A stretch of 61,579 nt of DNA from Candidatus Thorarchaeota archaeon (GCA_016839445.1 JAEOUG010000032.1:1-61579), one strand, 5' to 3'; counted from the first letter of the stretch, positions 1 to 61,579 are shown. Notes: generated by a model not told the origin, from the sequence alone. Made by a program: numbers and translations.

Positions 1-413
1 CCAGCAAGAGCGAGTTGGTCATCTCGGATGAGGAGATCGACTACCCAAAGGTCCAAGCTCCCGACGTGTTCGTCGTTCTCAGCAGGGCAGCCTACCTCGA
101 GTACATCGATGGTCTGAAAGAGAATGGCACCCTGATTATAGATGAGGACCTCGTGGAGATAGAGAGCAAATTGCCAAAGGGTGTCAGGGTCTACAAAATC
201 CCTGCCACGAGAATCGCAGATCAAGAAGTGGGTAACAAACAGGCCACTAACGTTGTGATGCTGGGGGCCTTCTCTGCCATCACAGGCATGCTGTCACGAG
301 AGGGTATCAAGAGGAGAATCGAGGAACGCTGGCCAAGGTTTGTGAAGAGCAACCTACTCGCTCTCGAACTGGGCATGAAGGCAGGGGAAGCAGCTCTCGC
401 CGCCCAGAAGTAG
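1..413 (+). CDS. korC: 2-oxoacid:ferredoxin oxidoreductase gamma subunit, 5'-truncated by window edge
   Basis: Frame is open from the window start (SKSELVISDEEIDYPKV...IPATRIA...NVVMLGA...NLLALELG), typical of the KorC/PorG C-terminal part. Confidence 0.85.
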   Translation, partial: SKSELVISDEEIDYPKVQAPDVFVVLSRAAYLEYIDGLKENGTLIIDEDLVEIESKLPKGVRVYKIPATRIADQEVGNKQATNVVMLGAFSAITGMLSREGIKRRIEERWPRFVKSNLLALELGMKAGEAALAAQK

Positions 414-431
414 CGGTCATGGCGTCTAGGC

Positions 432-803
432 TCATTCCATAATCATGTCTTCCCTGCTTAGATAAGCCATCTCAAACTCGCCTGATAGCTCGAGAACGTT
501 TCGCGGACAGCTCTCTACACATTGGCCGCAGAGAATACATCTATCGAAGTGGCAGATGGGTCTGAAACCGGTCTTGGTCTGAACATCATCAGGTCGACAT
601 GCTATCATCTCAATCGCTTCAGCTGGACAGACACGCTCGCATATCTTGCAGCCAGTACAGGCATCAGGATGCTTGTACACCCACTTCCCTCTGAGTCCCT
701 CGGGTATGTTCAGCCCTTCCTTTGTGAAGGGGTAGAGGACTGTCGCCTGTTTCGACCTTGCGCTCTTGAGGAGTTCCCGTTCCATCTTTCCAAGTCGCGT
801 CAT
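432..803 (-). CDS. NuoI/MbhN-like 2x[4Fe-4S] subunit of membrane-bound hydrogenase
   Basis: TVLYPF...GLRGK, CTGCKICERVCP and CILCGQCVESCP. Start placed at ATG 803, after an SD-like GGAGTGG. Confidence 0.9.
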   Translation of the reverse strand: MTRLGKMERELLKSARSKQATVLYPFTKEGLNIPEGLRGKWVYKHPDACTGCKICERVCPAEAIEMIACRPDDVQTKTGFRPICHFDRCILCGQCVESCPRNVLELSGEFEMAYLSREDMIME

Positions 804-804
804 G

Positions 805-1863
805 TTAGACCACTCCAATGACAATCTGAATCACCACTAACCACGCCAAGGATAGCGGCACAATATACCTCCACGCTGCCCTGACTATTTGATCAATGCG
901 CCACCGTGCAAACAGAGTCCGCATGTTGCTCAACACCAGTATCACAAGTGCAGACTTGAAGATGAAGACCAGTGTGTAATAGATCCAGCCAATCCACGAC
1001 GTCGCCATAAGAAGCGCGAAGTCTTGAGAGAACAGAGGAAGGGGAATGTACTCCAGCAGGTAGGGCCCGCCCAAGAAGAGGGTTGTTGCAAGACCGGCAG
1101 CCGACACTAGCATGATATCCTCGGCCATGTGAATGACTGCAAGCTTCTTACCGCTGAACTCCACCTGCCATCCGTGTACTATCTCGGTTTCTGCGTGGCT
1201 GACATCAAAGGGAATCCTCTCGAGTTCCGCCTGAACCGAGATCAGGAAGACCACGAGCGGCACAAGCAAGAGCCACGAATAGAACGGAGATATGGTCCCC
1301 AACCTGCTTGAGATAGTGGAGATTCTAAGACTTCCCGTCAAGAGAGCGGGGGTAATGACTGAGAGGATAAGCGGTATCTCGAAACTGATGAGCAGCATAC
1401 CGGTTCGTGCTGCTCCGGTTTGACCAAACGGATTCGATGAGAAGTAACCCGCCAGCACAATCGTGAAGGCCATCATGGTAGAAATGAAGAGCACTAGGAG
1501 AAGGTCGCCCTCGAAGCTCAGAATGCCTTGAACACCCCCTTGAACCGGGTCGATGTCCACAATCGGCAGAAACATGCATGCCATGAGACTCATTATGAGC
1601 ATGACAACGGGAACAGCCGCGAAGCTACGCCTATCGGCCTTTGACGGAGTGAGGTCCTCCTTGCCCAAGAGCTTGAGGAAGTCCATGAGTGGTTGAAGGA
1701 TCCCACGCCAACCTGTGTGAAGGGGACCCATCCTGTTCTGTAGTCGTGCATAGAACTTGCGGTCAAGCCACTCCCATAGCAGTGCCAAGAACGTGATGAA
1801 GAATATGCCAGGGAAGACCAGAACCCAGAAGATATGGGTTAGGGCTATGAAGACAAGTTCCAT
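805..1863 (-). CDS. NuoH/MbhM-like membrane subunit
   Basis: DRKFYARLQNRMGP...QPLMDFLKLLGKE and ERIPFD..AETEIVHG..VEFSG; about 8 hydrophobic segments. Start moved to ATG 1863. Confidence 0.92.
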   Translation of the reverse strand: MELVFIALTHIFWVLVFPGIFFITFLALLWEWLDRKFYARLQNRMGPLHTGWRGILQPLMDFLKLLGKEDLTPSKADRRSFAAVPVVMLIMSLMACMFLPIVDIDPVQGGVQGILSFEGDLLLVLFISTMMAFTIVLAGYFSSNPFGQTGAARTGMLLISFEIPLILSVITPALLTGSLRISTISSRLGTISPFYSWLLLVPLVVFLISVQAELERIPFDVSHAETEIVHGWQVEFSGKKLAVIHMAEDIMLVSAAGLATTLFLGGPYLLEYIPLPLFSQDFALLMATSWIGWIYYTLVFIFKSALVILVLSNMRTLFARWRIDQIVRAAWRYIVPLSLAWLVVIQIVIGVV

Positions 1864-1876
1864 GATTGCCTGCACT

Positions 1877-3121
1877 TCACGCGACTCTCCTTGGGTTCTC
1901 GGAGTGCCAACGATTGGCTCGTACCCGCATCTCATCAAGTGGAACTAGCTGGATTGAGGAGTCTTCAGCATCAACAATGACAACTCTGTCGGTGCAGCTG
2001 AAGCAGGGATCGATGGCTGCAAGAATGATGGGAGCATCGGCAAGGTAGTTGCCGCGGAGACAATGGGACATTGACACCCAGTTTGCATGAGTTGGCGCCC
2101 GAACCTTGATTCTGTAGGGCTTGTCGGAGTCGCCACCCGCACCGTCGCCAGTCACAAGGTAATGCACGCACTCCCCGCGTGGTGCTTCATACCTTGCCAG
2201 TATCTCATTTGGCTGGATTCTCGGACGGACCCTCTCGCGTATGGCACCATCAGGAAGGTTGTCCAGCATCCACCTGCACATCCTGATTGTCTCTAGCGTT
2301 TCTTGGACCCTCACAATGGCCCGACCTGCCACATCACACCGGTCTGAGAGAACCATTTCGAAATCGCCCGAATCGACAATATTGACATATGCTTGAGTGG
2401 GATCATTGAATCGGACATCAACAGGCACATTGCTTCCTCTTGCCGTGGGACCTACTGCACCATGGGTCTTTGCGATATCAGTTTCTAGAATGCCAACTCC
2501 GTCCACTCTGTTCCAGAAAGTCTTCTCCTGAATCGCCACATCCCGATAGTAGAGGGTGCGCTCTTCCAGTTTGTCAAGGCCCTTTCGGGTTCGGTGAATG
2601 AGCGCATCGGTTACATCGCGCCGAACACCGCCAATGGTGTTGAAATCGTAGTTGACTCGGTTCCCTGAGAGATCCTCGAGGATGTCCATGACAACCTCGC
2701 GGTCTCGCCATGAGTACATGAATGCAGTATCAAAGCCCACTTCATGGAAGGCGACACCCAACCAGAGAAGGTGAGAGTGTATTCTCTCAAGTTCCCAGAC
2801 GAGAGTCCGGAGGAATCTTGCTCGCTCAGGAATCTCAATCTCCGCTGCATACTCGACTGCCTGTGCGTAATTACCGTTGTGCGTTGCCGAGCAGATGCCG
2901 CAGATTCGAGCCATGAGATACAAGTTCTGAAGATGCGTATTGCCTTCGGCAATCTTCTCGATGCCTCGATGGTTGTACCCAATGTTCACTTCTGCGTCGA
3001 CTATCCGCTCGCCTTCGACGGTCAGTTTGAACATGCCTGGCTCTTTCAGTGCAGGGTGCTGAGGGCCTATGGGAATAGATACTCGTGGGGGCACCACAAT
3101 CCGACGGTCAGGTTCAGTCAC
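1877..3121 (-). CDS. Group 4 [NiFe]-hydrogenase large subunit (NuoD-like)
   Basis: IGPQHPALKEP and GYNHRGIEK. Intact Ni-binding motifs RICGIC and DPCFSCTDR, plus a C-terminal extension. Confidence 0.93.
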   Translation of the reverse strand: MTEPDRRIVVPPRVSIPIGPQHPALKEPGMFKLTVEGERIVDAEVNIGYNHRGIEKIAEGNTHLQNLYLMARICGICSATHNGNYAQAVEYAAEIEIPERARFLRTLVWELERIHSHLLWLGVAFHEVGFDTAFMYSWRDREVVMDILEDLSGNRVNYDFNTIGGVRRDVTDALIHRTRKGLDKLEERTLYYRDVAIQEKTFWNRVDGVGILETDIAKTHGAVGPTARGSNVPVDVRFNDPTQAYVNIVDSGDFEMVLSDRCDVAGRAIVRVQETLETIRMCRWMLDNLPDGAIRERVRPRIQPNEILARYEAPRGECVHYLVTGDGAGGDSDKPYRIKVRAPTHANWVSMSHCLRGNYLADAPIILAAIDPCFSCTDRVVIVDAEDSSIQLVPLDEMRVRANRWHSENPRRVA

Positions 3122-3122
3122 T

Positions 3123-3692
3123 CTAGAGTTCCTCCTTTGGTTTTGCCCCAGTAGTCTTCGAGCGCTGCATCAGCCCTCGAGGGTCTGCCCAGTCCTTTCG
3201 CATCGGGTACTCATCCTTCGGCCAGTTCTCGGGAAGCTCAACACGCCGTACGTTGGGATGACCCGTAGGAATCATGCCAAAGAGCTCTCTCAGCTCGTTC
3301 TCGACAAACTCCGCCGCTGGCACCAGTGTTGTAAGAGAGGGATACACTGGTTTGTCCCTAGGTACTGAAACACGAAATGTGATGGCAATCTTCTCTTTGC
3401 TAAGAACGAAGTGGTAGCAAGCCTGCAGGTCATCGCCGAGGTCTCTTCCGGAGAGTGTCGAGAACTGCCACATGTCGTGTGTTTCCTGCATATACTGAAT
3501 GACTTCTCTAATCCGATCAGGCACAACCTCGACGAATATGCGTCTGGGCTGAGAATGAACATAAGTCCCCTCATCAATGACTGCATCACCCAGGTCGTCT
3601 CTGATTCTCTTGAGTATCCTGAATTCGTTCTTGTGTGCGTCATCTTCAGGTGCTGGATGATGCTCGCTGACTGGTTCTGCAGGCCTGCTCAT
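3123..3692 (-). CDS. NuoC/MbhK-like subunit
   Basis: PSLT..VPAAEFVENELRELFGM..TGHPN.RR..LPENWP..YPMRKD. Confidence 0.9.
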   Translation of the reverse strand: MSRPAEPVSEHHPAPEDDAHKNEFRILKRIRDDLGDAVIDEGTYVHSQPRRIFVEVVPDRIREVIQYMQETHDMWQFSTLSGRDLGDDLQACYHFVLSKEKIAITFRVSVPRDKPVYPSLTTLVPAAEFVENELRELFGMIPTGHPNVRRVELPENWPKDEYPMRKDWADPRGLMQRSKTTGAKPKEEL

Positions 3693-4189
3693 ACCTCTGC
3701 AGCCTCCTCAGGTGCCTTCTCTGCTTCCTTGATTTCTGAAACACCGAGCTGCTCGGAGAGAACCTCAAGCAACTTGTATGCCCCATATGTAATGGCAGAT
3801 GGCTTAGGTGGGCATCCTGGTACGTAGGCCGTGACCGGAATTGCCTGGTCAACTCCTCCGAGTACATTGTAACCTCCTCTGAAGACGCCGCCGCTACACG
3901 CGCAGGATCCGACTGCGACAACGAACTTGGGTTCTGCCATCTGTTCGTATATCTTCTGAAGACGGGGCTTGATCTGCTCAGTGACCGGACCTGTGCAAAG
4001 CATGATATCGGCATGCCGCGGGCTCCCCACAAGCTTCACACCAAACCTCTCCAAGTCCAGACGCGGCATGAGGGCTGCGATTATCTCGATGTCACACCCA
4101 TTGCAGCTACCGCTGTTGAAGTGGAAGACGTACGGGGACTTGACACGGGCCTTGTTGATCAATCGTTGGAGGAATCCCATATTGCACAC
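3689..4189 (-). CDS. Hydrogenase small subunit (NuoB/MbhJ-like)
   Basis: GSCNGCDIE, SPRHAD, AVGSCACSGG, YVPGCPP. The CxxC spacing is hydrogenase-type, not the CC of complex I. Confidence 0.93.
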   Translation of the reverse strand: MCNMGFLQRLINKARVKSPYVFHFNSGSCNGCDIEIIAALMPRLDLERFGVKLVGSPRHADIMLCTGPVTEQIKPRLQKIYEQMAEPKFVVAVGSCACSGGVFRGGYNVLGGVDQAIPVTAYVPGCPPKPSAITYGAYKLLEVLSEQLGVSEIKEAEKAPEEAAEV

Positions 4190-4191
4190 TC

Positions 4192-4521
4192 CTACTCATT
4201 TCTTGGGGCCACTGACACATATGCGGCGGCCACTAGTGCGATGACCAAGTAGGCGACCACAATCAATCCAGTGTTCCCCCAGGACAGGAAGAGGATGAAT
4301 CCGACAATGTCGAAGAGCATGAAATAGAGCGCGTAGCTGAAGAGCTCAAGGTTGAACTGAACCTTCCCTCCCAAGAAGGCAGGCTCTCCGCAGGCATATG
4401 ATTCTACAGCTCCGCCGGTCCGGCGAGCACTTGGAGCCACAGACCTGCCAATGTATAGTAGGATTGCTGCGAAGAGCAAACTGAGGAGCATGACAAGCGC
4501 CAACCCAACTACTACGTCCAA
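4192..4521 (-). CDS. NuoA-like 3-TM subunit
   Basis: Three hydrophobic segments with loop YACGE and FMLFDIV, resembling NuoA YECG/FDxE. TTG start preceded by GAAGGTGA. Confidence 0.8.
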   Translation of the reverse strand: MDVVVGLALVMLLSLLFAAILLYIGRSVAPSARRTGGAVESYACGEPAFLGGKVQFNLELFSYALYFMLFDIVGFILFLSWGNTGLIVVAYLVIALVAAAYVSVAPRNE

Positions 4522-4542
4522 GCTCTATCACCTTCGAGTCCG

Positions 4543-4584
4543 CGGGCCTGCAATCTGTTAATATTCTTGATGATTGCGGACCCG
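4543..4584. promoter_or_regulatory. Imperfect 13-bp inverted repeat flanking AT-rich TATA-like core upstream of hydrogenase operon
   Basis: CGGGCCTGCAATC-(TGTTAATATTCTTGAT)-GATTGCGGACCCG. Minus-strand AATATTAA lies about 40 nt before the nuoA-like start. Confidence 0.45.
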
Positions 4585-4643
4585 TTTGCTTGTTCGTAGT
4601 CAGAGGCTTTTATTGTTGGTATAGGGCCAAGAACCAGCCCCAC

Positions 4644-5423
4644 TCAGTCCTCATTGAAGCTCAGCGCCGCAGCGCCAATGGCCCCTGTGAACTGAGGCAA
4701 ATCGGGCATCCAGAGAGTCACACCAAGATGATCCGACAGGTGTTTCCTAAACGCAGGATTCAGAGCAACGCCTCCGGTCACACAGACTGGCTCAACGACA
4801 CCCACACGCTTTGCGAGTGACCCAATCTTGGCGCTCATCGACATGTGAATCCCCGCTGCGATGTCTTCCGGACTCATGCCAGCCCCGATGTGTCCAATGA
4901 CCTCAGACTCCGCAAAGACCGTGCAAGTGCTGCTGATGGTGCAGGGGTTGTCAGACTTCAGCGCGAGTGGTCCGAGTTCGTCGATCGAGACCTCAAGAAC
5001 CCTCGCCATTACATCCAGAAATCTCCCGGTGCCAGCTGAGCATTTGTCATTCAGCTCGAAGTCCTCAGGGCGTCCATTTGACCCGAGGCGGATGACCTTG
5101 GAGTCCTGACCTCCGACATCGACTATGAATCTAATGGCCGGATTGATGGAGTGGACTCCGACGGCATGACAGGTGATTTCGGTCACTGACTTGGTGGCAC
5201 CTTCAACCTGCTTCCTACCGTATCCTGTGCTCACCACAGGTACTGACTCAATTGATTGGCCTGCCTCAGTTTCTATCTCACGAAGAACCTTCTGTATCGC
5301 ATCTACAGCTGAGGCTCCAGTCTGCACTAGTGACTTCGCCAGAACTGAGAATCCGGCATCTACTAGGACACCCTTGGTGGTAGTCGAGCCCACATCGAGT
5401 CCAATGCCAGTCTTCCTGCTCAC
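4644..5423 (-). CDS. 2-hydroxyacyl-CoA dehydratase activator (HgdC/BcrAD-type ASKHA ATPase)
   Basis: GLDVGSTTTK, STGYGR, DVGGQDSK, NDKCSAGTGRFL, ISSTCTVFAESE, GAIGAA. Confidence 0.93.
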   Translation of the reverse strand: MSRKTGIGLDVGSTTTKGVLVDAGFSVLAKSLVQTGASAVDAIQKVLREIETEAGQSIESVPVVSTGYGRKQVEGATKSVTEITCHAVGVHSINPAIRFIVDVGGQDSKVIRLGSNGRPEDFELNDKCSAGTGRFLDVMARVLEVSIDELGPLALKSDNPCTISSTCTVFAESEVIGHIGAGMSPEDIAAGIHMSMSAKIGSLAKRVGVVEPVCVTGGVALNPAFRKHLSDHLGVTLWMPDLPQFTGAIGAAALSFNED

Positions 5424-5435
5424 ATGTTCCTCCTC

Positions 5436-6650
5436 CTAGACGAGCATCTCAAGGAGTGCTTCAATCCGGGTATCAATCTGTGCCATGCTGAATACTCGAG
5501 AATCCACCATGTCACCTTCCACAACGACGCCGGGTACCCCAGTACGTTCGGTGACAAGTTCCTTTGATACGAGCTGACCAAGCGAATAGCGCTTGCATGA
5601 CCTCACTGAGAACATGACGAATCCATCCAGATTGTAGTCCTTGATGAGCTCACACATCTTGTCCACCTTAGCTTCCAGACCCTTGTTGAGGTAGACGTTC
5701 GAGTAGATTGTCGCCACGCTGTCGAAGAGATCATCACCCTGGATGGAGCCGGACCAGGCGTGCGTGTAGGTATCAGCAGGGAAGACTACACCTCTCGCCG
5801 CCAGCCCATTGAAGAACTTGAAGATTGCGTGCCATGGAGGAATGTTGTCCCAGAGGAGCCGCACCTTCTCATCGCGGATTGCCCCCAGCCCCTCTTTGAC
5901 TCGCATCTGAACCTCGTCAAGCAAGGTCTGGTAGAAGTCTATGATGTGCTCAGTACCCCTCATTGACACCACAGGCGCCATCGCCAAGAATCTATCTGCG
6001 CAGTTGAGGGGAGAGGGCGTCGACTTACACGCCTCAAGTGACTGTGTCCAAAGTCCGATGGCCTTGGAGGAGAGTTCAGCTGTTTCCCTCAGCTTGTCCT
6101 CCTCAAGTGATGTATTGAAGGTCCGAGATAGGAAGTCGACGAGCTTTGTGATGCCTCTCTTCACGTATTCCTTGTGGTGTGGGGGTTGGCCGTTCTCCAA
6201 TGGAGGCGTGTCAAAGAGATGGACGGGAGCTCCAGTGATTTCAGAAACAGCGTCATACCATCGTAGAACCGTTCCGCAGATGTTGTTACATGCCAAGAGT
6301 GCTTGGGGCGGCGGCATGCCATCCATTGGGCTCTCTTCTGGCTTCAGGGCAGAACCGATTCCAGCTCGCGCATAGGAGCACAACTCCTGAGAGTAGCCAA
6401 TGTCCTCTGCGAACCCGCAAATCATCGGCCCGACCTTCTGAGAACCGACGACAGCTCCGTATTGCTCTGGGTAGCTCACGCCAACGCCCATAGCAACGGG
6501 GATTTCAACCGGAAAGCCGGACGTCACCCACGCAAGACGCCCTTCTTCGCTCGCTGCATGGCCCTCGAGCATGTATCTAAACATGATTTGCTGGAGAAGC
6601 GAGTTCGACTCCAATTGACGGTATACCTTCTCTTCCTTGCCACTGCTCAT
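5436..6650 (-). CDS. 2-hydroxyacyl-CoA dehydratase / benzoyl-CoA reductase subunit (HgdA/BcrB family)
   Basis: AWVTSGFPVEI..AMG..YPE, GYSQELCSYAR, NNIC, SCK, EGDMVD, TRIEALLE. Confidence 0.88.
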   Translation of the reverse strand: MSSGKEEKVYRQLESNSLLQQIMFRYMLEGHAASEEGRLAWVTSGFPVEIPVAMGVGVSYPEQYGAVVGSQKVGPMICGFAEDIGYSQELCSYARAGIGSALKPEESPMDGMPPPQALLACNNICGTVLRWYDAVSEITGAPVHLFDTPPLENGQPPHHKEYVKRGITKLVDFLSRTFNTSLEEDKLRETAELSSKAIGLWTQSLEACKSTPSPLNCADRFLAMAPVVSMRGTEHIIDFYQTLLDEVQMRVKEGLGAIRDEKVRLLWDNIPPWHAIFKFFNGLAARGVVFPADTYTHAWSGSIQGDDLFDSVATIYSNVYLNKGLEAKVDKMCELIKDYNLDGFVMFSVRSCKRYSLGQLVSKELVTERTGVPGVVVEGDMVDSRVFSMAQIDTRIEALLEMLV

Positions 6651-7873
6651 CTGGTCCTGCCTCCTCCCTCTTCTAGTGACTCCAAGAAGCTCTGAATCCG
6701 AACCTCCATCCTAGCACGATCGCTCAGCTCAGGGTCAATTGGGACTCTCGTGGTGCGAACCTGCGCCTCTCTGCACGAGTGCTCTATCGAAGGAGCCTCG
6801 AACTGGTCTGGGTCGCAGAAGGACTGCTCGAAGATGATGACTCCGTCAATGCGTAGATACCTAGCAAGATCTGTGAGAAAGCGGACCCTTCCTCTCAGCC
6901 CCTCCTGTGTGGGTTCCCCTGGGGCAGAGAGTATTGACGCTGCCATCTGACGGAATGGGTCTTCTGTGGAATCAATGTTCCTGGTGAAGACTGACTTGAA
7001 GCCAAAAGACAGAAGATCCACAACAATGATTGTATCTGTGACAGAAGGGATTCCGTTTACCAATGCACTGATGGACTCCGGCTCAACCATTCCCCCAGCG
7101 ACGAGAATCCTCGGACCTTCTCCGAGGGGCTCTATCGGAGTGGCGGGCAAGCTGCGGGCCTCTAATGCCTGCTGTATCTCTTCGACCGATGTGAGTATAC
7201 CCGAGTCATCCAGGCTATTCCGAATGTCATTCATTGTGTTGTGTACGTCTGAAACCGAAGAAACGGTTGGCGCAGTCAAGAAGCTCCTGATGAGTCGGGC
7301 CACCTGAGAGTACGCTATCACATCTGGTTGTGCCGCCCGGGCAGCATAGATGAATCTGGCTGCATCTCGGAACTGGTTCACCATCGCGACAGCTCGTTCG
7401 AATGCTTGTAGAGAGAATCGACGGTTGAAGTAGCTCCCAATCCTATCGCTCAGGAGCCTAATCTCCTCTGTAAGGAATTCGATGGCTGCATCCGTGTCAG
7501 GATCTCCGTAGGAAACCGGGTATGTAAGACGAAGCAGTCGGTCATCAGGGAATCGGACCGTCCAGACATCGGATACATTCTGAAGGGAGTCACACGTGTT
7601 GCTGGGAAAGAGAATCCCAGCCAAGGGGCCCGCCTGATCATCTTCTCTAAGGCTGTAGAGGTTCCGGACATACGAACACGCGAACGTCTGAAGGCTAGCC
7701 TCGTATCCGCTGGGCACTCCTGGTACTGCCCTTAGGAGTGATGGGACCATGCCGTGTGCCAATATCAGCTCCAATGGAGTGTGAGGATATATGTACCCGA
7801 TGACCTCTTGTCCTGTTTCCGCCAGCTGCCGAAGACTGCCAGCAGACTGCTCAATGACTCCATGATTAGCCAA
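6647..7873 (-). CDS. 2-hydroxyacyl-CoA dehydratase / benzoyl-CoA reductase subunit (HgdB/BcrC family)
   Basis: GYIYPHTPLELILAHG, FACSYV, NTCD, FCDP, RIQSFLE; 4-bp overlap with the next gene. Confidence 0.85.
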   Translation of the reverse strand: MANHGVIEQSAGSLRQLAETGQEVIGYIYPHTPLELILAHGMVPSLLRAVPGVPSGYEASLQTFACSYVRNLYSLREDDQAGPLAGILFPSNTCDSLQNVSDVWTVRFPDDRLLRLTYPVSYGDPDTDAAIEFLTEEIRLLSDRIGSYFNRRFSLQAFERAVAMVNQFRDAARFIYAARAAQPDVIAYSQVARLIRSFLTAPTVSSVSDVHNTMNDIRNSLDDSGILTSVEEIQQALEARSLPATPIEPLGEGPRILVAGGMVEPESISALVNGIPSVTDTIIVVDLLSFGFKSVFTRNIDSTEDPFRQMAASILSAPGEPTQEGLRGRVRFLTDLARYLRIDGVIIFEQSFCDPDQFEAPSIEHSCREAQVRTTRVPIDPELSDRARMEVRIQSFLESLEEGGGRTR

Positions 7874-8046
7874 GTGTTCTCCCTCTTCTAATGAGAGTCC
7901 TAATGCTCAACAACCCGCAAATCCCATCTTATTTCTTATGCCCAGACGCGGGGAAGGACATATCAGGTACGATTGCTGTTACTTCCAGTTACACCTCAAT
8001 CACATCTGAGAGAGATTCTGAATTAAAGAAGGAGAGGAGCAAACAC

Positions 8047-9798
8047 ATGGAAGAACAACTATGGCACAAGCATCGTTGGCCGGAGAAGGTACGCCACTCT
8101 TTGGAGTACCCTGACGAGCCACTGTTCGCCATCTTGGACAGGGCCGCGGACGACCACGGTGACATGCCGTACACCTCGTTCATGGGCGTGACACGCACCT
8201 ATGCTGAAGTGAGAGATGCTGCGGACCGGATTGCCAACTACCTGGCAAGTCTGGGAATCAAGAAGGGGGACAAGGTCGCCATCTTCATGCCGAATATGCC
8301 ACACTACCCGGCTGTCTTCTTTGGCGTCCTGAAGAGCGGAGCAACTGCGGTGACCTGCAATCCCCTGTACAAGGCGGGTGAGCTGAACTTCCAGCTCAAG
8401 GACTCAGGAGCTAAGGCAATCTTCGTCCTGGACCATCCCACCTTCACTCCCACGTGCTACGAGGGAGTAAAGGACACCGACGTTGAGAAAGTGATTGTCT
8501 GTGGCACAAAGGCATTCTTGCCCAAGGCGAAGGCCATGATTGGCGGGCTCCTGGGGAAGATCCCGAAGAGCCCATACTATGAGGAGGACAAGACGGTCTT
8601 CTATGACGACATCATGACCAACTATGAAGCCAAGCCACCTACGGTCTCAGTCAAGTCCAAGGAGGACGTCGCACTGATCCTGTATACTGGCGGGACAACC
8701 GGGGTGCCAAAAGGAGCGGCCCTACTTCATAGTAACCTGTACTCCAACGTCATGCAGATTTACGAGTACGTCTGGTTGGAGGAAGACGACCACCCTGACC
8801 ATGGGAAGATGCACTTCGGCAAGGAGGTTTTCGTCGGTGCCCTACCTTGGTACCACAGCTACGGCCTGACCCTGACGCTGCTCATGTCAACTTACCTGGC
8901 AGGGCAGCTTGTCTGTGTCCCTGACCCCCGAGCTGGAAAACCACCAATGACCGACCTGCTCAAGGAACTCCAGAACACGAAGGGAACCGTTCTGAACTGC
9001 GTTCCAGCCCTCTACGCGGGCATTGTGAACCATCCGAAAGTCAGAGACTTCGACCTCACCAATGTCAAGATCTGCAGCTCGGGAGCGGCGCCCCTCCCAC
9101 CTGAGCTCGCCAAGAACTTCGAGGCCGTCACCGGAGCCATTCTCTTCGAGGGCTACGGTCTCACAGAGACCTCACCTGTAACGCACATCAATCCAACAAA
9201 CAAGCGCGACCGCAAGTTCGGTTCGATTGGGTTGCCTGTTCCAGACACCTACTGCAAGATTGTAGACATTGAGACCGGCAAGAAAGAACTTCCCATCGGT
9301 GAGACCGGTGAGATTGCCATCTCAGGGCCGCAGGTTATGCAGGGCTACTGGAACAAGCCGAAGGAGAACGAGAAGGTCTTCCGCCAGATTGGCGGGAAGC
9401 GCTTCTTCTTGACTGGCGACATCGGTTTCATGGATGATGAGGGGTACACCATTATTAGCGACCGCAAGAAGGACATGGTGAATGTAGGCGGTTTGAAGGC
9501 ATATCCACGTGAGATTGAGGACATGCTCTTCGAACACCCCAAGGTCAAGCTCACGGCTGTAATCGGCATTCCGCGCGAGGATGATCCGAGCAACGAGTTC
9601 GTCAAGGCCTTTGTTGTCCTTAAGGACGGAGTGGAGGGCACACCAGAGGAGTTCATCGAGTGGGCACGAGACAAGATGGCAGGGTACAAGCGGCCCAAGG
9701 AGGTCGAGATTGTCGACGGCCTGCCAATGAGCGCCGTTGGAAAAGTGCTTAGAAGGGAGCTCAGAGAGGCCGAACTCAAGAAACGAGGAATGAAGTAG
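8047..9798 (+). CDS. fadD: Long-chain acyl-CoA ligase (AMP-binding family)
   Basis: YTGGTTGVPKG, EGYGLTE, TGDIG, DRKKD, GKVLRR. Start at ATG 8047 after GGAGAGGAG. Confidence 0.9.
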   Translation: MEEQLWHKHRWPEKVRHSLEYPDEPLFAILDRAADDHGDMPYTSFMGVTRTYAEVRDAADRIANYLASLGIKKGDKVAIFMPNMPHYPAVFFGVLKSGATAVTCNPLYKAGELNFQLKDSGAKAIFVLDHPTFTPTCYEGVKDTDVEKVIVCGTKAFLPKAKAMIGGLLGKIPKSPYYEEDKTVFYDDIMTNYEAKPPTVSVKSKEDVALILYTGGTTGVPKGAALLHSNLYSNVMQIYEYVWLEEDDHPDHGKMHFGKEVFVGALPWYHSYGLTLTLLMSTYLAGQLVCVPDPRAGKPPMTDLLKELQNTKGTVLNCVPALYAGIVNHPKVRDFDLTNVKICSSGAAPLPPELAKNFEAVTGAILFEGYGLTETSPVTHINPTNKRDRKFGSIGLPVPDTYCKIVDIETGKKELPIGETGEIAISGPQVMQGYWNKPKENEKVFRQIGGKRFFLTGDIGFMDDEGYTIISDRKKDMVNVGGLKAYPREIEDMLFEHPKVKLTAVIGIPREDDPSNEFVKAFVVLKDGVEGTPEEFIEWARDKMAGYKRPKEVEIVDGLPMSAVGKVLRRELREAELKKRGMK

Positions 9799-9806
9799 GA
9801 AGAACT

Positions 9807-9840
9807 GCGGGAGCTCATGCTCCCGCGTGCGTCTCTTTTT
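9807..9840 (+). terminator. GC-rich hairpin followed by T-tract between convergent genes
   Basis: GCGGGAGC-TCAT-GCTCCCGC then ...TCTCTTTTT, just after the ligase stop. Confidence 0.6.
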
Positions 9841-9869
9841 CGACTAGTTGTGTTCGCAGACTCAGAGTG

Positions 9870-10391
9870 CTACTTGGATCTCTCTCGACTGGCATGCTTC
9901 TTGCCAAGCTCTACGTATAGCTCTGCGCCGGTGAGGAAGGCAGCCTTCATATTCTCAGAGACCTCCTTCACAACCTTCGCGGGGGTGCCTAGGACAAGAC
10001 TGCCGTCAGGAATGACTGTCCCATTGGTGACAACAGAGCCCGCTCCAATAACGCAGTCATTGCCGACCTTGGCACCATCCAGCACGATTGAGCCCATGCC
10101 CACTACAGTGCGGTCCCCAATCTCACAGGCATGGATTACGCAATTGTGGCCTGCCGTTACGTAGTCGCCAATGATGGTTGGATTCGTGAACGTGGTGTGC
10201 ATGGTGGCGTTGTCCTGAATAGACGTCCCCTTGCCAACGCGGATGTAGTTCATGTCCGCTCGAAGCACTGCGAACTCCCAGACACTGGAGTCAGCGCCAA
10301 TCTCGATGTCACCGATAAGTGATGCACGAGGAGACACGTATGCATCAGGATCAATCCTGGGTTTCTTTCCATCAAACTCGTAGAGGCCCAC
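9870..10391 (-). CDS. Gamma-class carbonic anhydrase family (left-handed beta-helix) protein
   Basis: Hexapeptide repeats; LRAD, QDNATMH and GHNCVIH metal-ligand histidines. Confidence 0.9.
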   Translation of the reverse strand: MGLYEFDGKKPRIDPDAYVSPRASLIGDIEIGADSSVWEFAVLRADMNYIRVGKGTSIQDNATMHTTFTNPTIIGDYVTAGHNCVIHACEIGDRTVVGMGSIVLDGAKVGNDCVIGAGSVVTNGTVIPDGSLVLGTPAKVVKEVSENMKAAFLTGAELYVELGKKHASRERSK

Positions 10392-10478
10392 TTTTGCGCA
10401 CCTTGCACGTGCAGTACAATGTTACGTCTTTAAGACTATTGAAATACCAACAAACCCACTTCTGTTGTGGGGCTGTTC

Positions 10479-11075
10479 ATGCCTGTCACTCCGTTCCATT
10501 ACCCTTTTGCATTCGTTGTTTCGAAACTGGACAGGAGGCTGATTCTGCCGGGTGTCGTCGTAGGGGCAGTAATACCTGACATTGAGGTACCCCTCATGTG
10601 GGTCTTCTTCCCCAGTCTTCCAGACCATCTGCTACTGCATAGTCTGATTGGCGCGTCAACGGTTGGCCTACTCCTCGCGGTCTTCGTCACTCGTGTGTTC
10701 TACGCGCCGATAATCTCTCTCTTCTTCGGTGTGGACAAAGGAGATCTGGACGATGCCTGCAGAGTCACCCCAGCCCTGGTTGCCTCCTGTCTCATCGGAG
10801 TCTGGTCACATCTTCTGCTCGACTACCCCATGCACTGGTACAACCCGATCCTCTGGCCATGGGTGAACCCATTTGACGTGATGGGGCCACTAGTCCAGTT
10901 CTTCATTGTGTCTGGACTTGGTCTCGGAGATGCCTTCTGGATGGCACTCAACTTGACACAAGGAGCGATGATTGTGCTCTGGGCGGTCATCATCGCTTGG
11001 TATCTGAATCGCGGACTCTGGAGGAATCACTGGCTTGGTAGGCCAGCCGAGGCGCCATCTGGTCCTTTTGAGTGA
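10479..11075 (+). CDS. Membrane-bound metal-dependent hydrolase (DUF4184/YdjM-like)
   Basis: MPVTPFH, GAVIPD, HSLIG, SHLLLD..H, ILWPW; hydrophobic. Confidence 0.7.
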   Translation: MPVTPFHYPFAFVVSKLDRRLILPGVVVGAVIPDIEVPLMWVFFPSLPDHLLLHSLIGASTVGLLLAVFVTRVFYAPIISLFFGVDKGDLDDACRVTPALVASCLIGVWSHLLLDYPMHWYNPILWPWVNPFDVMGPLVQFFIVSGLGLGDAFWMALNLTQGAMIVLWAVIIAWYLNRGLWRNHWLGRPAEAPSGPFE

Positions 11076-11143
11076 TATCTTGTGCACCGAGCGCCTCATC
11101 CTCAGATTCTTATGGAACAGACCTGCCCAAGGTCTTGGTTGCG

Positions 11144-12400
11144 ATGACTGATTTCAAGGTAAAGGACATTGGATTGGCCGAAGAAGGCAGGATGTTGATT
11201 GACTATGCAGAGAAGCACATGCCTGTGCTCATGCATCTGAGAAAGAAGTATGCGAAGTCACAGCCCCTCAAGGGCATGAGGATTGCCGGCTGTCTGCATG
11301 TGACAAAAGAGACTGCAGTTCTTGTCGAAACTCTTCGAGCGGCGGGAGCAGATGTCGCGTGGTCAGGATGTAATCCACTCTCTACCAATGACAAGGTGGC
11401 CGCAGGCCTGGCAGCCAATGACGTGCCAGTGTTCGCCTGGCACAACCTCAGCAACGAGGAGTACTACTGGTGCATCGAGCAGACACTGAAGACAGAGCCA
11501 ACTCTGACACTTGACGACGGGGCAGATCTCATCTTCACCCTTCATAACAAGCACGAGGAACTCATACCCAATCTCCTCGGCGGTTCAGAGGAAACGACCA
11601 CGGGAGTCATCCGAGTAAGGGCCATGGCTGACGACGGGGCCCTCAAGTACCCCATCATGGCTGTGAACGATGCCGATACCAAGCATCTATTCGACAACGT
11701 ATATGGAACTGGACAGAGCGTCTTTGATGGACTACTTCGAGCATCGGCTATTCTCGTTGCTGGAAAGACCGTTGTGATTGGTGGCTATGGCTACTGCGGT
11801 CGAGGGATGGCGCTTCGTGCGAAAGGGCTCGGGGCAGATGTCATTGTCACTGAAGTGGATCCTGTGAGAGCGCTGCAGGCTAGAATGGATGGCTATCAGG
11901 TAATGACTATGAATGAGGCGGCTGCAAAGGGCGACGTGTTCCTCACGGCCACAGGTATGAAGGATGTGGTCACGGGAGAGCACATGAAGCTCATGAGGAA
12001 CGGTGCCATCATGGGCAATGCGGGACACTATAACGTGGAGATCAACGAGCCAGACCTTCTGACTCTCAGTAAGGGCAAGAAGCGTGTTCGACATGCGCTC
12101 GATGAATATGAGACAAAGGACGGCAGACACCTCTATCTCCTCGGCGAGGGGAGGCTTGTGAATCTGGCCGCGGCTGAAGGGCATCCAAGCGAGGTCATGG
12201 ACCTATCATTCTCTAGCCAGCTGAATGCTATGATCTGGCTGACCAAAAATGGTAAGGACCTCAAGCCCGCAGTCTACGAATTCCCGAAGGAACTTGACAA
12301 CGAAACGGCCTTGGCGAAATTGGAAACCATGGGCATCGCCATCGACGAGTGGACTGAGGAACAGAAGAGGTACGCGAAAGCGTATGCTGAGGGAACATAG
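11144..12400 (+). CDS. ahcY: S-adenosylhomocysteine hydrolase
   Basis: CLHVTKET, NPLST, DDGAD, EETTTG, KHLFDNVYGTGQS, GRLVNL..AEGHP. Start at ATG 11144. Confidence 0.97.
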   Translation: MTDFKVKDIGLAEEGRMLIDYAEKHMPVLMHLRKKYAKSQPLKGMRIAGCLHVTKETAVLVETLRAAGADVAWSGCNPLSTNDKVAAGLAANDVPVFAWHNLSNEEYYWCIEQTLKTEPTLTLDDGADLIFTLHNKHEELIPNLLGGSEETTTGVIRVRAMADDGALKYPIMAVNDADTKHLFDNVYGTGQSVFDGLLRASAILVAGKTVVIGGYGYCGRGMALRAKGLGADVIVTEVDPVRALQARMDGYQVMTMNEAAAKGDVFLTATGMKDVVTGEHMKLMRNGAIMGNAGHYNVEINEPDLLTLSKGKKRVRHALDEYETKDGRHLYLLGEGRLVNLAAAEGHPSEVMDLSFSSQLNAMIWLTKNGKDLKPAVYEFPKELDNETALAKLETMGIAIDEWTEEQKRYAKAYAEGT

Positions 12401-12444
12401 GCGCGACTGACGGGAAGTCCAGCAAAGCATCCGATTGCAGTGTC

Positions 12445-14931
12445 TCATACCAGCTCAAGTGCAAGGATGTAGGATACTTGACCACCATATCCGTAGCACG
12501 AAGACCAGATCTGGATTACACTCGGAAATCCGTTCGTGAGAGAGATCTCCGATTGCCAGCCGCCCCCACAGTCTATCATGTATGAGTAATAGCCAAAGGC
12601 GAAGTGACCTCCAATCTCGAAGGCGAAACTCGTGGTGGCCATATAGGGGCTGCCTTGGAAGTCGAAGACACGCCCGAGGGCATCCCAATCACCTAATGGC
12701 AGTATGGACGATGAAACGTAGGGCAGAAGTAGCTCGAGAAGGGACTCTACTTCGGAGGAGGAGATATCACTGGTTAGGTGCACCTTCTCTCGCTCCATGA
12801 GATTCCGAAGACCCGATTCGCTCGTGATAGCGCTGTCAAGCGGTCCAAGAGCCGCTATTTCCACACGTATCACTAATCCCTCAAGTACTGCATATCGAAA
12901 TACGTCGGGGACATAGTTGCCCGAGGAATATCCGCGGAAGCCGACTTCCATCTCAAAGGCGTCGCCAACCGAAACTCCCCAGGAGAAGTAAGGTTTGCTC
13001 ACTGCGGTGTAGTACTGGATGGACAACGGAGAAACGCAGAAGCTGCACACGACAAGAGCTGCAATGGCTCCGCGAATCATGTCCACTCCACTCAAGGGCA
13101 TGCCTCTCCGTCTCAAGACTAGGCCTCCTACTGCAACAAGAGAGAGACTTCCTGCCAGTGATCCAAGCAAGATCAGAAGAGAGGAGCCGAGGTATCCTTC
13201 CTGCAACCAGTTCATAGGACTATCCAGCCATGGGTCCACTCGGGCTCCATCATAGGTTCCAGCGGAGAACCCGACTCCGTACTCTGTCGAACTAATCTCA
13301 TAGAACTCAGATATCTCAAGATCAGTGAATGAGAAGGGTCCGGAGGTAGAACAGGACAGACCATTGTATCGAAGAGGATTCCAGGACATCACATCAGGAG
13401 TGCTCACGGCATCCAGAGGCACAATGGGCATCAAGCCTATGCCAAACAAGTTCCACAGAGAGCAAGAAGAGAACTCCACCACCAACGATCCACTGTCTGA
13501 GACCGTGACCTCGGCGAGTTCTCGGACCCACCGGAGCTCATTGGGCAAGTAGCTTTGCGCCTTGAGAGCATCAATAGTATATAGAATGTCGTCAGGTGTG
13601 ACTAGTCCGCCATCGCTCCATTCCATCTGCTTGAGGGAGAACGTGTATCTGGAGTGGCCTAGAGGGACATTCGGATTGTCGTCATGAGTGGCCGCTCCAG
13701 CTATCGTTGCCAGATTCTGAGTCAGTTGATACGATAGATCGTATTGAAGGAGCCGCGGGAACAGGAGACCAGAGAGAAAAGCGCCTATATCCGAGTCGGG
13801 CAGGAAGGGGTTAAGACTCTCAAGTGGGCGGTCAATGCCGATAGGGACCGTGCCGCCAGGATAGCCCTCCGCATTGTACATCTTCAGGAGCGTTCCCCGG
13901 TTGTGAACACGGCCGAACCGATCAAACACGTGACCAGTGTACCAATCGTTTCTCAGGACCTGCAACCCTCTGTTCTGGTATGCCACAAGAAGGGGGACGT
14001 TCTCCTGCAGGACTATCTGCATGTGCTTCGCAGTCTCATTGGCCGCTTCTATGCTCATCGAGGACAGGAGATTGTGGGCAAGCTCGTCGAAGGATGCATT
14101 GGAGAACCCTGTCAGGCTCAGAAGCGAGTCATGAGCATTCGAGCTGCTGAATTCATGAACAAGCCAGTCGATGCGGCTAGGCTCCACCGTTCGTTCTTCG
14201 ACAAGAATGTCAAAGCTCACTCCCGGGTCAGAATAGGTTGACTCCGCGGCATAGATGGGTGCCACAGAAGCCCGAATCTGGAGTGCATCTAGGGTCTCTA
14301 GCGCGAGTAGTGCGACCTGACTGAGTGATTCAACACCAGAGCCGTGTCGTATTGTGACGTTGAACTCAGAGCCATCGGGAGCTCGTCTGTAACCTGTAAC
14401 CGGGTTGATCCTGAAGCCATTCCTGTCTAGAATCAGAGCCGCTCGTGCCGAGTCTGCTGAATAGTAGTGGTGTGGTAACTCATCTTCTGCACACCAGGGA
14501 CTGCAGAAGGGAATGATGGAGTCGTGAGCCTTGGCAAAGCCGTCGCATACATCATTGACCGCCTTCTCTTTGTCGAATGCAGAGGCAAAGGCCTGGCGAA
14601 ATGAACTGAGATTCAATGGGTATCGCCGGCAGTTGAAGGCGATGACGCAGAAGCTGCTCTCGTAGGACAGAGATACGTCCAGATCAGGATCGCTCTCCAA
14701 GAGAGTCATGTGTTGAGGGGGAATATACCCTGCATGCATCTCGGCTTCGCCAGCTTGAAGCGCAAGTACGCGGATGTCTTCATCCTCAAGTACTTTGTAC
14801 ACCACTCTATCAATGCGAGGGATACCGAAGACATCGTATACGGACTCCTGTGCGGGAGCAGTGGACGGGGCATGGGCTAGGACAAGAAGAGCAATCAAAG
14901 ATACAGCGATTCCAGTGCCAATACGGCCCAT
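12445..14931 (-). CDS. Family-5 (peptide/nickel) solute-binding protein, circularly permuted, with TM hairpin and extra C-terminal domain
   Basis: Signal peptide. FNCRRYPLN..FRQAFASAFDK precedes GGTV..SLNP..YTFSLK..WSDG..TPDD..GPF. Two TM helices follow, then about 190 aa of unknown domain. Confidence 0.75.
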   Translation of the reverse strand: MGRIGTGIAVSLIALLVLAHAPSTAPAQESVYDVFGIPRIDRVVYKVLEDEDIRVLALQAGEAEMHAGYIPPQHMTLLESDPDLDVSLSYESSFCVIAFNCRRYPLNLSSFRQAFASAFDKEKAVNDVCDGFAKAHDSIIPFCSPWCAEDELPHHYYSADSARAALILDRNGFRINPVTGYRRAPDGSEFNVTIRHGSGVESLSQVALLALETLDALQIRASVAPIYAAESTYSDPGVSFDILVEERTVEPSRIDWLVHEFSSSNAHDSLLSLTGFSNASFDELAHNLLSSMSIEAANETAKHMQIVLQENVPLLVAYQNRGLQVLRNDWYTGHVFDRFGRVHNRGTLLKMYNAEGYPGGTVPIGIDRPLESLNPFLPDSDIGAFLSGLLFPRLLQYDLSYQLTQNLATIAGAATHDDNPNVPLGHSRYTFSLKQMEWSDGGLVTPDDILYTIDALKAQSYLPNELRWVRELAEVTVSDSGSLVVEFSSCSLWNLFGIGLMPIVPLDAVSTPDVMSWNPLRYNGLSCSTSGPFSFTDLEISEFYEISSTEYGVGFSAGTYDGARVDPWLDSPMNWLQEGYLGSSLLILLGSLAGSLSLVAVGGLVLRRRGMPLSGVDMIRGAIAALVVCSFCVSPLSIQYYTAVSKPYFSWGVSVGDAFEMEVGFRGYSSGNYVPDVFRYAVLEGLVIRVEIAALGPLDSAITSESGLRNLMEREKVHLTSDISSSEVESLLELLLPYVSSSILPLGDWDALGRVFDFQGSPYMATTSFAFEIGGHFAFGYYSYMIDCGGGWQSEISLTNGFPSVIQIWSSCYGYGGQVSYILALELV

Positions 14932-15149
14932 TGTCTCCCTCGTAGCTAAGAGAGGCGAGGTAGAATATCTGAGTTCTGGTGTCGCGCACTACACAAACCA
15001 AGGATTTTCACACCCAGCCGTGGATCTCGCAGGATTGATCAGAATGCACGCCTTTGTGCCGTAGGAGCCCTCAGTGAGGAGAGAGGCAGATGAACACAGA
15101 ACTAGTCCTCAGACTCATAGCTTCAGATGCTTGGGATGAACCTACAAAC

Positions 15150-15920
15150 CTACAAGAACTCTCGGTCAGGGTCTCTGAAGTGCTTACCACAGTTCTGGCA
15201 ACGGACCAATCCTGTTTCAGACATGTCATCGGGTTGATAGAGATAGATTGCGTTGCAGTGCAGGCATCTGAGCCGCTTTGTGGTCCTACGTACCTTGCGC
15301 AGCTCCCGGGGACTCACCTTGGGTCCTATCTTCTCTCGCGGCATCTTCTCGGCAGGAATACGGATAGGCTTCGCACAGTTCTGACACGGGACTTCGCCAG
15401 CTCGAGAGATACTATCCTTGCCGTACGAGTACACAGCTCCACAGCTTGGGCACTTTACGCGAGAAGTTCTAGCTGCGCTTTGTCGTCTAATTCGGACAAT
15501 CTCTGTCGCAGCGAGTTCTCGATGGATTGGCCCTCCGCAGTTCAGACATCGCAAGCTGTTTGGTGGGTTCATATGACCGCAATATAGGCACTGTATCAGA
15601 GCCAAATGGTCGTACGCTCTTCCTGATTCTCTAATCGCTTCACTACCTTTGACGCATACGCCTAGTAGGAAAAAGAGGACTGAGACTACTAAGATCAATG
15701 GAGAAACAGGGAACAATGGAAGTAGCACAAGTCCAAGTGCAATCATGAAGTTGCGAAATGCCTTAGCAGATTTCTCACCTGCCAGATCTACGCATTCCTC
15801 GGAGCAGTAGATGTGGCCATCCGACGTTTCAATCCAGTCAAGACTCTCACTGATACCGCAGAAGTCACACCTGAGGTCTGAGTAGGGCCCCAGAACGTAC
15901 CTATCGCGCTCTTGACTTAT
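15150..15920 (-). CDS. Membrane protein with N-terminal TRASH-like finger, TM hairpin and three Zn ribbons
   Basis: The ORF track starts at ATG 15746, but the frame stays open to 15920 and encodes CDFC...YCSEEC. Downstream: CLYC..CLNC and two CxxC..CQNC ribbons. Start uncertain. Confidence 0.7.
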   Translation of the reverse strand: MSQERDRYVLGPYSDLRCDFCGISESLDWIETSDGHIYCSEECVDLAGEKSAKAFRNFMIALGLVLLPLFPVSPLILVVSVLFFLLGVCVKGSEAIRESGRAYDHLALIQCLYCGHMNPPNSLRCLNCGGPIHRELAATEIVRIRRQSAARTSRVKCPSCGAVYSYGKDSISRAGEVPCQNCAKPIRIPAEKMPREKIGPKVSPRELRKVRRTTKRLRCLHCNAIYLYQPDDMSETGLVRCQNCGKHFRDPDREFL

Positions 15921-15975
15921 TCAAATCATCCTCATGACATCTAATGTCGGAGAGAATAAAGACCCTTGCAGGAGG

Positions 15976-17088
15976 CTACTCCTTGAGCAAGGGGTTGGGA
16001 GCAACCAAATCCGCATCGTCTGCGATTCCTATCTCTCCTAGAGGGTCATTTGGATAGACCGTCATTCTTGAGTTAAGAACCGTTACGTATCCGTCGTGTT
16101 CCGTCCGGATGTAGCCGTCTCCAAGAAACCTTCCGTAGATATCTGTGATACTTGCGATGGGCTGACCCTTAGTGACCTTGTCACCAGGATTCACTAAGAA
16201 CCTGATAATGCCTGAATGCTTCGCGCGGGGATGCTCGAATCTTCGAATGCGTCCCGAGTGCTTGGGAACCTTCCACTCTGTGATCTTCTCCTTCGGTGTA
16301 GTGAGCATACCCGCCCACCGTAGGACATTCCTCGTCCCCTTCACAGAGCCTGCGACAATGTCAGGGAGTATCACACTGTTTCCTCCGAGTTCAACGGTGA
16401 AGGCCGGAATCCTGAGATTGTTCAACACGGACCCTGAGAGCGACCTGTGATACTTGAGATTCATGTACTTCTTGGGAGGGAAGTCACTCATTGTCACAGC
16501 TCCAAATGCGTCCACCATCTCCTCCTGCCTCATGCTCAGCTCAGTGGCCACCTTCCTGTCCTCTTCATCATCGTAGAAGATTCTGTCCACGATTGCATAG
16601 GGAAGCGAACGGTAACTGTGATTGTGGAAGTCCAAATGGAAGTCACCGTACTTCTCAATGAAGGCGTAGATCTTTGCGGCAATCTGCTCGTACGGCTTGG
16701 GGTATTTGGAGTCTTCATCCTCCTCATCCTTCTTGGCAAACTTGCCCTCGGGAAATAGCCTATTGGGGTCTACCTCGCCATACTCGGAGGTCCTCTGGAA
16801 GAGTCGCAGGGCGGACGGGTTCACCGTTGGGATGGCAACAACCGTACCCTTGAGCTCCTTGGCCAGATCCTCCGTGACAACGTCATGGATGACAGCGACA
16901 CCTGTCAACTCATTGCCATGGACATTCGCGGTGAGGAAGAACGTCGGTCCGTCCTGTGTCCCTTGGGCAATCATGACAGGCAGCCTATCAACGGTGCCCG
17001 TTGGAAGGTCGATTCCATCGAAGTAGCCGTAGGTGAGCTTACCTGGAGAACTTCTAGCAGTGCCAATCTTGATTGACTTCAACAGCAT
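15976..17088 (-). CDS. Succinylglutamate desuccinylase/aspartoacylase family (M14) protein
   Basis: HGNE, DPNRLFP, LDFH, TVELGG, and a C-terminal biotinyl-like domain. Confidence 0.88.
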   Translation of the reverse strand: MLLKSIKIGTARSSPGKLTYGYFDGIDLPTGTVDRLPVMIAQGTQDGPTFFLTANVHGNELTGVAVIHDVVTEDLAKELKGTVVAIPTVNPSALRLFQRTSEYGEVDPNRLFPEGKFAKKDEEDEDSKYPKPYEQIAAKIYAFIEKYGDFHLDFHNHSYRSLPYAIVDRIFYDDEEDRKVATELSMRQEEMVDAFGAVTMSDFPPKKYMNLKYHRSLSGSVLNNLRIPAFTVELGGNSVILPDIVAGSVKGTRNVLRWAGMLTTPKEKITEWKVPKHSGRIRRFEHPRAKHSGIIRFLVNPGDKVTKGQPIASITDIYGRFLGDGYIRTEHDGYVTVLNSRMTVYPNDPLGEIGIADDADLVAPNPLLKE

Positions 17089-17165
17089 CACTCTATACGA
17101 CGGAGACAGAGCATCTCTTAGATGCATCGATAGATGACCAAGTCAGCAAGAGCTGTTCTTGGAAT

Positions 17166-17696
17166 CTACTTGGACAGCTTGAGCTTGAAGACCTTCTCGA
17201 ACTTGTCCAACTTGGGTCGAATCACGTAACGGCAGTACCCGTCGCTTGGGTTGCTCCGGTAGTAGTCCTGATGATAGTCCTCAGCGGGATAGAAGACTTC
17301 GAAGGGCACAATCTCAGTGACAATGGATCGCTTCCACTTGCCGGCCTTGTCAAGTTTGGCCTTCACTCGCTCGGCGATCTCACGTTGCTCGTCGCCGTGG
17401 TAGAGAATGATGGACCGGTACTGTGGGCCAACATCGTTGCCCTGTCGATTGGGCGTCGTAGGATCGTGGGTCTCAAAGAAGACCTCAAGAATCTCCTCAT
17501 AGGTAATGACGTGTGGATCGAATTCAATCTGCACGACCTCAGCGTGCCCGGTTCGTCCTGTAGTGACCTGTCTGTATGAGGGGTTCTCAACGTGTCCGCC
17601 CGAATAGCCTGAAATGACGGATTTCACTCCGTTCAATTCCTGAAAGACTGCCTCCGTGCACCAGAAACAGCCAGAGCCGAATGTTGCGGTTTCCAT
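17166..17696 (-). CDS. msrA: Peptide-methionine (S)-S-oxide reductase
   Basis: GCFWC, GHAE, HDPT..NRQGND.G.QYRS, AEDYHQ.Y. Confidence 0.97.
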
Positions 17697-17745
17697 AGCG
17701 ATAGGTTGTGTTTAACGCTAATCAATGAGTGGAAAGAGGAATCGG

Positions 17746-18159
17746 TCATGGATGACTTCTGGGCATGACCTCGGAGGCGGCTAGCCAGACACGGAGCTGG
17801 TCAACTCGCTCCCTGAACGTGAGCATGCTACTTGGATGGCCCAAAGTAAGAGAAGACGGCCCCACTCGCTTTCCTCGTGCTGTGTAGAAGCATGCCTCGA
17901 TGCAGTTCACTCCAGTCCTCTGGGCCCGTGTGCCTACGTCCATTAATACGTCTAGATCCGCCTCAGACTCAATATTGAGGAAGTATGCAGGCCTCAGGGG
18001 ATGAGATTTGTCGACGAACTTGACAATCCGAGCCTCAGGAGGGAATCCTTTGTTCACACAGCTGCTACATCGGTACTCTCCGGCCAACGAGAAAGAGTCA
18101 TAGACGTACTCGACATCCTTCTCTGATCCACAGGCGCCGCATCTCACCGTCATAACCAA
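17746..18159 (-). CDS. Hypothetical protein with N-terminal CxxC..CxxC finger
   Basis: CGAC...CSSC; fills the gap between msrA and the hyd promoter region. Confidence 0.5.
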   Translation of the reverse strand: MVMTVRCGACGSEKDVEYVYDSFSLAGEYRCSSCVNKGFPPEARIVKFVDKSHPLRPAYFLNIESEADLDVLMDVGTRAQRTGVNCIEACFYTARGKRVGPSSLTLGHPSSMLTFRERVDQLRVWLAASEVMPRSHP

Positions 18160-18376
18160 CCCTCTAACGCAGAATACAAATCTGCGGCTGTGGAAATCAC
18201 TGGCTTCAGAGAACTTAGGATGTTATGTTCTTCAGGTGATACACACTCAGAGCACATACTACTCAAACAGTCATTTGGTAAGTAGAATAACATGAGGTGC
18301 TAAGGAAAAAGCCTTAACCGGGGTGACTCGAAACCCTTCGACGTCCCAGAGAACGGCTGTCGGTACGGTGTCACAG

Positions 18377-19408
18377 ATGCGCATACTGAAAATGCAAGAG
18401 AAGTACCTCGAGGTCTTCCTTGAGAGCCTCGACAAGTTTGGCACTCTTTACGGTCCTGTTAGGCGTAGAGGTGTCCTCACATTTGACAAGGTGCATGACC
18501 TGAAGGAAGTGGAACTGGGAGGAGCGCACCCGATTATCCCACTGAAGAAGCTTTTCCATCCGAAGAAGTTCACAATGCTTCACTTCGATGAGAGAGGATT
18601 CTATCCTGACTACTCGATGATTGAACGCAGAGTAGTCCTAGGAGTACACCCATGTGAGATACATGGCCTCCTTAAGCTCGATGATATCTTCCTAACGAAG
18701 CCTGTTGATCCATACTACGCAGGACTCAGGAAGAACACCGCAATCATTGGGTTCTCCTGTCTTCCCACCGAGAACTCCCTCTGTAATTCGACAGGCACTG
18801 ATATCATAGAGGAGGGCTTTGACCTCTTCTTCGTCGATTTGGATGAGTTCTACCTTGTATGGGTGGGTTCGAGTCTGGGACACGACATGATCTACGAGCG
18901 TGAGGAGTTCTTTGAGGAGGACGTCACGCACGAAGACATTCAGAAGTACCTTCAATGGCGTGAGAAGAGGAACAAGATGTTCAAGCATGACTTCGATTTC
19001 AGAAGCATGCCTGACGTAATGGAACTCAGCCATGACAGCGAGGTCTGGGACTACTTCGCAGAGAAATGCCTGTCATGCGGACAGTGTTCAATGGTCTGTC
19101 CGACGTGCAACTGCTACAACGTGACGGATGTCTTTGATGTAACGAACGAGAGCGTAGGAAGACGCGAGCGAGTCTGGGACAGCTGCATGTTCGTTGACTA
19201 TAGTCTCGTTTCGGGAGGCCACAACTTCAGGGCAAAGAGAGCCGACAGACTGAAGCTCTGGTACACTCACAAGTTGAAGTCCTTTGGTGACGAGTATGGG
19301 CAGCCGGGATGTGTAGGTTGCGGAAGGTGTGTAGACACCTGTCCTGTGGATATCAATGTCCTGACGGTGGCACAGGCTCTCACTGCAAGGGAGGTGCCAA
19401 AGCATTGA
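18377..19408 (+). CDS. hydB: Group 3b hydrogenase beta subunit (Fe-S)
   Basis: GVHPCE, CLSCGQCSMVCPTCNC, CVGCGRCVDTCP. Start at ATG 18377. Confidence 0.9.
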   Translation: MRILKMQEKYLEVFLESLDKFGTLYGPVRRRGVLTFDKVHDLKEVELGGAHPIIPLKKLFHPKKFTMLHFDERGFYPDYSMIERRVVLGVHPCEIHGLLKLDDIFLTKPVDPYYAGLRKNTAIIGFSCLPTENSLCNSTGTDIIEEGFDLFFVDLDEFYLVWVGSSLGHDMIYEREEFFEEDVTHEDIQKYLQWREKRNKMFKHDFDFRSMPDVMELSHDSEVWDYFAEKCLSCGQCSMVCPTCNCYNVTDVFDVTNESVGRRERVWDSCMFVDYSLVSGGHNFRAKRADRLKLWYTHKLKSFGDEYGQPGCVGCGRCVDTCPVDINVLTVAQALTAREVPKH

Positions 19409-20253
19409 ATGTATCGGAACAGATAGAGAACCCGTATCTGCCGGAGCCAGCACGGATTGTCAGGCACTATGATCTGATAAAGGACCATCGGTTTTTCCAA
19501 ATCCGTCATCTGGATATGCACAGGGCGATGTCCTTCACCTATCAGCCTGGCCAGTTCATCATGGTATCAATCCCTGGTGTTGGAGAGGCACCGTTCTCAA
19601 TCTCATCTACTCCGAGCCGGCCGGGCATCCTCGAGCTGGGAGTCAGAAAGATGGGAAAGGTGACTGAAGCCTTCTTCCAGAAGAGGGACAATGATGTCAT
19701 CTACATCAGAGGACCTTACGGGAATGGATTCAAGCTGGACCAGATGGTCAACAAGGACATCATCATCGTGGCCGGCGGACTGGGCGTAATCCCGCTACGT
19801 TCAATCCTATACTATGCTCTGGACAACAGAGATCAGTTTGGCCGCGTCTTCTTCATGTATGGCGCTCGTAACCCCTCGGAGGTTCTGTTCAAGAGCGAGT
19901 TCTTCCAGTTGAAGGAGCGGGATGACATTGACTGCTTCTATACTGTTGACAAGCCTGATGAGACCTGGACAGAGAATGCAGGTGTTGTCACCAAGTTGTT
20001 CAAACACCTTCCAGATATCGACCCTAGGAATACCACTGCTGTAGTCTGCGGGCCGCCTGTCATGTACAAGTTTGTGATTGACGAGTTTCTGAAACTCAAG
20101 ATACCGAAGAACCAGATACAGCTGTCGCTCGAACGGAGAATGAAGTGCGGTGTGGGCAAGTGTGGACATTGCGCACTAGACCACCTCTACACCTGCAACG
20201 ATGGACCTGTGTTCACATACTGGGACACTCTTCACTTCAGGGAGTTGATTTGA
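19405..20253 (+). CDS. hydG: Group 3b hydrogenase gamma subunit (FAD/NAD(P))
   Basis: PGQF, GEAPFSIS, RGPYGNGF, AGGLG, CGPPVM, MKCGVGKCGHC. TTG start overlapping the hydB stop, after GGAGGTG. Confidence 0.9.
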   Translation: MNVSEQIENPYLPEPARIVRHYDLIKDHRFFQIRHLDMHRAMSFTYQPGQFIMVSIPGVGEAPFSISSTPSRPGILELGVRKMGKVTEAFFQKRDNDVIYIRGPYGNGFKLDQMVNKDIIIVAGGLGVIPLRSILYYALDNRDQFGRVFFMYGARNPSEVLFKSEFFQLKERDDIDCFYTVDKPDETWTENAGVVTKLFKHLPDIDPRNTTAVVCGPPVMYKFVIDEFLKLKIPKNQIQLSLERRMKCGVGKCGHCALDHLYTCNDGPVFTYWDTLHFRELI

Positions 20254-20254
20254 G

Positions 20255-21040
20255 ATGACCTTCACATACGAACAACGACAAGCACCAAAGCCAAAGGTAG
20301 GTATCTACGGCTTCACAGGCTGCGCAGGAGACCAGCTCCTCATCATTCACACAGAGAAGGAGATTCTGAATCTCTTCGGATCAGTCGACATCAAGTCCTT
20401 CGTCATGGCCTCGAGCAACCCCGTCGAGGGCGAACTCGACGTGGCCTTTGTGGAAGGCAGCGTCAGCACGGAAGAAGAGAGAGAGCACCTGCTCGAGATC
20501 AGGAAGCGTGCGAAGATTCTCGTGGCGATGGGCAACTGCGCAGTCAGTGGCGGACCTCAAGCAATGTACACGGGAGATGGAAAATTCGCCTCGAGACTAA
20601 AGAAGGTCTACGGGGATGTTCAGTTCATCACCGAACCCTTGGAGGCGAAACCCCTCGATGCATTTGTAGACATCGACTATTACCTCCCGGGATGCCCCAT
20701 CAGTGCCCCTCAGACCTTTGCACTCATCTCCAGGCTGATACACGGTGCAACTCCCGAGCCCTATCCACACCCAGTCTGTCACGAGTGCAAACTCAATGAG
20801 ACACCATGTCTCCTGCTTGAGAAGAAGTTTTGCCTTGGACCGCTGGTTGCAGGAGGATGCGGGGCGGTATGCCCTGAACATGGTCTTCCGTGCGTGGGCT
20901 GCTGGGGGCCAAATGAGGATGCCAACTTCGCGAGCCACGTCGAACTCCTAGAGAGCTTTGGAATCACGAAGAAAGACATCATGAGACGTATTCACAACTT
21001 CGGGGGTCACAAGATCCTCAAGCACATCGAGAACCTATAG
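20255..21040 (+). CDS. hydD: Group 3b hydrogenase delta (small) subunit
   Basis: GCAGDQL (Asp replaces the second Cys), VEGSV, GNCA, PGCP, VCHEC..C..CLG, GCGAVCP..PCVGCWG. Confidence 0.9.
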   Translation: MTFTYEQRQAPKPKVGIYGFTGCAGDQLLIIHTEKEILNLFGSVDIKSFVMASSNPVEGELDVAFVEGSVSTEEEREHLLEIRKRAKILVAMGNCAVSGGPQAMYTGDGKFASRLKKVYGDVQFITEPLEAKPLDAFVDIDYYLPGCPISAPQTFALISRLIHGATPEPYPHPVCHECKLNETPCLLLEKKFCLGPLVAGGCGAVCPEHGLPCVGCWGPNEDANFASHVELLESFGITKKDIMRRIHNFGGHKILKHIENL

Positions 21041-21054
21041 CGGAGGAAGATTCA

Positions 21055-22350
21055 ATGTCAGGCAAAGAGAACATCATCATTGAGCCGTTGGCCAGAGTGG
21101 AAGGACATGGAGGAATCAAGGTAGAGATTCAGGGCAACAAGATCAGCAACGTTGAAGTGAGGATTCTCGAAGGGCCGAGGCTCTTTGAGACCCTTGTAGT
21201 CGGAAAGACCCCTGAGGAAGACCTTAGCATAGTCCCCAGAATCTGTGCGATATGTAACCTCTCTCACAAGTACGCAGCTCTGAGGGGGCTTGAGAAGGCC
21301 TTAGGTGTTGAGATTCCCGATATAACGCAGACCTACCGTCAGCTCATGCATCACGGAGAGATGATTGAGAGTCACAGTCTGCATATCTACTTCCTTGCGT
21401 TGCCAGATTTCCTCGGGTACGACAATGCAGTAGCGATGGCGGACAAATACGGAGGTACTGTCACAAAGGCTCTGCAGATGAAGGCCTTCGGAAACAAGAT
21501 CATGCGACTGATGGGTGGCAGGATGATTCACGGAGAGAATCCAATCCTAGGGGGATTCGGGAAGCTCCCCACGAGAGATGAGCTCATAGAGCTCAAGAAT
21601 GAGGCGCTGGAACTCCTTCCCTTTGCTATGGAGACCATAGATCTCCTATCGCAGCTCGAAATCCCGGACCACATGGAGCGTGAAACGCAGTTCCTCTGCT
21701 GCAAGCCGCCCCATGATGACTACGACTACTATGGAGATGTGCTTCTGACTTCTGATGGTAAGGAGCACCCCGTCGAGAAATACAAGACGGTAATCAAGGA
21801 ACGAGTTGTCAGCCACAGCTTCGCGAAGCGTGGTACCTACAAGGATAAGCCGTTCACTGTCGGAGCCAACGCACGAGTTATCCTTCTCGGGAATCGTCTG
21901 AAGGGTAAGGCAAAGCGAGCGTACGAGAAGCTCTACAGCGACCGCTGGCTGCGTAATCCTCTGTACAACAATCACGCGCAAGCTATAGAGCAAGTCTACT
22001 CACTGGAGGGCGTGATTGAAGTCGTGAACAAGCTTCTGGACAGCGACGAACCGGGAGTGGCAGTGCCAACACAGGACACTGGTGAAGGCGTTGGCGCTGT
22101 GGAGGCACCCCGAGGCACTCTCATTCACAGCTACAAGATCAAGGAAGGCAAGACCGCAGCTGCAGACTTCATTACTCCCACTGCCATGTTCCTGGATGAC
22201 ATTGAGGAGTTCATCAGAGCCAGCGGAGAACACCTTCTGGCCAAGAGAGCCATGGACAACATCGAACTCCAGTTTGAGATGATTGCCCGCGCCTTTGACC
22301 CGTGCATCAGCTGTAGTGCCCACCTTGTCACGGTAGAGTTCAAGGATTAG
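21055..22350 (+). CDS. hydA: Group 3b [NiFe]-hydrogenase alpha (large) subunit
   Basis: RVEGHG, RICAIC, EAPRG, DPCISCSAH, plus a short extension. Confidence 0.95.
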   Translation: MSGKENIIIEPLARVEGHGGIKVEIQGNKISNVEVRILEGPRLFETLVVGKTPEEDLSIVPRICAICNLSHKYAALRGLEKALGVEIPDITQTYRQLMHHGEMIESHSLHIYFLALPDFLGYDNAVAMADKYGGTVTKALQMKAFGNKIMRLMGGRMIHGENPILGGFGKLPTRDELIELKNEALELLPFAMETIDLLSQLEIPDHMERETQFLCCKPPHDDYDYYGDVLLTSDGKEHPVEKYKTVIKERVVSHSFAKRGTYKDKPFTVGANARVILLGNRLKGKAKRAYEKLYSDRWLRNPLYNNHAQAIEQVYSLEGVIEVVNKLLDSDEPGVAVPTQDTGEGVGAVEAPRGTLIHSYKIKEGKTAAADFITPTAMFLDDIEEFIRASGEHLLAKRAMDNIELQFEMIARAFDPCISCSAHLVTVEFKD

Positions 22351-22357
22351 TAAGAGA

Positions 22358-22654
22358 ATGGCTCAGTATTGTGTCATGGTCAAGGGCCCCTGCAGGGGAA
22401 GGAAGTGCGACTTCTGGGCAAGAGTCAAGATAAGGAAGAGCACCATAGACAGGTTAGTGGAGGACTTGGTGACCTCCATTGTGGTCTGTTATGCAGAGGG
22501 CAGATACGACATAGAAGATGCTTTCCATCAATACTGGACACTAGTGGGAGTCAGAGACCGTGAAGTGCTCTGCGTGGAAGAGCCTGAGTTGTGTGGCAAG
22601 ATGAGAGCGGCCGAAGATCGAGCCGCTGCAATGATCCTGGCATCTAAGCACTAG
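22358..22654 (+). CDS. Small Cys-rich hypothetical protein
   Basis: Starts 7 bp after hydA; YCVMVKGPCRGRKCDFW and LCVEEPELC. Confidence 0.6.
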   Translation: MAQYCVMVKGPCRGRKCDFWARVKIRKSTIDRLVEDLVTSIVVCYAEGRYDIEDAFHQYWTLVGVRDREVLCVEEPELCGKMRAAEDRAAAMILASKH

Positions 22655-24299
22655 CGAATTGCCCGGGAATGGGAATCATGTTTCCCCTGTTGATTAGCCA
22701 CTTGGAGTCAAGCGACAACTTCACGCTCTGCATCTCTGAGATGCCCTTCTCACCATACATTATCTCAAGGAAGGGCCTCTTCAACTTGCCAATGCCATGC
22801 TCTGCAGCCACAGTGCCGCCGAGTTCCACTGCACGCTTCGCGAAAGCCATGTAGTTCCGCATTCCCTGCTCTACTTCTTCCGAGTTTCTGGGTATCATGT
22901 TTACATGCAGATGGCCATCGCCGATGTGCCCGAATATCACATACTCCATTCCTTGCTCCTCGAGGACTGACCTATAGAAGGCAATGTAGTCCTTGAGTGC
23001 ATCCGCTGGCACCGCCATGTCAGTCCCAATCTTGTGGATATCGTGATACTGAGCCTTTCTTTGAGCGATTAGGCCGTTGATAGTTTCAGGGACGAAATGT
23101 CGGACAGTCTTCATCTTCTCGAGCTCGGTTCTGTCGAGACCAGCCCAGCTTGACTCGGAAGATGTGTTGTGTCGATTCAGCATCTCCTCCAAGCCCATTA
23201 CGGTCTCCTCCATCTTATCCTCAGTATACGAGAACTCGAAGAACACTATTGCATGCGTGGTCTCCTTCATCGCAGGAACCTTGATGCCTGCGGAGCTTGC
23301 TTTCTCGCGTATCATCTTGATAGCGTTCGGACCGAAGTATTCGATGAAGTCCATCTTGATTGGAGAGCCGGGGTCTCGTGCATCATATACGAAATTGACG
23401 GCGTCATCCTCGCTCGGGAAGAAGGCCATGACTGTCATGATGCTCTCTTCGAGCTGAATTAGGCCAAGCTCCACCATGGTGACCACACCCAGAATACCCT
23501 CAGAGCCGATGAACAGGTCAATGAGATCCATGTCGGGCTCTGCGTAGAGACCTGCCGCGTTCTTGGTCTTAGGCATCTGATAGGTCGGAATTGCGACTTC
23601 GTGTTCTGTGCCATCACTGAATGCTATGACGAATCTGCCACCCTCGGCTTTCACCTCGCCCCTCCGAATGTCAAGGATGTCGCCATTTGCCAGCACAACC
23701 CTGATCCTGTACACCCATGGTCTGACTGCACCATATCGAAATGTCCGGGCACCAGAGGCATTACAGGCCACGATTCCTCCAAGCCAAGCACTGGTTTCGG
23801 TAGGGTCCACAGGAAATGTGTAGTCACCAGACTCACCAAGGAAACGTGCCAAGGCTTCTTTCTGAGCTTCAGTTCCCTTTCCGTCAAGTTCGGTGAGATT
23901 ACGGGAACCCACCATCTTGACTAGGTCCTCAAGGGGGAGACCCGCCTGTGCAGCTATTGTATACCGCTTCGCTGCTTCATCGAAGTCCATGTAGAGTAGT
24001 CCAGTGAGCCTCTCCAGATTGAGGGCAATCCCACCGAGGGGAACGCTCGCCCCAGTGAGTCCGGTGCGTCCTCCCTGAATGGTCACTGGAGAGCCATCGT
24101 GAAAAGCCCTCTTCATCACAGCGGCAATCTCAGCCTCGGACGAGGGAAACACAATCTGTTCAGCCATACCGTCGAACGAATGGCTCTCGTCATCAAGGTA
24201 CAGAGCATAAGTGTCGGTGATTTCACTCTGGTCCGATACAATCTTGATACCGGTTGGATCGGCCTCTTGGGGAGGCTCTGCGATTATCCTATTCGTCAT
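22644..24299 (-). CDS. FAD-linked oxidase (D-lactate dehydrogenase/GlcD family)
   Basis: GGRTGLTG, GGIVACNASG, FIGSEGILG, FGHIGDGHLH, AEHGIGKLK. Confidence 0.92.
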   Translation of the reverse strand: MTNRIIAEPPQEADPTGIKIVSDQSEITDTYALYLDDESHSFDGMAEQIVFPSSEAEIAAVMKRAFHDGSPVTIQGGRTGLTGASVPLGGIALNLERLTGLLYMDFDEAAKRYTIAAQAGLPLEDLVKMVGSRNLTELDGKGTEAQKEALARFLGESGDYTFPVDPTETSAWLGGIVACNASGARTFRYGAVRPWVYRIRVVLANGDILDIRRGEVKAEGGRFVIAFSDGTEHEVAIPTYQMPKTKNAAGLYAEPDMDLIDLFIGSEGILGVVTMVELGLIQLEESIMTVMAFFPSEDDAVNFVYDARDPGSPIKMDFIEYFGPNAIKMIREKASSAGIKVPAMKETTHAIVFFEFSYTEDKMEETVMGLEEMLNRHNTSSESSWAGLDRTELEKMKTVRHFVPETINGLIAQRKAQYHDIHKIGTDMAVPADALKDYIAFYRSVLEEQGMEYVIFGHIGDGHLHVNMIPRNSEEVEQGMRNYMAFAKRAVELGGTVAAEHGIGKLKRPFLEIMYGEKGISEMQSVKLSLDSKWLINRGNMIPIPGQFASA

Positions 24300-24416
24300 T
24301 GTGGCACCTCAGAACCGGGAGAGCCTTTCTCTGAACATCGTGATATCAAGGATTTGGTAGGGGAGGTATGATGCAATGCCTTTAAGACGCAGATACTCTG
24401 GCATTGCCCCTCGTGG

Positions 24417-25334
24417 TTGAAGTCCTTGCGAATTGCCGCCGTTTCAGATCTCCACGTGTTGCCTGATAGTAGAGATGATCTGCTTCTTGCTGCAATCAAG
24501 GACAGAGTAGAAGCAATAGACCCTGACGTGTTTATTGTGGCTGGCGATACCAGCGATCACCTCAGCGTCGTGTCAAGATCACTCGGGCTCCTCCGCGTTG
24601 AGAATTGTGAGAACTTCTACGTGGCAGGCAACCACGACATCTGGTTCGAGCAGGATGGGGGACCAGGGTCCTTGGAGAAGTACTCTAGGATTCTGGGCGA
24701 GGTTTGTGCGGAACAGAGATTCCACCACCTTCCTGATGCTCCAATCATCCTAGAAGACACTGCCTTTGTCGGCTCGATCGGCTGGTATGATTACTCCTTC
24801 AGAAGGGAGGAGATGGCCATCCCAATAGAGAGCTATGAGGGAAAAGAACACAAGGGGGCCGTCTGGTATGACCTCTTTCGCGTTGACTGGCGTTTCACCG
24901 ACCGCGAAGCCACCGACTTGTTCAACCGTCGGATACAGTACGACATCGATTCTCTGCCCGATCGTACGGAACGGATTGTGTATGTTTCACATCATCTACC
25001 ATTTCGCGAGCTGACTGTCTACAAGAACCGCTTTCCATGGGATTTCCACAGCGCCTTCATGGGAGCGACAAGTACTGGAGAGCTTCTCAAGAGTGAAAAC
25101 CGTGTAGTCCTGACAATCTCTGGACACAGCCACGTCAGAACCAGAGCAACCATCAATGGAATCACTGCACTGACCGTTCCCCTGGGGTACGGGAGACCAG
25201 CAGAGGAGGACCTGCAGGAGTTCGCAAGGAGCGCCGTTGCCGAAATCAGAGTTGACGAAGAAAGAGTGGAAGTGAAGGGATTCATTGAGGGAGACATCTG
25301 TGATGGGCTTGAGTATGTGTCGTCAAGAGGCTGA
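24417..25334 (+). CDS. Calcineurin-like metallophosphoesterase
   Basis: SDLH, AGD, GNHD, HHLP, GHSH. Confidence 0.9.
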   Translation: MKSLRIAAVSDLHVLPDSRDDLLLAAIKDRVEAIDPDVFIVAGDTSDHLSVVSRSLGLLRVENCENFYVAGNHDIWFEQDGGPGSLEKYSRILGEVCAEQRFHHLPDAPIILEDTAFVGSIGWYDYSFRREEMAIPIESYEGKEHKGAVWYDLFRVDWRFTDREATDLFNRRIQYDIDSLPDRTERIVYVSHHLPFRELTVYKNRFPWDFHSAFMGATSTGELLKSENRVVLTISGHSHVRTRATINGITALTVPLGYGRPAEEDLQEFARSAVAEIRVDEERVEVKGFIEGDICDGLEYVSSRG

Positions 25335-25461
25335 GCTTCTGCAGGGACAGCCCCAACTAGTCGAGGAAAGTACGACACATTAATGAGTGGGTGAGCAGAA
25401 TCACGAGCTACTCAGTCTTTCGCGCCAAGGCTTGAGAGAAGCAAGAGATGGGAAAAGCAAC

Positions 25462-26883
25462 ATGAAGAAGCCGGGCTGGGAAATCATCGCCGCGATTGGT
25501 GTTGCCCTGATGACGGTGGTGGCGATTTCTCTCCTCTTTTCCTACCAGAGCCTCTTCGGTCTTCAGCTTTCTGTCATAGTTGTCTTCATCGGGACCTATC
25601 TTCTGATATCTACCGAGAAGGTGAACAGGACTGCGATGTCCCTTCTAGGAGTGGCCATTGTAGGACTGATTCTGTGGATTGCACTCGTCGGTGAGCCCGT
25701 ATTCGGAGGGTCAATCGGAGGTGTCGAATTCCATACCCTAATTGAACATGTCGAGTGGGACACCATAATCTTCATCATCGCGATGAGCGTGATAGTGTCC
25801 GTTGCTGCCGCCTCTGGTCTCTTCCAGTACATCGCCCTGAGAATCGCAGCTATGAGCAGAGGCGATCACAAGCGACTCTTCATCACCTTTCTCATCTTCG
25901 TGTCAGGAATCAGTCTGTTCTTTGATACCGTATCTACGATGCTGATAGCTGCTCCACTCACTATCGAGATCTGCAGAGCCTTGGAAATCGACTTCAAACC
26001 GTTCCTCGTTTCCGAGGCAATTGTGTGCAACTTCTCCTCAATACCCTCCATCGTGGGAGCCGTTCCCAATATCGTCATTGCTGACAAGACTCAGCTTGAT
26101 GTGGGTGTCCTCTTCGTCACGTTCATGCCCCTTTCCATCATCCTATTCGTTGTCAGCTTGCCCATCCTACTGCGGTGGTACGGCTCAACCTTCGGAGAAA
26201 CCGAAAAGCACCGGGCAGACGCCGTGTTCTCCATTGATCCTAGCACCATGATAAAGGACCGCTGGGACTTCAATATCTCGGCGGCTGCTATTGTGTTCCT
26301 CGTGATTGGCTTCGCACTCGGTCCTGCGTTCGGCCTCGTGCCGCCAATGGTTGCACTGATACTTGCAGGTCTGCTTCTCTTGCTGGCTCATGAACGTGCC
26401 AACGAGTTTCTCAATAGAGTGGGCTGGCCAACGGTCTTCTTTCTCGTTGGTCTCTTTGGATTGGTAGGGGCGCTTGACATTACCGGACTCATTGACGCTC
26501 TGGCCTCGTCAATCGCACCAATAGTTGGGAACGATGCCGCGTTCGCCACTGTATTCCTAGTCTGGATTCCAGCAATGCTCTCTGCGTTCCTAGACAACCT
26601 GCCAGTTTCTGCGGTCTTGGCTCCGATTGCTGTCGACCCCACAATCTCGTCAGTCACTCCTCTGCTACCCTTGGCCTTGGTTTTTGCTGTGAACATCGGA
26701 GGCTACATCTTCACCCCCCTCGGCTCGCCGGCCAACATGGTGGTGATCGGGCTTTCAGAGAGAGAGCATGATCCAATACCCTTCATCGAATTCGTGAAGA
26801 TTGGAACTCTTCTCGGAATTGTTCACTTGGCCATCGGAAGTGGTTATCTACTCATGATTAGCTTCTTCCTCGGCATATTATGA
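25462..26883 (+). CDS. ArsB/NhaD (ion transporter superfamily, P-permease-like) transporter, paralog 1
   Basis: EKVNRTAMSL, EWDTI, SGLFQYIA, DNLP, TPLGSPAN; about 13 TM segments. Confidence 0.85.
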   Translation: MKKPGWEIIAAIGVALMTVVAISLLFSYQSLFGLQLSVIVVFIGTYLLISTEKVNRTAMSLLGVAIVGLILWIALVGEPVFGGSIGGVEFHTLIEHVEWDTIIFIIAMSVIVSVAAASGLFQYIALRIAAMSRGDHKRLFITFLIFVSGISLFFDTVSTMLIAAPLTIEICRALEIDFKPFLVSEAIVCNFSSIPSIVGAVPNIVIADKTQLDVGVLFVTFMPLSIILFVVSLPILLRWYGSTFGETEKHRADAVFSIDPSTMIKDRWDFNISAAAIVFLVIGFALGPAFGLVPPMVALILAGLLLLLAHERANEFLNRVGWPTVFFLVGLFGLVGALDITGLIDALASSIAPIVGNDAAFATVFLVWIPAMLSAFLDNLPVSAVLAPIAVDPTISSVTPLLPLALVFAVNIGGYIFTPLGSPANMVVIGLSEREHDPIPFIEFVKIGTLLGIVHLAIGSGYLLMISFFLGIL

Positions 26884-27082
26884 CCTGCAGAAGGAGGAGG
26901 CGCCATATTCCGTCTTACGGCCGCCGGGAGGACGACACAGCGGAAACATGACGCCAAACTCAAACTATGCACTTATCAGGTATTTAGCCTTCCTAAACTG
27001 ACGAATTGCGCAAATGGAAACGACATCAGCCGTAGTTTTATCAGCGTCATCCAGACTGGCCACATGACCAAGGAGAGCGCAC

Positions 27083-27589
27083 TTGTTGCCTAAGAGATCT
27101 CGTTGCCCACACTGTGACCGTCTCTTCCCTCGCGATGTGCTGGATGAGCACATCCTCAAGTGCAGACAGAAGGGCAGAAACCTCGATGTCACTGCGGGGA
27201 GCTTCAGGAGGCTAGTAGTGGATGGCAATAATGTCGCATACTACCTCTCAACCGACGGCAGACCCCAGGTCAAGAACCTGCTTCTCGCTCACAACAGCCT
27301 CATTAGCGCAGGATATCGGCCCATCTTCGTCATATCAGCGGCGTTGGTACACAACATAGATAGACCGCAAGACCTCCAGGCATTTTTGTCACAGGTGGAA
27401 TCAGTGAAGGCTGCACGAGGGACTGATGACGACTTGAAGATCATTCAGACCGCGCAGAAGCTCAACGCCGGTATCCTTTCGAATGACAGGTTCTTGAACT
27501 GGACAGACAAACATCCTTGGCTGAGTGATAGATTGCACAGATACAGGATGACGCCGTCGGGACTGATCCTGACGAGGATTCGCCGCTGA
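27083..27589 (+). CDS. NYN/PIN-fold RNase (Zc3h12a/Regnase-like) with N-terminal C2HC zinc finger
   Basis: CPHCDRLF..VLDEHILKC, VVDGNNVA, DDD..II..A, ILSNDRF. TTG start after AAGGAG. Confidence 0.8.
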   Translation: MLPKRSRCPHCDRLFPRDVLDEHILKCRQKGRNLDVTAGSFRRLVVDGNNVAYYLSTDGRPQVKNLLLAHNSLISAGYRPIFVISAALVHNIDRPQDLQAFLSQVESVKAARGTDDDLKIIQTAQKLNAGILSNDRFLNWTDKHPWLSDRLHRYRMTPSGLILTRIRR

Positions 27590-27663
27590 TTTAGGATGCA
27601 ACAGCTACTAATATCGGGACCATCGACACATGACTATACAACGTCGGAAAGTGGTATGAATCA

Positions 27664-28986
27664 ATGCAGCAGCCCGTAGGCACCTTCATCATGCTTGTGT
27701 TCATTGGGACATACCTAGTCATCTCAAGCGAGAAAGTAAATCGGGCAGCCATGTCAATGACGGGAATGGGACTCGCGGGACTAGTCCTATGGATTGCACA
27801 CGGCGTTAACGACACACAAGGCGCCACATTCTCCCATCTTGTCGAGAGTATCGAGTGGGGAACCATTCTATTCATTGTGGCAATGATGGTCATTGTTTCA
27901 GTGGCGGGCAACTCCGGCATGTTCCAGTACATCGCGCTCACGTTGGCGCGGCCTACTGGCGGCAACACCCGAAGGCTGTTCACAGTCTTCATCGCATTCG
28001 TCTTTGTCATCTCCCTCGTCTTCGACACTACATCTACCATGCTTATCATGGGCCCTCTCACCATTGAGGTATGCAAGGCTCTTGAGGTGGACTTCAAACC
28101 CTTCCTCATCACGGAGGCCGTCACCGCCAATTTCGCGTCAATCCCCTCTATCGTGGGGGCTGTGCCAAACCTCGTCATCGCAGAGCAGACCATTGAGCTG
28201 GCTGGCCCGACCGGCTTCAATGCAGGACTACTGTTCATCACGCTCATGCCGCTCTCCTGCATTCTGCTCCTCGTCACACTGCCGATTACGCGTAGGCTCT
28301 TCTCAGAGCAAATGAAGGACAGCGAGGAGGACCTTGTCGATCAGGTCTTCGTACTTGCTCCGCACAAGATGATCAGGTCAAGAAACGACTTCTATCTATC
28401 ATTGGTGGCGGTACTGATTCTCGCACTCTCATTCACTTGGGGTCAGAGCTTTGGAGTGGAGCCAGCCTTGGTTGCCATAATTGTGGCCTTCCTGCTTCTT
28501 ATCATGACGAGAGAGAGAGTTGACAACATTCTAGCCCGGATCAATTGGAATACAATCTTCTTCCTGATCGGGATCTTCGGCCTAGTCGGTGCATTGGGAA
28601 TCGTTGGGTTCATTGATGACATTGGGGTGGCTGTGAACTCGATTGTGGCAGGCAACGTGGGAATAGCCGTGGGCTTTCTTGTGTGGGTTCCTGCATTGCT
28701 GTCAGCAGTCATAGACAACATCCCTGTTTCCGTGGTACTCGCCCCGATTGCAGCCAGCTTCGCCGCCTCCGCTCCTCTCGTCCCTGCCGTCCTCGTCTTT
28801 GCAGTGAATGTCGGCGGTTATGTACTGCCCATCGGTGCACCAGCAAACCTTGTAGCAATGGCACTAGCAGAGAACGAGCGTGATAGGATCAGCTTCGCCT
28901 CCTTTGCACGAGCCGCCACGCCGCTGGCGCTCCTGCACCTCGCCATCGGTACAGGCTGGCTGCTCCTCATGTCGTTGTTCTTCTGA
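27664..28986 (+). CDS. ArsB/NhaD family transporter, paralog 2
   Basis: Same motifs as 25462-26883 (EKVNRAAMS, LTIEVCKALEVDFKPF, SIPSIVGAVPN, DNIP). Confidence 0.85.
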   Translation: MQQPVGTFIMLVFIGTYLVISSEKVNRAAMSMTGMGLAGLVLWIAHGVNDTQGATFSHLVESIEWGTILFIVAMMVIVSVAGNSGMFQYIALTLARPTGGNTRRLFTVFIAFVFVISLVFDTTSTMLIMGPLTIEVCKALEVDFKPFLITEAVTANFASIPSIVGAVPNLVIAEQTIELAGPTGFNAGLLFITLMPLSCILLLVTLPITRRLFSEQMKDSEEDLVDQVFVLAPHKMIRSRNDFYLSLVAVLILALSFTWGQSFGVEPALVAIIVAFLLLIMTRERVDNILARINWNTIFFLIGIFGLVGALGIVGFIDDIGVAVNSIVAGNVGIAVGFLVWVPALLSAVIDNIPVSVVLAPIAASFAASAPLVPAVLVFAVNVGGYVLPIGAPANLVAMALAENERDRISFASFARAATPLALLHLAIGTGWLLLMSLFF

Positions 28987-29058
28987 CATCAGCTCCTTCG
29001 AAAGTGTTAAAGCAAGACACGAATTCGTGGCCGAAAGCAGACCAGATGCAGCCGGTGA

Positions 29059-30837
29059 TTGACAATGAAGATTGATGAACTACGGAAGCTGTATATCGAG
29101 TTCTTCCGCCAGAAGAAGCACGCAGTCATTCCGTCAGCGTCACTTATCCCTGAGAATGACCCGACAGTTCTCTTCACCACCGCCGGTATGCATCCTCTGG
29201 TTCCCTTCCTGCTAGGACAGCCACATCCACAGGGAAAGCGACTGGTGAATTGCCAGAAGTGCATAAGGACCACCGACATAGATGATGTAGGTGATGCGAC
29301 ACACCTTACCTTCTTTGAGATGCTTGGCAACTGGAGCTTGGGCGACTATTGGAAGAAGGAAGCGGTTCAGTGGAGCTACGAGTTCCTTACGTCTAAGAAA
29401 TGGCTAGGCTTCAATCCCGAGAAGCTCTCAATCACCGTGTTTGAGGGAGATGATGATGCGCCACGTGATGAGGAATCGGTGAAGCTCTGGCGAGAAGTAG
29501 GAATACCAGAAGAGCGGATATTCTACTTGCCGAAAGAGGACAACTGGTGGGGCCCGGCTGGCGCGACAGGCCCCTGTGGCCCATGCACTGAGATGTTCAT
29601 CGAGGTGGAAGATGTGCCAGCATGTGGCCCGAACTGCAGACCTGGTTGCGAGTGCGGACACTACTTCGAGGTCTGGAACGATGTCTTCATGATGTACTAC
29701 AAGCATGAGGACGGGTCCTACACTCCTCTTGATCAGAGGAATGTCGACACTGGGATGGGCGTTGAGAGAACGGCAGCCAGACTTCAGGGAGTACCCACAG
29801 TATACCACACTGAGGCATATGTGCCCCTGATTGAGAAGATCCGAGAGCTTGCCGGAAGAGAACTCACTGAAAGCGATGATGCATTCATCAAAATCATCGC
29901 AGACCATGTGAAGTCGGCAGTAATGATCATGGCCGATGACCGACGGATAGCACCATCGAACGTTGAACAGGGATATATTGTCCGCAGACTCCTGAGAAAG
30001 GCAATCCACAGCGCAGACCGTCTTGAGATTGGCTCAGGCTTCATGGAGACTCTAACAGAGACTGTAATTGAGATGTACAAGCACATCTACGACGAAGTCG
30101 AGAGAAACAGAGACTTCGTAATGGAGAATCTGACTCTTGAGGAGAAGAAGTTCAGACGGACTCTGAGGAAGGCACTCGGGAAGTTCGAGCGCATCTACAG
30201 CGAGAACAGCACTATCACTGGTATTGATGCATTCCTGCTCTTCACTAGTTTCGGATTGCCATTAGAGATGACAAAGGAGCTTGCTGAGGAGAAAGGGATC
30301 ACAATCAACATGGATGAGTTCAGAAGGCAGTTTGAGGAGCACCGAGAGATCTCACGCACCGCGACCGAGGGCAAATTCAAGGGAGGTCTCGCAGATCACA
30401 GTGAGGAAATCACCAAGCTTCACACAGCAACTCACCTCCTTCAGGCTGCGCTAAGGAAGGTGCTTGGAGAGAGCGTCCGGCAAAACGGCAGTAACATCAC
30501 CAAGGACAGACTTAGATTCGATTTCACGTTCCCCCGAAAGCTGACTGATGACGAGAAGAAGCAGGTAGAAGACCTCATCAATGACGTCATTGAGAGGGAC
30601 CTTGAGGTCCAGCATACCTCAATGCCATACGAGGAGGCCATTAAGAAGGGAGCTCTGGCTTTCTTCAAGGAGAACTACGGTGACGAAGTTTCTGTCTACT
30701 GGATCGACGACTTCAGCATCGAACTCTGCGGAGGACCTCACGTCGAGAGAACTGGCATCCTCAAAGAATTCAGGATAGGCAAACAGGAGAAGATCGGAGC
30801 CGGTCTTATCAGAATTAAGGGCATTCTCGTGAATTGA
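29059..30837 (+). CDS. alaS: Alanine--tRNA ligase, short form
   Basis: DPTVLFTTAGM, FFEMLGNWS, GPCGPCTE, DTGMGVER; editing motifs HTATH and ELCGGPH; ends without a C-Ala domain. Confidence 0.95.
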   Translation: MTMKIDELRKLYIEFFRQKKHAVIPSASLIPENDPTVLFTTAGMHPLVPFLLGQPHPQGKRLVNCQKCIRTTDIDDVGDATHLTFFEMLGNWSLGDYWKKEAVQWSYEFLTSKKWLGFNPEKLSITVFEGDDDAPRDEESVKLWREVGIPEERIFYLPKEDNWWGPAGATGPCGPCTEMFIEVEDVPACGPNCRPGCECGHYFEVWNDVFMMYYKHEDGSYTPLDQRNVDTGMGVERTAARLQGVPTVYHTEAYVPLIEKIRELAGRELTESDDAFIKIIADHVKSAVMIMADDRRIAPSNVEQGYIVRRLLRKAIHSADRLEIGSGFMETLTETVIEMYKHIYDEVERNRDFVMENLTLEEKKFRRTLRKALGKFERIYSENSTITGIDAFLLFTSFGLPLEMTKELAEEKGITINMDEFRRQFEEHREISRTATEGKFKGGLADHSEEITKLHTATHLLQAALRKVLGESVRQNGSNITKDRLRFDFTFPRKLTDDEKKQVEDLINDVIERDLEVQHTSMPYEEAIKKGALAFFKENYGDEVSVYWIDDFSIELCGGPHVERTGILKEFRIGKQEKIGAGLIRIKGILVN

Positions 30838-30935
30838 CGACTTCGCAAGGTCTATCAAGGGCACTGTCAATGTAGGTCTATATCGCCGACCCAGATGCGC
30901 GGTCGATGACTACGACAATCGTGAGGATTTGCACA

Positions 30936-31598
30936 ATGGGAACGTTCTCAAAGATATTCGGCTTGGGAGACAAGAGCCTACAGGAGCAATCTGACGAGCT
31001 CCTGCTGAAGCTCGGCAAACTACTGCAATCAGCCAGCGCCAAGCTGAGGGTTGCCATCAAGGATTGGGCGAAGGGGGAGGATGACAACCTGAAAGAGCTG
31101 AGCTCCGAGATTATTGAAATTGAGAGAGAAGCAGACAGAGTGAAGGACGAGCTCTTCGAGAAAATATTCTCCAAGAAGGCCTATTTGCCGCAGCAGACTC
31201 AGGATAGACACCAGCTTGTCGTCAGGATGGATAGCATCATCGATGCCACCGAGGACGCGGTGAGGCTGATTGTGATTGCCCGAAAGATTCGGCCTCCTGG
31301 GAAGATGACCGACCTCGCAAAGTGCACCTGGATCTGCACAGACCTCCTCCAAGATGCCATCAAGTATCTGTTCGATAACTTCGAGCGAGCTGTCGACATC
31401 TCATTCAAGATTGACAAGGTCCGTGAAGAAGCTCGCGACTACCAGTTCGATCTAGTCGAGGAACTGCTCTACAATGATGACTACAATGCTGAGGAGAACC
31501 ATCTCCTTCACTACATTAGCCGCATGATTCTACAGGTCGCACTGCGTGCAGAGGACACTGGTGACTTCATCAGGACTCTGGCAATCAAGTACTCCTAG
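30936..31598 (+). CDS. DUF47/PhoU-like phosphate transport regulator
   Basis: Helical, with IEREADRVK and AEDTGD; directly upstream of a PiT gene. Confidence 0.8.
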   Translation: MGTFSKIFGLGDKSLQEQSDELLLKLGKLLQSASAKLRVAIKDWAKGEDDNLKELSSEIIEIEREADRVKDELFEKIFSKKAYLPQQTQDRHQLVVRMDSIIDATEDAVRLIVIARKIRPPGKMTDLAKCTWICTDLLQDAIKYLFDNFERAVDISFKIDKVREEARDYQFDLVEELLYNDDYNAEENHLLHYISRMILQVALRAEDTGDFIRTLAIKYS

Positions 31599-31616
31599 CC
31601 GCGGGTGAAACACATA

Positions 31617-32651
31617 ATGGCAGCGGACCTCCTCATACTAGGCAGCCTCCTCGTCATCGGGTTTGTTGTGGCCTTTTCAATCGGCGGCAACGACGAGGCC
31701 ATGGCGCCAGCGGTAGGGGCAGGAGTATTCACAATCAGAGCAGCCGTTCTAATAGGAGGCGCCATCACAATCTTCGGAGCCGTGTTTCTTGGCAGCAATG
31801 TCTCGGAGAAGGTTGGGTCTGAGCTAGTAGGAGGCGCCGCATTGACAACAGGTATGATCTTCGCCATTCTCATCTCCATGGCCATATGGCTGCTCGTTGC
31901 GTCCGTCACCAAAGGCCTACCAATAAGCACGACCCAGTGCATTGTTGGTTCTGTAATTGGGGTGGCGATTTCAGCTCCCTTCTTCGGCTACTCGGAATGG
32001 GGGTTCAACCAAGTTGACTGGTACGTGGTCTTCGAGATATTTGCGGGGTGGATACTCTCCCCAATCATCGGATTCCTAATCAGCGCAGGGATGTTCGCGG
32101 CAGTAAGAAGAGTGCAAGAACGCGCGAGAGGCCTGGCAGACCTTGAACGCCAGGAGCGTCTCGCGTCATATGGCCTCGCAATCTTCCTCATCCTGACCTC
32201 AATGAGTAGAGGCGGAAACGATGTCGCGAATGCAGTCTCGCCTCTCGTCAATCAGGAAGCATTCTCAGGGACCATAATGTTTGGACCATTGGCGATTCCA
32301 GCCTTGGTCATACCCCTGCTCGTGGGTGGTGTTGGGATGGCACTAGGACTCATTGTTGTCGGTAGGAAGGTGATAAGGACTCTGGCAACAGAGGTTGTCA
32401 CACTCTCGCCATCCTCCGCGCTCTCAGCGAGTGTGTCAGTATTCTTGGTGATGTTCTTTGGAACCCTACTAGGATTGCCATTGAGCGGCACACACGTACT
32501 TGTTGCTGGGCTGATAGCAGTGGGCTGGGTGGCCAATGCCCCAGTTCAGATGAAACAGGTAAGAGAGATCATCATCTCCTGGATTATCACCATCCCGATA
32601 GCAGGCGCACTCGGCGTAGGTGTCTTCGCACTCATCCACGGGTTCTTCTAG
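31617..32651 (+). CDS. pit: PiT family inorganic phosphate transporter
   Basis: Two signature motifs GGNDEA and GGNDVANA; PISTTQ and PLSGTH. Confidence 0.9.
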   Translation: MAADLLILGSLLVIGFVVAFSIGGNDEAMAPAVGAGVFTIRAAVLIGGAITIFGAVFLGSNVSEKVGSELVGGAALTTGMIFAILISMAIWLLVASVTKGLPISTTQCIVGSVIGVAISAPFFGYSEWGFNQVDWYVVFEIFAGWILSPIIGFLISAGMFAAVRRVQERARGLADLERQERLASYGLAIFLILTSMSRGGNDVANAVSPLVNQEAFSGTIMFGPLAIPALVIPLLVGGVGMALGLIVVGRKVIRTLATEVVTLSPSSALSASVSVFLVMFFGTLLGLPLSGTHVLVAGLIAVGWVANAPVQMKQVREIIISWIITIPIAGALGVGVFALIHGFF

Positions 32652-32688
32652 CGGGCCCATTCATGTAGGATCTCATGAGCGCGTTGGA

Positions 32689-32720
32689 GGAAGGAGGGCA
32701 GACCTAGTGCCCTCTCTTCC
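32689..32720. terminator. Hairpin between convergent genes
   Basis: GGAAG-GAGGGCA-GACCTAG-TGCCCTC-TCTTCC. Confidence 0.45.
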
Positions 32721-32728
32721 TGCAGGCC

Positions 32729-34006
32729 CTAGTCATAGCCAAGAGCTGGGACTCTAGATAGGAAGTTCATGAAGTATCCTATCAGAACTGATACTACCAA
32801 GCCGGCAGTCGTAGTCAGTGCTACAGTGACAATGTCAGGTGTCGCTCCACCAATGAGCTGCATCCATGACCAGTATGTTCCAGCCAGGGACATCCCTGAG
32901 AAGGCCACCTTCTTGAGGGGGACCTTCACGCTCTTTGTCTGGAGTGCTCCCATATCAACCAGAGCTGCGGCTAGTGCCCCCGCCTTGTCCGGCTTCAGAC
33001 GGAGCTTCTTGCCCAGTTGGCCAACGGTTACCTTTGCCTTTGGTCGAATGACTTTCAGCGCCTTGGGGGCATAGTCTGCTATATCCTCAGAGAAGTAGCT
33101 CATGGCAGCAGCCGAATCAATCCCACACTTGTGGCATGTCGGAGCTTCCTTCTTCCACTTCTTTCCGCACTTCGGGCATTTCGTCCCATCCCAACCGTGT
33201 TTGGCGGCTTCACTGACGCGTCTGATCAGCTCGTCACGATCTACCGTTTCAGCACCTTTCTTGGGCTTGCGCCGCAATACGGCAGCAGTCGGGAGTATGC
33301 CGACATCGGAGCCACGTGTTGCTCCTCTCATCTTCCTTGCCGCGAAGATGCCACGCTGGAACTCATCCAGAGCGAGTATTAGGGAGAAGATAGACATAGC
33401 CGTAAACCCAGCCGTCACGAGACCAGTGACTGATACAATAGCCGCAAGCCCCTCGCCCCCTACCCTAAGCACGAAGTTCTCTGAAACGGTCTTGTTCAGG
33501 GTGGGATGCGTAGTGTTGGCGTACAGGAAGCTGAACCGACCTGTGATTGTGCCCGATATGTATGGAAGACCGTTGAACGAAAGCGCACTGCCAATCGGCA
33601 ATGATGTGTTAAGAATAGTCGATGTTGTGGAGTCGGGTATTACACCAAGTCCACTCATATCAAAGACCTGGAGCGGCACAATAGCGATGCCGAGATAAGA
33701 CATCGAAAAGCTGCCTTCGTATATCGTGAGGTCCGTGCCTGTTTCAATCGTCAACTCCAATGTCAATGGAGCGCTGAGATTGAACGGTACTGGATGAGAT
33801 GCATTTACTCCATGGGCGTTGATCCCATTGACCTCAAGTAGGAAGCCGAGATTGTCATCTCCGCTCCAACCAGGAGGTGGGGCTGCATCGGTTGGAACCA
33901 GCAGTGCCGACCAGAGGATGCATGTCAACGTGAACACAAAGACGAGATGTGGTAGCGTCCTTCGCAACTCGTAGTCCTCCTTAGAACTCGCGTTTCGCAA
34001 CTCCAT
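32729..34006 (-). CDS. Membrane protein: exported beta-rich domain, TM, Zn ribbon + winged-helix-like loop, C-terminal TM pair
   Basis: Signal peptide; CPKC..CHKC; VTVGQLGKKLRLKPDKAGALAAALVDMGAL. Confidence 0.7.
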   Translation of the reverse strand: MELRNASSKEDYELRRTLPHLVFVFTLTCILWSALLVPTDAAPPPGWSGDDNLGFLLEVNGINAHGVNASHPVPFNLSAPLTLELTIETGTDLTIYEGSFSMSYLGIAIVPLQVFDMSGLGVIPDSTTSTILNTSLPIGSALSFNGLPYISGTITGRFSFLYANTTHPTLNKTVSENFVLRVGGEGLAAIVSVTGLVTAGFTAMSIFSLILALDEFQRGIFAARKMRGATRGSDVGILPTAAVLRRKPKKGAETVDRDELIRRVSEAAKHGWDGTKCPKCGKKWKKEAPTCHKCGIDSAAAMSYFSEDIADYAPKALKVIRPKAKVTVGQLGKKLRLKPDKAGALAAALVDMGALQTKSVKVPLKKVAFSGMSLAGTYWSWMQLIGGATPDIVTVALTTTAGLVVSVLIGYFMNFLSRVPALGYD

Positions 34007-34050
34007 GGAGAGAGTGCCTTTAACTGTTGTTGGGCCACCTTGTGTATCTG

Positions 34051-34437
34051 CTAACCGCCACCGCCAAGAGCCTCCTCAAGCTGACGGTCGAACTCCTCAT
34101 CTTCAGCTTCGGGATCGAACACAATATGACGCTTCTTCTTTGGCTCCTTGGTTGGAGCCCAATTCGAGAAGGCACCCATGATATATCCACCCAAGAAGGA
34201 TGATATGACGAAGATTATCTCGACGGTCGATATCTCCATGTACACGCCCAGTATGAGTGAGATGATGATGCCCCCCATGAAGCTGGAAATGACACCAAGA
34301 CAGGCCCGGTCTACAGGACGAAAAGTCCTCGCGCCTCCGAAGACATAGCCAAGCAGCATACCGAGTAGAATCCCCGGTAGGCCAATGAGGGCAAGGTCCA
34401 GACTCGGCGCGGCCTGCAAACTTCTTCCTCCTCGCAA
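34051..34437 (-). CDS. Small 3-TM membrane protein with acidic tail
   Basis: Gly-rich hydrophobic segments; tail FDPEAEDEEFDRQLEEAL. Start uncertain. Confidence 0.65.
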   Translation of the reverse strand: MRGGRSLQAAPSLDLALIGLPGILLGMLLGYVFGGARTFRPVDRACLGVISSFMGGIIISLILGVYMEISTVEIIFVISSFLGGYIMGAFSNWAPTKEPKKKRHIVFDPEAEDEEFDRQLEEALGGGG

Positions 34438-34497
34438 ATACTAACGAGGACTCTTGCGGATTAACTCTTTCGAATAGCGAGACCGACCAGATGTTAG

Positions 34498-35058
34498 TCA
34501 CCATTTGTCCCAATGGACTACTTCATCAAATGGCCTGCGGGTTCTTGGCTTCTGCTCCTTTTCTCTGGTACGCTCGTCGAGATTCTCTATCTCTCCTTCA
34601 TATCCAAAGAAGACTACAGTGACAATACGATACTCGTCAGGAATACCAAAGTCCTGTTTCAACTTCTCCTCGTCCCATCCAGCGGTAGGATGACCAAGCA
34701 ACCCGAGGTGGACTGCCTGCAAGAGCATGTTTTCCACGGCCAATCCGACATCCATTGTGAAGTACGGGAGCCCATGGGACCCACAACCACCATCTTCCTT
34801 GGCGGCCACGAGAACCATGATGGGAGCAGTCTTTCCCCAAGCATTTCCCTTTGAGAGTGCATCGTGGGCTTTCCTAAGGGCGTCGGTGTCCTTGAGAACA
34901 ACGAAGTTCCAGGCCTGTGTGTTAGCACATGACGGCGCCCAGCGACCAGCCTCAAGAATAGATTCAAGCATCTTGTCCGGAATGGGTCTGCTATCGAATG
35001 CCCGCCCACTCCTTCTCTTCAGTATCTCATCAAGGATCAATTCTTCAGTCCCCCACAT
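34498..35058 (-). CDS. Nitroreductase family protein
   Basis: RRSGRAF, WAPSCANTQAW, DVGLAVENMLLQA..LGL. Start is ATG 35058 or TTG 35040. Confidence 0.92.
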   Translation of the reverse strand: MWGTEELILDEILKRRSGRAFDSRPIPDKMLESILEAGRWAPSCANTQAWNFVVLKDTDALRKAHDALSKGNAWGKTAPIMVLVAAKEDGGCGSHGLPYFTMDVGLAVENMLLQAVHLGLLGHPTAGWDEEKLKQDFGIPDEYRIVTVVFFGYEGEIENLDERTREKEQKPRTRRPFDEVVHWDKW

Positions 35059-35071
35059 GGACTGCTGGAGA

Positions 35072-35236
35072 TCACTTAATCTCCATCGCTGTGCCACAGT
35101 GCTCCGGGACATCCTGATGTCCACAAGCGGCACCCATCCAGCATACCAGCTGGTCACCTTCAATATGCATCTCTCTTCCACAGTGTACGGGAACAGACAC
35201 TTCTGCCCCACACTTCGGACATACTAGCTTACTCAT
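35072..35236 (-). CDS. 54-aa Cys/His-rich metal-binding protein (missed by ORF track)
   Basis: MSKLVCPKCGAEVSVPVHCGREMHIEGDQLVCWMGAACGHQDVPEHCGTAMEIK. Internal duplication; TTATTAA box upstream. Confidence 0.8.
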   Translation of the reverse strand: MSKLVCPKCGAEVSVPVHCGREMHIEGDQLVCWMGAACGHQDVPEHCGTAMEIK

Positions 35237-35310
35237 AGTCGTTCATCTCAGATGTATTCACAATAGTTAATAACATGCTACTGATTTAAGTTCTTCGAAA
35301 GGAATCATCC

Positions 35311-36567
35311 TCAGACACGATACTTCTCTGGATCCTCGGAGAAGACCTTCTCCTCAGTCTTGTGTGCGCCGGGAGTGTCGAGTTCGATATCACGCTTGGC
35401 AGTCTTATCCTCTGAGAGTATCTCGTTGAATACCTCATTCTGTATGATGAGACGTTGGACCTCGTTGCTCCCTGTCCATATGGTGGCTAGTCTGGCATCC
35501 CGATATAGACGTTCTATGGGATACACGTCTGTGTAGCCAATGCCTCCTAGAATCTGCATTGCCTCATGGACAGCTGTGAATCCAGCTTCTGTAGCGAACA
35601 CTTTGGCCATCGATACTTCCTTGCGGCACCACTCTCCCGTGTCAGCCTTCTTCGCAGCACGATAGACGAGGCCTCGCGCAGCGTCTAACTGAGTGGCACA
35701 GTCAGCGATCTTGAAGCTCACAGCCTCGAACCTCTTTATAGCTCGCCCAAAGGCCTCTCTTCGATCGGCATATCGGGCAGCAATCTCGATGGCCGCCCGT
35801 CCCATACCTATTGGCCCAGCTGCAGATGTCAGGCGTTCAGGCACCATCATGGCGTTGAATACTGCATTTCCATCATGCAATTCTCCGACCAGGTTCGTTT
35901 CAGGAGTTTCCAGATTCTCCATTATGATTCGAGCCGCCCCCATCCCTCTGCAACCCATTAGTTCGTATTCTTCCTTGACTTGAACACCCATGTCGCGATC
36001 TACAAGAAAGGCACTCAGTGACTTGTGGGGAGGCGCATTGAAGTCAGTCTTGGCGTACACAAGGAAGTAGTCTGCACCGACACCACCGGCGACGAAACGC
36101 TTCTCTCCGTTGAGAACAAACACATCACCCTCTTTCTTTGCGGTTGTGTTCGTGCCGAAGAAATCAGACCCTCCACGAGGCTCAGTGAGTCCCTCGCCGC
36201 AGATCTTCTTGCCCTCAAGCGTAGGTTGCAGGTACTGCTTCTTCTGTTCAGGTGTGCCAAACTGGTGGAGTGACTCTCCTATGATACTGGGAAGAGAGAA
36301 CGCACAGCCAAGAGCGATTCCAAGAACTCCAATCTCCTCAAGAGCAACCATCTCTGAAACCCAACCAAGACCTCTGCCTCCATACTCCTTGGGAAACCGC
36401 AGCCCGAGGAGATTGGCTTTGGCTGCATCCTTGATGAACTCGTACGGATACTCCTTCTCTCGGCCATCCATGGCGATGACTGTCTCTGGACTGACCCGGT
36501 CTCTGACGAACAAACGGACCTCATTCTGGAGCTTCTTCTCATCTTCACTGAGCAGTATGTCAAACAT
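35311..36567 (-). CDS. Acyl-CoA dehydrogenase
   Basis: LTEPRGGSD, LNGEKRF, REAFGR, QILGGIGY, ERLYRDA..IWTGSNE. Confidence 0.93.
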   Translation of the reverse strand: MFDILLSEDEKKLQNEVRLFVRDRVSPETVIAMDGREKEYPYEFIKDAAKANLLGLRFPKEYGGRGLGWVSEMVALEEIGVLGIALGCAFSLPSIIGESLHQFGTPEQKKQYLQPTLEGKKICGEGLTEPRGGSDFFGTNTTAKKEGDVFVLNGEKRFVAGGVGADYFLVYAKTDFNAPPHKSLSAFLVDRDMGVQVKEEYELMGCRGMGAARIIMENLETPETNLVGELHDGNAVFNAMMVPERLTSAAGPIGMGRAAIEIAARYADRREAFGRAIKRFEAVSFKIADCATQLDAARGLVYRAAKKADTGEWCRKEVSMAKVFATEAGFTAVHEAMQILGGIGYTDVYPIERLYRDARLATIWTGSNEVQRLIIQNEVFNEILSEDKTAKRDIELDTPGAHKTEEKVFSEDPEKYRV

Positions 36568-36590
36568 GATTCCAACCTCGCGTGAACAAG

Positions 36591-36938
36591 CTAGTGAGAA
36601 CCCTGCAATAAAGAGTTGAGGGTTTCATCTGAACCCTCGCCTTGGAGGATGTCAATGGCATCTGTCGGACATACGGTCTCACAGACGAGGCAGAGGATGC
36701 AGTCATTCTCACGGACTGGGTCTGCCACCAGTGTACCATTGGACGACTTCCACTCCCCAAACACATCAACTGGACACACCCTCACGCATCTCATGCAACC
36801 ATTGCAGGCGTCAAGTGAGATTCCAACGAGAGTGCCGTGAATCTCAGTGCTCGTCTTTGGGGAGGCCATCCAGACGTTGTGGCCTGCATGTGTTCCTGCG
36901 ACTACCCACTTCTCCCGGTAGTTTCTATCGATGGGCAT
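36591..36938 (-). CDS. zfx: Zinc-containing dicluster ferredoxin
   Basis: N-terminal extension IDRNY..THAGH..IHGT.VG and ADP, matching Sulfolobus/Thermoplasma Zn-ferredoxins; CNGCMRCVRVCP and CILCLVCETVCP. Confidence 0.8.
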   Translation of the reverse strand: MPIDRNYREKWVVAGTHAGHNVWMASPKTSTEIHGTLVGISLDACNGCMRCVRVCPVDVFGEWKSSNGTLVADPVRENDCILCLVCETVCPTDAIDILQGEGSDETLNSLLQGSH

Positions 36939-37018
36939 CTCAGACCATCCTCCCAGTCCAGTTTGGGTTTTCGCACGTCCTATTGGTGTTTTCGGAGAGG
37001 AGGTGACACCTCCGCAGC

Positions 37019-39178
37019 CTATGTTCTTCTTCTCAGGCTGACCACTAGGACTATGAAGACGGCCACTCCACCAACGGTGAGGAAGAGGGGAATCAGGTTT
37101 GCCTGAACGGCGATGACCGCCTCACGGGATGAACTCCTTCCGCTCCAATCATAGACGACTACCCTGAGAGTGTAAGACCCCTGCTCGAGGCCGTCGATGG
37201 TCAGAGCCGTTTCCGGCGCATCGACAGTGGCCACATAATCGCCATCTAGGTATATGTAAGCTCGACGATAGCCAGAACCAGTGTCTTGAACTGACCAGGT
37301 GATTGTGAAGGAAGTGCCCGGTGCAACGCTGGTCGGGACCTCCTGCAGAGTAAGGAGGGGATTCGCCAAGTCCACATTGAAGACAACGATCTCGCTTGAC
37401 GAAAAGAATCCCAGAATATCGTAAGCGGTGATACTGACTTCGTGAGACCCCTCAGTGAGCTGAGTCACCGTTGTGGACAGCGAACTTCCATTGTAGACCA
37501 GTATACTGTCCACGAAGACCTCTGCTCTAGAGTACCCCGCAACATCCTCCACTTCCCAAGTCAGCTCTACAGAACCGGAGCTGCAATTCTGCTGTGGATT
37601 AGGGCCTGTAATGGTGGTGATAGGCGCTGACGTGTCAATGCGGATTCTGAAATGAGCAGGTTCCTTACTTGTGTTGTTGAGAGAGTCCCTGGCAACAATG
37701 TGGAAGTACCAGATGCCATCCGATAGGCTCGACTCAACCTTCACGCTGTTGCTTGTAGTGAAAGTGGCGGTGGCCGGTGTGGGCATTGTATCTGGCTCTA
37801 AGTCAAGGACATAGTAATAGCCAGTTATGTTGTTTACATCTGGGGGCGTCGTCCAGTTCAGTACAGGCGTGGTGTCTTGGTAGTAGCAACTAGGATCTGG
37901 ATGCGAGGGTGAGAATACATCCGGAGTGAGTACGGTCCAATCGCAGTAGGTTGTGAGGAATGGATCGCCAATGATGTTCATTCCATAGTACCATTCGAGA
38001 TAGAGATCCTCAGCAGAACTGCTCGTCCTGAGAGCCTCGTAGAACCAGTTTGAGAGGGACTGGCCGATGGTGAGATTCTCTGAAAGCGGCCCATAGAATG
38101 CATCACAGTCCATCATGCTGCCAGTCTTCGCACTTCCAATGACAGCCATGCTGTCGGGACCGCTAAACAGGTAGGTGACACCAAGATTGTTCGTGGTGGT
38201 CCATTCTGCCCCCGAGCAACAGAAAAGGTTGTAGAAGTTGAATGCAGGAGGTACATCCCGAATTTGCGTGGAAGTGGCAATACCTTCCGACCCTCCACTC
38301 CCGAAATAATGAGCAGTCGGAGAACTGTGGGCACACAGGTGACCCCATTGATAGTCCTCAGGAAGCCTATTCGTCAACCAGTCTGTAGCATTGGTTGCTG
38401 ATAGGGGATACTGGACCACAGTTCGCGTAGGGTACAGCAGACCCATGTCGTCGGCCCATCTGGAGCCCCAGTAGCCGGTCCAGTCGTCATCAATATACAT
38501 CAGGCCTCTTCTAGTTCTCTCATGCTGACCAATCCTGTATTCATGGGTCCTGGTCAGGTATGCATTGATATGTCCAGCAACGCCCGGTCCCCAAGTGAGG
38601 CATGTGGGATCAATCCTTGCGACAAAGATTTCGGGCCAGATGTCAGTTCCAGGCAGTGCTGCATGTGAGTCATAGACACCGTCGTGAGGATTGCCGTCGT
38701 ACCAAGCCCCGTCGAGGTCCATCAGAAAGAGGTCGCAGATGAAGGTCTCTGCACCGAAGACATCGCCACCAGGATGATAGTACTCGGCATAGGGAAGCCT
38801 CCCAATTAGGACAGCTCCCACGATCTCTTCGGTGTTGTACCAGGAAGTGAGATTGGACTTCAGCTCCTCCGCAGTGGCAATCGGCTCAGTGTACAGAAGT
38901 GTGCGGTACCCGGTGTTGTTGAGATCCTGTCTGTATTGCATGACTGCCCCAGACACGCTTGAGTATATCGAGCTCTCAACAATGAGGACTACGGCCTGCC
39001 CGGGATCAGGAACCGCAAGAGGTTCGAGCTCGGAGGGAGCGATGTCGGCACGGACCGCGCTTGGTGGTATTACCGGAACAGGTAGACCAATCCTCGCTTC
39101 TATTTGAACTGGGCTGGCGTGAATCGAGAACATCAGGGTGCAGACTACAATTGCTGCCAAGAAGTGGCGCGAATCCAT
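37019..39178 (-). CDS. Membrane-anchored peptidase C25 (gingipain-like, clan CD) with Ig/FN3-like repeats
   Basis: Signal peptide; GAVLIG.LP, DLDG, PEIFVARI, candidate His (CAHS) and Cys (FCCS), IIGDP; beta-rich repeats; C-terminal TM + RRR. Confidence 0.78.
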   Translation of the reverse strand: MDSRHFLAAIVVCTLMFSIHASPVQIEARIGLPVPVIPPSAVRADIAPSELEPLAVPDPGQAVVLIVESSIYSSVSGAVMQYRQDLNNTGYRTLLYTEPIATAEELKSNLTSWYNTEEIVGAVLIGRLPYAEYYHPGGDVFGAETFICDLFLMDLDGAWYDGNPHDGVYDSHAALPGTDIWPEIFVARIDPTCLTWGPGVAGHINAYLTRTHEYRIGQHERTRRGLMYIDDDWTGYWGSRWADDMGLLYPTRTVVQYPLSATNATDWLTNRLPEDYQWGHLCAHSSPTAHYFGSGGSEGIATSTQIRDVPPAFNFYNLFCCSGAEWTTTNNLGVTYLFSGPDSMAVIGSAKTGSMMDCDAFYGPLSENLTIGQSLSNWFYEALRTSSSAEDLYLEWYYGMNIIGDPFLTTYCDWTVLTPDVFSPSHPDPSCYYQDTTPVLNWTTPPDVNNITGYYYVLDLEPDTMPTPATATFTTSNSVKVESSLSDGIWYFHIVARDSLNNTSKEPAHFRIRIDTSAPITTITGPNPQQNCSSGSVELTWEVEDVAGYSRAEVFVDSILVYNGSSLSTTVTQLTEGSHEVSITAYDILGFFSSSEIVVFNVDLANPLLTLQEVPTSVAPGTSFTITWSVQDTGSGYRRAYIYLDGDYVATVDAPETALTIDGLEQGSYTLRVVVYDWSGRSSSREAVIAVQANLIPLFLTVGGVAVFIVLVVSLRRRT

Positions 39179-39374
39179 TACATGACCTCCTAGGAGACAC
39201 CCAACTCGTAGCAATATGAATATGTTGTAGTCAGTAGTTGGAAGGCTCTCAGGGAATCTTGCCCGTACTCGGAAGTACGGGCATTAGTAGTAGCAAGCTT
39301 CTTTTTAGTAGCTCTCGCATAGATTGGTCGCTGGATAGAGGGAAAGACGGACCCTATCTGACGAGGTTGACGAA

Positions 39375-39860
39375 GTGACATCAGAGGTCTTCATCAGATA
39401 TGTGACAACTACGGGACTGGAGAAGACTGCCAAGTTCAGCTCAGATACAACCACTGTGAACTTGGAACTCCGTGACATTGTCGAAGTCGACCTGCTCCCG
39501 CTTCTTTGGTGTGACAAACTGCAAGTGCTCAGCCTGAGGAACAACAGCCTGAACGAAGTGGACCTCAGCGCACTGGAACGTTGCCGTCGACTACGGGTCT
39601 TGAAGCTTAGTAACAACAGGATTCAGGAACTCGACCTTGAACCCTTGGCAACGTGTGAGGAACTTGAGGAGGTCTGTCTGGAGAACAACAGGCTGAAGAT
39701 TGTGGATCTATCACCTCTGTTCCAGTGCTCAAGACTTCAGGAACTCAAGCTTGATGAATCTGTAGCACTCACTGCAGACTTGCTCCTGCGGTCAATAGGG
39801 AGCTGGCCAGAGGTCCTGATTGAGCGATACCATCGTATCCTCTGGAAATCGCAGCCCTGA
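39375..39860 (+). CDS. Leucine-rich repeat protein
   Basis: 24-residue repeats LxxLxLxNNxLxxxDLxxLxxC. Confidence 0.88.
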   Translation: MTSEVFIRYVTTTGLEKTAKFSSDTTTVNLELRDIVEVDLLPLLWCDKLQVLSLRNNSLNEVDLSALERCRRLRVLKLSNNRIQELDLEPLATCEELEEVCLENNRLKIVDLSPLFQCSRLQELKLDESVALTADLLLRSIGSWPEVLIERYHRILWKSQP

Positions 39861-39884
39861 TTTGATTTGGTTGGAGGTTGCTAT

Positions 39885-40691
39885 ATGAATCTGGGACTCG
39901 CAGACAAGCACGTCCTTCTGACAGGGGCCTCAGGAGGTATAGGCATTGTCACGGCTAGCAAGTTGCTTGATGAAGGAGCAAGAGTCACAGGAACGTATCG
40001 CTCAGCCAAGGAGCAACTCAACGATCTGTGCAGCAGATGGCCTGACTCTTTCGCAGCCCGTCAAATGGACCAGACAGAGGAGAAGGATGTCCAAGAAGCC
40101 TTCCGGCAGGCAAACGAGACCTTCGGGAGAATCGATGTTCTGGTAGCCAATGCTGGGATAGCAAATCACGAAGGAGTAGCAGTTCAGGAAATGGAGCTCA
40201 AGCAATGGATCAACACAATCAATGTCAACCTCACTGGAGCATTCCTTTCAGCGAAGTACTTCTTCCGGAATCTGGAGGAGTTCCCGGGCAAGTCGGCCTC
40301 ACTGATTCTAGTCGGTTCAACGGCAGGTCTCTTCGGAGAGGCGTGGTACGCAGACTACTCCACATCGAAGGCTGGAATGCATGGTCTGATGATGAGCCTG
40401 AAGAACGAGATTGGTCATCTTGCTAAGAATGGCAGGGTCAACCTTGTCAACCCAGGATGGACTCTCACACCTATGGCGGAGGGAGCCCTCACAGATAGCG
40501 CCCTGAAGAAGAGGATACTGCAGACGATCCCAATGAGGAAGACCGCCTTGCCTGAGGATATCGCGGGTGCCATCCTGTATCTTGCCTCTGACGAGCTCTC
40601 AGGTCACATAAGCGGTCAGACCATCACGGTCGCGGGAGGAATGGAAGGGCGAGTTCTCTACACACCAGGCGAGATTGGTGACGACAGTTGA
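39885..40691 (+). CDS. Short-chain dehydrogenase/reductase
   Basis: TGASGGIG, ANAG, YSTSK. ATG 39885 after GGAGGT. Confidence 0.93.
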   Translation: MNLGLADKHVLLTGASGGIGIVTASKLLDEGARVTGTYRSAKEQLNDLCSRWPDSFAARQMDQTEEKDVQEAFRQANETFGRIDVLVANAGIANHEGVAVQEMELKQWINTINVNLTGAFLSAKYFFRNLEEFPGKSASLILVGSTAGLFGEAWYADYSTSKAGMHGLMMSLKNEIGHLAKNGRVNLVNPGWTLTPMAEGALTDSALKKRILQTIPMRKTALPEDIAGAILYLASDELSGHISGQTITVAGGMEGRVLYTPGEIGDDS

Positions 40692-41449
40692 CGTTCGATG
40701 ATGTGGCACTAATCTACGATGACGCAATCGATTGGGAGGCCCGGCTCGGACACGAGATGCCTTTTCTTCTGGCGGCACTTGGTGAACCTTCAGGGAAAGC
40801 AGTCTTGGATCTTGCGTGCGGAAGCGGACGACACGCAATCGAGCTCGCTCTCATGGGTGCTACCGTGACTGGGCTGGACATCAGCTCTTCGATGCTAATC
40901 AGGGCAAGAGAACTCGCAGATGCCAGAGGCGCTGGGCCGAATTTCATAGAATCGGACATGGTGAGCTTCGATGATGCGCTGAGGCCTCAGAAGTTCGACG
41001 TGATCATGTGCATTGGAAACTCACTCGCGCTTCTTGAGGACCAAAGCGCGTTAGAGCGCGTCCTCGAGAGTGCATTCAGCAGATTAGACGACGGAGGTGT
41101 TCTCCTTGCTCAAGTCCTCAACTTCGAAGAGATTCGACATTCGGGCTTCCGATTCTTCCCTGTGAAGGCAGTGGAGAGGGGAGATGGGACAGTCGTTGTC
41201 TTCTTCAGGTTCTTTGAACACCTCATACACCAAAAGAGGTCAGATCTTGTGGTGGTGACATACCTTCAGAATGGACTCCAGTGGCAGAGCGAGATATCTG
41301 TGCAGTCTGTCCTGAACCTCGAGAGAGAATCAATCTGTGATGCATTGCATAGGTGCGGCTTTGCCGAAGTGGAGTGCTTCGGGGGCTATGATAGGCGTCC
41401 CCTTCATCCGAAGTCGGACAGAAACATCGTCATCACAGCCCACAAGTGA
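40688..41449 (+). CDS. Class I SAM-dependent methyltransferase
   Basis: VLDLACGSG, GLDIS, FDVIMCIGNSL. Confidence 0.9.
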   Translation: MTFDDVALIYDDAIDWEARLGHEMPFLLAALGEPSGKAVLDLACGSGRHAIELALMGATVTGLDISSSMLIRARELADARGAGPNFIESDMVSFDDALRPQKFDVIMCIGNSLALLEDQSALERVLESAFSRLDDGGVLLAQVLNFEEIRHSGFRFFPVKAVERGDGTVVVFFRFFEHLIHQKRSDLVVVTYLQNGLQWQSEISVQSVLNLERESICDALHRCGFAEVECFGGYDRRPLHPKSDRNIVITAHK

Positions 41450-41454
41450 GGCGT

Positions 41455-42939
41455 CTAGTTACGCCGCCTGACATAGAACGTCAGCACCAGAATCATGACA
41501 ACTGACACACCGGCAAGGAGTACGAAGGAGACTGCATTCCCTGCATCCAATTCCGACATCAATGCATCAGCCATATCATCCCAGGCATCTGCAATTGACA
41601 CAAGATGGATCTGAATCGCAGTCAATTCATCCTCGAACGGCTCAGCTGCTGCAATGATATCGCCACTGGTTGTGAACTGACAGTGGTAGGCAATCTTCTC
41701 GAGGCAGTCTGTGAGGTCAGACCCGCCGCCTGAGTAGTCGAAGTCGTTAAGGCTTGCATTGCTTGTCAGAGCGTCAAAGTGAAGGAGAGCATCAGTTGCA
41801 GACCTGACAAATGCATCGAGATTGAACCCTGGCAGCACTGAAGACACATGGGTAAGCGCTGCTTGGAAGGCTGCATACTGGAGAGATAGCCTCTGCTCCA
41901 GATTGACTCCGAAGCTATAGAGGTATGCTGACTTCTCCGCAGGGCTCATGTTGCCGATTGATTCGAAATAGTCAGACAACCGGATGGAGGTCATATCAAG
42001 AGCGAGCTCCCTGAAGGCATCCGACCCGAAGTGAACCCCGGGAATAGGACCCTTCTCAGGGACATGCGAATCCCAATCTCCCTGCAGACGTGACAGGATA
42101 TATTCCGCAATGTTACGCTCAGCGTGGTTCACACCCTCTCCAGTGGGCTGGACAACCACCATCCCATACATCCTGTTCCATGCCGCCTCGAGCGTTGTGA
42201 AGTTGACTGCGTAGTTCCATTCAGATTGTGAAGGACGTCCGTAGCTCTCACCAATTATCCCGATTCCAGGGTCGGCCAAGTAGACTACTCCTATCGCTTC
42301 ATCGAAGCCTGTCGACACGACCGAATGACCAGAACCTGTTTCTATCCAGCCCATTGATCTAAGCAGGTCATAGTCAGAATGAGGGAGGTAGTAGGGATTC
42401 ACTAGGAGCTCGACCGGATAGCCGTCCTTAATCGTGCTCTTCAGAATGCCAAAGGCCTGGTCCCACCCATCTATCACCACGAAATCGACACCTGCAAGCT
42501 GCTGAGCTGCTGCGAAGGTCGCTCCATGATTGCTGTTATTAACATCCACAATCAGGGTCACGTTCAACCCGTAGAACTCCGCAAGCTGTTTCTGAGGAAC
42601 CATCTGGCGGAAGTGGGGGCCGTCCCAGAAGACTCTCTCACTTCCAGAGCTGATGTAGAGAGATGTGAAACCTATCCCAGAAGCAGCACACACCTCCGGA
42701 AGGCCAAATGGTATGCCAGCAGCCCTGAATGTCATGGCAAGGCAAGACCAGTGACATAGACCATTGACCTGCTGCCACTCATATTCAACATCCGTTACAT
42801 TGGCAGATTCAGTGCTGCCTATGATGTGCGGTGCTGTGTAGGACACAAGTGATGATGTACCCAGAGCCGCTGTATTCAGACCAATGGACAAGACTAACAC
42901 CGATACTAGTACGAAGCAATTCAATCTGATACCGTTCAT
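41455..42939 (-). CDS. Secreted, C-terminally anchored papain-fold C39-like/BtrH-like peptidase
   Basis: Signal peptide; QQVNGLCHWSC (Gln/Cys), GHSVVSTGFD (His), VYLADP (Asp); C-terminal TM + RRR. Confidence 0.7.
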   Translation of the reverse strand: MNGIRLNCFVLVSVLVLSIGLNTAALGTSSLVSYTAPHIIGSTESANVTDVEYEWQQVNGLCHWSCLAMTFRAAGIPFGLPEVCAASGIGFTSLYISSGSERVFWDGPHFRQMVPQKQLAEFYGLNVTLIVDVNNSNHGATFAAAQQLAGVDFVVIDGWDQAFGILKSTIKDGYPVELLVNPYYLPHSDYDLLRSMGWIETGSGHSVVSTGFDEAIGVVYLADPGIGIIGESYGRPSQSEWNYAVNFTTLEAAWNRMYGMVVVQPTGEGVNHAERNIAEYILSRLQGDWDSHVPEKGPIPGVHFGSDAFRELALDMTSIRLSDYFESIGNMSPAEKSAYLYSFGVNLEQRLSLQYAAFQAALTHVSSVLPGFNLDAFVRSATDALLHFDALTSNASLNDFDYSGGGSDLTDCLEKIAYHCQFTTSGDIIAAAEPFEDELTAIQIHLVSIADAWDDMADALMSELDAGNAVSFVLLAGVSVVMILVLTFYVRRRN

Positions 42940-42967
42940 CTTGGTTCCTCCGAGGTGGTTGTGACAG

Positions 42968-42994
42968 GGTAGAGGGAGTTTCAATCCCTCCACC
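42968..42994 (-). terminator. Hairpin just after the ABC permease stop
   Basis: 10-bp stem on the minus strand (one G-U): GGTAGAGGGA-GTTTCAA-TCCCTCCACC on +. Confidence 0.35.
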
Positions 42995-43007
42995 TCTGCC
43001 ACCCTCT

Positions 43008-44678
43008 CTAGGCGTCAGGCTTAGAGAGGCTTCTCACTCCCAAGAACAGAAGGAGAAATCCGATGGACCACTGCACCAACAAGCCGAAGAAGGACATGCC
43101 GTACATGATGTTTTCAGGCCCAAAGATCGCGGCAATGAACCCGAAGAAATCGATGCGGAATACTATGCTTGCGATAATGTCAATGAAGAGGACCCCAATG
43201 ATGGAGAACTCCGCCAACATAGTGGATGACATGATGTTCATCTGGTGAGCAGGTGATTTGGTGTCCTCGTAGTTCGGATTGCCTGCTGTGATTCCTGTCG
43301 CGATGAACATTCCTCCCAACACGGCCATATAGCCGAATCCGAGAACGATGAGAACCTGCGCCAGAGTGAGCCCCATTATGAAATACAGAGCCAAGGTGGG
43401 GAGCACCGCAAGAGGCACACAGATGAGTGCCCCTGATACAACTCTGCTCCTCACAAACCGGGACGCGCCAGACGGTGAGCCCTGAATGATCCAGAGCTGG
43501 TCCTTGCTCTCAAGAAATCCGGCACCCGCGAATGGGAACGTGCCAACAAGCGAGAGCATCACAGGGAGCATGAAGAAGACCTCACCGAACTGCATGAACT
43601 CGGCACTCACGGCCGTCAAGACGATGGGCATCATGATGGCCAGAACGAGACCATAGGCTATCTTCGAGAGGTTCTGTGCCTTCCGTGTGAAATCCTTGAG
43701 GCTTGTGACAACCAAGGCTCCGAATGCGCCAGGACTGAGCCGACGGATACCTCTCAGAATGGAGTTCTCGCGGCCCACAGTCGTGACAGTCTCTGTTCGA
43801 GAACCAGCCTCGATGGTGAAGATCCTATCAGCCGCCACGAGGCCAAGAGCCACGGTGCCAGCAACGAAGACGCCCATCAAGAACGAATCAACATACGCGC
43901 TCAGCTGCAGAACACCTGCGAACTCGGCGGCAGTCAATCCGATGCCGTTGAATGTGACAGTGCTCCACGTCATGAGGTCTGCGAACCAAGTCGATGGGAG
44001 AAGGTACATCGCGTTCATGCCCATCATCTCAGATATGGCGGGCAAGAAGAACATCAGTCCGTACATCGGCACGACGACTATGACACCCACAACCATAGAC
44101 AAGGCCTTTGCGATGTCGTTTCCTCTGGATGACTCACCAAGACGTGCCTGAACCACCGATGTGACGAGGTTCGACAGCCAAATGGTGGACATTGAGAGGA
44201 GCGCCAACACTCCATATACAAGTAGCTGTCCAAGGATGGACACCTGGAAGGCCAACATGAAGGGAGAGATCAGCAGCGGAGCCAAGATTATGATGATGAT
44301 GCCGTAGACAGGAATCTTGCCCAAGAAGGTTCCCGAGATTATGTTCCTGGTACTGACATTGTTGGACATGAATATCTCCCAATGCCCAATCTTGATCTCT
44401 TGGAGTGCCTGCGCGAGGGGAAACATCAGCAGGAGCAGCCACAAGAACAACATCAGCGACCGTATCATCCCTGGAAAGATAGACCTCAGCAGTCCAACGA
44501 TGAACTCCATGGGGAAGAGGGCAGTAAGGATACCTCCCATCATCATTGGGGCAACAACAACTGCCCAGACGAGGGTCAGTGCCACAATGATGCCCATGTA
44601 GAGTGTTCTTCGGGCCCGCATGAAGGACGTAAGGACATAGTACTCCGCCTTTGCTATTGCAAGCCAAGCTCGACTCAT
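43008..44678 (-). CDS. Large ABC exporter permease (ABC-2-like, about 12-14 TM, two halves)
   Basis: Highly hydrophobic; AWLAIAKAE and ALVVTSLKDFTR begin two halves; directly follows the ATPase. ATG 44678 after GGAGGT. Confidence 0.75.
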   Translation of the reverse strand: MSRAWLAIAKAEYYVLTSFMRARRTLYMGIIVALTLVWAVVVAPMMMGGILTALFPMEFIVGLLRSIFPGMIRSLMLFLWLLLLMFPLAQALQEIKIGHWEIFMSNNVSTRNIISGTFLGKIPVYGIIIIILAPLLISPFMLAFQVSILGQLLVYGVLALLSMSTIWLSNLVTSVVQARLGESSRGNDIAKALSMVVGVIVVVPMYGLMFFLPAISEMMGMNAMYLLPSTWFADLMTWSTVTFNGIGLTAAEFAGVLQLSAYVDSFLMGVFVAGTVALGLVAADRIFTIEAGSRTETVTTVGRENSILRGIRRLSPGAFGALVVTSLKDFTRKAQNLSKIAYGLVLAIMMPIVLTAVSAEFMQFGEVFFMLPVMLSLVGTFPFAGAGFLESKDQLWIIQGSPSGASRFVRSRVVSGALICVPLAVLPTLALYFIMGLTLAQVLIVLGFGYMAVLGGMFIATGITAGNPNYEDTKSPAHQMNIMSSTMLAEFSIIGVLFIDIIASIVFRIDFFGFIAAIFGPENIMYGMSFFGLLVQWSIGFLLLFLGVRSLSKPDA

Positions 44679-44683
44679 TTTGC

Positions 44684-45454
44684 CTACCTCCATGCAAGCA
44701 GAGCCTTTCGATCTACGTGACCACCGACGACCTTCAGATAGGCATCCTCAAGGTCGTGGACTCCAAGTGATTCAATAATCTCAGATGGCGGCCCCAGAGT
44801 GACTAGCTGTCCCTCATTGAGTATCCCGATGATGTCGCAGACATCTTCTGCAAAGCTCGTCTGATGAGTACAGATGAAGAAGCTAGTTTCCGTTTCCTCA
44901 GCCAGTGCAAGAATCAGGTCCTTGACCAGTGCACTTGCTGCAGGATCCAGCCGAGATGTGGGCTCGTCCAAGAAGACGAGCTTTGGCTCGTGAAGTAGCG
45001 TAGATGCGACCAGCACCTTCTGTTTCATACCAGATGAGTACGACTCAAGGAGGTCGTTCTGGCGTCCCTCCAGACCTAGCATGCCCAGCAGTATATCGAT
45101 GCGTCTGCTCAGACCCTCTCCGCTCAGACCATTCAGTGCTCCAATGAACTCTAGGAACTCGACAGCTGACAGCTTCGAATACAGACCTGGCGACTCCGGC
45201 AGGAGCCCAGTGACTGCTTTCACACGGTCTCTGTCAATGCTGACATCGTGTCCACACACTGTTGCATGTCCACTCGTCTGCCTGAGTAGCCCAGACAGAA
45301 TTCGAACAGTGGTCGTCTTCCCTGCACCATTTGGTCCAAGGAAGCCAAACCTACTGCCGGATGCCACCTCCAAGTTCAGATCTCTTACGGCGTGAACAGG
45401 CCCAAAGGACTTGTTCAGGCCTTCAGTTCGTATGACTATTCCGTTTCCAGCCAA
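44684..45454 (-). CDS. ABC transporter ATP-binding protein (drug/peptide exporter type)
   Basis: GPNGAGKTT, YSSGMKQK, VFLDEPT, H-loop. TTG 45454 is the likely start. Confidence 0.93.
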   Translation of the reverse strand: MAGNGIVIRTEGLNKSFGPVHAVRDLNLEVASGSRFGFLGPNGAGKTTTVRILSGLLRQTSGHATVCGHDVSIDRDRVKAVTGLLPESPGLYSKLSAVEFLEFIGALNGLSGEGLSRRIDILLGMLGLEGRQNDLLESYSSGMKQKVLVASTLLHEPKLVFLDEPTSRLDPAASALVKDLILALAEETETSFFICTHQTSFAEDVCDIIGILNEGQLVTLGPPSEIIESLGVHDLEDAYLKVVGGHVDRKALLAWR

Positions 45455-45473
45455 TTCTTTTCCGACCTTTTGC

Positions 45474-45553
45474 CTGTAAATGTTTACAGCGCTATGGTAA
45501 AGATTTAAGAGCATTCGGATATAAATGTTTACCAGAGCGCAGTAAAACTTGAC
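45474..45553. promoter_or_regulatory. Four GTAAA-N2-TTTAC palindromic boxes in divergent promoter
   Basis: 45476 GTAAATGTTTAC, 45497 GTAAAGATTTAA, 45521 ATAAATGTTTAC, 45542 GTAAAACTTGAC; 21-bp spacing within each pair. Confidence 0.7.
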
Positions 45554-45592
45554 CAAAAGAGTTTTTAGCGCGAAGAAGCGAGGAAACTGGTA

Positions 45593-46246
45593 ATGGGTCT
45601 ACTCTCAACTCACGAAGCAGTGGTCTGGTGGGAATACCATCACGGAAAGCCTACCGCAGATATCTTCAGTGAGTATGAGAAGCCCATGAAGATTCCCGAG
45701 TACGTATTCCAGATACTCAGAAGTGAATTGGACAGCAAGAGTGCGGATCCTCGGAAACTTGAGAAGGAATTGGAGAAGTACCGTGAGGTCCAGTTCTCAA
45801 GCTCGGCCTATGTATCTAGAGTGCTAAGTAGAGCCAAATCGAAGATCGAAGAGACCCTGAGACAGCATGCTAACAGCCATAGACTTGATGTCGAGTCTGT
45901 TGACGGCGAGAAGGGCCTCCTCACAGGATTCGACTACCAGGCCAACACAAGCGTCTACATCGTATTCACCTTGGGACTTGGTGTTATCGTCTGGTACGAG
46001 CACAGCGATTATGGTGGCAAGCTCTGCGACGGAAGTCCGAACGCAGGTGCAAAGACAGACGGAAAGCCGTGCCCGAAGAGGGAAGAGTGCCGAGAGACCC
46101 TTGACACAGTCCTGACGGAGTACAACCTCACTCTGAACACCAAGGAAGAAGAGCTTTACATGACTGAACAATCGGTCAGGATCTTCGCGAAGCTAGGCCA
46201 GAAACAGCTTCCTCGCTATCAAAGAGAAACACAAGAGAGTGATTAG
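45593..46246 (+). CDS. Putative HTH transcriptional regulator with C-terminal Cys cluster
   Basis: LSTHEAVVW..G.PTADI ... SSAYVSRVLSRAKSKI resembles a sigma70-r4/LuxR HTH; WYEH..C..CPKREEC. Confidence 0.6.
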   Translation: MGLLSTHEAVVWWEYHHGKPTADIFSEYEKPMKIPEYVFQILRSELDSKSADPRKLEKELEKYREVQFSSSAYVSRVLSRAKSKIEETLRQHANSHRLDVESVDGEKGLLTGFDYQANTSVYIVFTLGLGVIVWYEHSDYGGKLCDGSPNAGAKTDGKPCPKREECRETLDTVLTEYNLTLNTKEEELYMTEQSVRIFAKLGQKQLPRYQRETQESD

Positions 46247-46249
46247 AAA

Positions 46250-46972
46250 GTGAACGAGGAAGCAATACTCACAGAAATCCCACCCGTGGAGAACTTCACG
46301 CGTGGCAAGACATTCAGACCGTCAAGTGCATTCAGGAACAAGTACTGGTTTGTTGCGGTGTTCTTCGCATTCTTCACCTGGCTGGTGGCCATTGGAGGCA
46401 CATACGGCATTTCGTACTTCATCGCCATGGAAGAGGGATGGACTGATACCTATTGGCAGCTAATGGCCGATCTCGTCCCATTGGTGTCGTACTGGACCTG
46501 GATTGTGCACCTGTTCTGGCTGATTCCAGCCCTGATTGGCATACCAGTATACATTCGCTCGATTCAGTACTCGGTCATTGCGGAAACAGGTGAGGCACTA
46601 CCAGAGATCACAGTACGAAAAGGCATCTTCAACGTGACTCGCAAGCATGTGCCGCTGAGGACCATCACAAATCTCAGTTCCAGGCAGGGACTGATTGACA
46701 GGCTCTTCGGGATAGGGAACGTTGAAATCGAAACCGCTGGCTACTCTGGCTCTACGCAGATGGGGCCTGAGGAGAAGCTTGAGGGAATCAGATTCTACAA
46801 GGACTTGGCGGACTACATCCTGTTTGAGATGAGGAAGCTCAGGACTCCCTATGCTACTGGCACAGAGGTAGTAGCCGAAGATAGGCCAGTCCCAAGGATG
46901 GATGATTCGCTGCAGGACGAGATACTCGTAGCTATCCGCGATATCCGCGAGATACTCAGGACTAAACTCTAG
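46250..46972 (+). CDS. Membrane-anchored bacterial PH domain (bPH_2/YdbS-like) protein 1
   Basis: Two TM helices, then KGIFNVTRKHVPLRTITNL..QGLIDRLFGIGNVEIETAG. Confidence 0.82.
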   Translation: MNEEAILTEIPPVENFTRGKTFRPSSAFRNKYWFVAVFFAFFTWLVAIGGTYGISYFIAMEEGWTDTYWQLMADLVPLVSYWTWIVHLFWLIPALIGIPVYIRSIQYSVIAETGEALPEITVRKGIFNVTRKHVPLRTITNLSSRQGLIDRLFGIGNVEIETAGYSGSTQMGPEEKLEGIRFYKDLADYILFEMRKLRTPYATGTEVVAEDRPVPRMDDSLQDEILVAIRDIREILRTKL

Positions 46973-47007
46973 TGGAGAATGAAGAGAATGAAACGTAACA
47001 ATGTGGG

Positions 47008-47130
47008 ATGCATGGATGCTTGGAGGGAACAGGCTTGAATGGATTTCGAGCTGTTCTCTCGGTTGTGCTCCTAGTCATAGCGCTAGTTCTCTTCGTGATC
47101 TTTCTGCTCATGAACATGGGAGCTTTGTGA
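47008..47130 (+). CDS. 40-aa single-TM membrane peptide (missed by ORF track)
   Basis: MHGCLEGTGLNGFRAVLSVVLLVIALVLFVIFLLMNMGAL; lies inside the operon gap. TTG starts at 47020 and 47035 are also possible. Confidence 0.5.
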   Translation: MHGCLEGTGLNGFRAVLSVVLLVIALVLFVIFLLMNMGAL

Positions 47131-47159
47131 GAACCTATGAATGGGAATGAATCAAGGAG

Positions 47160-47924
47160 ATGAAAGGCGTGGAAGGAGAACGAAAGGGTGTTGTGATCAA
47201 GCCTCCAATGGAGGCAGTGACAAGTGGAAGAGTATTCAGACCGGATTCACGATTCAAGTATAAGCAGTGGTTGGAAGGGACTATCGTCCTGTTCTTCATG
47301 TGGGGACTGGCCATGTTGTGCCTTGTCGCCGCTGCCTACTTCAATGGCCTCGACCCCCCGTACTACCCGTTTGCTAGCTACCTGAACGACTGGTTCATCA
47401 CAGTGAACGTGGTGTACTTCATTATCTCCCTCTTCTGGTACGTCCCCATGATGATCATCATCCCCTTCTATGTTCGCACATTCGAGTATAGCGTAAGCTC
47501 GAAAGAAGGTGCCGCATCTCCAGAGGTCTATGTCCGTAAGGGCCTGCTCAATGTTACTAAGAAGCATGTGCCATTCAGAACTGTGACAAATATCTTGAGC
47601 AGGGCAGGACCACTCGACCGGCTCTTCGGCATAGGCACCATTGAGATTGAGACTGCAGGATTCTCAGGGAGTCCTCAGGGAGGCCGGTCGCCCGAAGAGA
47701 AGATTGAGGGGATTGCCTTCTACGAGGAGGTACGCGATTATATCTTACAGGAGCTTCGCCGCTTCAGAGACCCCTATGTCACCGGAACTGAGGTTGTTCG
47801 ACCGGTGGAGAAGCCCGTGCCGCAACTACCTGAGAGTCTGGACGACGAGATGCTCATAACACTTCGCGCCATAAGAGACGTGCTGGCGAGGATAGAGAAG
47901 AAAATGGACAAGGAGGACAAATAA
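47160..47924 (+). CDS. bPH_2/YdbS-like protein 2
   Basis: Two TM; KGLLNVTKKHVPFRTVTNI..GPLDRLFGIGTIEIETAG. Confidence 0.82.
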   Translation: MKGVEGERKGVVIKPPMEAVTSGRVFRPDSRFKYKQWLEGTIVLFFMWGLAMLCLVAAAYFNGLDPPYYPFASYLNDWFITVNVVYFIISLFWYVPMMIIIPFYVRTFEYSVSSKEGAASPEVYVRKGLLNVTKKHVPFRTVTNILSRAGPLDRLFGIGTIEIETAGFSGSPQGGRSPEEKIEGIAFYEEVRDYILQELRRFRDPYVTGTEVVRPVEKPVPQLPESLDDEMLITLRAIRDVLARIEKKMDKEDK

Positions 47925-47925
47925 G

Positions 47926-48624
47926 ATGTCAGTTGGAGAGAAGGTCATCAAGCCACCCATGGACGAGATTGCCAGAGGGAAGGTGTTCGGGCCGTCAAAA
48001 CGACTTCGGAACAAGAACTGGTTCATGGCAGTCGTCGGTGCGGTGGCGCTATGGCTGCTCATTCTAGGACTTATGGGTCTGATGCTTCACTTCCTCGCAC
48101 CCGGGCTCTTCCTCCTCTGGTGGGATGACATCAGTCTATGGTATTGGGTCATCACTGCCTTCTGGTTTATCCCATACGTGGTGCTCTATCCCATCTACCT
48201 GAGGGCCTTCGAATACTCGGTGATTGCTAAGTCTGGCGAAACAATGCCCGAGATTTACGTCAAGAAGGGACTGATCAACATCACTCGCAAGCATGTGCCC
48301 TTCCGCACCATTACGAACATAGCCAGCAGAGCGGGACCCTTCGACAGGCTCTTCGGCATCGGATCGATTGAGATCGAAACAGCGGGATTCTCAGGTCAGG
48401 CCATGTCCGGTCCAGAGGAAAAGCTCGAAGGGTTGACATTCTACGAGGAATTGCGGGACTTCATCCTGATGGAGCTTCGTAAGTTCAAGGACCCATACGT
48501 TACAGGGACAGAGGTTTCTCAGGCTCGGGAAGATACACCAGCTGCTCCAACAGGAAACATCGAGGACGACATTCTGTTGGTTCTGAGAGAGATACGGGAC
48601 CTTCTGAGAGAAGAACGTGAGTGA
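47926..48624 (+). CDS. bPH_2/YdbS-like protein 3
   Basis: Two TM; KGLINITRKHVPFRTITNI..GPFDRLFGIGSIEIETAG. Confidence 0.82.
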   Translation: MSVGEKVIKPPMDEIARGKVFGPSKRLRNKNWFMAVVGAVALWLLILGLMGLMLHFLAPGLFLLWWDDISLWYWVITAFWFIPYVVLYPIYLRAFEYSVIAKSGETMPEIYVKKGLINITRKHVPFRTITNIASRAGPFDRLFGIGSIEIETAGFSGQAMSGPEEKLEGLTFYEELRDFILMELRKFKDPYVTGTEVSQAREDTPAAPTGNIEDDILLVLREIRDLLREERE

Positions 48625-48636
48625 GGGGGACAAGCC

Positions 48637-49404
48637 TTGAACGAGCGGAGCGGTCGTATCATCAAGCCACCTGTACAGAAGGTGGTAAGCGGCCGTGTCT
48701 TCAGACCATCACGGATTCTCATGTTCAAGAAGTGGCTGAAGCTTTTGGTTGTCATCGTTCTGGCATGGCTTGGTTTATGGGGTGCTCTCTTCAGTCACCC
48801 GGTGCTTCAAGATCTGCTTCTGTTGGTGTCTGAGCCGCTGGAGATCGTCGTCAATCTCGGCTGGACTCTTGTTAGTCTATACTATTGGTTGGGTGCAGCA
48901 GTTCTTCTTGCCGTAGCGGCGGTCTACATCTCTCTCTACGTCAGCCGAATAGAGTATTCTGTACGAGGATGGGAGGGCGAGGCCATGCCCGAGGTGGCAG
49001 TGACCAAGGGGATCATCAACATAACCAAGAAGTTTGTGCCATTCAGGACCATCGTGTTTCTACGCACGCGTAGAGGACCCTTTGACAGACTGCTTGGAAT
49101 AGGGAACGTGATGGTTGAGACTGCGGGAGGAGAAACACCGCAGCAGCCATCAGGGATCATAGCACTTCTAATCAACAGCCTCTCAAGCTCTGCCACTGAA
49201 GAGCGAATCGAGGGAATAAGGTTCCATGAGGAATTGAGGGACTTCATCCTTCAAGAACTGAGAGGCTTCGGGCGCACTCCAATCTTCGCGGAGCAAACGC
49301 GATATGCCGCAGGCAGAACCAGAATCCTGAACAGGGACACACTGGCTGCATTCCAGGAGATTCGAGATGCCTTGGTGGACAGGCGTGAATCAGCTACAGC
49401 CTGA
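48637..49404 (+). CDS. bPH_2/YdbS-like protein 4 (most divergent)
   Basis: Two TM; KGIINITKKFVPFRTI..GPFDRLLGIGNVMVETAG, with an insertion after ETAG. Confidence 0.8.
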   Translation: MNERSGRIIKPPVQKVVSGRVFRPSRILMFKKWLKLLVVIVLAWLGLWGALFSHPVLQDLLLLVSEPLEIVVNLGWTLVSLYYWLGAAVLLAVAAVYISLYVSRIEYSVRGWEGEAMPEVAVTKGIINITKKFVPFRTIVFLRTRRGPFDRLLGIGNVMVETAGGETPQQPSGIIALLINSLSSSATEERIEGIRFHEELRDFILQELRGFGRTPIFAEQTRYAAGRTRILNRDTLAAFQEIRDALVDRRESATA

Positions 49405-50236
49405 TGCCAAGCGAGTCCACTATATTCGAGAACACGTGCAGGCTCTCTTGCGCCAGTTCTCTTGGCCTGACCTCGAATACATACTGAGGCTTTGTCTTCA
49501 ATCTTGCCAGAAAGCTGAGATATGGTCTGAGATCCAATAGGCCTTCTCCAACCACCTGATGTGAACCCAATGTAGGGTGAATGTCGTGAATGTGAACCAC
49601 TTCTATGTGGTCCCTGTGTTTTTGGATGAAGTCCCAATCGTCGCTGATGATTTCTAGGTCTGTGTTGTAGAGCTTCGGGATGTCCAGACAGATGGCGAGT
49701 CCGGAGGGCAGAAGCTGCTCTATGACATCTCGAATGAGGGGAGTCCAGCCGGTGTTTTCGACTGCAATCCTGACACGGGAGGACGCGTAGTCTATCAGAT
49801 GGGCGAGGTTGTCACGGAGTGTTCGTGCATAGAGCTCATGATGAATCTGGCTGAAGTTGTCAGCTAGATTCCGTGCCTTCCGGAATTTCGGAGGTGCTCC
49901 AGGATGCACTACGATATTGGTTGGCCCCACACTGAGCTCGCGGGCGAGGTCGATTGTCTGCCGGAAGTAGTGCAGTACTCCGTTTCTGACTGGAGGGTAC
50001 GTGGAGAAGAGACTGACATTGTCTCCTGCCGCATGGAATCCCCAGCCGATTGAGAGTTCGCGAGACCTCTCCATGAGGGAACCGCGCTCTTCTGCGAGTA
50101 TCAGATCGGGGGAGAATGCAGGGACCCCAATATCCGGTACAATGCTTGTCCAGCCATTATCAGCGGCATACTCGACTGCGTCCATCAATGACCCATCGTA
50201 GATCACATGATACGCTCTGTTGGCTGGCAGACCCAT
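49394..50236 (-). CDS. Sugar-phosphate isomerase/AP endonuclease 2 family TIM-barrel protein
   Basis: GFHA, VVHPG, AVEN, CLD, VHIHD, H..VGEG, VFEV. Confidence 0.82.
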   Translation of the reverse strand: MGLPANRAYHVIYDGSLMDAVEYAADNGWTSIVPDIGVPAFSPDLILAEERGSLMERSRELSIGWGFHAAGDNVSLFSTYPPVRNGVLHYFRQTIDLARELSVGPTNIVVHPGAPPKFRKARNLADNFSQIHHELYARTLRDNLAHLIDYASSRVRIAVENTGWTPLIRDVIEQLLPSGLAICLDIPKLYNTDLEIISDDWDFIQKHRDHIEVVHIHDIHPTLGSHQVVGEGLLDLRPYLSFLARLKTKPQYVFEVRPRELAQESLHVFSNIVDSLGIRL

Positions 50237-50287
50237 GATTCACAATTGATGCCCTTTACTTATGAGCGTAGGGATTTCCGGCGACTC

Positions 50288-51097
50288 TCAGACCGTTGCT
50301 CGTTCTTGAGGGTACACTATCTCGCCCCGCTCGAAGACTATGAGCTCTCCCCGATCGAATTCGCTCCAATCCTTTGACATGAGCTTCCGAGTGGATACGA
50401 TGTAGCCATTCTGGCTCACATCCGCAGGGTCAGTGTGTATGTCAATCCGTCCAAGTTGCTCTTTCGGACTCACCAGCGCCACGCTCTGATAGGGAGTGCT
50501 CTGTCTTGTGAAACGTAGACCGCTGTTGTGGTCCTCCCTGTCGGAGTAACAGAAGAGACGCTCGCCGTCCGAGAAGATGCAGTTCAGGGTGTTCTCTCCC
50601 TCATTCATCTCTGCCAAGATTCCAGCAACGAAACGGAATTCATCCACGTTCCATTCAGAGATGCCCCTGCGGTGAATAGCTCCGAGCAAGTGACAGAAGG
50701 CCCGCTCGGAGTCGGTTTCTCCAAGAGGAACCATACCTTCCTGCGACAGCCCGTCTAGTCTTGTCAGCGTTCCATTGTGGGCAAATGAGTATTCGCGCCG
50801 AATGGAGCCGTGCATGAGCGACCTGTAGAATGGGTGTGTGTTGAGATAGCTGCGACCACCCCGAGTGGATTTCCTGACGTGAGTGATAGTTATGTGTGAT
50901 AGATGGTACCGCTCCATGAAATCAAAGAGGACACTTCCAGAAGCAGTTCCTGCCTCCTTTACGACCTGCAAGAGATTCCCTGTGTAGTAGGCCATGCCCC
51001 ATCCATCAGGATTGTCCGAACCTCGCTTCTGGAAGAGATCAAGGGAAACCTTTGCTGAAACTGGTAGTCTGAAGGACATTCCAAGAAGATCACACAT
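50288..51097 (-). CDS. Class II glutamine amidotransferase (YafJ/EgtC-like)
   Basis: Starts MCDLLGMS (N-terminal Cys nucleophile); NPDGWG, HVRKST, NTHPF, FAHNG, GETDSE. Confidence 0.9.
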   Translation of the reverse strand: MCDLLGMSFRLPVSAKVSLDLFQKRGSDNPDGWGMAYYTGNLLQVVKEAGTASGSVLFDFMERYHLSHITITHVRKSTRGGRSYLNTHPFYRSLMHGSIRREYSFAHNGTLTRLDGLSQEGMVPLGETDSERAFCHLLGAIHRRGISEWNVDEFRFVAGILAEMNEGENTLNCIFSDGERLFCYSDREDHNSGLRFTRQSTPYQSVALVSPKEQLGRIDIHTDPADVSQNGYIVSTRKLMSKDWSEFDRGELIVFERGEIVYPQERATV

Positions 51098-51186
51098 GAT
51101 TCTCACTGGGACAGTCTTGATTCCCCGGCCCTAAATAGTCCATGCTCTTTATCTGATGGTTGGACTACAACTCCAGATGAGTTACT

Positions 51187-52440
51187 ATGACGCCTGTCAA
51201 ACTGGCAATTGTCGGAGCCGGAGACCGGGGCAACGTCTATGCCTCGTACGCAGAGCACCATCCTGAAAGGGCGAAGGTGGTGGCCGTTGCCGAGCCTAAT
51301 GAAGTCAGAAGACTGTCGATGGTCCAGAAGCATGGGATCTCAGAAGAGTGCGCATTTGCTGATTGGAGGGACTTGGCAAGTGCGTCCCGTCTGGCAGACG
51401 CGGCTATCATCTGCACACAGGACGCAATGCATGAAGAGCCGGCACTGGCTCTAGCTGAGAGCGGCTATCACCTTCTCCTCGAGAAGCCCATGGCTCCCGA
51501 TGAGAGAGGTTGCAGACGGATAGTGGACGCAGTTGTCAATAACGGCATCATGTTCTCTGTTGGGCACGTCCTCAGGTATACCCAATACACTCGGACGGTA
51601 AAGGAGATCATTGACGCAGGGAAGATCGGGGAAGTAGTATGTATCCAACGGTTGGAACCTGTGGGCTTCTGGCACCAGGCCCATTCGTTCGTGAGAGGAA
51701 ACTGGAGAAATGAGGCAGGGTCCTCGTTCATGCTCCTTGCGAAATCGTGCCACGATATCGACTGGATCCACTACATCATGAACAGGAGATGCAAGTCTGT
51801 TTCATCCTTCGGTAGCCTGTTCCACTTCCGACGAGAGAACAAACCGAGAAATGCCGGAGAGAGGTGTGTGGCATGCGACCACGAACCCCGTTGCCCCTAT
51901 TCTGCTCTACGAATCTATCTCAGATTTGTGAGGCGCGGCATTACTGGATGGCCAGTCAGCGTGCTCGTTGATGATGATGTGACAGAGGAGTCTGTACTTG
52001 ATGCTCTCAGAGAGGGCCCGTACGGCAGATGCGTATACGAGTGTGACAACGATGTTGTCGACAATCAAGTGGTGAACATGGAGTTTGAGGGAGGACAAAC
52101 AGCATCCTTCACAATGACAGGCTTCACACAGGCAAGAGGCCGAGAGACCCGCATCTTCGGCACCCGGGGAGAGATTCGCGGAGATGGCAAAATCCTAGAA
52201 GTCTACGACTTCCTGAGTGATACCAAGGAGTCTGTCGATACGACCAGAAAAGATGTGTCTTCGCTGGCCGGGCACGGCGGAGGAGACTACGGTCTCATGC
52301 ACGCTTTCGTCAGTGCAGTAATGGAGGGCAATCCGAAATACATCCTCTCCGGACCTGGAGAGACCCTTGAATCGCACTTGATTACTTTCTCAGCAGAAGC
52401 CTCGCGGCGAGAGAGAAGGACTGTGAGTATCGATCGGTGA
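51187..52440 (+). CDS. Gfo/Idh/MocA family oxidoreductase
   Basis: GAGDRG, LLEKP, HSFVRGNWR, KSCHDID, GHGGGD. Confidence 0.92.
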   Translation: MTPVKLAIVGAGDRGNVYASYAEHHPERAKVVAVAEPNEVRRLSMVQKHGISEECAFADWRDLASASRLADAAIICTQDAMHEEPALALAESGYHLLLEKPMAPDERGCRRIVDAVVNNGIMFSVGHVLRYTQYTRTVKEIIDAGKIGEVVCIQRLEPVGFWHQAHSFVRGNWRNEAGSSFMLLAKSCHDIDWIHYIMNRRCKSVSSFGSLFHFRRENKPRNAGERCVACDHEPRCPYSALRIYLRFVRRGITGWPVSVLVDDDVTEESVLDALREGPYGRCVYECDNDVVDNQVVNMEFEGGQTASFTMTGFTQARGRETRIFGTRGEIRGDGKILEVYDFLSDTKESVDTTRKDVSSLAGHGGGDYGLMHAFVSAVMEGNPKYILSGPGETLESHLITFSAEASRRERRTVSIDR

Positions 52441-52465
52441 GCGTAGAAACCTCGCCTAATTCTCC

Positions 52466-53023
52466 TCAATCCAACGAGAGACCCTGATCATCCTTCTTTA
52501 CTGCGACTCTATCCTCTTGGCTCGCCCCGGCTTGAGTGAGTGCCCAGGATGCAACCATGCAGAGGATGACAGGAACGGAAAATAGCGGCGGCACGAAGAG
52601 GAAGATGAGTAACGCGGCAATGACGAGCACGCCAGTGGCAGTCTGCATTCCAGTGCTGTCAACGGATTTCTGGATGACAACACGCTCGCCAGTCGACTCA
52701 ATAGGCTTGCCGCAGTTCTGACATTTGTACATGCCATCTTGCGTCGCGTGCTCCTTTCTGTACAGATACTTGGCTCCGCAGTAGGGACATCGAACACGAA
52801 CCGCCTCCTCCGTTGTCACAATCCTTGGTGCCGGAGGAGCATAATCGACACTCGGTCCCGGGTCAAGTTCTAATCCTGAGCCAGTGAATCGTAGATAGGC
52901 TACAAAGGGCTTGCCACAGTTCTGGCAGGAGATGTAACCTCGGTCATCGATAGCTGAGGCTCGATAGAGATAGGTTGCATTGCAGTGTGGGCAATTCTGT
53001 CGACTGGAATCCTCTGAACCCAT
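52466..53023 (-). CDS. Tandem Zn-ribbon protein with C-terminal TM hairpin
   Basis: Two CxxC-x-A-x-YLY-x8-G-x3-CQNCGK units, then two hydrophobic helices. Confidence 0.75.
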   Translation of the reverse strand: MGSEDSSRQNCPHCNATYLYRASAIDDRGYISCQNCGKPFVAYLRFTGSGLELDPGPSVDYAPPAPRIVTTEEAVRVRCPYCGAKYLYRKEHATQDGMYKCQNCGKPIESTGERVVIQKSVDSTGMQTATGVLVIAALLIFLFVPPLFSVPVILCMVASWALTQAGASQEDRVAVKKDDQGLSLD

Positions 53024-53103
53024 CGCCTTTCGTATGTCATGGGACGCGCAGAGAGATAAGCATTCTCAAGAACCCTCGGCAGTTGATAGGTGGTCTGGAG
53101 GTT

Positions 53104-54018
53104 CTAACCGAGGACCACGATGCAGAGCAGGCTTCCCCAATAGAAGATCTGAGAGGTGGTCACTAGAGATACTCTCTTGCCCAAGATCATGATAGACTCC
53201 TTTCGGTCAATCCTTGCCGCAAGAGGAACGAAGGCCGCACCGAGGACGAGAATGAGGAGTCCTGAAACCAGCAGAACCGACCAGAGCGAAGACGTTCCGA
53301 TGGACCCGATATCTACTATTCTGATTCCGTAATGTAGAGTCTCTGATTCGAAGACCAGACTCCAAGCTTGAGCAAAGCAACCAAAGAGGCCTCTGGTCGA
53401 TATCAACATCCCCGTTGTGAAAGAGAAGAGAGATTGCGGCCCAGAAGATCTGAATCTTGGGTGCAGAAGTGGGAGAATGAAGAGCAGACCAAGCAAAGGT
53501 CCAGAGATGATTATGATGCGCGAGGCACCCAAGAAGAAGCTGGAGTCATCGGTTATGCCTGCAGAGAAGAACAGCCAAGTCCATGTCTCGTGGTAGATGA
53601 GGGAACCCTCGGGAGGAAGGAAGCCCTGCCCGTACCAAGGTAGTGAGCCAATCCAACCGCTATCGAAAGGACTCCCTATAGTAATGCCACTCCAGGTCCT
53701 AGAGATGAACCCCGGATCGAGGACATCGATTAGGATGTCGGCGATGGATAGGTAGAAGGATGCCAAGGTGTTAGCAATCAGGAAGACGAGCAACAGGGAG
53801 TAGAAGACAAGCAGTCTATGGAGAAACAGCCCTGCTGGCTCATCATGCCTTGGCAGCCAGGAGATTGAGCGCTTAGCCAGCAATTCCCCACGTTCAACGC
53901 CCAGTCGGGCTGAGACCGCTCGGGAGAAACGACCAAGCAACAGAACGATGAAGGGAAGAGCCGCTGCAGCGACCAGTGCAACGTGGGCGGGAATCTGGAG
54001 AGAGAAGGGGAATGCCAT
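53104..54018 (-). CDS. Hypothetical multi-pass membrane protein
   Basis: About 6 hydrophobic segments; 1-bp overlap with the upstream hydrolase gene. Confidence 0.65.
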   Translation of the reverse strand: MAFPFSLQIPAHVALVAAAALPFIVLLLGRFSRAVSARLGVERGELLAKRSISWLPRHDEPAGLFLHRLLVFYSLLLVFLIANTLASFYLSIADILIDVLDPGFISRTWSGITIGSPFDSGWIGSLPWYGQGFLPPEGSLIYHETWTWLFFSAGITDDSSFFLGASRIIIISGPLLGLLFILPLLHPRFRSSGPQSLFSFTTGMLISTRGLFGCFAQAWSLVFESETLHYGIRIVDIGSIGTSSLWSVLLVSGLLILVLGAAFVPLAARIDRKESIMILGKRVSLVTTSQIFYWGSLLCIVVLG

Positions 54019-55331
54019 CAGCGGATCACCTCGGGTGTGACAGACAGAGAAACGTGTGCTGAGATCCCGGCCGTGCGCTTCCGAATCTCGAGGACTGTGG
54101 ACAGGGCTGACACCAGTACAGGAATGAGGAGTAGCACCGTCTGAGGGAGTAGACCTGAGTATTCCAAGCTACTGGTATCGTGAACTGCAGGAAGAATGAG
54201 CTCTGTCAATAATGAGGCTTCGGCCTCGTAGTCTTCAGTACTTGCAGTGAATACTACAACGAGATTAGAGACCGGATGGATGAAAATCCTCTGTCCATAT
54301 ATCCCAGAGGCGTAGTGAATACCCAGATATGGTGCAGTCCACCAAAGAAACCCGTAGCCTGCAGGGCCAATCGCAGTTGAGTAGTCATCAACGTCAACAC
54401 GGGACTGTCCAGATGCAACGACCCATTCTGACGGTATGATCTGTTCCCCGTCCCAGAAACCACTCTGAAGACATAGCAATCCAAGCTTTGCCATGTCGCG
54501 GGGGCTGAGGTAGAGACCTCCACCACCTTTGTAGTTCCCTGCCGAGTCTTTCGCCCAGTATACATCAGTGATGCCTAAGGGCCCAAACAGAGCATCCATC
54601 GCAAACTGAAGAGCGGTCTTCCCTGTGCAGCGCTCGATAATGTTCAGGATGAGATGCGCTGCGCCGCAGGAATAGACCCATTCAGAACCGGGTGTACTTG
54701 CCATTGGCAAATCGAGGACGTACCGGATGGGATCTTCACTCGAATACATCTGGGTCGCAGAGTTGCGTGGGTCCTCGTAGTCATAAGACCATTGATCCCA
54801 GTCAAGGCCTGCTGTCATCGTTAGAAGGTGCTCAAGAGTGATTGATGACTTGCGTTCGTCTAGATTCTGGATATCCAGTTCAGGGTAGAAGTCAACAAGA
54901 TTCGTTTCTATGCCTGATATGAGACCCTTCTGGACTGCAATCCCGAACAGCATTGAAACTACACTCTTTGTGCATGACGCTATTGCATGCAATGAGTTCT
55001 GGCTGTACTCTGCAGATGGGTAGAGTTCGTAACCTATCTGCCCCCTTCTAATGACAACCACTGAGTCAATCACGAGGGACCTGCTTTCGATGAAGGCGGG
55101 AATCTCATTCAGCTTCGTTGAGTTGAGCCCAATGCTTTCCGGTGTCGCCGTTTCCCATTCCCAGAGTGAGTCACCATCGAAGGGTGCGGAGGCTGGTTGA
55201 TGGGCACTCATCGATGTAGTGGGGAGGAACATCGGTCTTGGAGATAGCATGTTAACACCGAAGGCTAGGAGTAGTGCGGAGAGTGCAACAAGAGATTCCA
55301 GCCTCCGAGATTTGTCGAGCAGGGTTCGCAT
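54018..55331 (-). CDS. Membrane-anchored serine hydrolase, class C beta-lactamase/PBP-like fold
   Basis: SCTK (SxxK), LLTMTAG, PG..WVYS, YGFLWW; signal peptide and C-terminal TM. Confidence 0.85.
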   Translation of the reverse strand: MRTLLDKSRRLESLVALSALLLAFGVNMLSPRPMFLPTTSMSAHQPASAPFDGDSLWEWETATPESIGLNSTKLNEIPAFIESRSLVIDSVVVIRRGQIGYELYPSAEYSQNSLHAIASCTKSVVSMLFGIAVQKGLISGIETNLVDFYPELDIQNLDERKSSITLEHLLTMTAGLDWDQWSYDYEDPRNSATQMYSSEDPIRYVLDLPMASTPGSEWVYSCGAAHLILNIIERCTGKTALQFAMDALFGPLGITDVYWAKDSAGNYKGGGGLYLSPRDMAKLGLLCLQSGFWDGEQIIPSEWVVASGQSRVDVDDYSTAIGPAGYGFLWWTAPYLGIHYASGIYGQRIFIHPVSNLVVVFTASTEDYEAEASLLTELILPAVHDTSSLEYSGLLPQTVLLLIPVLVSALSTVLEIRKRTAGISAHVSLSVTPEVIR

Positions 55332-55407
55332 TTCCTAGCCACATCCTTGAGTTTCGCGTGGCCAAGAAGGGGTATTCAGGTTGCCGCACCGAGCAGTGCG
55401 GATTCGG

Positions 55408-56388
55408 TCAGGAATAGGAGGACAGAAGCTGTTCGAGCCGTCTTCTCTGTAGGCGAGGCTTCTTCTTTGCGGGGAAGGGAAACAGAGTCTGGACGGATTC
55501 AACTGCGGGGTTCTGGTAGATCTGTCGAGACAGGTTTTCTGCCTCTCTAAGGTGATCTATGACGAATACACTGAGCATCATGGGTGCGGAGGCAGACACG
55601 TGAGAGTCGTAGTAGATACCAGAGAACTCCTTGTCCAACCACCTGATGATACTGACATGGTCAGCCTTCTCACTATCCCAATGTATCTGGGCGTAGTAGG
55701 TCACCCCAGGGTCCACATTGAGATTGACTCGTGCGACAAACCGTAGGCCTCCACCCTGTTGTAGCTGGCCAAGAATCCTGCGGACTCTCCGGGGTGTGAG
55801 GCCTGTCATCCCTGCAATCTCAGTTGCTGGCATTCTAGCGTCTTCGAGCAGGCAACGAAGAACTCTGACTTGGAGCGGCGAGAACTCCACGATCTGACCT
55901 TCTGAAGTCAGCTCCCTGTGAATCTCAACCTCGTGCACACCATCAACACTACTGAGGAAGTCCTCGAAGGCTCCAGGACCCATGGAGCGATCATACTGAG
56001 CAAAGATGATGCACCCGCCGTCTGAAAGACTACCAGCGGAGTATACGTGAGAGTCGTCCACGACTCTGGTCAGGACCCCCTGCTCGCGGTCCTTGCCCTT
56101 GATATGGACAAGAGCGATGTAGGAAACAGCATTTGCCATTGCGTAGTCCAGGTATACTGCGAAGTTGTGAATTGCCCCGCTCTCCACAAGTCGATTCATT
56201 CGCTTCTTCGCGGCATTCGCTGTCATCCCAAGCTCTCGGCCGAGCTCTTGGTAGGACACACGGCAGTCTCTCTCAAGTGCTCTCAGAATGCCTATGTCGA
56301 CCGAGTCCAATCCACGCACCACGGTCAAGTTGCTGTAGTCTTGACCAAGAGGCACCGTGTGAATCCCACTGTAAAAGTGTAGTGCCAT
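55408..56388 (-). CDS. Tandem (double) Lrp/AsnC family regulator
   Basis: Two HTH units: LDSVD..L..DCRVSYQELG..RL..SGAI and VLRCLLEDARMP..EIA..RRIL. Start may be further downstream. Confidence 0.82.
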   Translation of the reverse strand: MALHFYSGIHTVPLGQDYSNLTVVRGLDSVDIGILRALERDCRVSYQELGRELGMTANAAKKRMNRLVESGAIHNFAVYLDYAMANAVSYIALVHIKGKDREQGVLTRVVDDSHVYSAGSLSDGGCIIFAQYDRSMGPGAFEDFLSSVDGVHEVEIHRELTSEGQIVEFSPLQVRVLRCLLEDARMPATEIAGMTGLTPRRVRRILGQLQQGGGLRFVARVNLNVDPGVTYYAQIHWDSEKADHVSIIRWLDKEFSGIYYDSHVSASAPMMLSVFVIDHLREAENLSRQIYQNPAVESVQTLFPFPAKKKPRLQRRRLEQLLSSYS

Positions 56389-56403
56389 GAGTGAAACGCG
56401 ATG

Positions 56404-56745
56404 TCAGAAGTAGTTGATTGTTATCAGGAAGAGCTCTTCGTTTCCCGTGTTACGATAGCCGTGAGCGGTCCCTGCAGACACCCTGACGACCATTTGAGGT
56501 GAGATGTCATACTTCTCCTGACCTATCCACCCCTCTCCGGAGCCTCCAAGAAAGCAGAACACGTGGTGATATTGATCCGTGTGTGTGGAGAACTCACATC
56601 CCGGAGGAACCTTTGTGATGGACACGCTTTGAGTAGCCGCACCCTTGGGAACGAGCCCATGACCCAGCACACCTGTTGCCACGCCCGGCCGAACTGGACT
56701 CCACTCAAGGTGTTTCCAGCTGACTGCCTTGTTGCTCTCTATCAT
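56404..56745 (-). CDS. Cupin domain protein
   Basis: PG....HT...H...L.G.G and AGTAHGYRNTG. Confidence 0.85.
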   Translation of the reverse strand: MIESNKAVSWKHLEWSPVRPGVATGVLGHGLVPKGAATQSVSITKVPPGCEFSTHTDQYHHVFCFLGGSGEGWIGQEKYDISPQMVVRVSAGTAHGYRNTGNEELFLITINYF

Positions 56746-56861
56746 TGAAATGTCCTCGCCACTCTTGTCGGAGATGATGATAGAGAATCTGCGTATTACT
56801 GTCTACCGGAGTGGAATCATGTGTGGCTGGCATCACGCCACAACCAGCTGCATCTTGGAGT

Positions 56862-56909
56862 TCGACAAATCGCTAACTGATTCTCGACAAATTGAGTAAC
56901 CCTATTAAG
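56862..56909 (+). promoter_or_regulatory. TATA-like box with two upstream direct repeats
   Basis: TCGACAAAT at 56862 and 56884; CTATTAAG at 56902, about 32 nt before ATG 56941. Confidence 0.35.
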
Positions 56910-56940
56910 GCGGATAGACGCCCTCCAGTGGCCAAGGGGA

Positions 56941-58026
56941 ATGTCATTGTCCGATTACCTGACAACTCTCAAGGAGGAAGTGGAAAAGGTTGAGCGTGCG
57001 CTGCACGAGTTTCTCAGCCTCAAGATAAAGCAGGTCGAGCACCTCGGCTCATGGCACAAGACATACTACGAGAACGTGAAGGAGTACATGACACGTGGTG
57101 GAAAACGGCTCAGACCCGTGCTTGTAGTGATTGGTCACAAGGCAATCAGCGAAGACGCTGACGAGAAGAGGCTCTACCGCGCAGCGTGCTCAGTAGAGAT
57201 CCTGCACAACGGATCACTTCTCCACGATGATCTCATAGACCACGATGAAACCCGTCGAGGTGGAAAGACATTCCACGCAACGTACCGAGACCTTGTGCGA
57301 GGCAGTGGGGCCAGCAAGGAGGCCGCAGACAACTACGGCATGACGATGGCCATTCTCGGAGGGGACTCGCTAATCAACCTTGGAGCACAGGCAATAACCT
57401 CGGCGAATCTTGATCCGGACGTAGGTGTGAAGTGCCAAGACCTCTACCAGACTGCATTCGAAGGATTGGTGGACGGTGTCCTGCTTGAGATGCACATGAT
57501 TGAGGACCCAGAGGCAAACCCCGAGATGTATCTCGAAATGGTGAGCATGAAGACGGCCATACTCTTCGACAAGTCTCTTGTGATGGGTGCAACTATTGCG
57601 CGGGCTTCTGACTCGCAGATTGCAGCTCTGAAGGAGTTTGGCATAAAGGTGGGTCAAGCTTTCCAGGTTCAGGATGACATCCTGGGTTCATTTGGTGATG
57701 AGGAGAAGACGGGCAAGTCGGCCTCAGGTGATATCAGAGAGGGAAAGAAGACGATGCTTGTCTTTGAGGCATATGCACGTGCCTCTTCTGAACAGCGCAG
57801 GAAGCTAGACCAGCTGCTTGGAAAGGACAACATGACTGAGGATGAGGTCGAGGAAGTACGGGCAGTCTTCCGTGACTCAGAAGCCCTCGAGGTATGCCAG
57901 AAGCGAATGGATGAGCTACTGACCAGCGGCCAGAAGGCGCTGGATAAGGCATCGCCCCCACTCGTTCCTCGCTACAAGGACTTCATGATCACCATTTCGG
58001 ACTTCCTGATTAAGAGAGACTACTAG
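56941..58026 (+). CDS. idsA: Geranylgeranyl diphosphate synthase (polyprenyl synthetase)
   Basis: GGKRLRP, LLHDDLIDHDETRRG, KTA, FQVQDDILG, GDIREGKKT. Confidence 0.92.
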   Translation: MSLSDYLTTLKEEVEKVERALHEFLSLKIKQVEHLGSWHKTYYENVKEYMTRGGKRLRPVLVVIGHKAISEDADEKRLYRAACSVEILHNGSLLHDDLIDHDETRRGGKTFHATYRDLVRGSGASKEAADNYGMTMAILGGDSLINLGAQAITSANLDPDVGVKCQDLYQTAFEGLVDGVLLEMHMIEDPEANPEMYLEMVSMKTAILFDKSLVMGATIARASDSQIAALKEFGIKVGQAFQVQDDILGSFGDEEKTGKSASGDIREGKKTMLVFEAYARASSEQRRKLDQLLGKDNMTEDEVEEVRAVFRDSEALEVCQKRMDELLTSGQKALDKASPPLVPRYKDFMITISDFLIKRDY

Positions 58027-58074
58027 ACTCCAGGTTCTAGAATTCGTGTCTCCAAAATCGCCAAGCGGCTGCTA

Positions 58075-58947
58075 TTGGTGTCAGAGCCATTGCCGGGAAC
58101 TCGGTGCTCAGAAGTACACAAGAGAGTTCAAGAGCAACATGCCCCACTCAGATACGTGGTCAGAGTGTCCGAGAGCGAGAGTAGGAAAGAGGAAGATTCA
58201 AGGTGGTCACTACGAGATGTGCTCGACCTAGCCTTCTCTTTGATGTTCGTCGTAGTCCTCTTTTCGGGCCTCTTTCTACTGTACCTAGCATCGTTCTATG
58301 TCCAATCATACTTCTGGGGAGTAGAGATCTGGCCTGGCACATATGCGGACTACTGGGGAGTAAGGCTCTTCGACGCTTACTACTTCATTTTCTACTCGGG
58401 GTTCTATCTCCTTATTGCGGCGTCAGTCCTCTTCATTGCTCGGATTGCCCTCGACACCAGGAGGGCTTCCTATACAGAGTCGGATTCCGCAAGGTGGCAT
58501 CTCAGGTTTGGTCTTCTTCTTCCTGCAATCCTCACATGGGGTATTCCTCAAGGAACCTTCTATGGCGGCGTCAGACCCGGATTCGTCATCACCGGAGTCA
58601 TTACACCCCTTTACAACTACGTCTTCAGTGGCCTCTACGGACTTGACGCGAGCTTTGTTCTGACCACTGGATGGAGCCCGTTCTATCTACTGGGAGTCCT
58701 CCAGTTCTTCATTGCATTGACGCAGTACGTAGCCTTGAAGAGATACGAGGCGCGCAGGATAGGTCTCAGGCTGTTCCTGATTCCGATTCTAGCCAGCCTC
58801 GTTCAGAGTGCCCTGCTCTTTGGCATTGGTTTGCCGGAGATTCTGTGCGCTGTGGAAGATCTGGCACTAGCGACTCTTCCAGTCCCAATCTTCACCATCG
58901 GGATTCTGATACGTGCCGCGGCACGACCTACTCGCATGAGCCAGTAG
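58075..58947 (+). CDS. Hypothetical multi-pass membrane protein
   Basis: About 6 hydrophobic segments; start possibly GTG 58165. Confidence 0.6.
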   Translation: MVSEPLPGTRCSEVHKRVQEQHAPLRYVVRVSESESRKEEDSRWSLRDVLDLAFSLMFVVVLFSGLFLLYLASFYVQSYFWGVEIWPGTYADYWGVRLFDAYYFIFYSGFYLLIAASVLFIARIALDTRRASYTESDSARWHLRFGLLLPAILTWGIPQGTFYGGVRPGFVITGVITPLYNYVFSGLYGLDASFVLTTGWSPFYLLGVLQFFIALTQYVALKRYEARRIGLRLFLIPILASLVQSALLFGIGLPEILCAVEDLALATLPVPIFTIGILIRAAARPTRMSQ

Positions 58948-59058
58948 ATGGCCTTGATGCGGGGCATATGAGAATCGTGGTGGGCTCTTCTTCGTGAGGC
59001 CATCTTGATGACGGCCAAGGAATCATCCACTTGGGGTTATGTTTGGGAACTGCTCCGT

Positions 59059-59628
59059 TTAGTCCTCAGGACAGAGCTTCTTTCCGACTGAGAAGGCTTC
59101 TGCAACTCTCTCTCCGAGAAGCCAATAGGCCGAGGGAGGCTGAGTGTATGCTAGTTGTCCAATCTTCTCTTGGTCTAGTTTACCGTCTGTCAGGAAGCGC
59201 TCCTCTGTGTAGATGTGCTTGACCTCCCCGACTATGAGTAGCCGCTCAACCATCTCTAGCACATCGAACACTGTAAGCTCGATGCAGACCGGACACTCCT
59301 TGATCATGGGGACATCTCCCAGTTCTCCGTAGAATGTTGTGAAGAGCTTCGACTTGTCCTCCTTTGCTCCCGAAGTGATACCGCAGTAGTCGAGCTCGAC
59401 AACTAGATCTCTGTCAGGTATGTTAATGCTGAACTTGCCCTGTTCACGAATTCCTTTTGCAGTATACCTGTCCTTCGCCACGGAGAACAGCCAGAGATGG
59501 GGCTTGAAGGAGATTCTCGTCAGCCATGCCAAGTTCATGAAGTTCGGCTTGCCATCTACTATGGCCCCCACCAGAACCGCAGGCTTCGGAAAGGGTGCGA
59601 TGCCGTTGTCAATCTCTATCTTGCTCAT
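59059..59628 (-). CDS. Flavin reductase family (flavoredoxin-like) protein
   Basis: P.PAVLVG..DGKPNFM..AW, FSINIP, DYCG..SG...DK, PMIKECP. ATG 59628 after AAGGAG. Confidence 0.88.
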   Translation of the reverse strand: MSKIEIDNGIAPFPKPAVLVGAIVDGKPNFMNLAWLTRISFKPHLWLFSVAKDRYTAKGIREQGKFSINIPDRDLVVELDYCGITSGAKEDKSKLFTTFYGELGDVPMIKECPVCIELTVFDVLEMVERLLIVGEVKHIYTEERFLTDGKLDQEKIGQLAYTQPPSAYWLLGERVAEAFSVGKKLCPED

Positions 59629-59709
59629 AATTGGAATACCACTCCTTTGAGTATTAAGCGCGCCGCACCACGCTGTGCGAAATCGAGCTTGCCGCATGCA
59701 GACGCTGAA

Positions 59710-59763
59710 GCAGATAGTTGTGAGGTTTGTCGAGCTCTGACGGACAGAGCTCCTCCTGTCTGC
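59710..59763. other. Extended stem-loop downstream of the Sm-like gene
   Basis: Inner GAGCTCTG-ACGGA-CAGAGCTC; outer GCAGATAG/CTGTCTGC. Confidence 0.4.
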
Positions 59764-59822
59764 ACTACCACTCATCTCTGCATAATAGACTGCAGCTGTG
59801 AATCATTAGATGGAGAACTAGG

Positions 59823-60038
59823 TCATCCGTCGCGAGGATACACCATGACCACGTTCCGCAGGTTGTACAGCACTGGAAGATTCTCGCCCTTCTTGGCTCG
59901 TTTGATGATTAGGAAGCCGTCAGTGAAAACGTCCTCTAGGACACCTTCATCCCTTACGGCCCCAGGTATGGGAACCACAACCACGGTCTTGCCAATGTAC
60001 TCTCTTAATCGCTCCAGTAGTGATACTCTGGTAGACAC
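59823..60038 (-). CDS. Small Sm/LSm-like fold protein
   Basis: LREYIGKTVVV...G....GVLEDV..DGFLII...VLYNLRNVVMVYP; strong SD GGAGAGGTGA. Confidence 0.55.
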   Translation of the reverse strand: MSTRVSLLERLREYIGKTVVVVPIPGAVRDEGVLEDVFTDGFLIIKRAKKGENLPVLYNLRNVVMVYPRDG

Positions 60039-60201
60039 TCCATCACCTCTCCGTGGAAACGTTGCTCCGTTTCTGTTTCAGTAGTGAAACAACAGTCCGT
60101 TGTTGCTTCCTTCTAGATATACTCTTGTGCCCACAGATATCGAGCACGTGCTGATTGGTCAGAATCACTTGGAGGAAGCTTCGGTGGGCTCGGGTTCGCT
60201 T

Positions 60202-60798
60202 CTAGGAAACACCTCTTCGCTTGCCTCGAATAGTCCCGACTAGGCCGACCACTGCTATGAACCCGGCAAGTGCCAGCCCACCTACGAACAGATGTGTTCC
60301 AAGTGCATACATCTCTTCATAGCCTGGATCAATGTATGTGACCGACCCATCGCTATGCATTGCAGTATTGAATATGTGGTAGAAGTCAACTGTCGCATTG
60401 GTGTCGATCCAGTTGACTGTTACATTGAAATCTTGATTGAAGTTGCTCGATGGATCTGCAGTGGGATACTGCAACAGCACTTCATGCACTCCCGGATCCA
60501 GACCATATGTAGCGATTGTTTCATTCGTTTCACAGCTCACGGTGATCGAGACATTCCCGCCGGTAACGTTGAACTCCTGAATGCTGAGCTGCTCTCCATA
60601 GAGTGTTTCTGTGGCCACTGGAGAGGAGCTACTCACCTCCAGGGATACTTCATCGCCTCCAACCATTCCTCCCCACCACCAGTCAGTGGGTCCAATTCCA
60701 GTGTGGATCAACGTCCGACTGTACAGTAGAACTACGCTTCCAGGTACAAGAGCCAGAATAATCAACACAGATACAGCTTTGACATTCATCTCTGTCAC
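60202..60798 (-). CDS. Hypothetical exported protein with N- and C-terminal TM anchors
   Basis: Hydrophobic termini, beta-rich middle with several NxS/T sequons, basic tail. Confidence 0.65.
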   Translation of the reverse strand: MTEMNVKAVSVLIILALVPGSVVLLYSRTLIHTGIGPTDWWWGGMVGGDEVSLEVSSSSPVATETLYGEQLSIQEFNVTGGNVSITVSCETNETIATYGLDPGVHEVLLQYPTADPSSNFNQDFNVTVNWIDTNATVDFYHIFNTAMHSDGSVTYIDPGYEEMYALGTHLFVGGLALAGFIAVVGLVGTIRGKRRGVS

Positions 60799-61179
60799 CG
60801 AATTGCGCGATTCCTCAAGCCAAGCCCGTCTTACATGGAGATGAAACTCCGATTAATGTTCTTGTGTGCGAAGAGGCCAATCGGAAGTGGGAAGCAGGTG
60901 TGATTCACTATGGCGAACTCCGATGACCTCTACATGTATACAGTAGGACAGTGCGGTCCTGAGGTGATTGTACATGTGGGGTTAACCATACTGAATCCGG
61001 GTGACAGTGCTGCCAAGCCAAGAGACAGTCATAGAGCCAGTCCTCTCAACGGACGGAGGATAGAAACCACTGACTCTCACTAAGCAGCTGTCAATGAAAA
61101 ATAAGACAACAAAGGATGGAATACGTCGATTACACAACTCGCTTGGACAACTCTAGGTACTGTGCGAAACACACTTTCA

Positions 61180-61579
<400 letters not shown>

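Follow-up and report, generated by a model that had tools for sequence, protein, structure and literature searches.

The conserved core of the archaeal locus described here consists of a regulator and at least one membrane protein with two transmembrane segments (2-TM) and a bPH_2 domain, a smaller unit than the module of ABC exporter, regulator and four tandem PH paralogs put forward in an earlier sequence-only reading. Eighty related loci, labelled Thorarchaeota, Bathyarchaeia or others, were compared, and in 70 of the 71 with a gene downstream of the regulator a PH gene follows immediately on the same strand. With moderate confidence, we propose that a locus-specific repressor circuit controls a membrane complex of PH proteins together with an exporter. 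The host is an archaeon, and the homologues are labelled Thorarchaeota.

In the window, i.e., the whole stretch of 61,579 nucleotides analysed, the gene calls reproduced the gene content and orientation claimed for both arms (Table 1), as well as the gaps of 3, 1 and 12 bp on the rightward arm (regulator–PH1, PH2–PH3 and PH3–PH4, respectively). The leftward arm has the ABC ATPase and the permease, as had been noticed, but its third gene, for a C39-like peptidase 5 bp past the permease, had been overlooked. Elsewhere the regulator–PH gap is only 2 nt in some loci, such as L067. The flanks of the Bathyarchaeia-labelled loci are otherwise unconserved around the regulator–PH pair, and the Thor-labelled loci have a wider synteny in common. 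A distant lineage (L086 and L088) carries the regulator with three PH genes, an independent expansion.

Table 1. Features of the locus, in coordinates of the window
Feature	Position	Strand	Remarks
C39-like cysteine peptidase, membrane-anchored, last gene of the putative leftward operon	41455-43002	(-)	PF13529
ABC permease, ~12 TM, two halves, probably divergent ABC-2-like	43008-44693	(-)	Hydrophobic-segment scan
ABC ATPase, DrrA-like	44684-45454	(-)	Start TTG 45454; upstream alternative 45556
Control region, 138 bp, two mirrored putative promoter/operator units	45455-45592	both arms	
Candidate operator site 1, perfect	45476-45487		Outer site of leftward unit; partner of site 2, 21 bp away
Candidate operator site 2, 1 mismatch	45497-45508		Overlaps leftward TATA-like element
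Candidate operator site 3, 1 mismatch	45521-45532		Overlaps rightward TATA-like element
Candidate operator site 4, 1 mismatch	45542-45553		About the expected rightward transcription start
Regulator, 217 aa, unannotated family	45593-46246	(+)	
PH1, 2-TM hairpin + cytoplasmic bPH_2 + C-terminal helix (predicted)	46250-46972	(+)	PF03703 E 1.7e-11
Single-TM micropeptide, ~31 aa	47035-47130	(+)	Longest ORF from 47008
PH2, PH1-like architecture	47160-47924	(+)	PF03703 E 1e-8
PH3, PH1-like architecture	47926-48624	(+)	PF03703 E 4.1e-9
PH4, PH1-like architecture, most divergent	48637-49404	(+)	PF03703 E 5.9e-7

The shared control region and the putative regulator

With the TTG taken as the ATPase start, the intergenic region has the length of 138 bp given before, and the four phased palindromes (GTAAA-N2-TTTAC) noticed in it were recovered. 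Allowing at most one mismatch, GTAAANNTTTAC matches the window at sites 1 to 4 and nowhere else in its 61,579 bases, whereas shuffled controls had a mean of 0.44 matches and none of 100 shuffles reached four. The sites are spaced 21, 24 and 21 from start to start, and the region holds a 32-nt inverted repeat, 81% complementary (arms 45476-45507 and 45522-45553). Within its own genome of 2.9 Mb the paired pattern occurs at 45477-45552 only, the four matches being two pairs read on both strands; a reversed control pattern had one match. Of the 72 related loci whose sequence extends 160 nt or more upstream of the regulator, 58 have a palindrome (at most one mismatch) within 160 nt of its start, perfect in 39, and elsewhere in the related loci 24 were found in 1,003,737 nt; some of the 14 loci without a site at this threshold have variant palindromes. 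Reading TATA-like elements and transcription starts by eye, a TATA-like A/T stretch appears to overlap each inner site. The layout of site 3 with this element recurs upstream of the regulator in related loci, and in single-PH loci a site lies directly after the TATA-like element with a second one 21 bp further.

This co-conservation suggests that dimers of the regulator most likely bind the palindromes. Spaced by 21 bp, the paired sites would face the same side of the helix. One site of each pair would cover the TATA-like element and its partner would be close to where transcription is expected to begin, so that their occupancy should repress both promoters. The rightward promoter would serve the operon that starts with the regulator gene and continues with PH1, the micropeptide and PH2–PH4, and the leftward one a divergent operon (ABC ATPase, permease and C39-like surface peptidase). 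Both arms would come on together when the regulator is released by a signal, which may be a redox or metal cue sensed at a Cys/His cluster.

The fold of the 217-aa protein makes it an HTH protein, as the sequence-only reading had supposed, and EnfR is its best structure match. The predicted model comprises a split sigma-70-r4/LuxR-like HTH, a long helix, a four-stranded sheet domain and C-terminal helices; in the alignment of homologues a variable insertion splits the HTH, and H137, C145, C160 and C166 are invariant. No Pfam family was matched in the profile search, and the LuxR/GerE HTH model (PF00196) had no HMM match to the window protein and sub-threshold ones to its paralogues (16-22.6 bits, cut-off 23.5), although the predicted fold agrees with a LuxR/GerE-type HTH. 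The HTH superposes on that of EnfR (TON_1525, PDB 8hno, Thermococcus onnurineus), a member of the Tfx family, and the succession of HTH, long helix and alpha/beta domain seen in the model agrees with Tfx. Unlike that family, the regulator has its HTH split by an insertion and no match to TFX_C (PF14601), a domain with no match in its own genome and found in 2 of 151 genomes across the phylum and in none of 26 from the family of the window. Aligned by hhalign with one Asgard Tfx, the regulator alignment gave no significant similarity (probability 0.9%, E 0.06). To our knowledge, the invariant cluster of one His and three Cys is not a Tfx feature. On the strength of the model, the regulator is likely a DNA-binding protein of a new kind, with a Tfx/EnfR-like layout. 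The portion of the EnfR structure report used here describes a dimeric repressor that binds a pseudo-palindrome centred 21 bp before the start codon; in that portion, its authors see no effector-binding domain and propose an anti-repressor partner for the family (PMC10570040).

The divergent exporter and peptidase arm

The survey of gene neighbourhoods upheld the regulator–PH part of the proposed three-component linkage, but the ABC arm was divergent and adjacent in only 31 of the 66 loci with upstream sequence: a divergent adjacent ATPase occurs in 24 of 33 Thor-labelled, 7 of 13 otherwise-labelled and 0 of 20 Bathyarchaeia-labelled loci, two of the latter having same-strand ABC genes beside the pair. 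The ABC arm is outside the conserved core, and its absence beside the pair in most Bathyarchaeia-labelled loci indicates that the exporter is not required for the core function. Since wider synteny is common to the Thor-labelled loci, the ABC linkage may in part reflect inheritance. Carried further, this would make the regulator–PH operon the sole functional unit and the ABC/peptidase arm a separately regulated neighbour kept by Thorarchaeota ancestry, which would suit both the gene order conserved among Thor-labelled loci and the lack of a divergent ABC arm in 9 of 33 of them and in 20 of 20 Bathyarchaeia-labelled ones. We give this explanation little credence, as the ABC side carries the mirror image of the operator pair, two palindromes of L028 stay beside the ATPase at 4.4 kb from the regulator, and in two Bathyarchaeia loci (L067 and L081) the operator is separated from the regulator by a different ABC-2 system, an ATPase with an ABC2_membrane_3 permease (E 4.7e-34). 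That different exporter behind the operator points to ABC exporters being repeatedly recruited under one operator; in L053 two ABC systems lie within 6 kb. Under the circuit that we prefer, the mirrored pairs on both promoters make the arms look co-regulated, as had been claimed.

The ATPase matched ABC_tran (PF00005; E 6e-25, 88.9 bits, cut-off 25), and its best NCBIfam match was TIGR01188 drrA (E 8.6e-62); with 209.1 bits against a cut-off of 312.45, membership of the DrrA subfamily was rejected. Its gene overlaps that of the permease by 10 nt, and homologues in related loci align from TTG 45454, taken as the start; longer starts would precede the putative promoter. The permease has 12-14 hydrophobic segments in two groups about a hydrophilic linker, but its halves do not repeat each other significantly in sequence (best E 0.13), so that the earlier description as two-half applies to the topology only. 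It matched no Pfam or NCBIfam model at E<=0.1, the ABC-2 models PF01061 and PF12698 included. It has 481 homologues, and among the matches listed all are hypothetical proteins of Thorarchaeota or Promethearchaeota. Its homologue in L053, 26% identical, matched ABC2_membrane_3 at 31.9 bits (cut-off 31.6); the nearest named Atlas clusters (12TM_1, ABC_tran_2 and ABC_export) serve as leads only.

The peptidase, which has a counterpart at the equivalent place in 14 of the 80 related loci, matched Peptidase_C39_2 (PF13529; E 2.6e-6, 28.5 bits, cut-off 24) and has hydrophobic segments at residues 29-47 and 491-509; an alternative ATG start lies 21 codons in. In an alignment of 14 sequences, counting that of the window, 13 or more carry the window's residue at each of Q77, C83, H226 and D244, which may have catalytic roles. 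In PADLOC, the ATPase matched generic ABC/AAA models only, and the regulator, PH proteins, permease and peptidase matched none of the anti-phage models.

PH paralogs and micropeptide

All four paralogs scored above the curated PF03703 cut-off of 22 in the HMM search (30.1-44.6 bits; E 1.7e-11 to 5.9e-7), the match covering profile positions 12-62 of 78, and they are the only bPH_2 matches in their own genome. PH2–PH4 are 38-47% identical to PH1, and in the paralog alignment PH4 has a 12-residue insertion in the PH domain. In each protein two hydrophobic segments precede this domain (the scan split the first one of PH4), and the tails at both ends, predicted to lie in the cytoplasm, show strong conservation. 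The AF2 model of PH2 (pLDDT 80.3) begins with a strand and two long helices, continues with a beta sandwich plus helix and ends, after a disordered linker, in a C-terminal helix. Bacterial PH structures (3dcx and 3hsa) took Foldseek ranks 1-3 at a probability of 0.97-1.00, with target TM scores of 0.44-0.51, and weak E-values of 0.03-0.05; USP37 PH and PTB domains came after them, and no row of the search reached E<=0.001. The predicted beta sandwich capped by a C-terminal helix agrees with the HMM result in favouring the claimed PH fold, the Foldseek E-values being weak (>=0.03). For the bPH_2 family at large, this fold had been called established; in the part of the 2010 paper available to us it is based on a weak profile link (PMC2817789).

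In the PH tree, PH1 falls in the clade of position-1 orthologues (7 rows, support 100), PH2 in the position-2 clade (6 rows, support 98), PH3 in a clade of 14 rows (support 99) and PH4, on a long branch, in the last-position clade (14 rows, support 100), and by this tree the four are old paralogs whose gene order was kept. The 40-aa TM peptide reported before is indeed a TM ORF, lying between PH1 and PH2, but it is likelier 31 aa long, from TTG 47035, with GGAGG 7 nt before this codon and a hydropathy of 3.55. Related loci have similar ORFs of ~30-32 aa behind PH1, behind the last PH gene or behind both, with 32 in 41,310 nt after PH genes versus 10 in 2,110,478 nt elsewhere, and they are found in 1 of 37 single-PH and 23 of 37 multi-PH loci; judged by sequence, the micropeptide belongs to a conserved family of ~31-aa single-TM peptides.

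The four PH paralogs and the micropeptide would probably form one heteromeric complex, with the PH domains and both tails facing the cytoplasm. Alternatively, the PH proteins may be the sensor, holding or modifying the regulator at the membrane in the manner of an anti-sigma factor or anti-repressor until membrane perturbation releases it; effector functions would then be left to the ABC exporter and peptidase alone, at the loci that have them. An almost invariant regulator–PH pair beside varying exporters, gaps of 2-3 nt that suggest coupled translation and fixed stoichiometry, the conserved tails and the anti-repressor partner proposed for EnfR all speak for such a role; we nevertheless find it rather doubtful, because three or four order-conserved paralogs with micropeptides look more like a structural assembly and the regulator's own conserved Cys/His cluster could sense the signal.

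Relation to known systems

In our preferred circuit, the PH complex and the ABC-2-like exporter would expel membrane-active compounds or shield against them, a step modelled on YdbST and on DdE/DdF with DdHIJ of Firmicutes; by analogy with these proteins, antimicrobial peptides, lipids, membrane stress or membrane-active compounds might be handled. In the sources as far as drawn on, ydbST is a sigma-W regulon member that protects against amylocyclicin (PMC3498285, PMC8144471), peptide selection gives rise to ydbT/ydbS mutations in S. aureus (bioRxiv 10.64898/2026.07.05.736553), and YdbS/YdbT pair a one-PH protein with a three-PH, six-TM protein (PMC8657885). Like Bacillus subtilis YdbS/YdbT and their S. 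aureus homologues, the archaeal proteins are encoded in tandem, have a TM hairpin followed by a predicted cytoplasmic bPH_2 domain, and would sit under a dedicated stress-type regulator; a link to susceptibility to membrane-active peptides, known for YdbS/YdbT, would extend to them by analogy. In contrast to the bacterial pair, all four paralogs of the locus have a single PH domain and a three-PH protein of the YdbT type is missing; an archaeal HTH regulator and its putative operators would take the place of an ECF sigma factor, and an ABC exporter, a micropeptide and a peptidase come in addition. PH1–PH4 were rejected as a YdbS/YdbT pair (COG3402/COG3428), each protein having one PH stretch and one TM hairpin.

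The enterocin DD14 cluster of Enterococcus faecalis (DdE/DdF, DdHIJ) likewise has PH membrane proteins beside an ABC transporter and small peptide genes; in the text consulted, ddE and ddF adjoin the ABC genes and are required for export of the peptide (PMC8657885). At our locus the small peptides are hydrophobic TM segments and not cationic bacteriocins, the ABC genes are on the divergent arm, and the conserved core has neither peptide nor transporter. The candidate for the structural gene of a secreted antimicrobial peptide is the conserved ~31-aa ORF with its hydrophobic TM segment. A bacteriocin-like system, with the micropeptide as product, the PH and ABC proteins as export route and the C39-like peptidase for processing or immunity, would match the parts of the DD14 cluster (an ABC transporter, a pair of PH proteins and genes for small peptides) and would suit the strong enrichment of micropeptide ORFs beside PH genes and the conserved peptidase Q/C/H/D residues. 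We consider it very unlikely, however: peptides that are almost wholly hydrophobic and single-TM (hydropathy ~3 or more) suit membrane subunits over secreted cationic peptides, the ORF is nearly confined to multi-PH loci, and the peptidase is a separate surface-anchored protein present in a minority of loci. The bacterial analogues have envelopes that differ from that of the host, and YdbT and DdF have three PH domains, an arrangement absent at the locus. With DrrAB-type/ABC-2 exporters under a divergent local repressor, the locus shares a DrrA-like ATPase and a multi-TM permease that are divergent from a regulator gene across a putative shared operator region; it departs from them in a permease that matches no curated ABC-2 model and a regulator of an unannotated family.

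The sequence-only reading also saw in the locus a bearing on PH-domain evolution. The four-gene expansion is there, but its evolutionary bearing is weak: bPH_2 was also matched in the control genomes (Bacillus, Synechococcus, Corynebacterium and Haloferax), and none of the present results ties the four proteins to eukaryotic PH proteins. What the locus does bring to light is a regulator–PH pair that recurs across several archaeal lineages.

Gene content of the locus and its PH proteins

The open reading frames agree in both arms with the genes described by the sequence-only reading, including the gaps of 3, 1 and 12 bp in the rightward arm, which encodes a 217-aa protein (the regulator), four paralogs of 232-255 aa (PH1 to PH4) and a small hydrophobic ORF; that observation is confirmed here and extended. 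In the leftward arm, the gene of the ABC ATPase, whose closest NCBIfam model is drrA, below its cut-off, overlaps by 10 nt the gene of a permease with 12-14 hydrophobic segments. The permease had no match to any curated family in Pfam or NCBIfam, and the names found among its Atlas neighbours (12TM_1, ABC_tran_2 and ABC_export) are no more than leads. An internal duplication of this protein was rejected as not significant (E 0.13). Five bp after the permease gene, on the same strand, lies a gene that had been missed, for a C39-like peptidase with hydrophobic anchors at its N- and C-terminus. In this peptidase, Q77, C83, H226 and D244 are conserved in 13 or more of the 14 sequences aligned, which include the window's. 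The archaeal source is supported by the LSU rRNA 3' end carried in the window, and homologues of the locus proteins are labelled Thorarchaeota or Promethearchaeota.

Features of the locus, of the rest of the window and of related loci in other genomes
Feature	Coordinates	Strand	Remark
C39-like peptidase gene	41455-43002	-	PF13529 above cut-off
Permease gene	43008-44693	-	561 aa
ABC ATPase gene	44684-45454	-	PF00005, E 6e-25
Site 1	45476		palindrome
Site 2	45497		palindrome
Site 3	45521		palindrome
Site 4	45542		palindrome
Regulator gene	45593-46246	+	
PH1 to PH4 genes	46250-49404	+	
PH4 gene	48637-49404	+	
Xylose-isomerase-like TIM-barrel gene	49394-50236	-	PF01261
LSU rRNA gene, archaeal, 3' end	61179-61579	-	cut by window end
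Two-TM ORF of 70-73 aa, locus L008	11507-11719		
Regulator match beside truncated permease, locus L017	2954-4135		
MarR/TrmB-like gene, locus L018	5600-5881		PF01047, E 5e-7
Regulator paralogue, locus L085	2932-3399		
Regulator paralogue, locus L087	2941-3411		
Regulator paralogue, locus L090	2938-3402		

The assignment of the four paralogs to bPH_2 holds, since all of them score above the gathering score of that family in an HMM search; they are 38-47% identical to PH1, and the genome (2.9 Mb, 89.8% complete) has no other bPH_2 match. In the PH2 model (pLDDT 80.3), a strand at the N-terminus, two long helices and a beta sandwich capped by a helix can be seen, besides a disordered linker and a C-terminal helix; from the basic N-terminus and the hairpin, both tails and the PH domain would be cytoplasmic. 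A profile search of the PDB sequences with the PH proteins returned nothing. The PH fold proposed for them is borne out by structure comparison, as the top Foldseek matches of the PH2 model are bacterial PH-domain crystal structures, at weak E-values of 0.03 or more, followed by eukaryotic PH and PTB domains. In the account of Xu et al. 2010 (PMC2817789), who solved PF08000 proteins, DUF304 (now bPH_2) was tied to them only by a weak profile score, to which the present comparison therefore adds something.

PH relationships were examined in a single FastTree run on 94 proteins (from the window, 41 of 80 related loci, and L086 and L088, two loci of a distant lineage), with PH ORFs under 200 aa dropped and the outgroup assumed; the PH alignment comprised 31 of about 150 PH ORFs. 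Each of the window's paralogs falls in a clade made only of genes from the same position of the array (support 98-100), which makes the four-gene array old and conserved in order, and a separate clade unites the three paralogs from the distant lineage. Given the assumed root, the PH expansion would have occurred at least two times.

The 40-aa ORF had no relative by tblastn at E 1e-5, and its weak matches (E 0.007-5) lay directly after PH genes, for which reason small ORFs were surveyed. Many multi-PH loci have ORFs of about 30-32 aa with a single TM segment after PH1, after the last PH gene or after both, and a count made without sequence seeds gave 32 of them in 41,310 nt after PH genes vs 10 in 2.1 Mb elsewhere, and in 23 of 37 multi-PH loci vs 1 of 37 single-PH loci. 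By this distribution the window's small ORF, a putative micropeptide gene, is not noise; at the family length it would start at a TTG at 47035, preceded by GGAGG. The PH4 gene is convergent with the TIM-barrel gene and their reading frames overlap by 11 nt, so that the second micropeptide, which in relatives is encoded after PH4, has no space here. Six loci (L008, L009, L012, L071, L080 and L082) also carry, between the first micropeptide and PH2, a two-TM ORF of 70-73 aa without a Pfam match and with no counterpart in the window.

The regulator and its candidate operator

No match to the regulator was found in Pfam, NCBIfam or, by profile search, the PDB sequences, and every name given to its 220 homologues is hypothetical. 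Among 1.84 billion protein-cluster representatives 101 matched it at E<=0.001, and none of the 10 of these scanned against Pfam passed a cut-off. The alignment shows an N-terminal HTH-like segment interrupted by a variable insertion, an invariant stretch resembling a recognition helix, and invariant H137, C145, C160 and C166. The AlphaFold2 model (pLDDT 86.9) comprises short helices, a long helix (71-95), a four-stranded sheet (99-135), C-terminal helices and a Cys loop of low confidence; Foldseek of the whole model against the PDB gave nothing at E<=0.001. The layout is similar to that of EnfR of Thermococcus onnurineus (8hno), a Tfx-family repressor whose HTH, long helix and alpha/beta part are termed "flag", "stem" and "note-head", and which binds a pseudo-palindrome of 36 bp with its centre 21 bp before a start codon (PMC10570040). 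However, such a likeness does not establish membership of the Tfx family, which was rejected at the sequence level: the regulator has no TFX_C match and its hhalign comparison with an Asgard Tfx was not significant. In the window's phylum, TFX_C itself is limited to 2 of 151 genomes, and none of the 26 from the window's family has it. The window's own genome showed a single copy of the regulator; related archaea have several paralogues per genome of about 155 aa, with an HTH and the same His/Cys pattern (L085, L087 and L090), which adjoin unrelated membrane or secreted proteins, not PH genes.

The phased palindromes described between the two arms are confirmed: GTAAA-N2-TTTAC, with at most one mismatch, occurs four times in the window, always within 45476-45553, against a shuffle mean of 0.44. 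Of the 72 loci with enough upstream sequence, 58 have at least one such site no more than 160 nt from the regulator start, and 39 have a perfect one, while the remainder of the loci holds 24 sites in about 1.0 Mb; a variant palindrome occupies the same place in the distant lineage. The candidate operator is thus conserved together with the regulator, across phyla. In single-PH loci the site directly follows a TATA-like element, and 21 bp beyond it a second, weaker site immediately precedes the start codon. This two-site unit is present twice in the window, in mirror image, where the regulator operon would be served by sites 3 and 4 and the putative ATPase operon by sites 2 and 1. The paired pattern has no other occurrence in the genome, so that the circuit seems to serve this locus alone. 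Repression is suggested by where the sites lie, over the TATA-like element and after it, a reading that leans on general knowledge of archaeal promoters.

Conservation of the regulator-PH pair and of the ABC arm

A scan of one genome per species gave 131 confirmed loci, of which 80 were kept. Linkage was counted by tblastn and ORF clustering, leaving out six loci where the greedy ORF picker called no regulator ORF. The survey gives a conserved core smaller than the three-component module of the sequence-only reading: a PH gene directly follows the regulator gene in 70 of 71 loci having a downstream gene (33/34 labelled Thorarchaeota, 13/13 with other labels and 24/24 labelled Bathyarchaeia or Thermoproteota), whereas the ABC arm falls out as a core component, for a divergent adjacent ATPase is found in 24/33 Thorarchaeota-labelled, 7/13 otherwise-labelled and 0/20 Bathyarchaeia-labelled loci. 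The one exception to the regulator-PH order is L042, whose next gene cannot be recognised as a PH gene. Bathyarchaeia-labelled loci have a single PH gene each with variable flanks, and a regulator-PH gap of 2 nt where checked (e.g., L067). In the window's phylum, genomes matched by the regulator profile number 69 of 85 in the family to which the window belongs, 15 of 19 in a second and, more weakly, 20 of 22 in a third, where three tandem bPH_2 genes follow a distant regulator homologue; in the largest family there were none among 135. Judged by gene order, the conserved core is the regulator and a PH protein. The pair and the operator are also present on a contig labelled as a Patescibacteria-group bacterium (L084), which is probably mis-binned.

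Three observations argue that the ABC-regulator link is functional, beyond mere inheritance: the ABC side has a mirrored copy of the operator, two sites remain beside the ATPase gene of L028 although it lies 4.4 kb from the regulator, and in L067 and L081 a different exporter (an ATPase with an ABC2_membrane_3 permease, E 4.7e-34) lies between operator and regulator on the same strand. L053 has two ABC systems within 6 kb, one of them with a homologue of the window permease that narrowly passes the ABC2_membrane_3 cut-off. The ATPase-permease pair is tandemly duplicated upstream of the regulator in L025, L027, L028 and L032. In L017 the regulator match begins at residue 36 and abuts a truncated permease, and the ATPase gene and control region appear to have been deleted. 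A small MarR/TrmB-like winged-helix gene, absent from the window, was seen in nine loci (L018, L025-L028, L033, L034, L038 and L040), adjoining the C39-like or permease gene in eight and lying at the far end of the locus in L025; it is a possible second regulator for the leftward arm.

Possible roles of the module

The locus combines known kinds of elements, PH membrane proteins and an exporter under a divergent, operator-controlled regulator, and has an unannotated regulator family at its centre. No description of such a module was found in the literature searched. A known anti-phage defence identity was rejected, as no known defence family in PADLOC matched beyond generic ABC/AAA models for the ATPase. 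Best supported is the reading as a local repressor circuit, through which a PH-protein membrane assembly and the exporter would be switched on together. The earlier interpretation of an envelope-defence module is supported in part, its functional end being drawn by analogy only: Bacillus ydbST is controlled by sigma-W and protects against amylocyclicin (PMC3498285, PMC8144471), export of enterocin DD14 requires ddE and ddF, beside an ABC transporter (PMC8657885), and in Staphylococcus aureus ydbT and ydbS mutations arise under peptide selection (bioRxiv 10.64898/2026.07.05.736553).

The main rival, which fits the data as well, makes the PH proteins a sensor controlling the regulator. In a bolder form, which we consider unlikely, the regulator-PH pair, common to Thorarchaeia, a Loki-like lineage and Bathyarchaeia, would be an archaeal membrane-to-DNA signalling device, in which PH proteins sense the state of the bilayer and control the Tfx-like Cys/His regulator by direct contact. 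Complex prediction for the regulator with PH2, from the regulator and PH alignments, scored 0.09 vs a mark of 0.32 and is no evidence either way. If true, such a device would be an archaeal counterpart of sigma/anti-sigma envelope-stress signalling, in which PH domains link the state of the membrane to gene expression in the prokaryotes most closely related to eukaryotes; PH proteins as the sensing partner, if that proves true, would mean a new archaeal route of envelope-stress signalling.

To our knowledge, cognate regulator-operator pairs are rare for Asgard archaea and Bathyarchaeia, and the locus provides a candidate pair for uncultured archaea that is directly testable in vitro. The function of bPH_2 proteins is poorly understood, even in bacteria; the genetic context defined here for them includes paralogs specific to their position, micropeptides and ABC exporters that recur, and it can serve structural studies as a guide to the assemblies that membrane PH proteins form.
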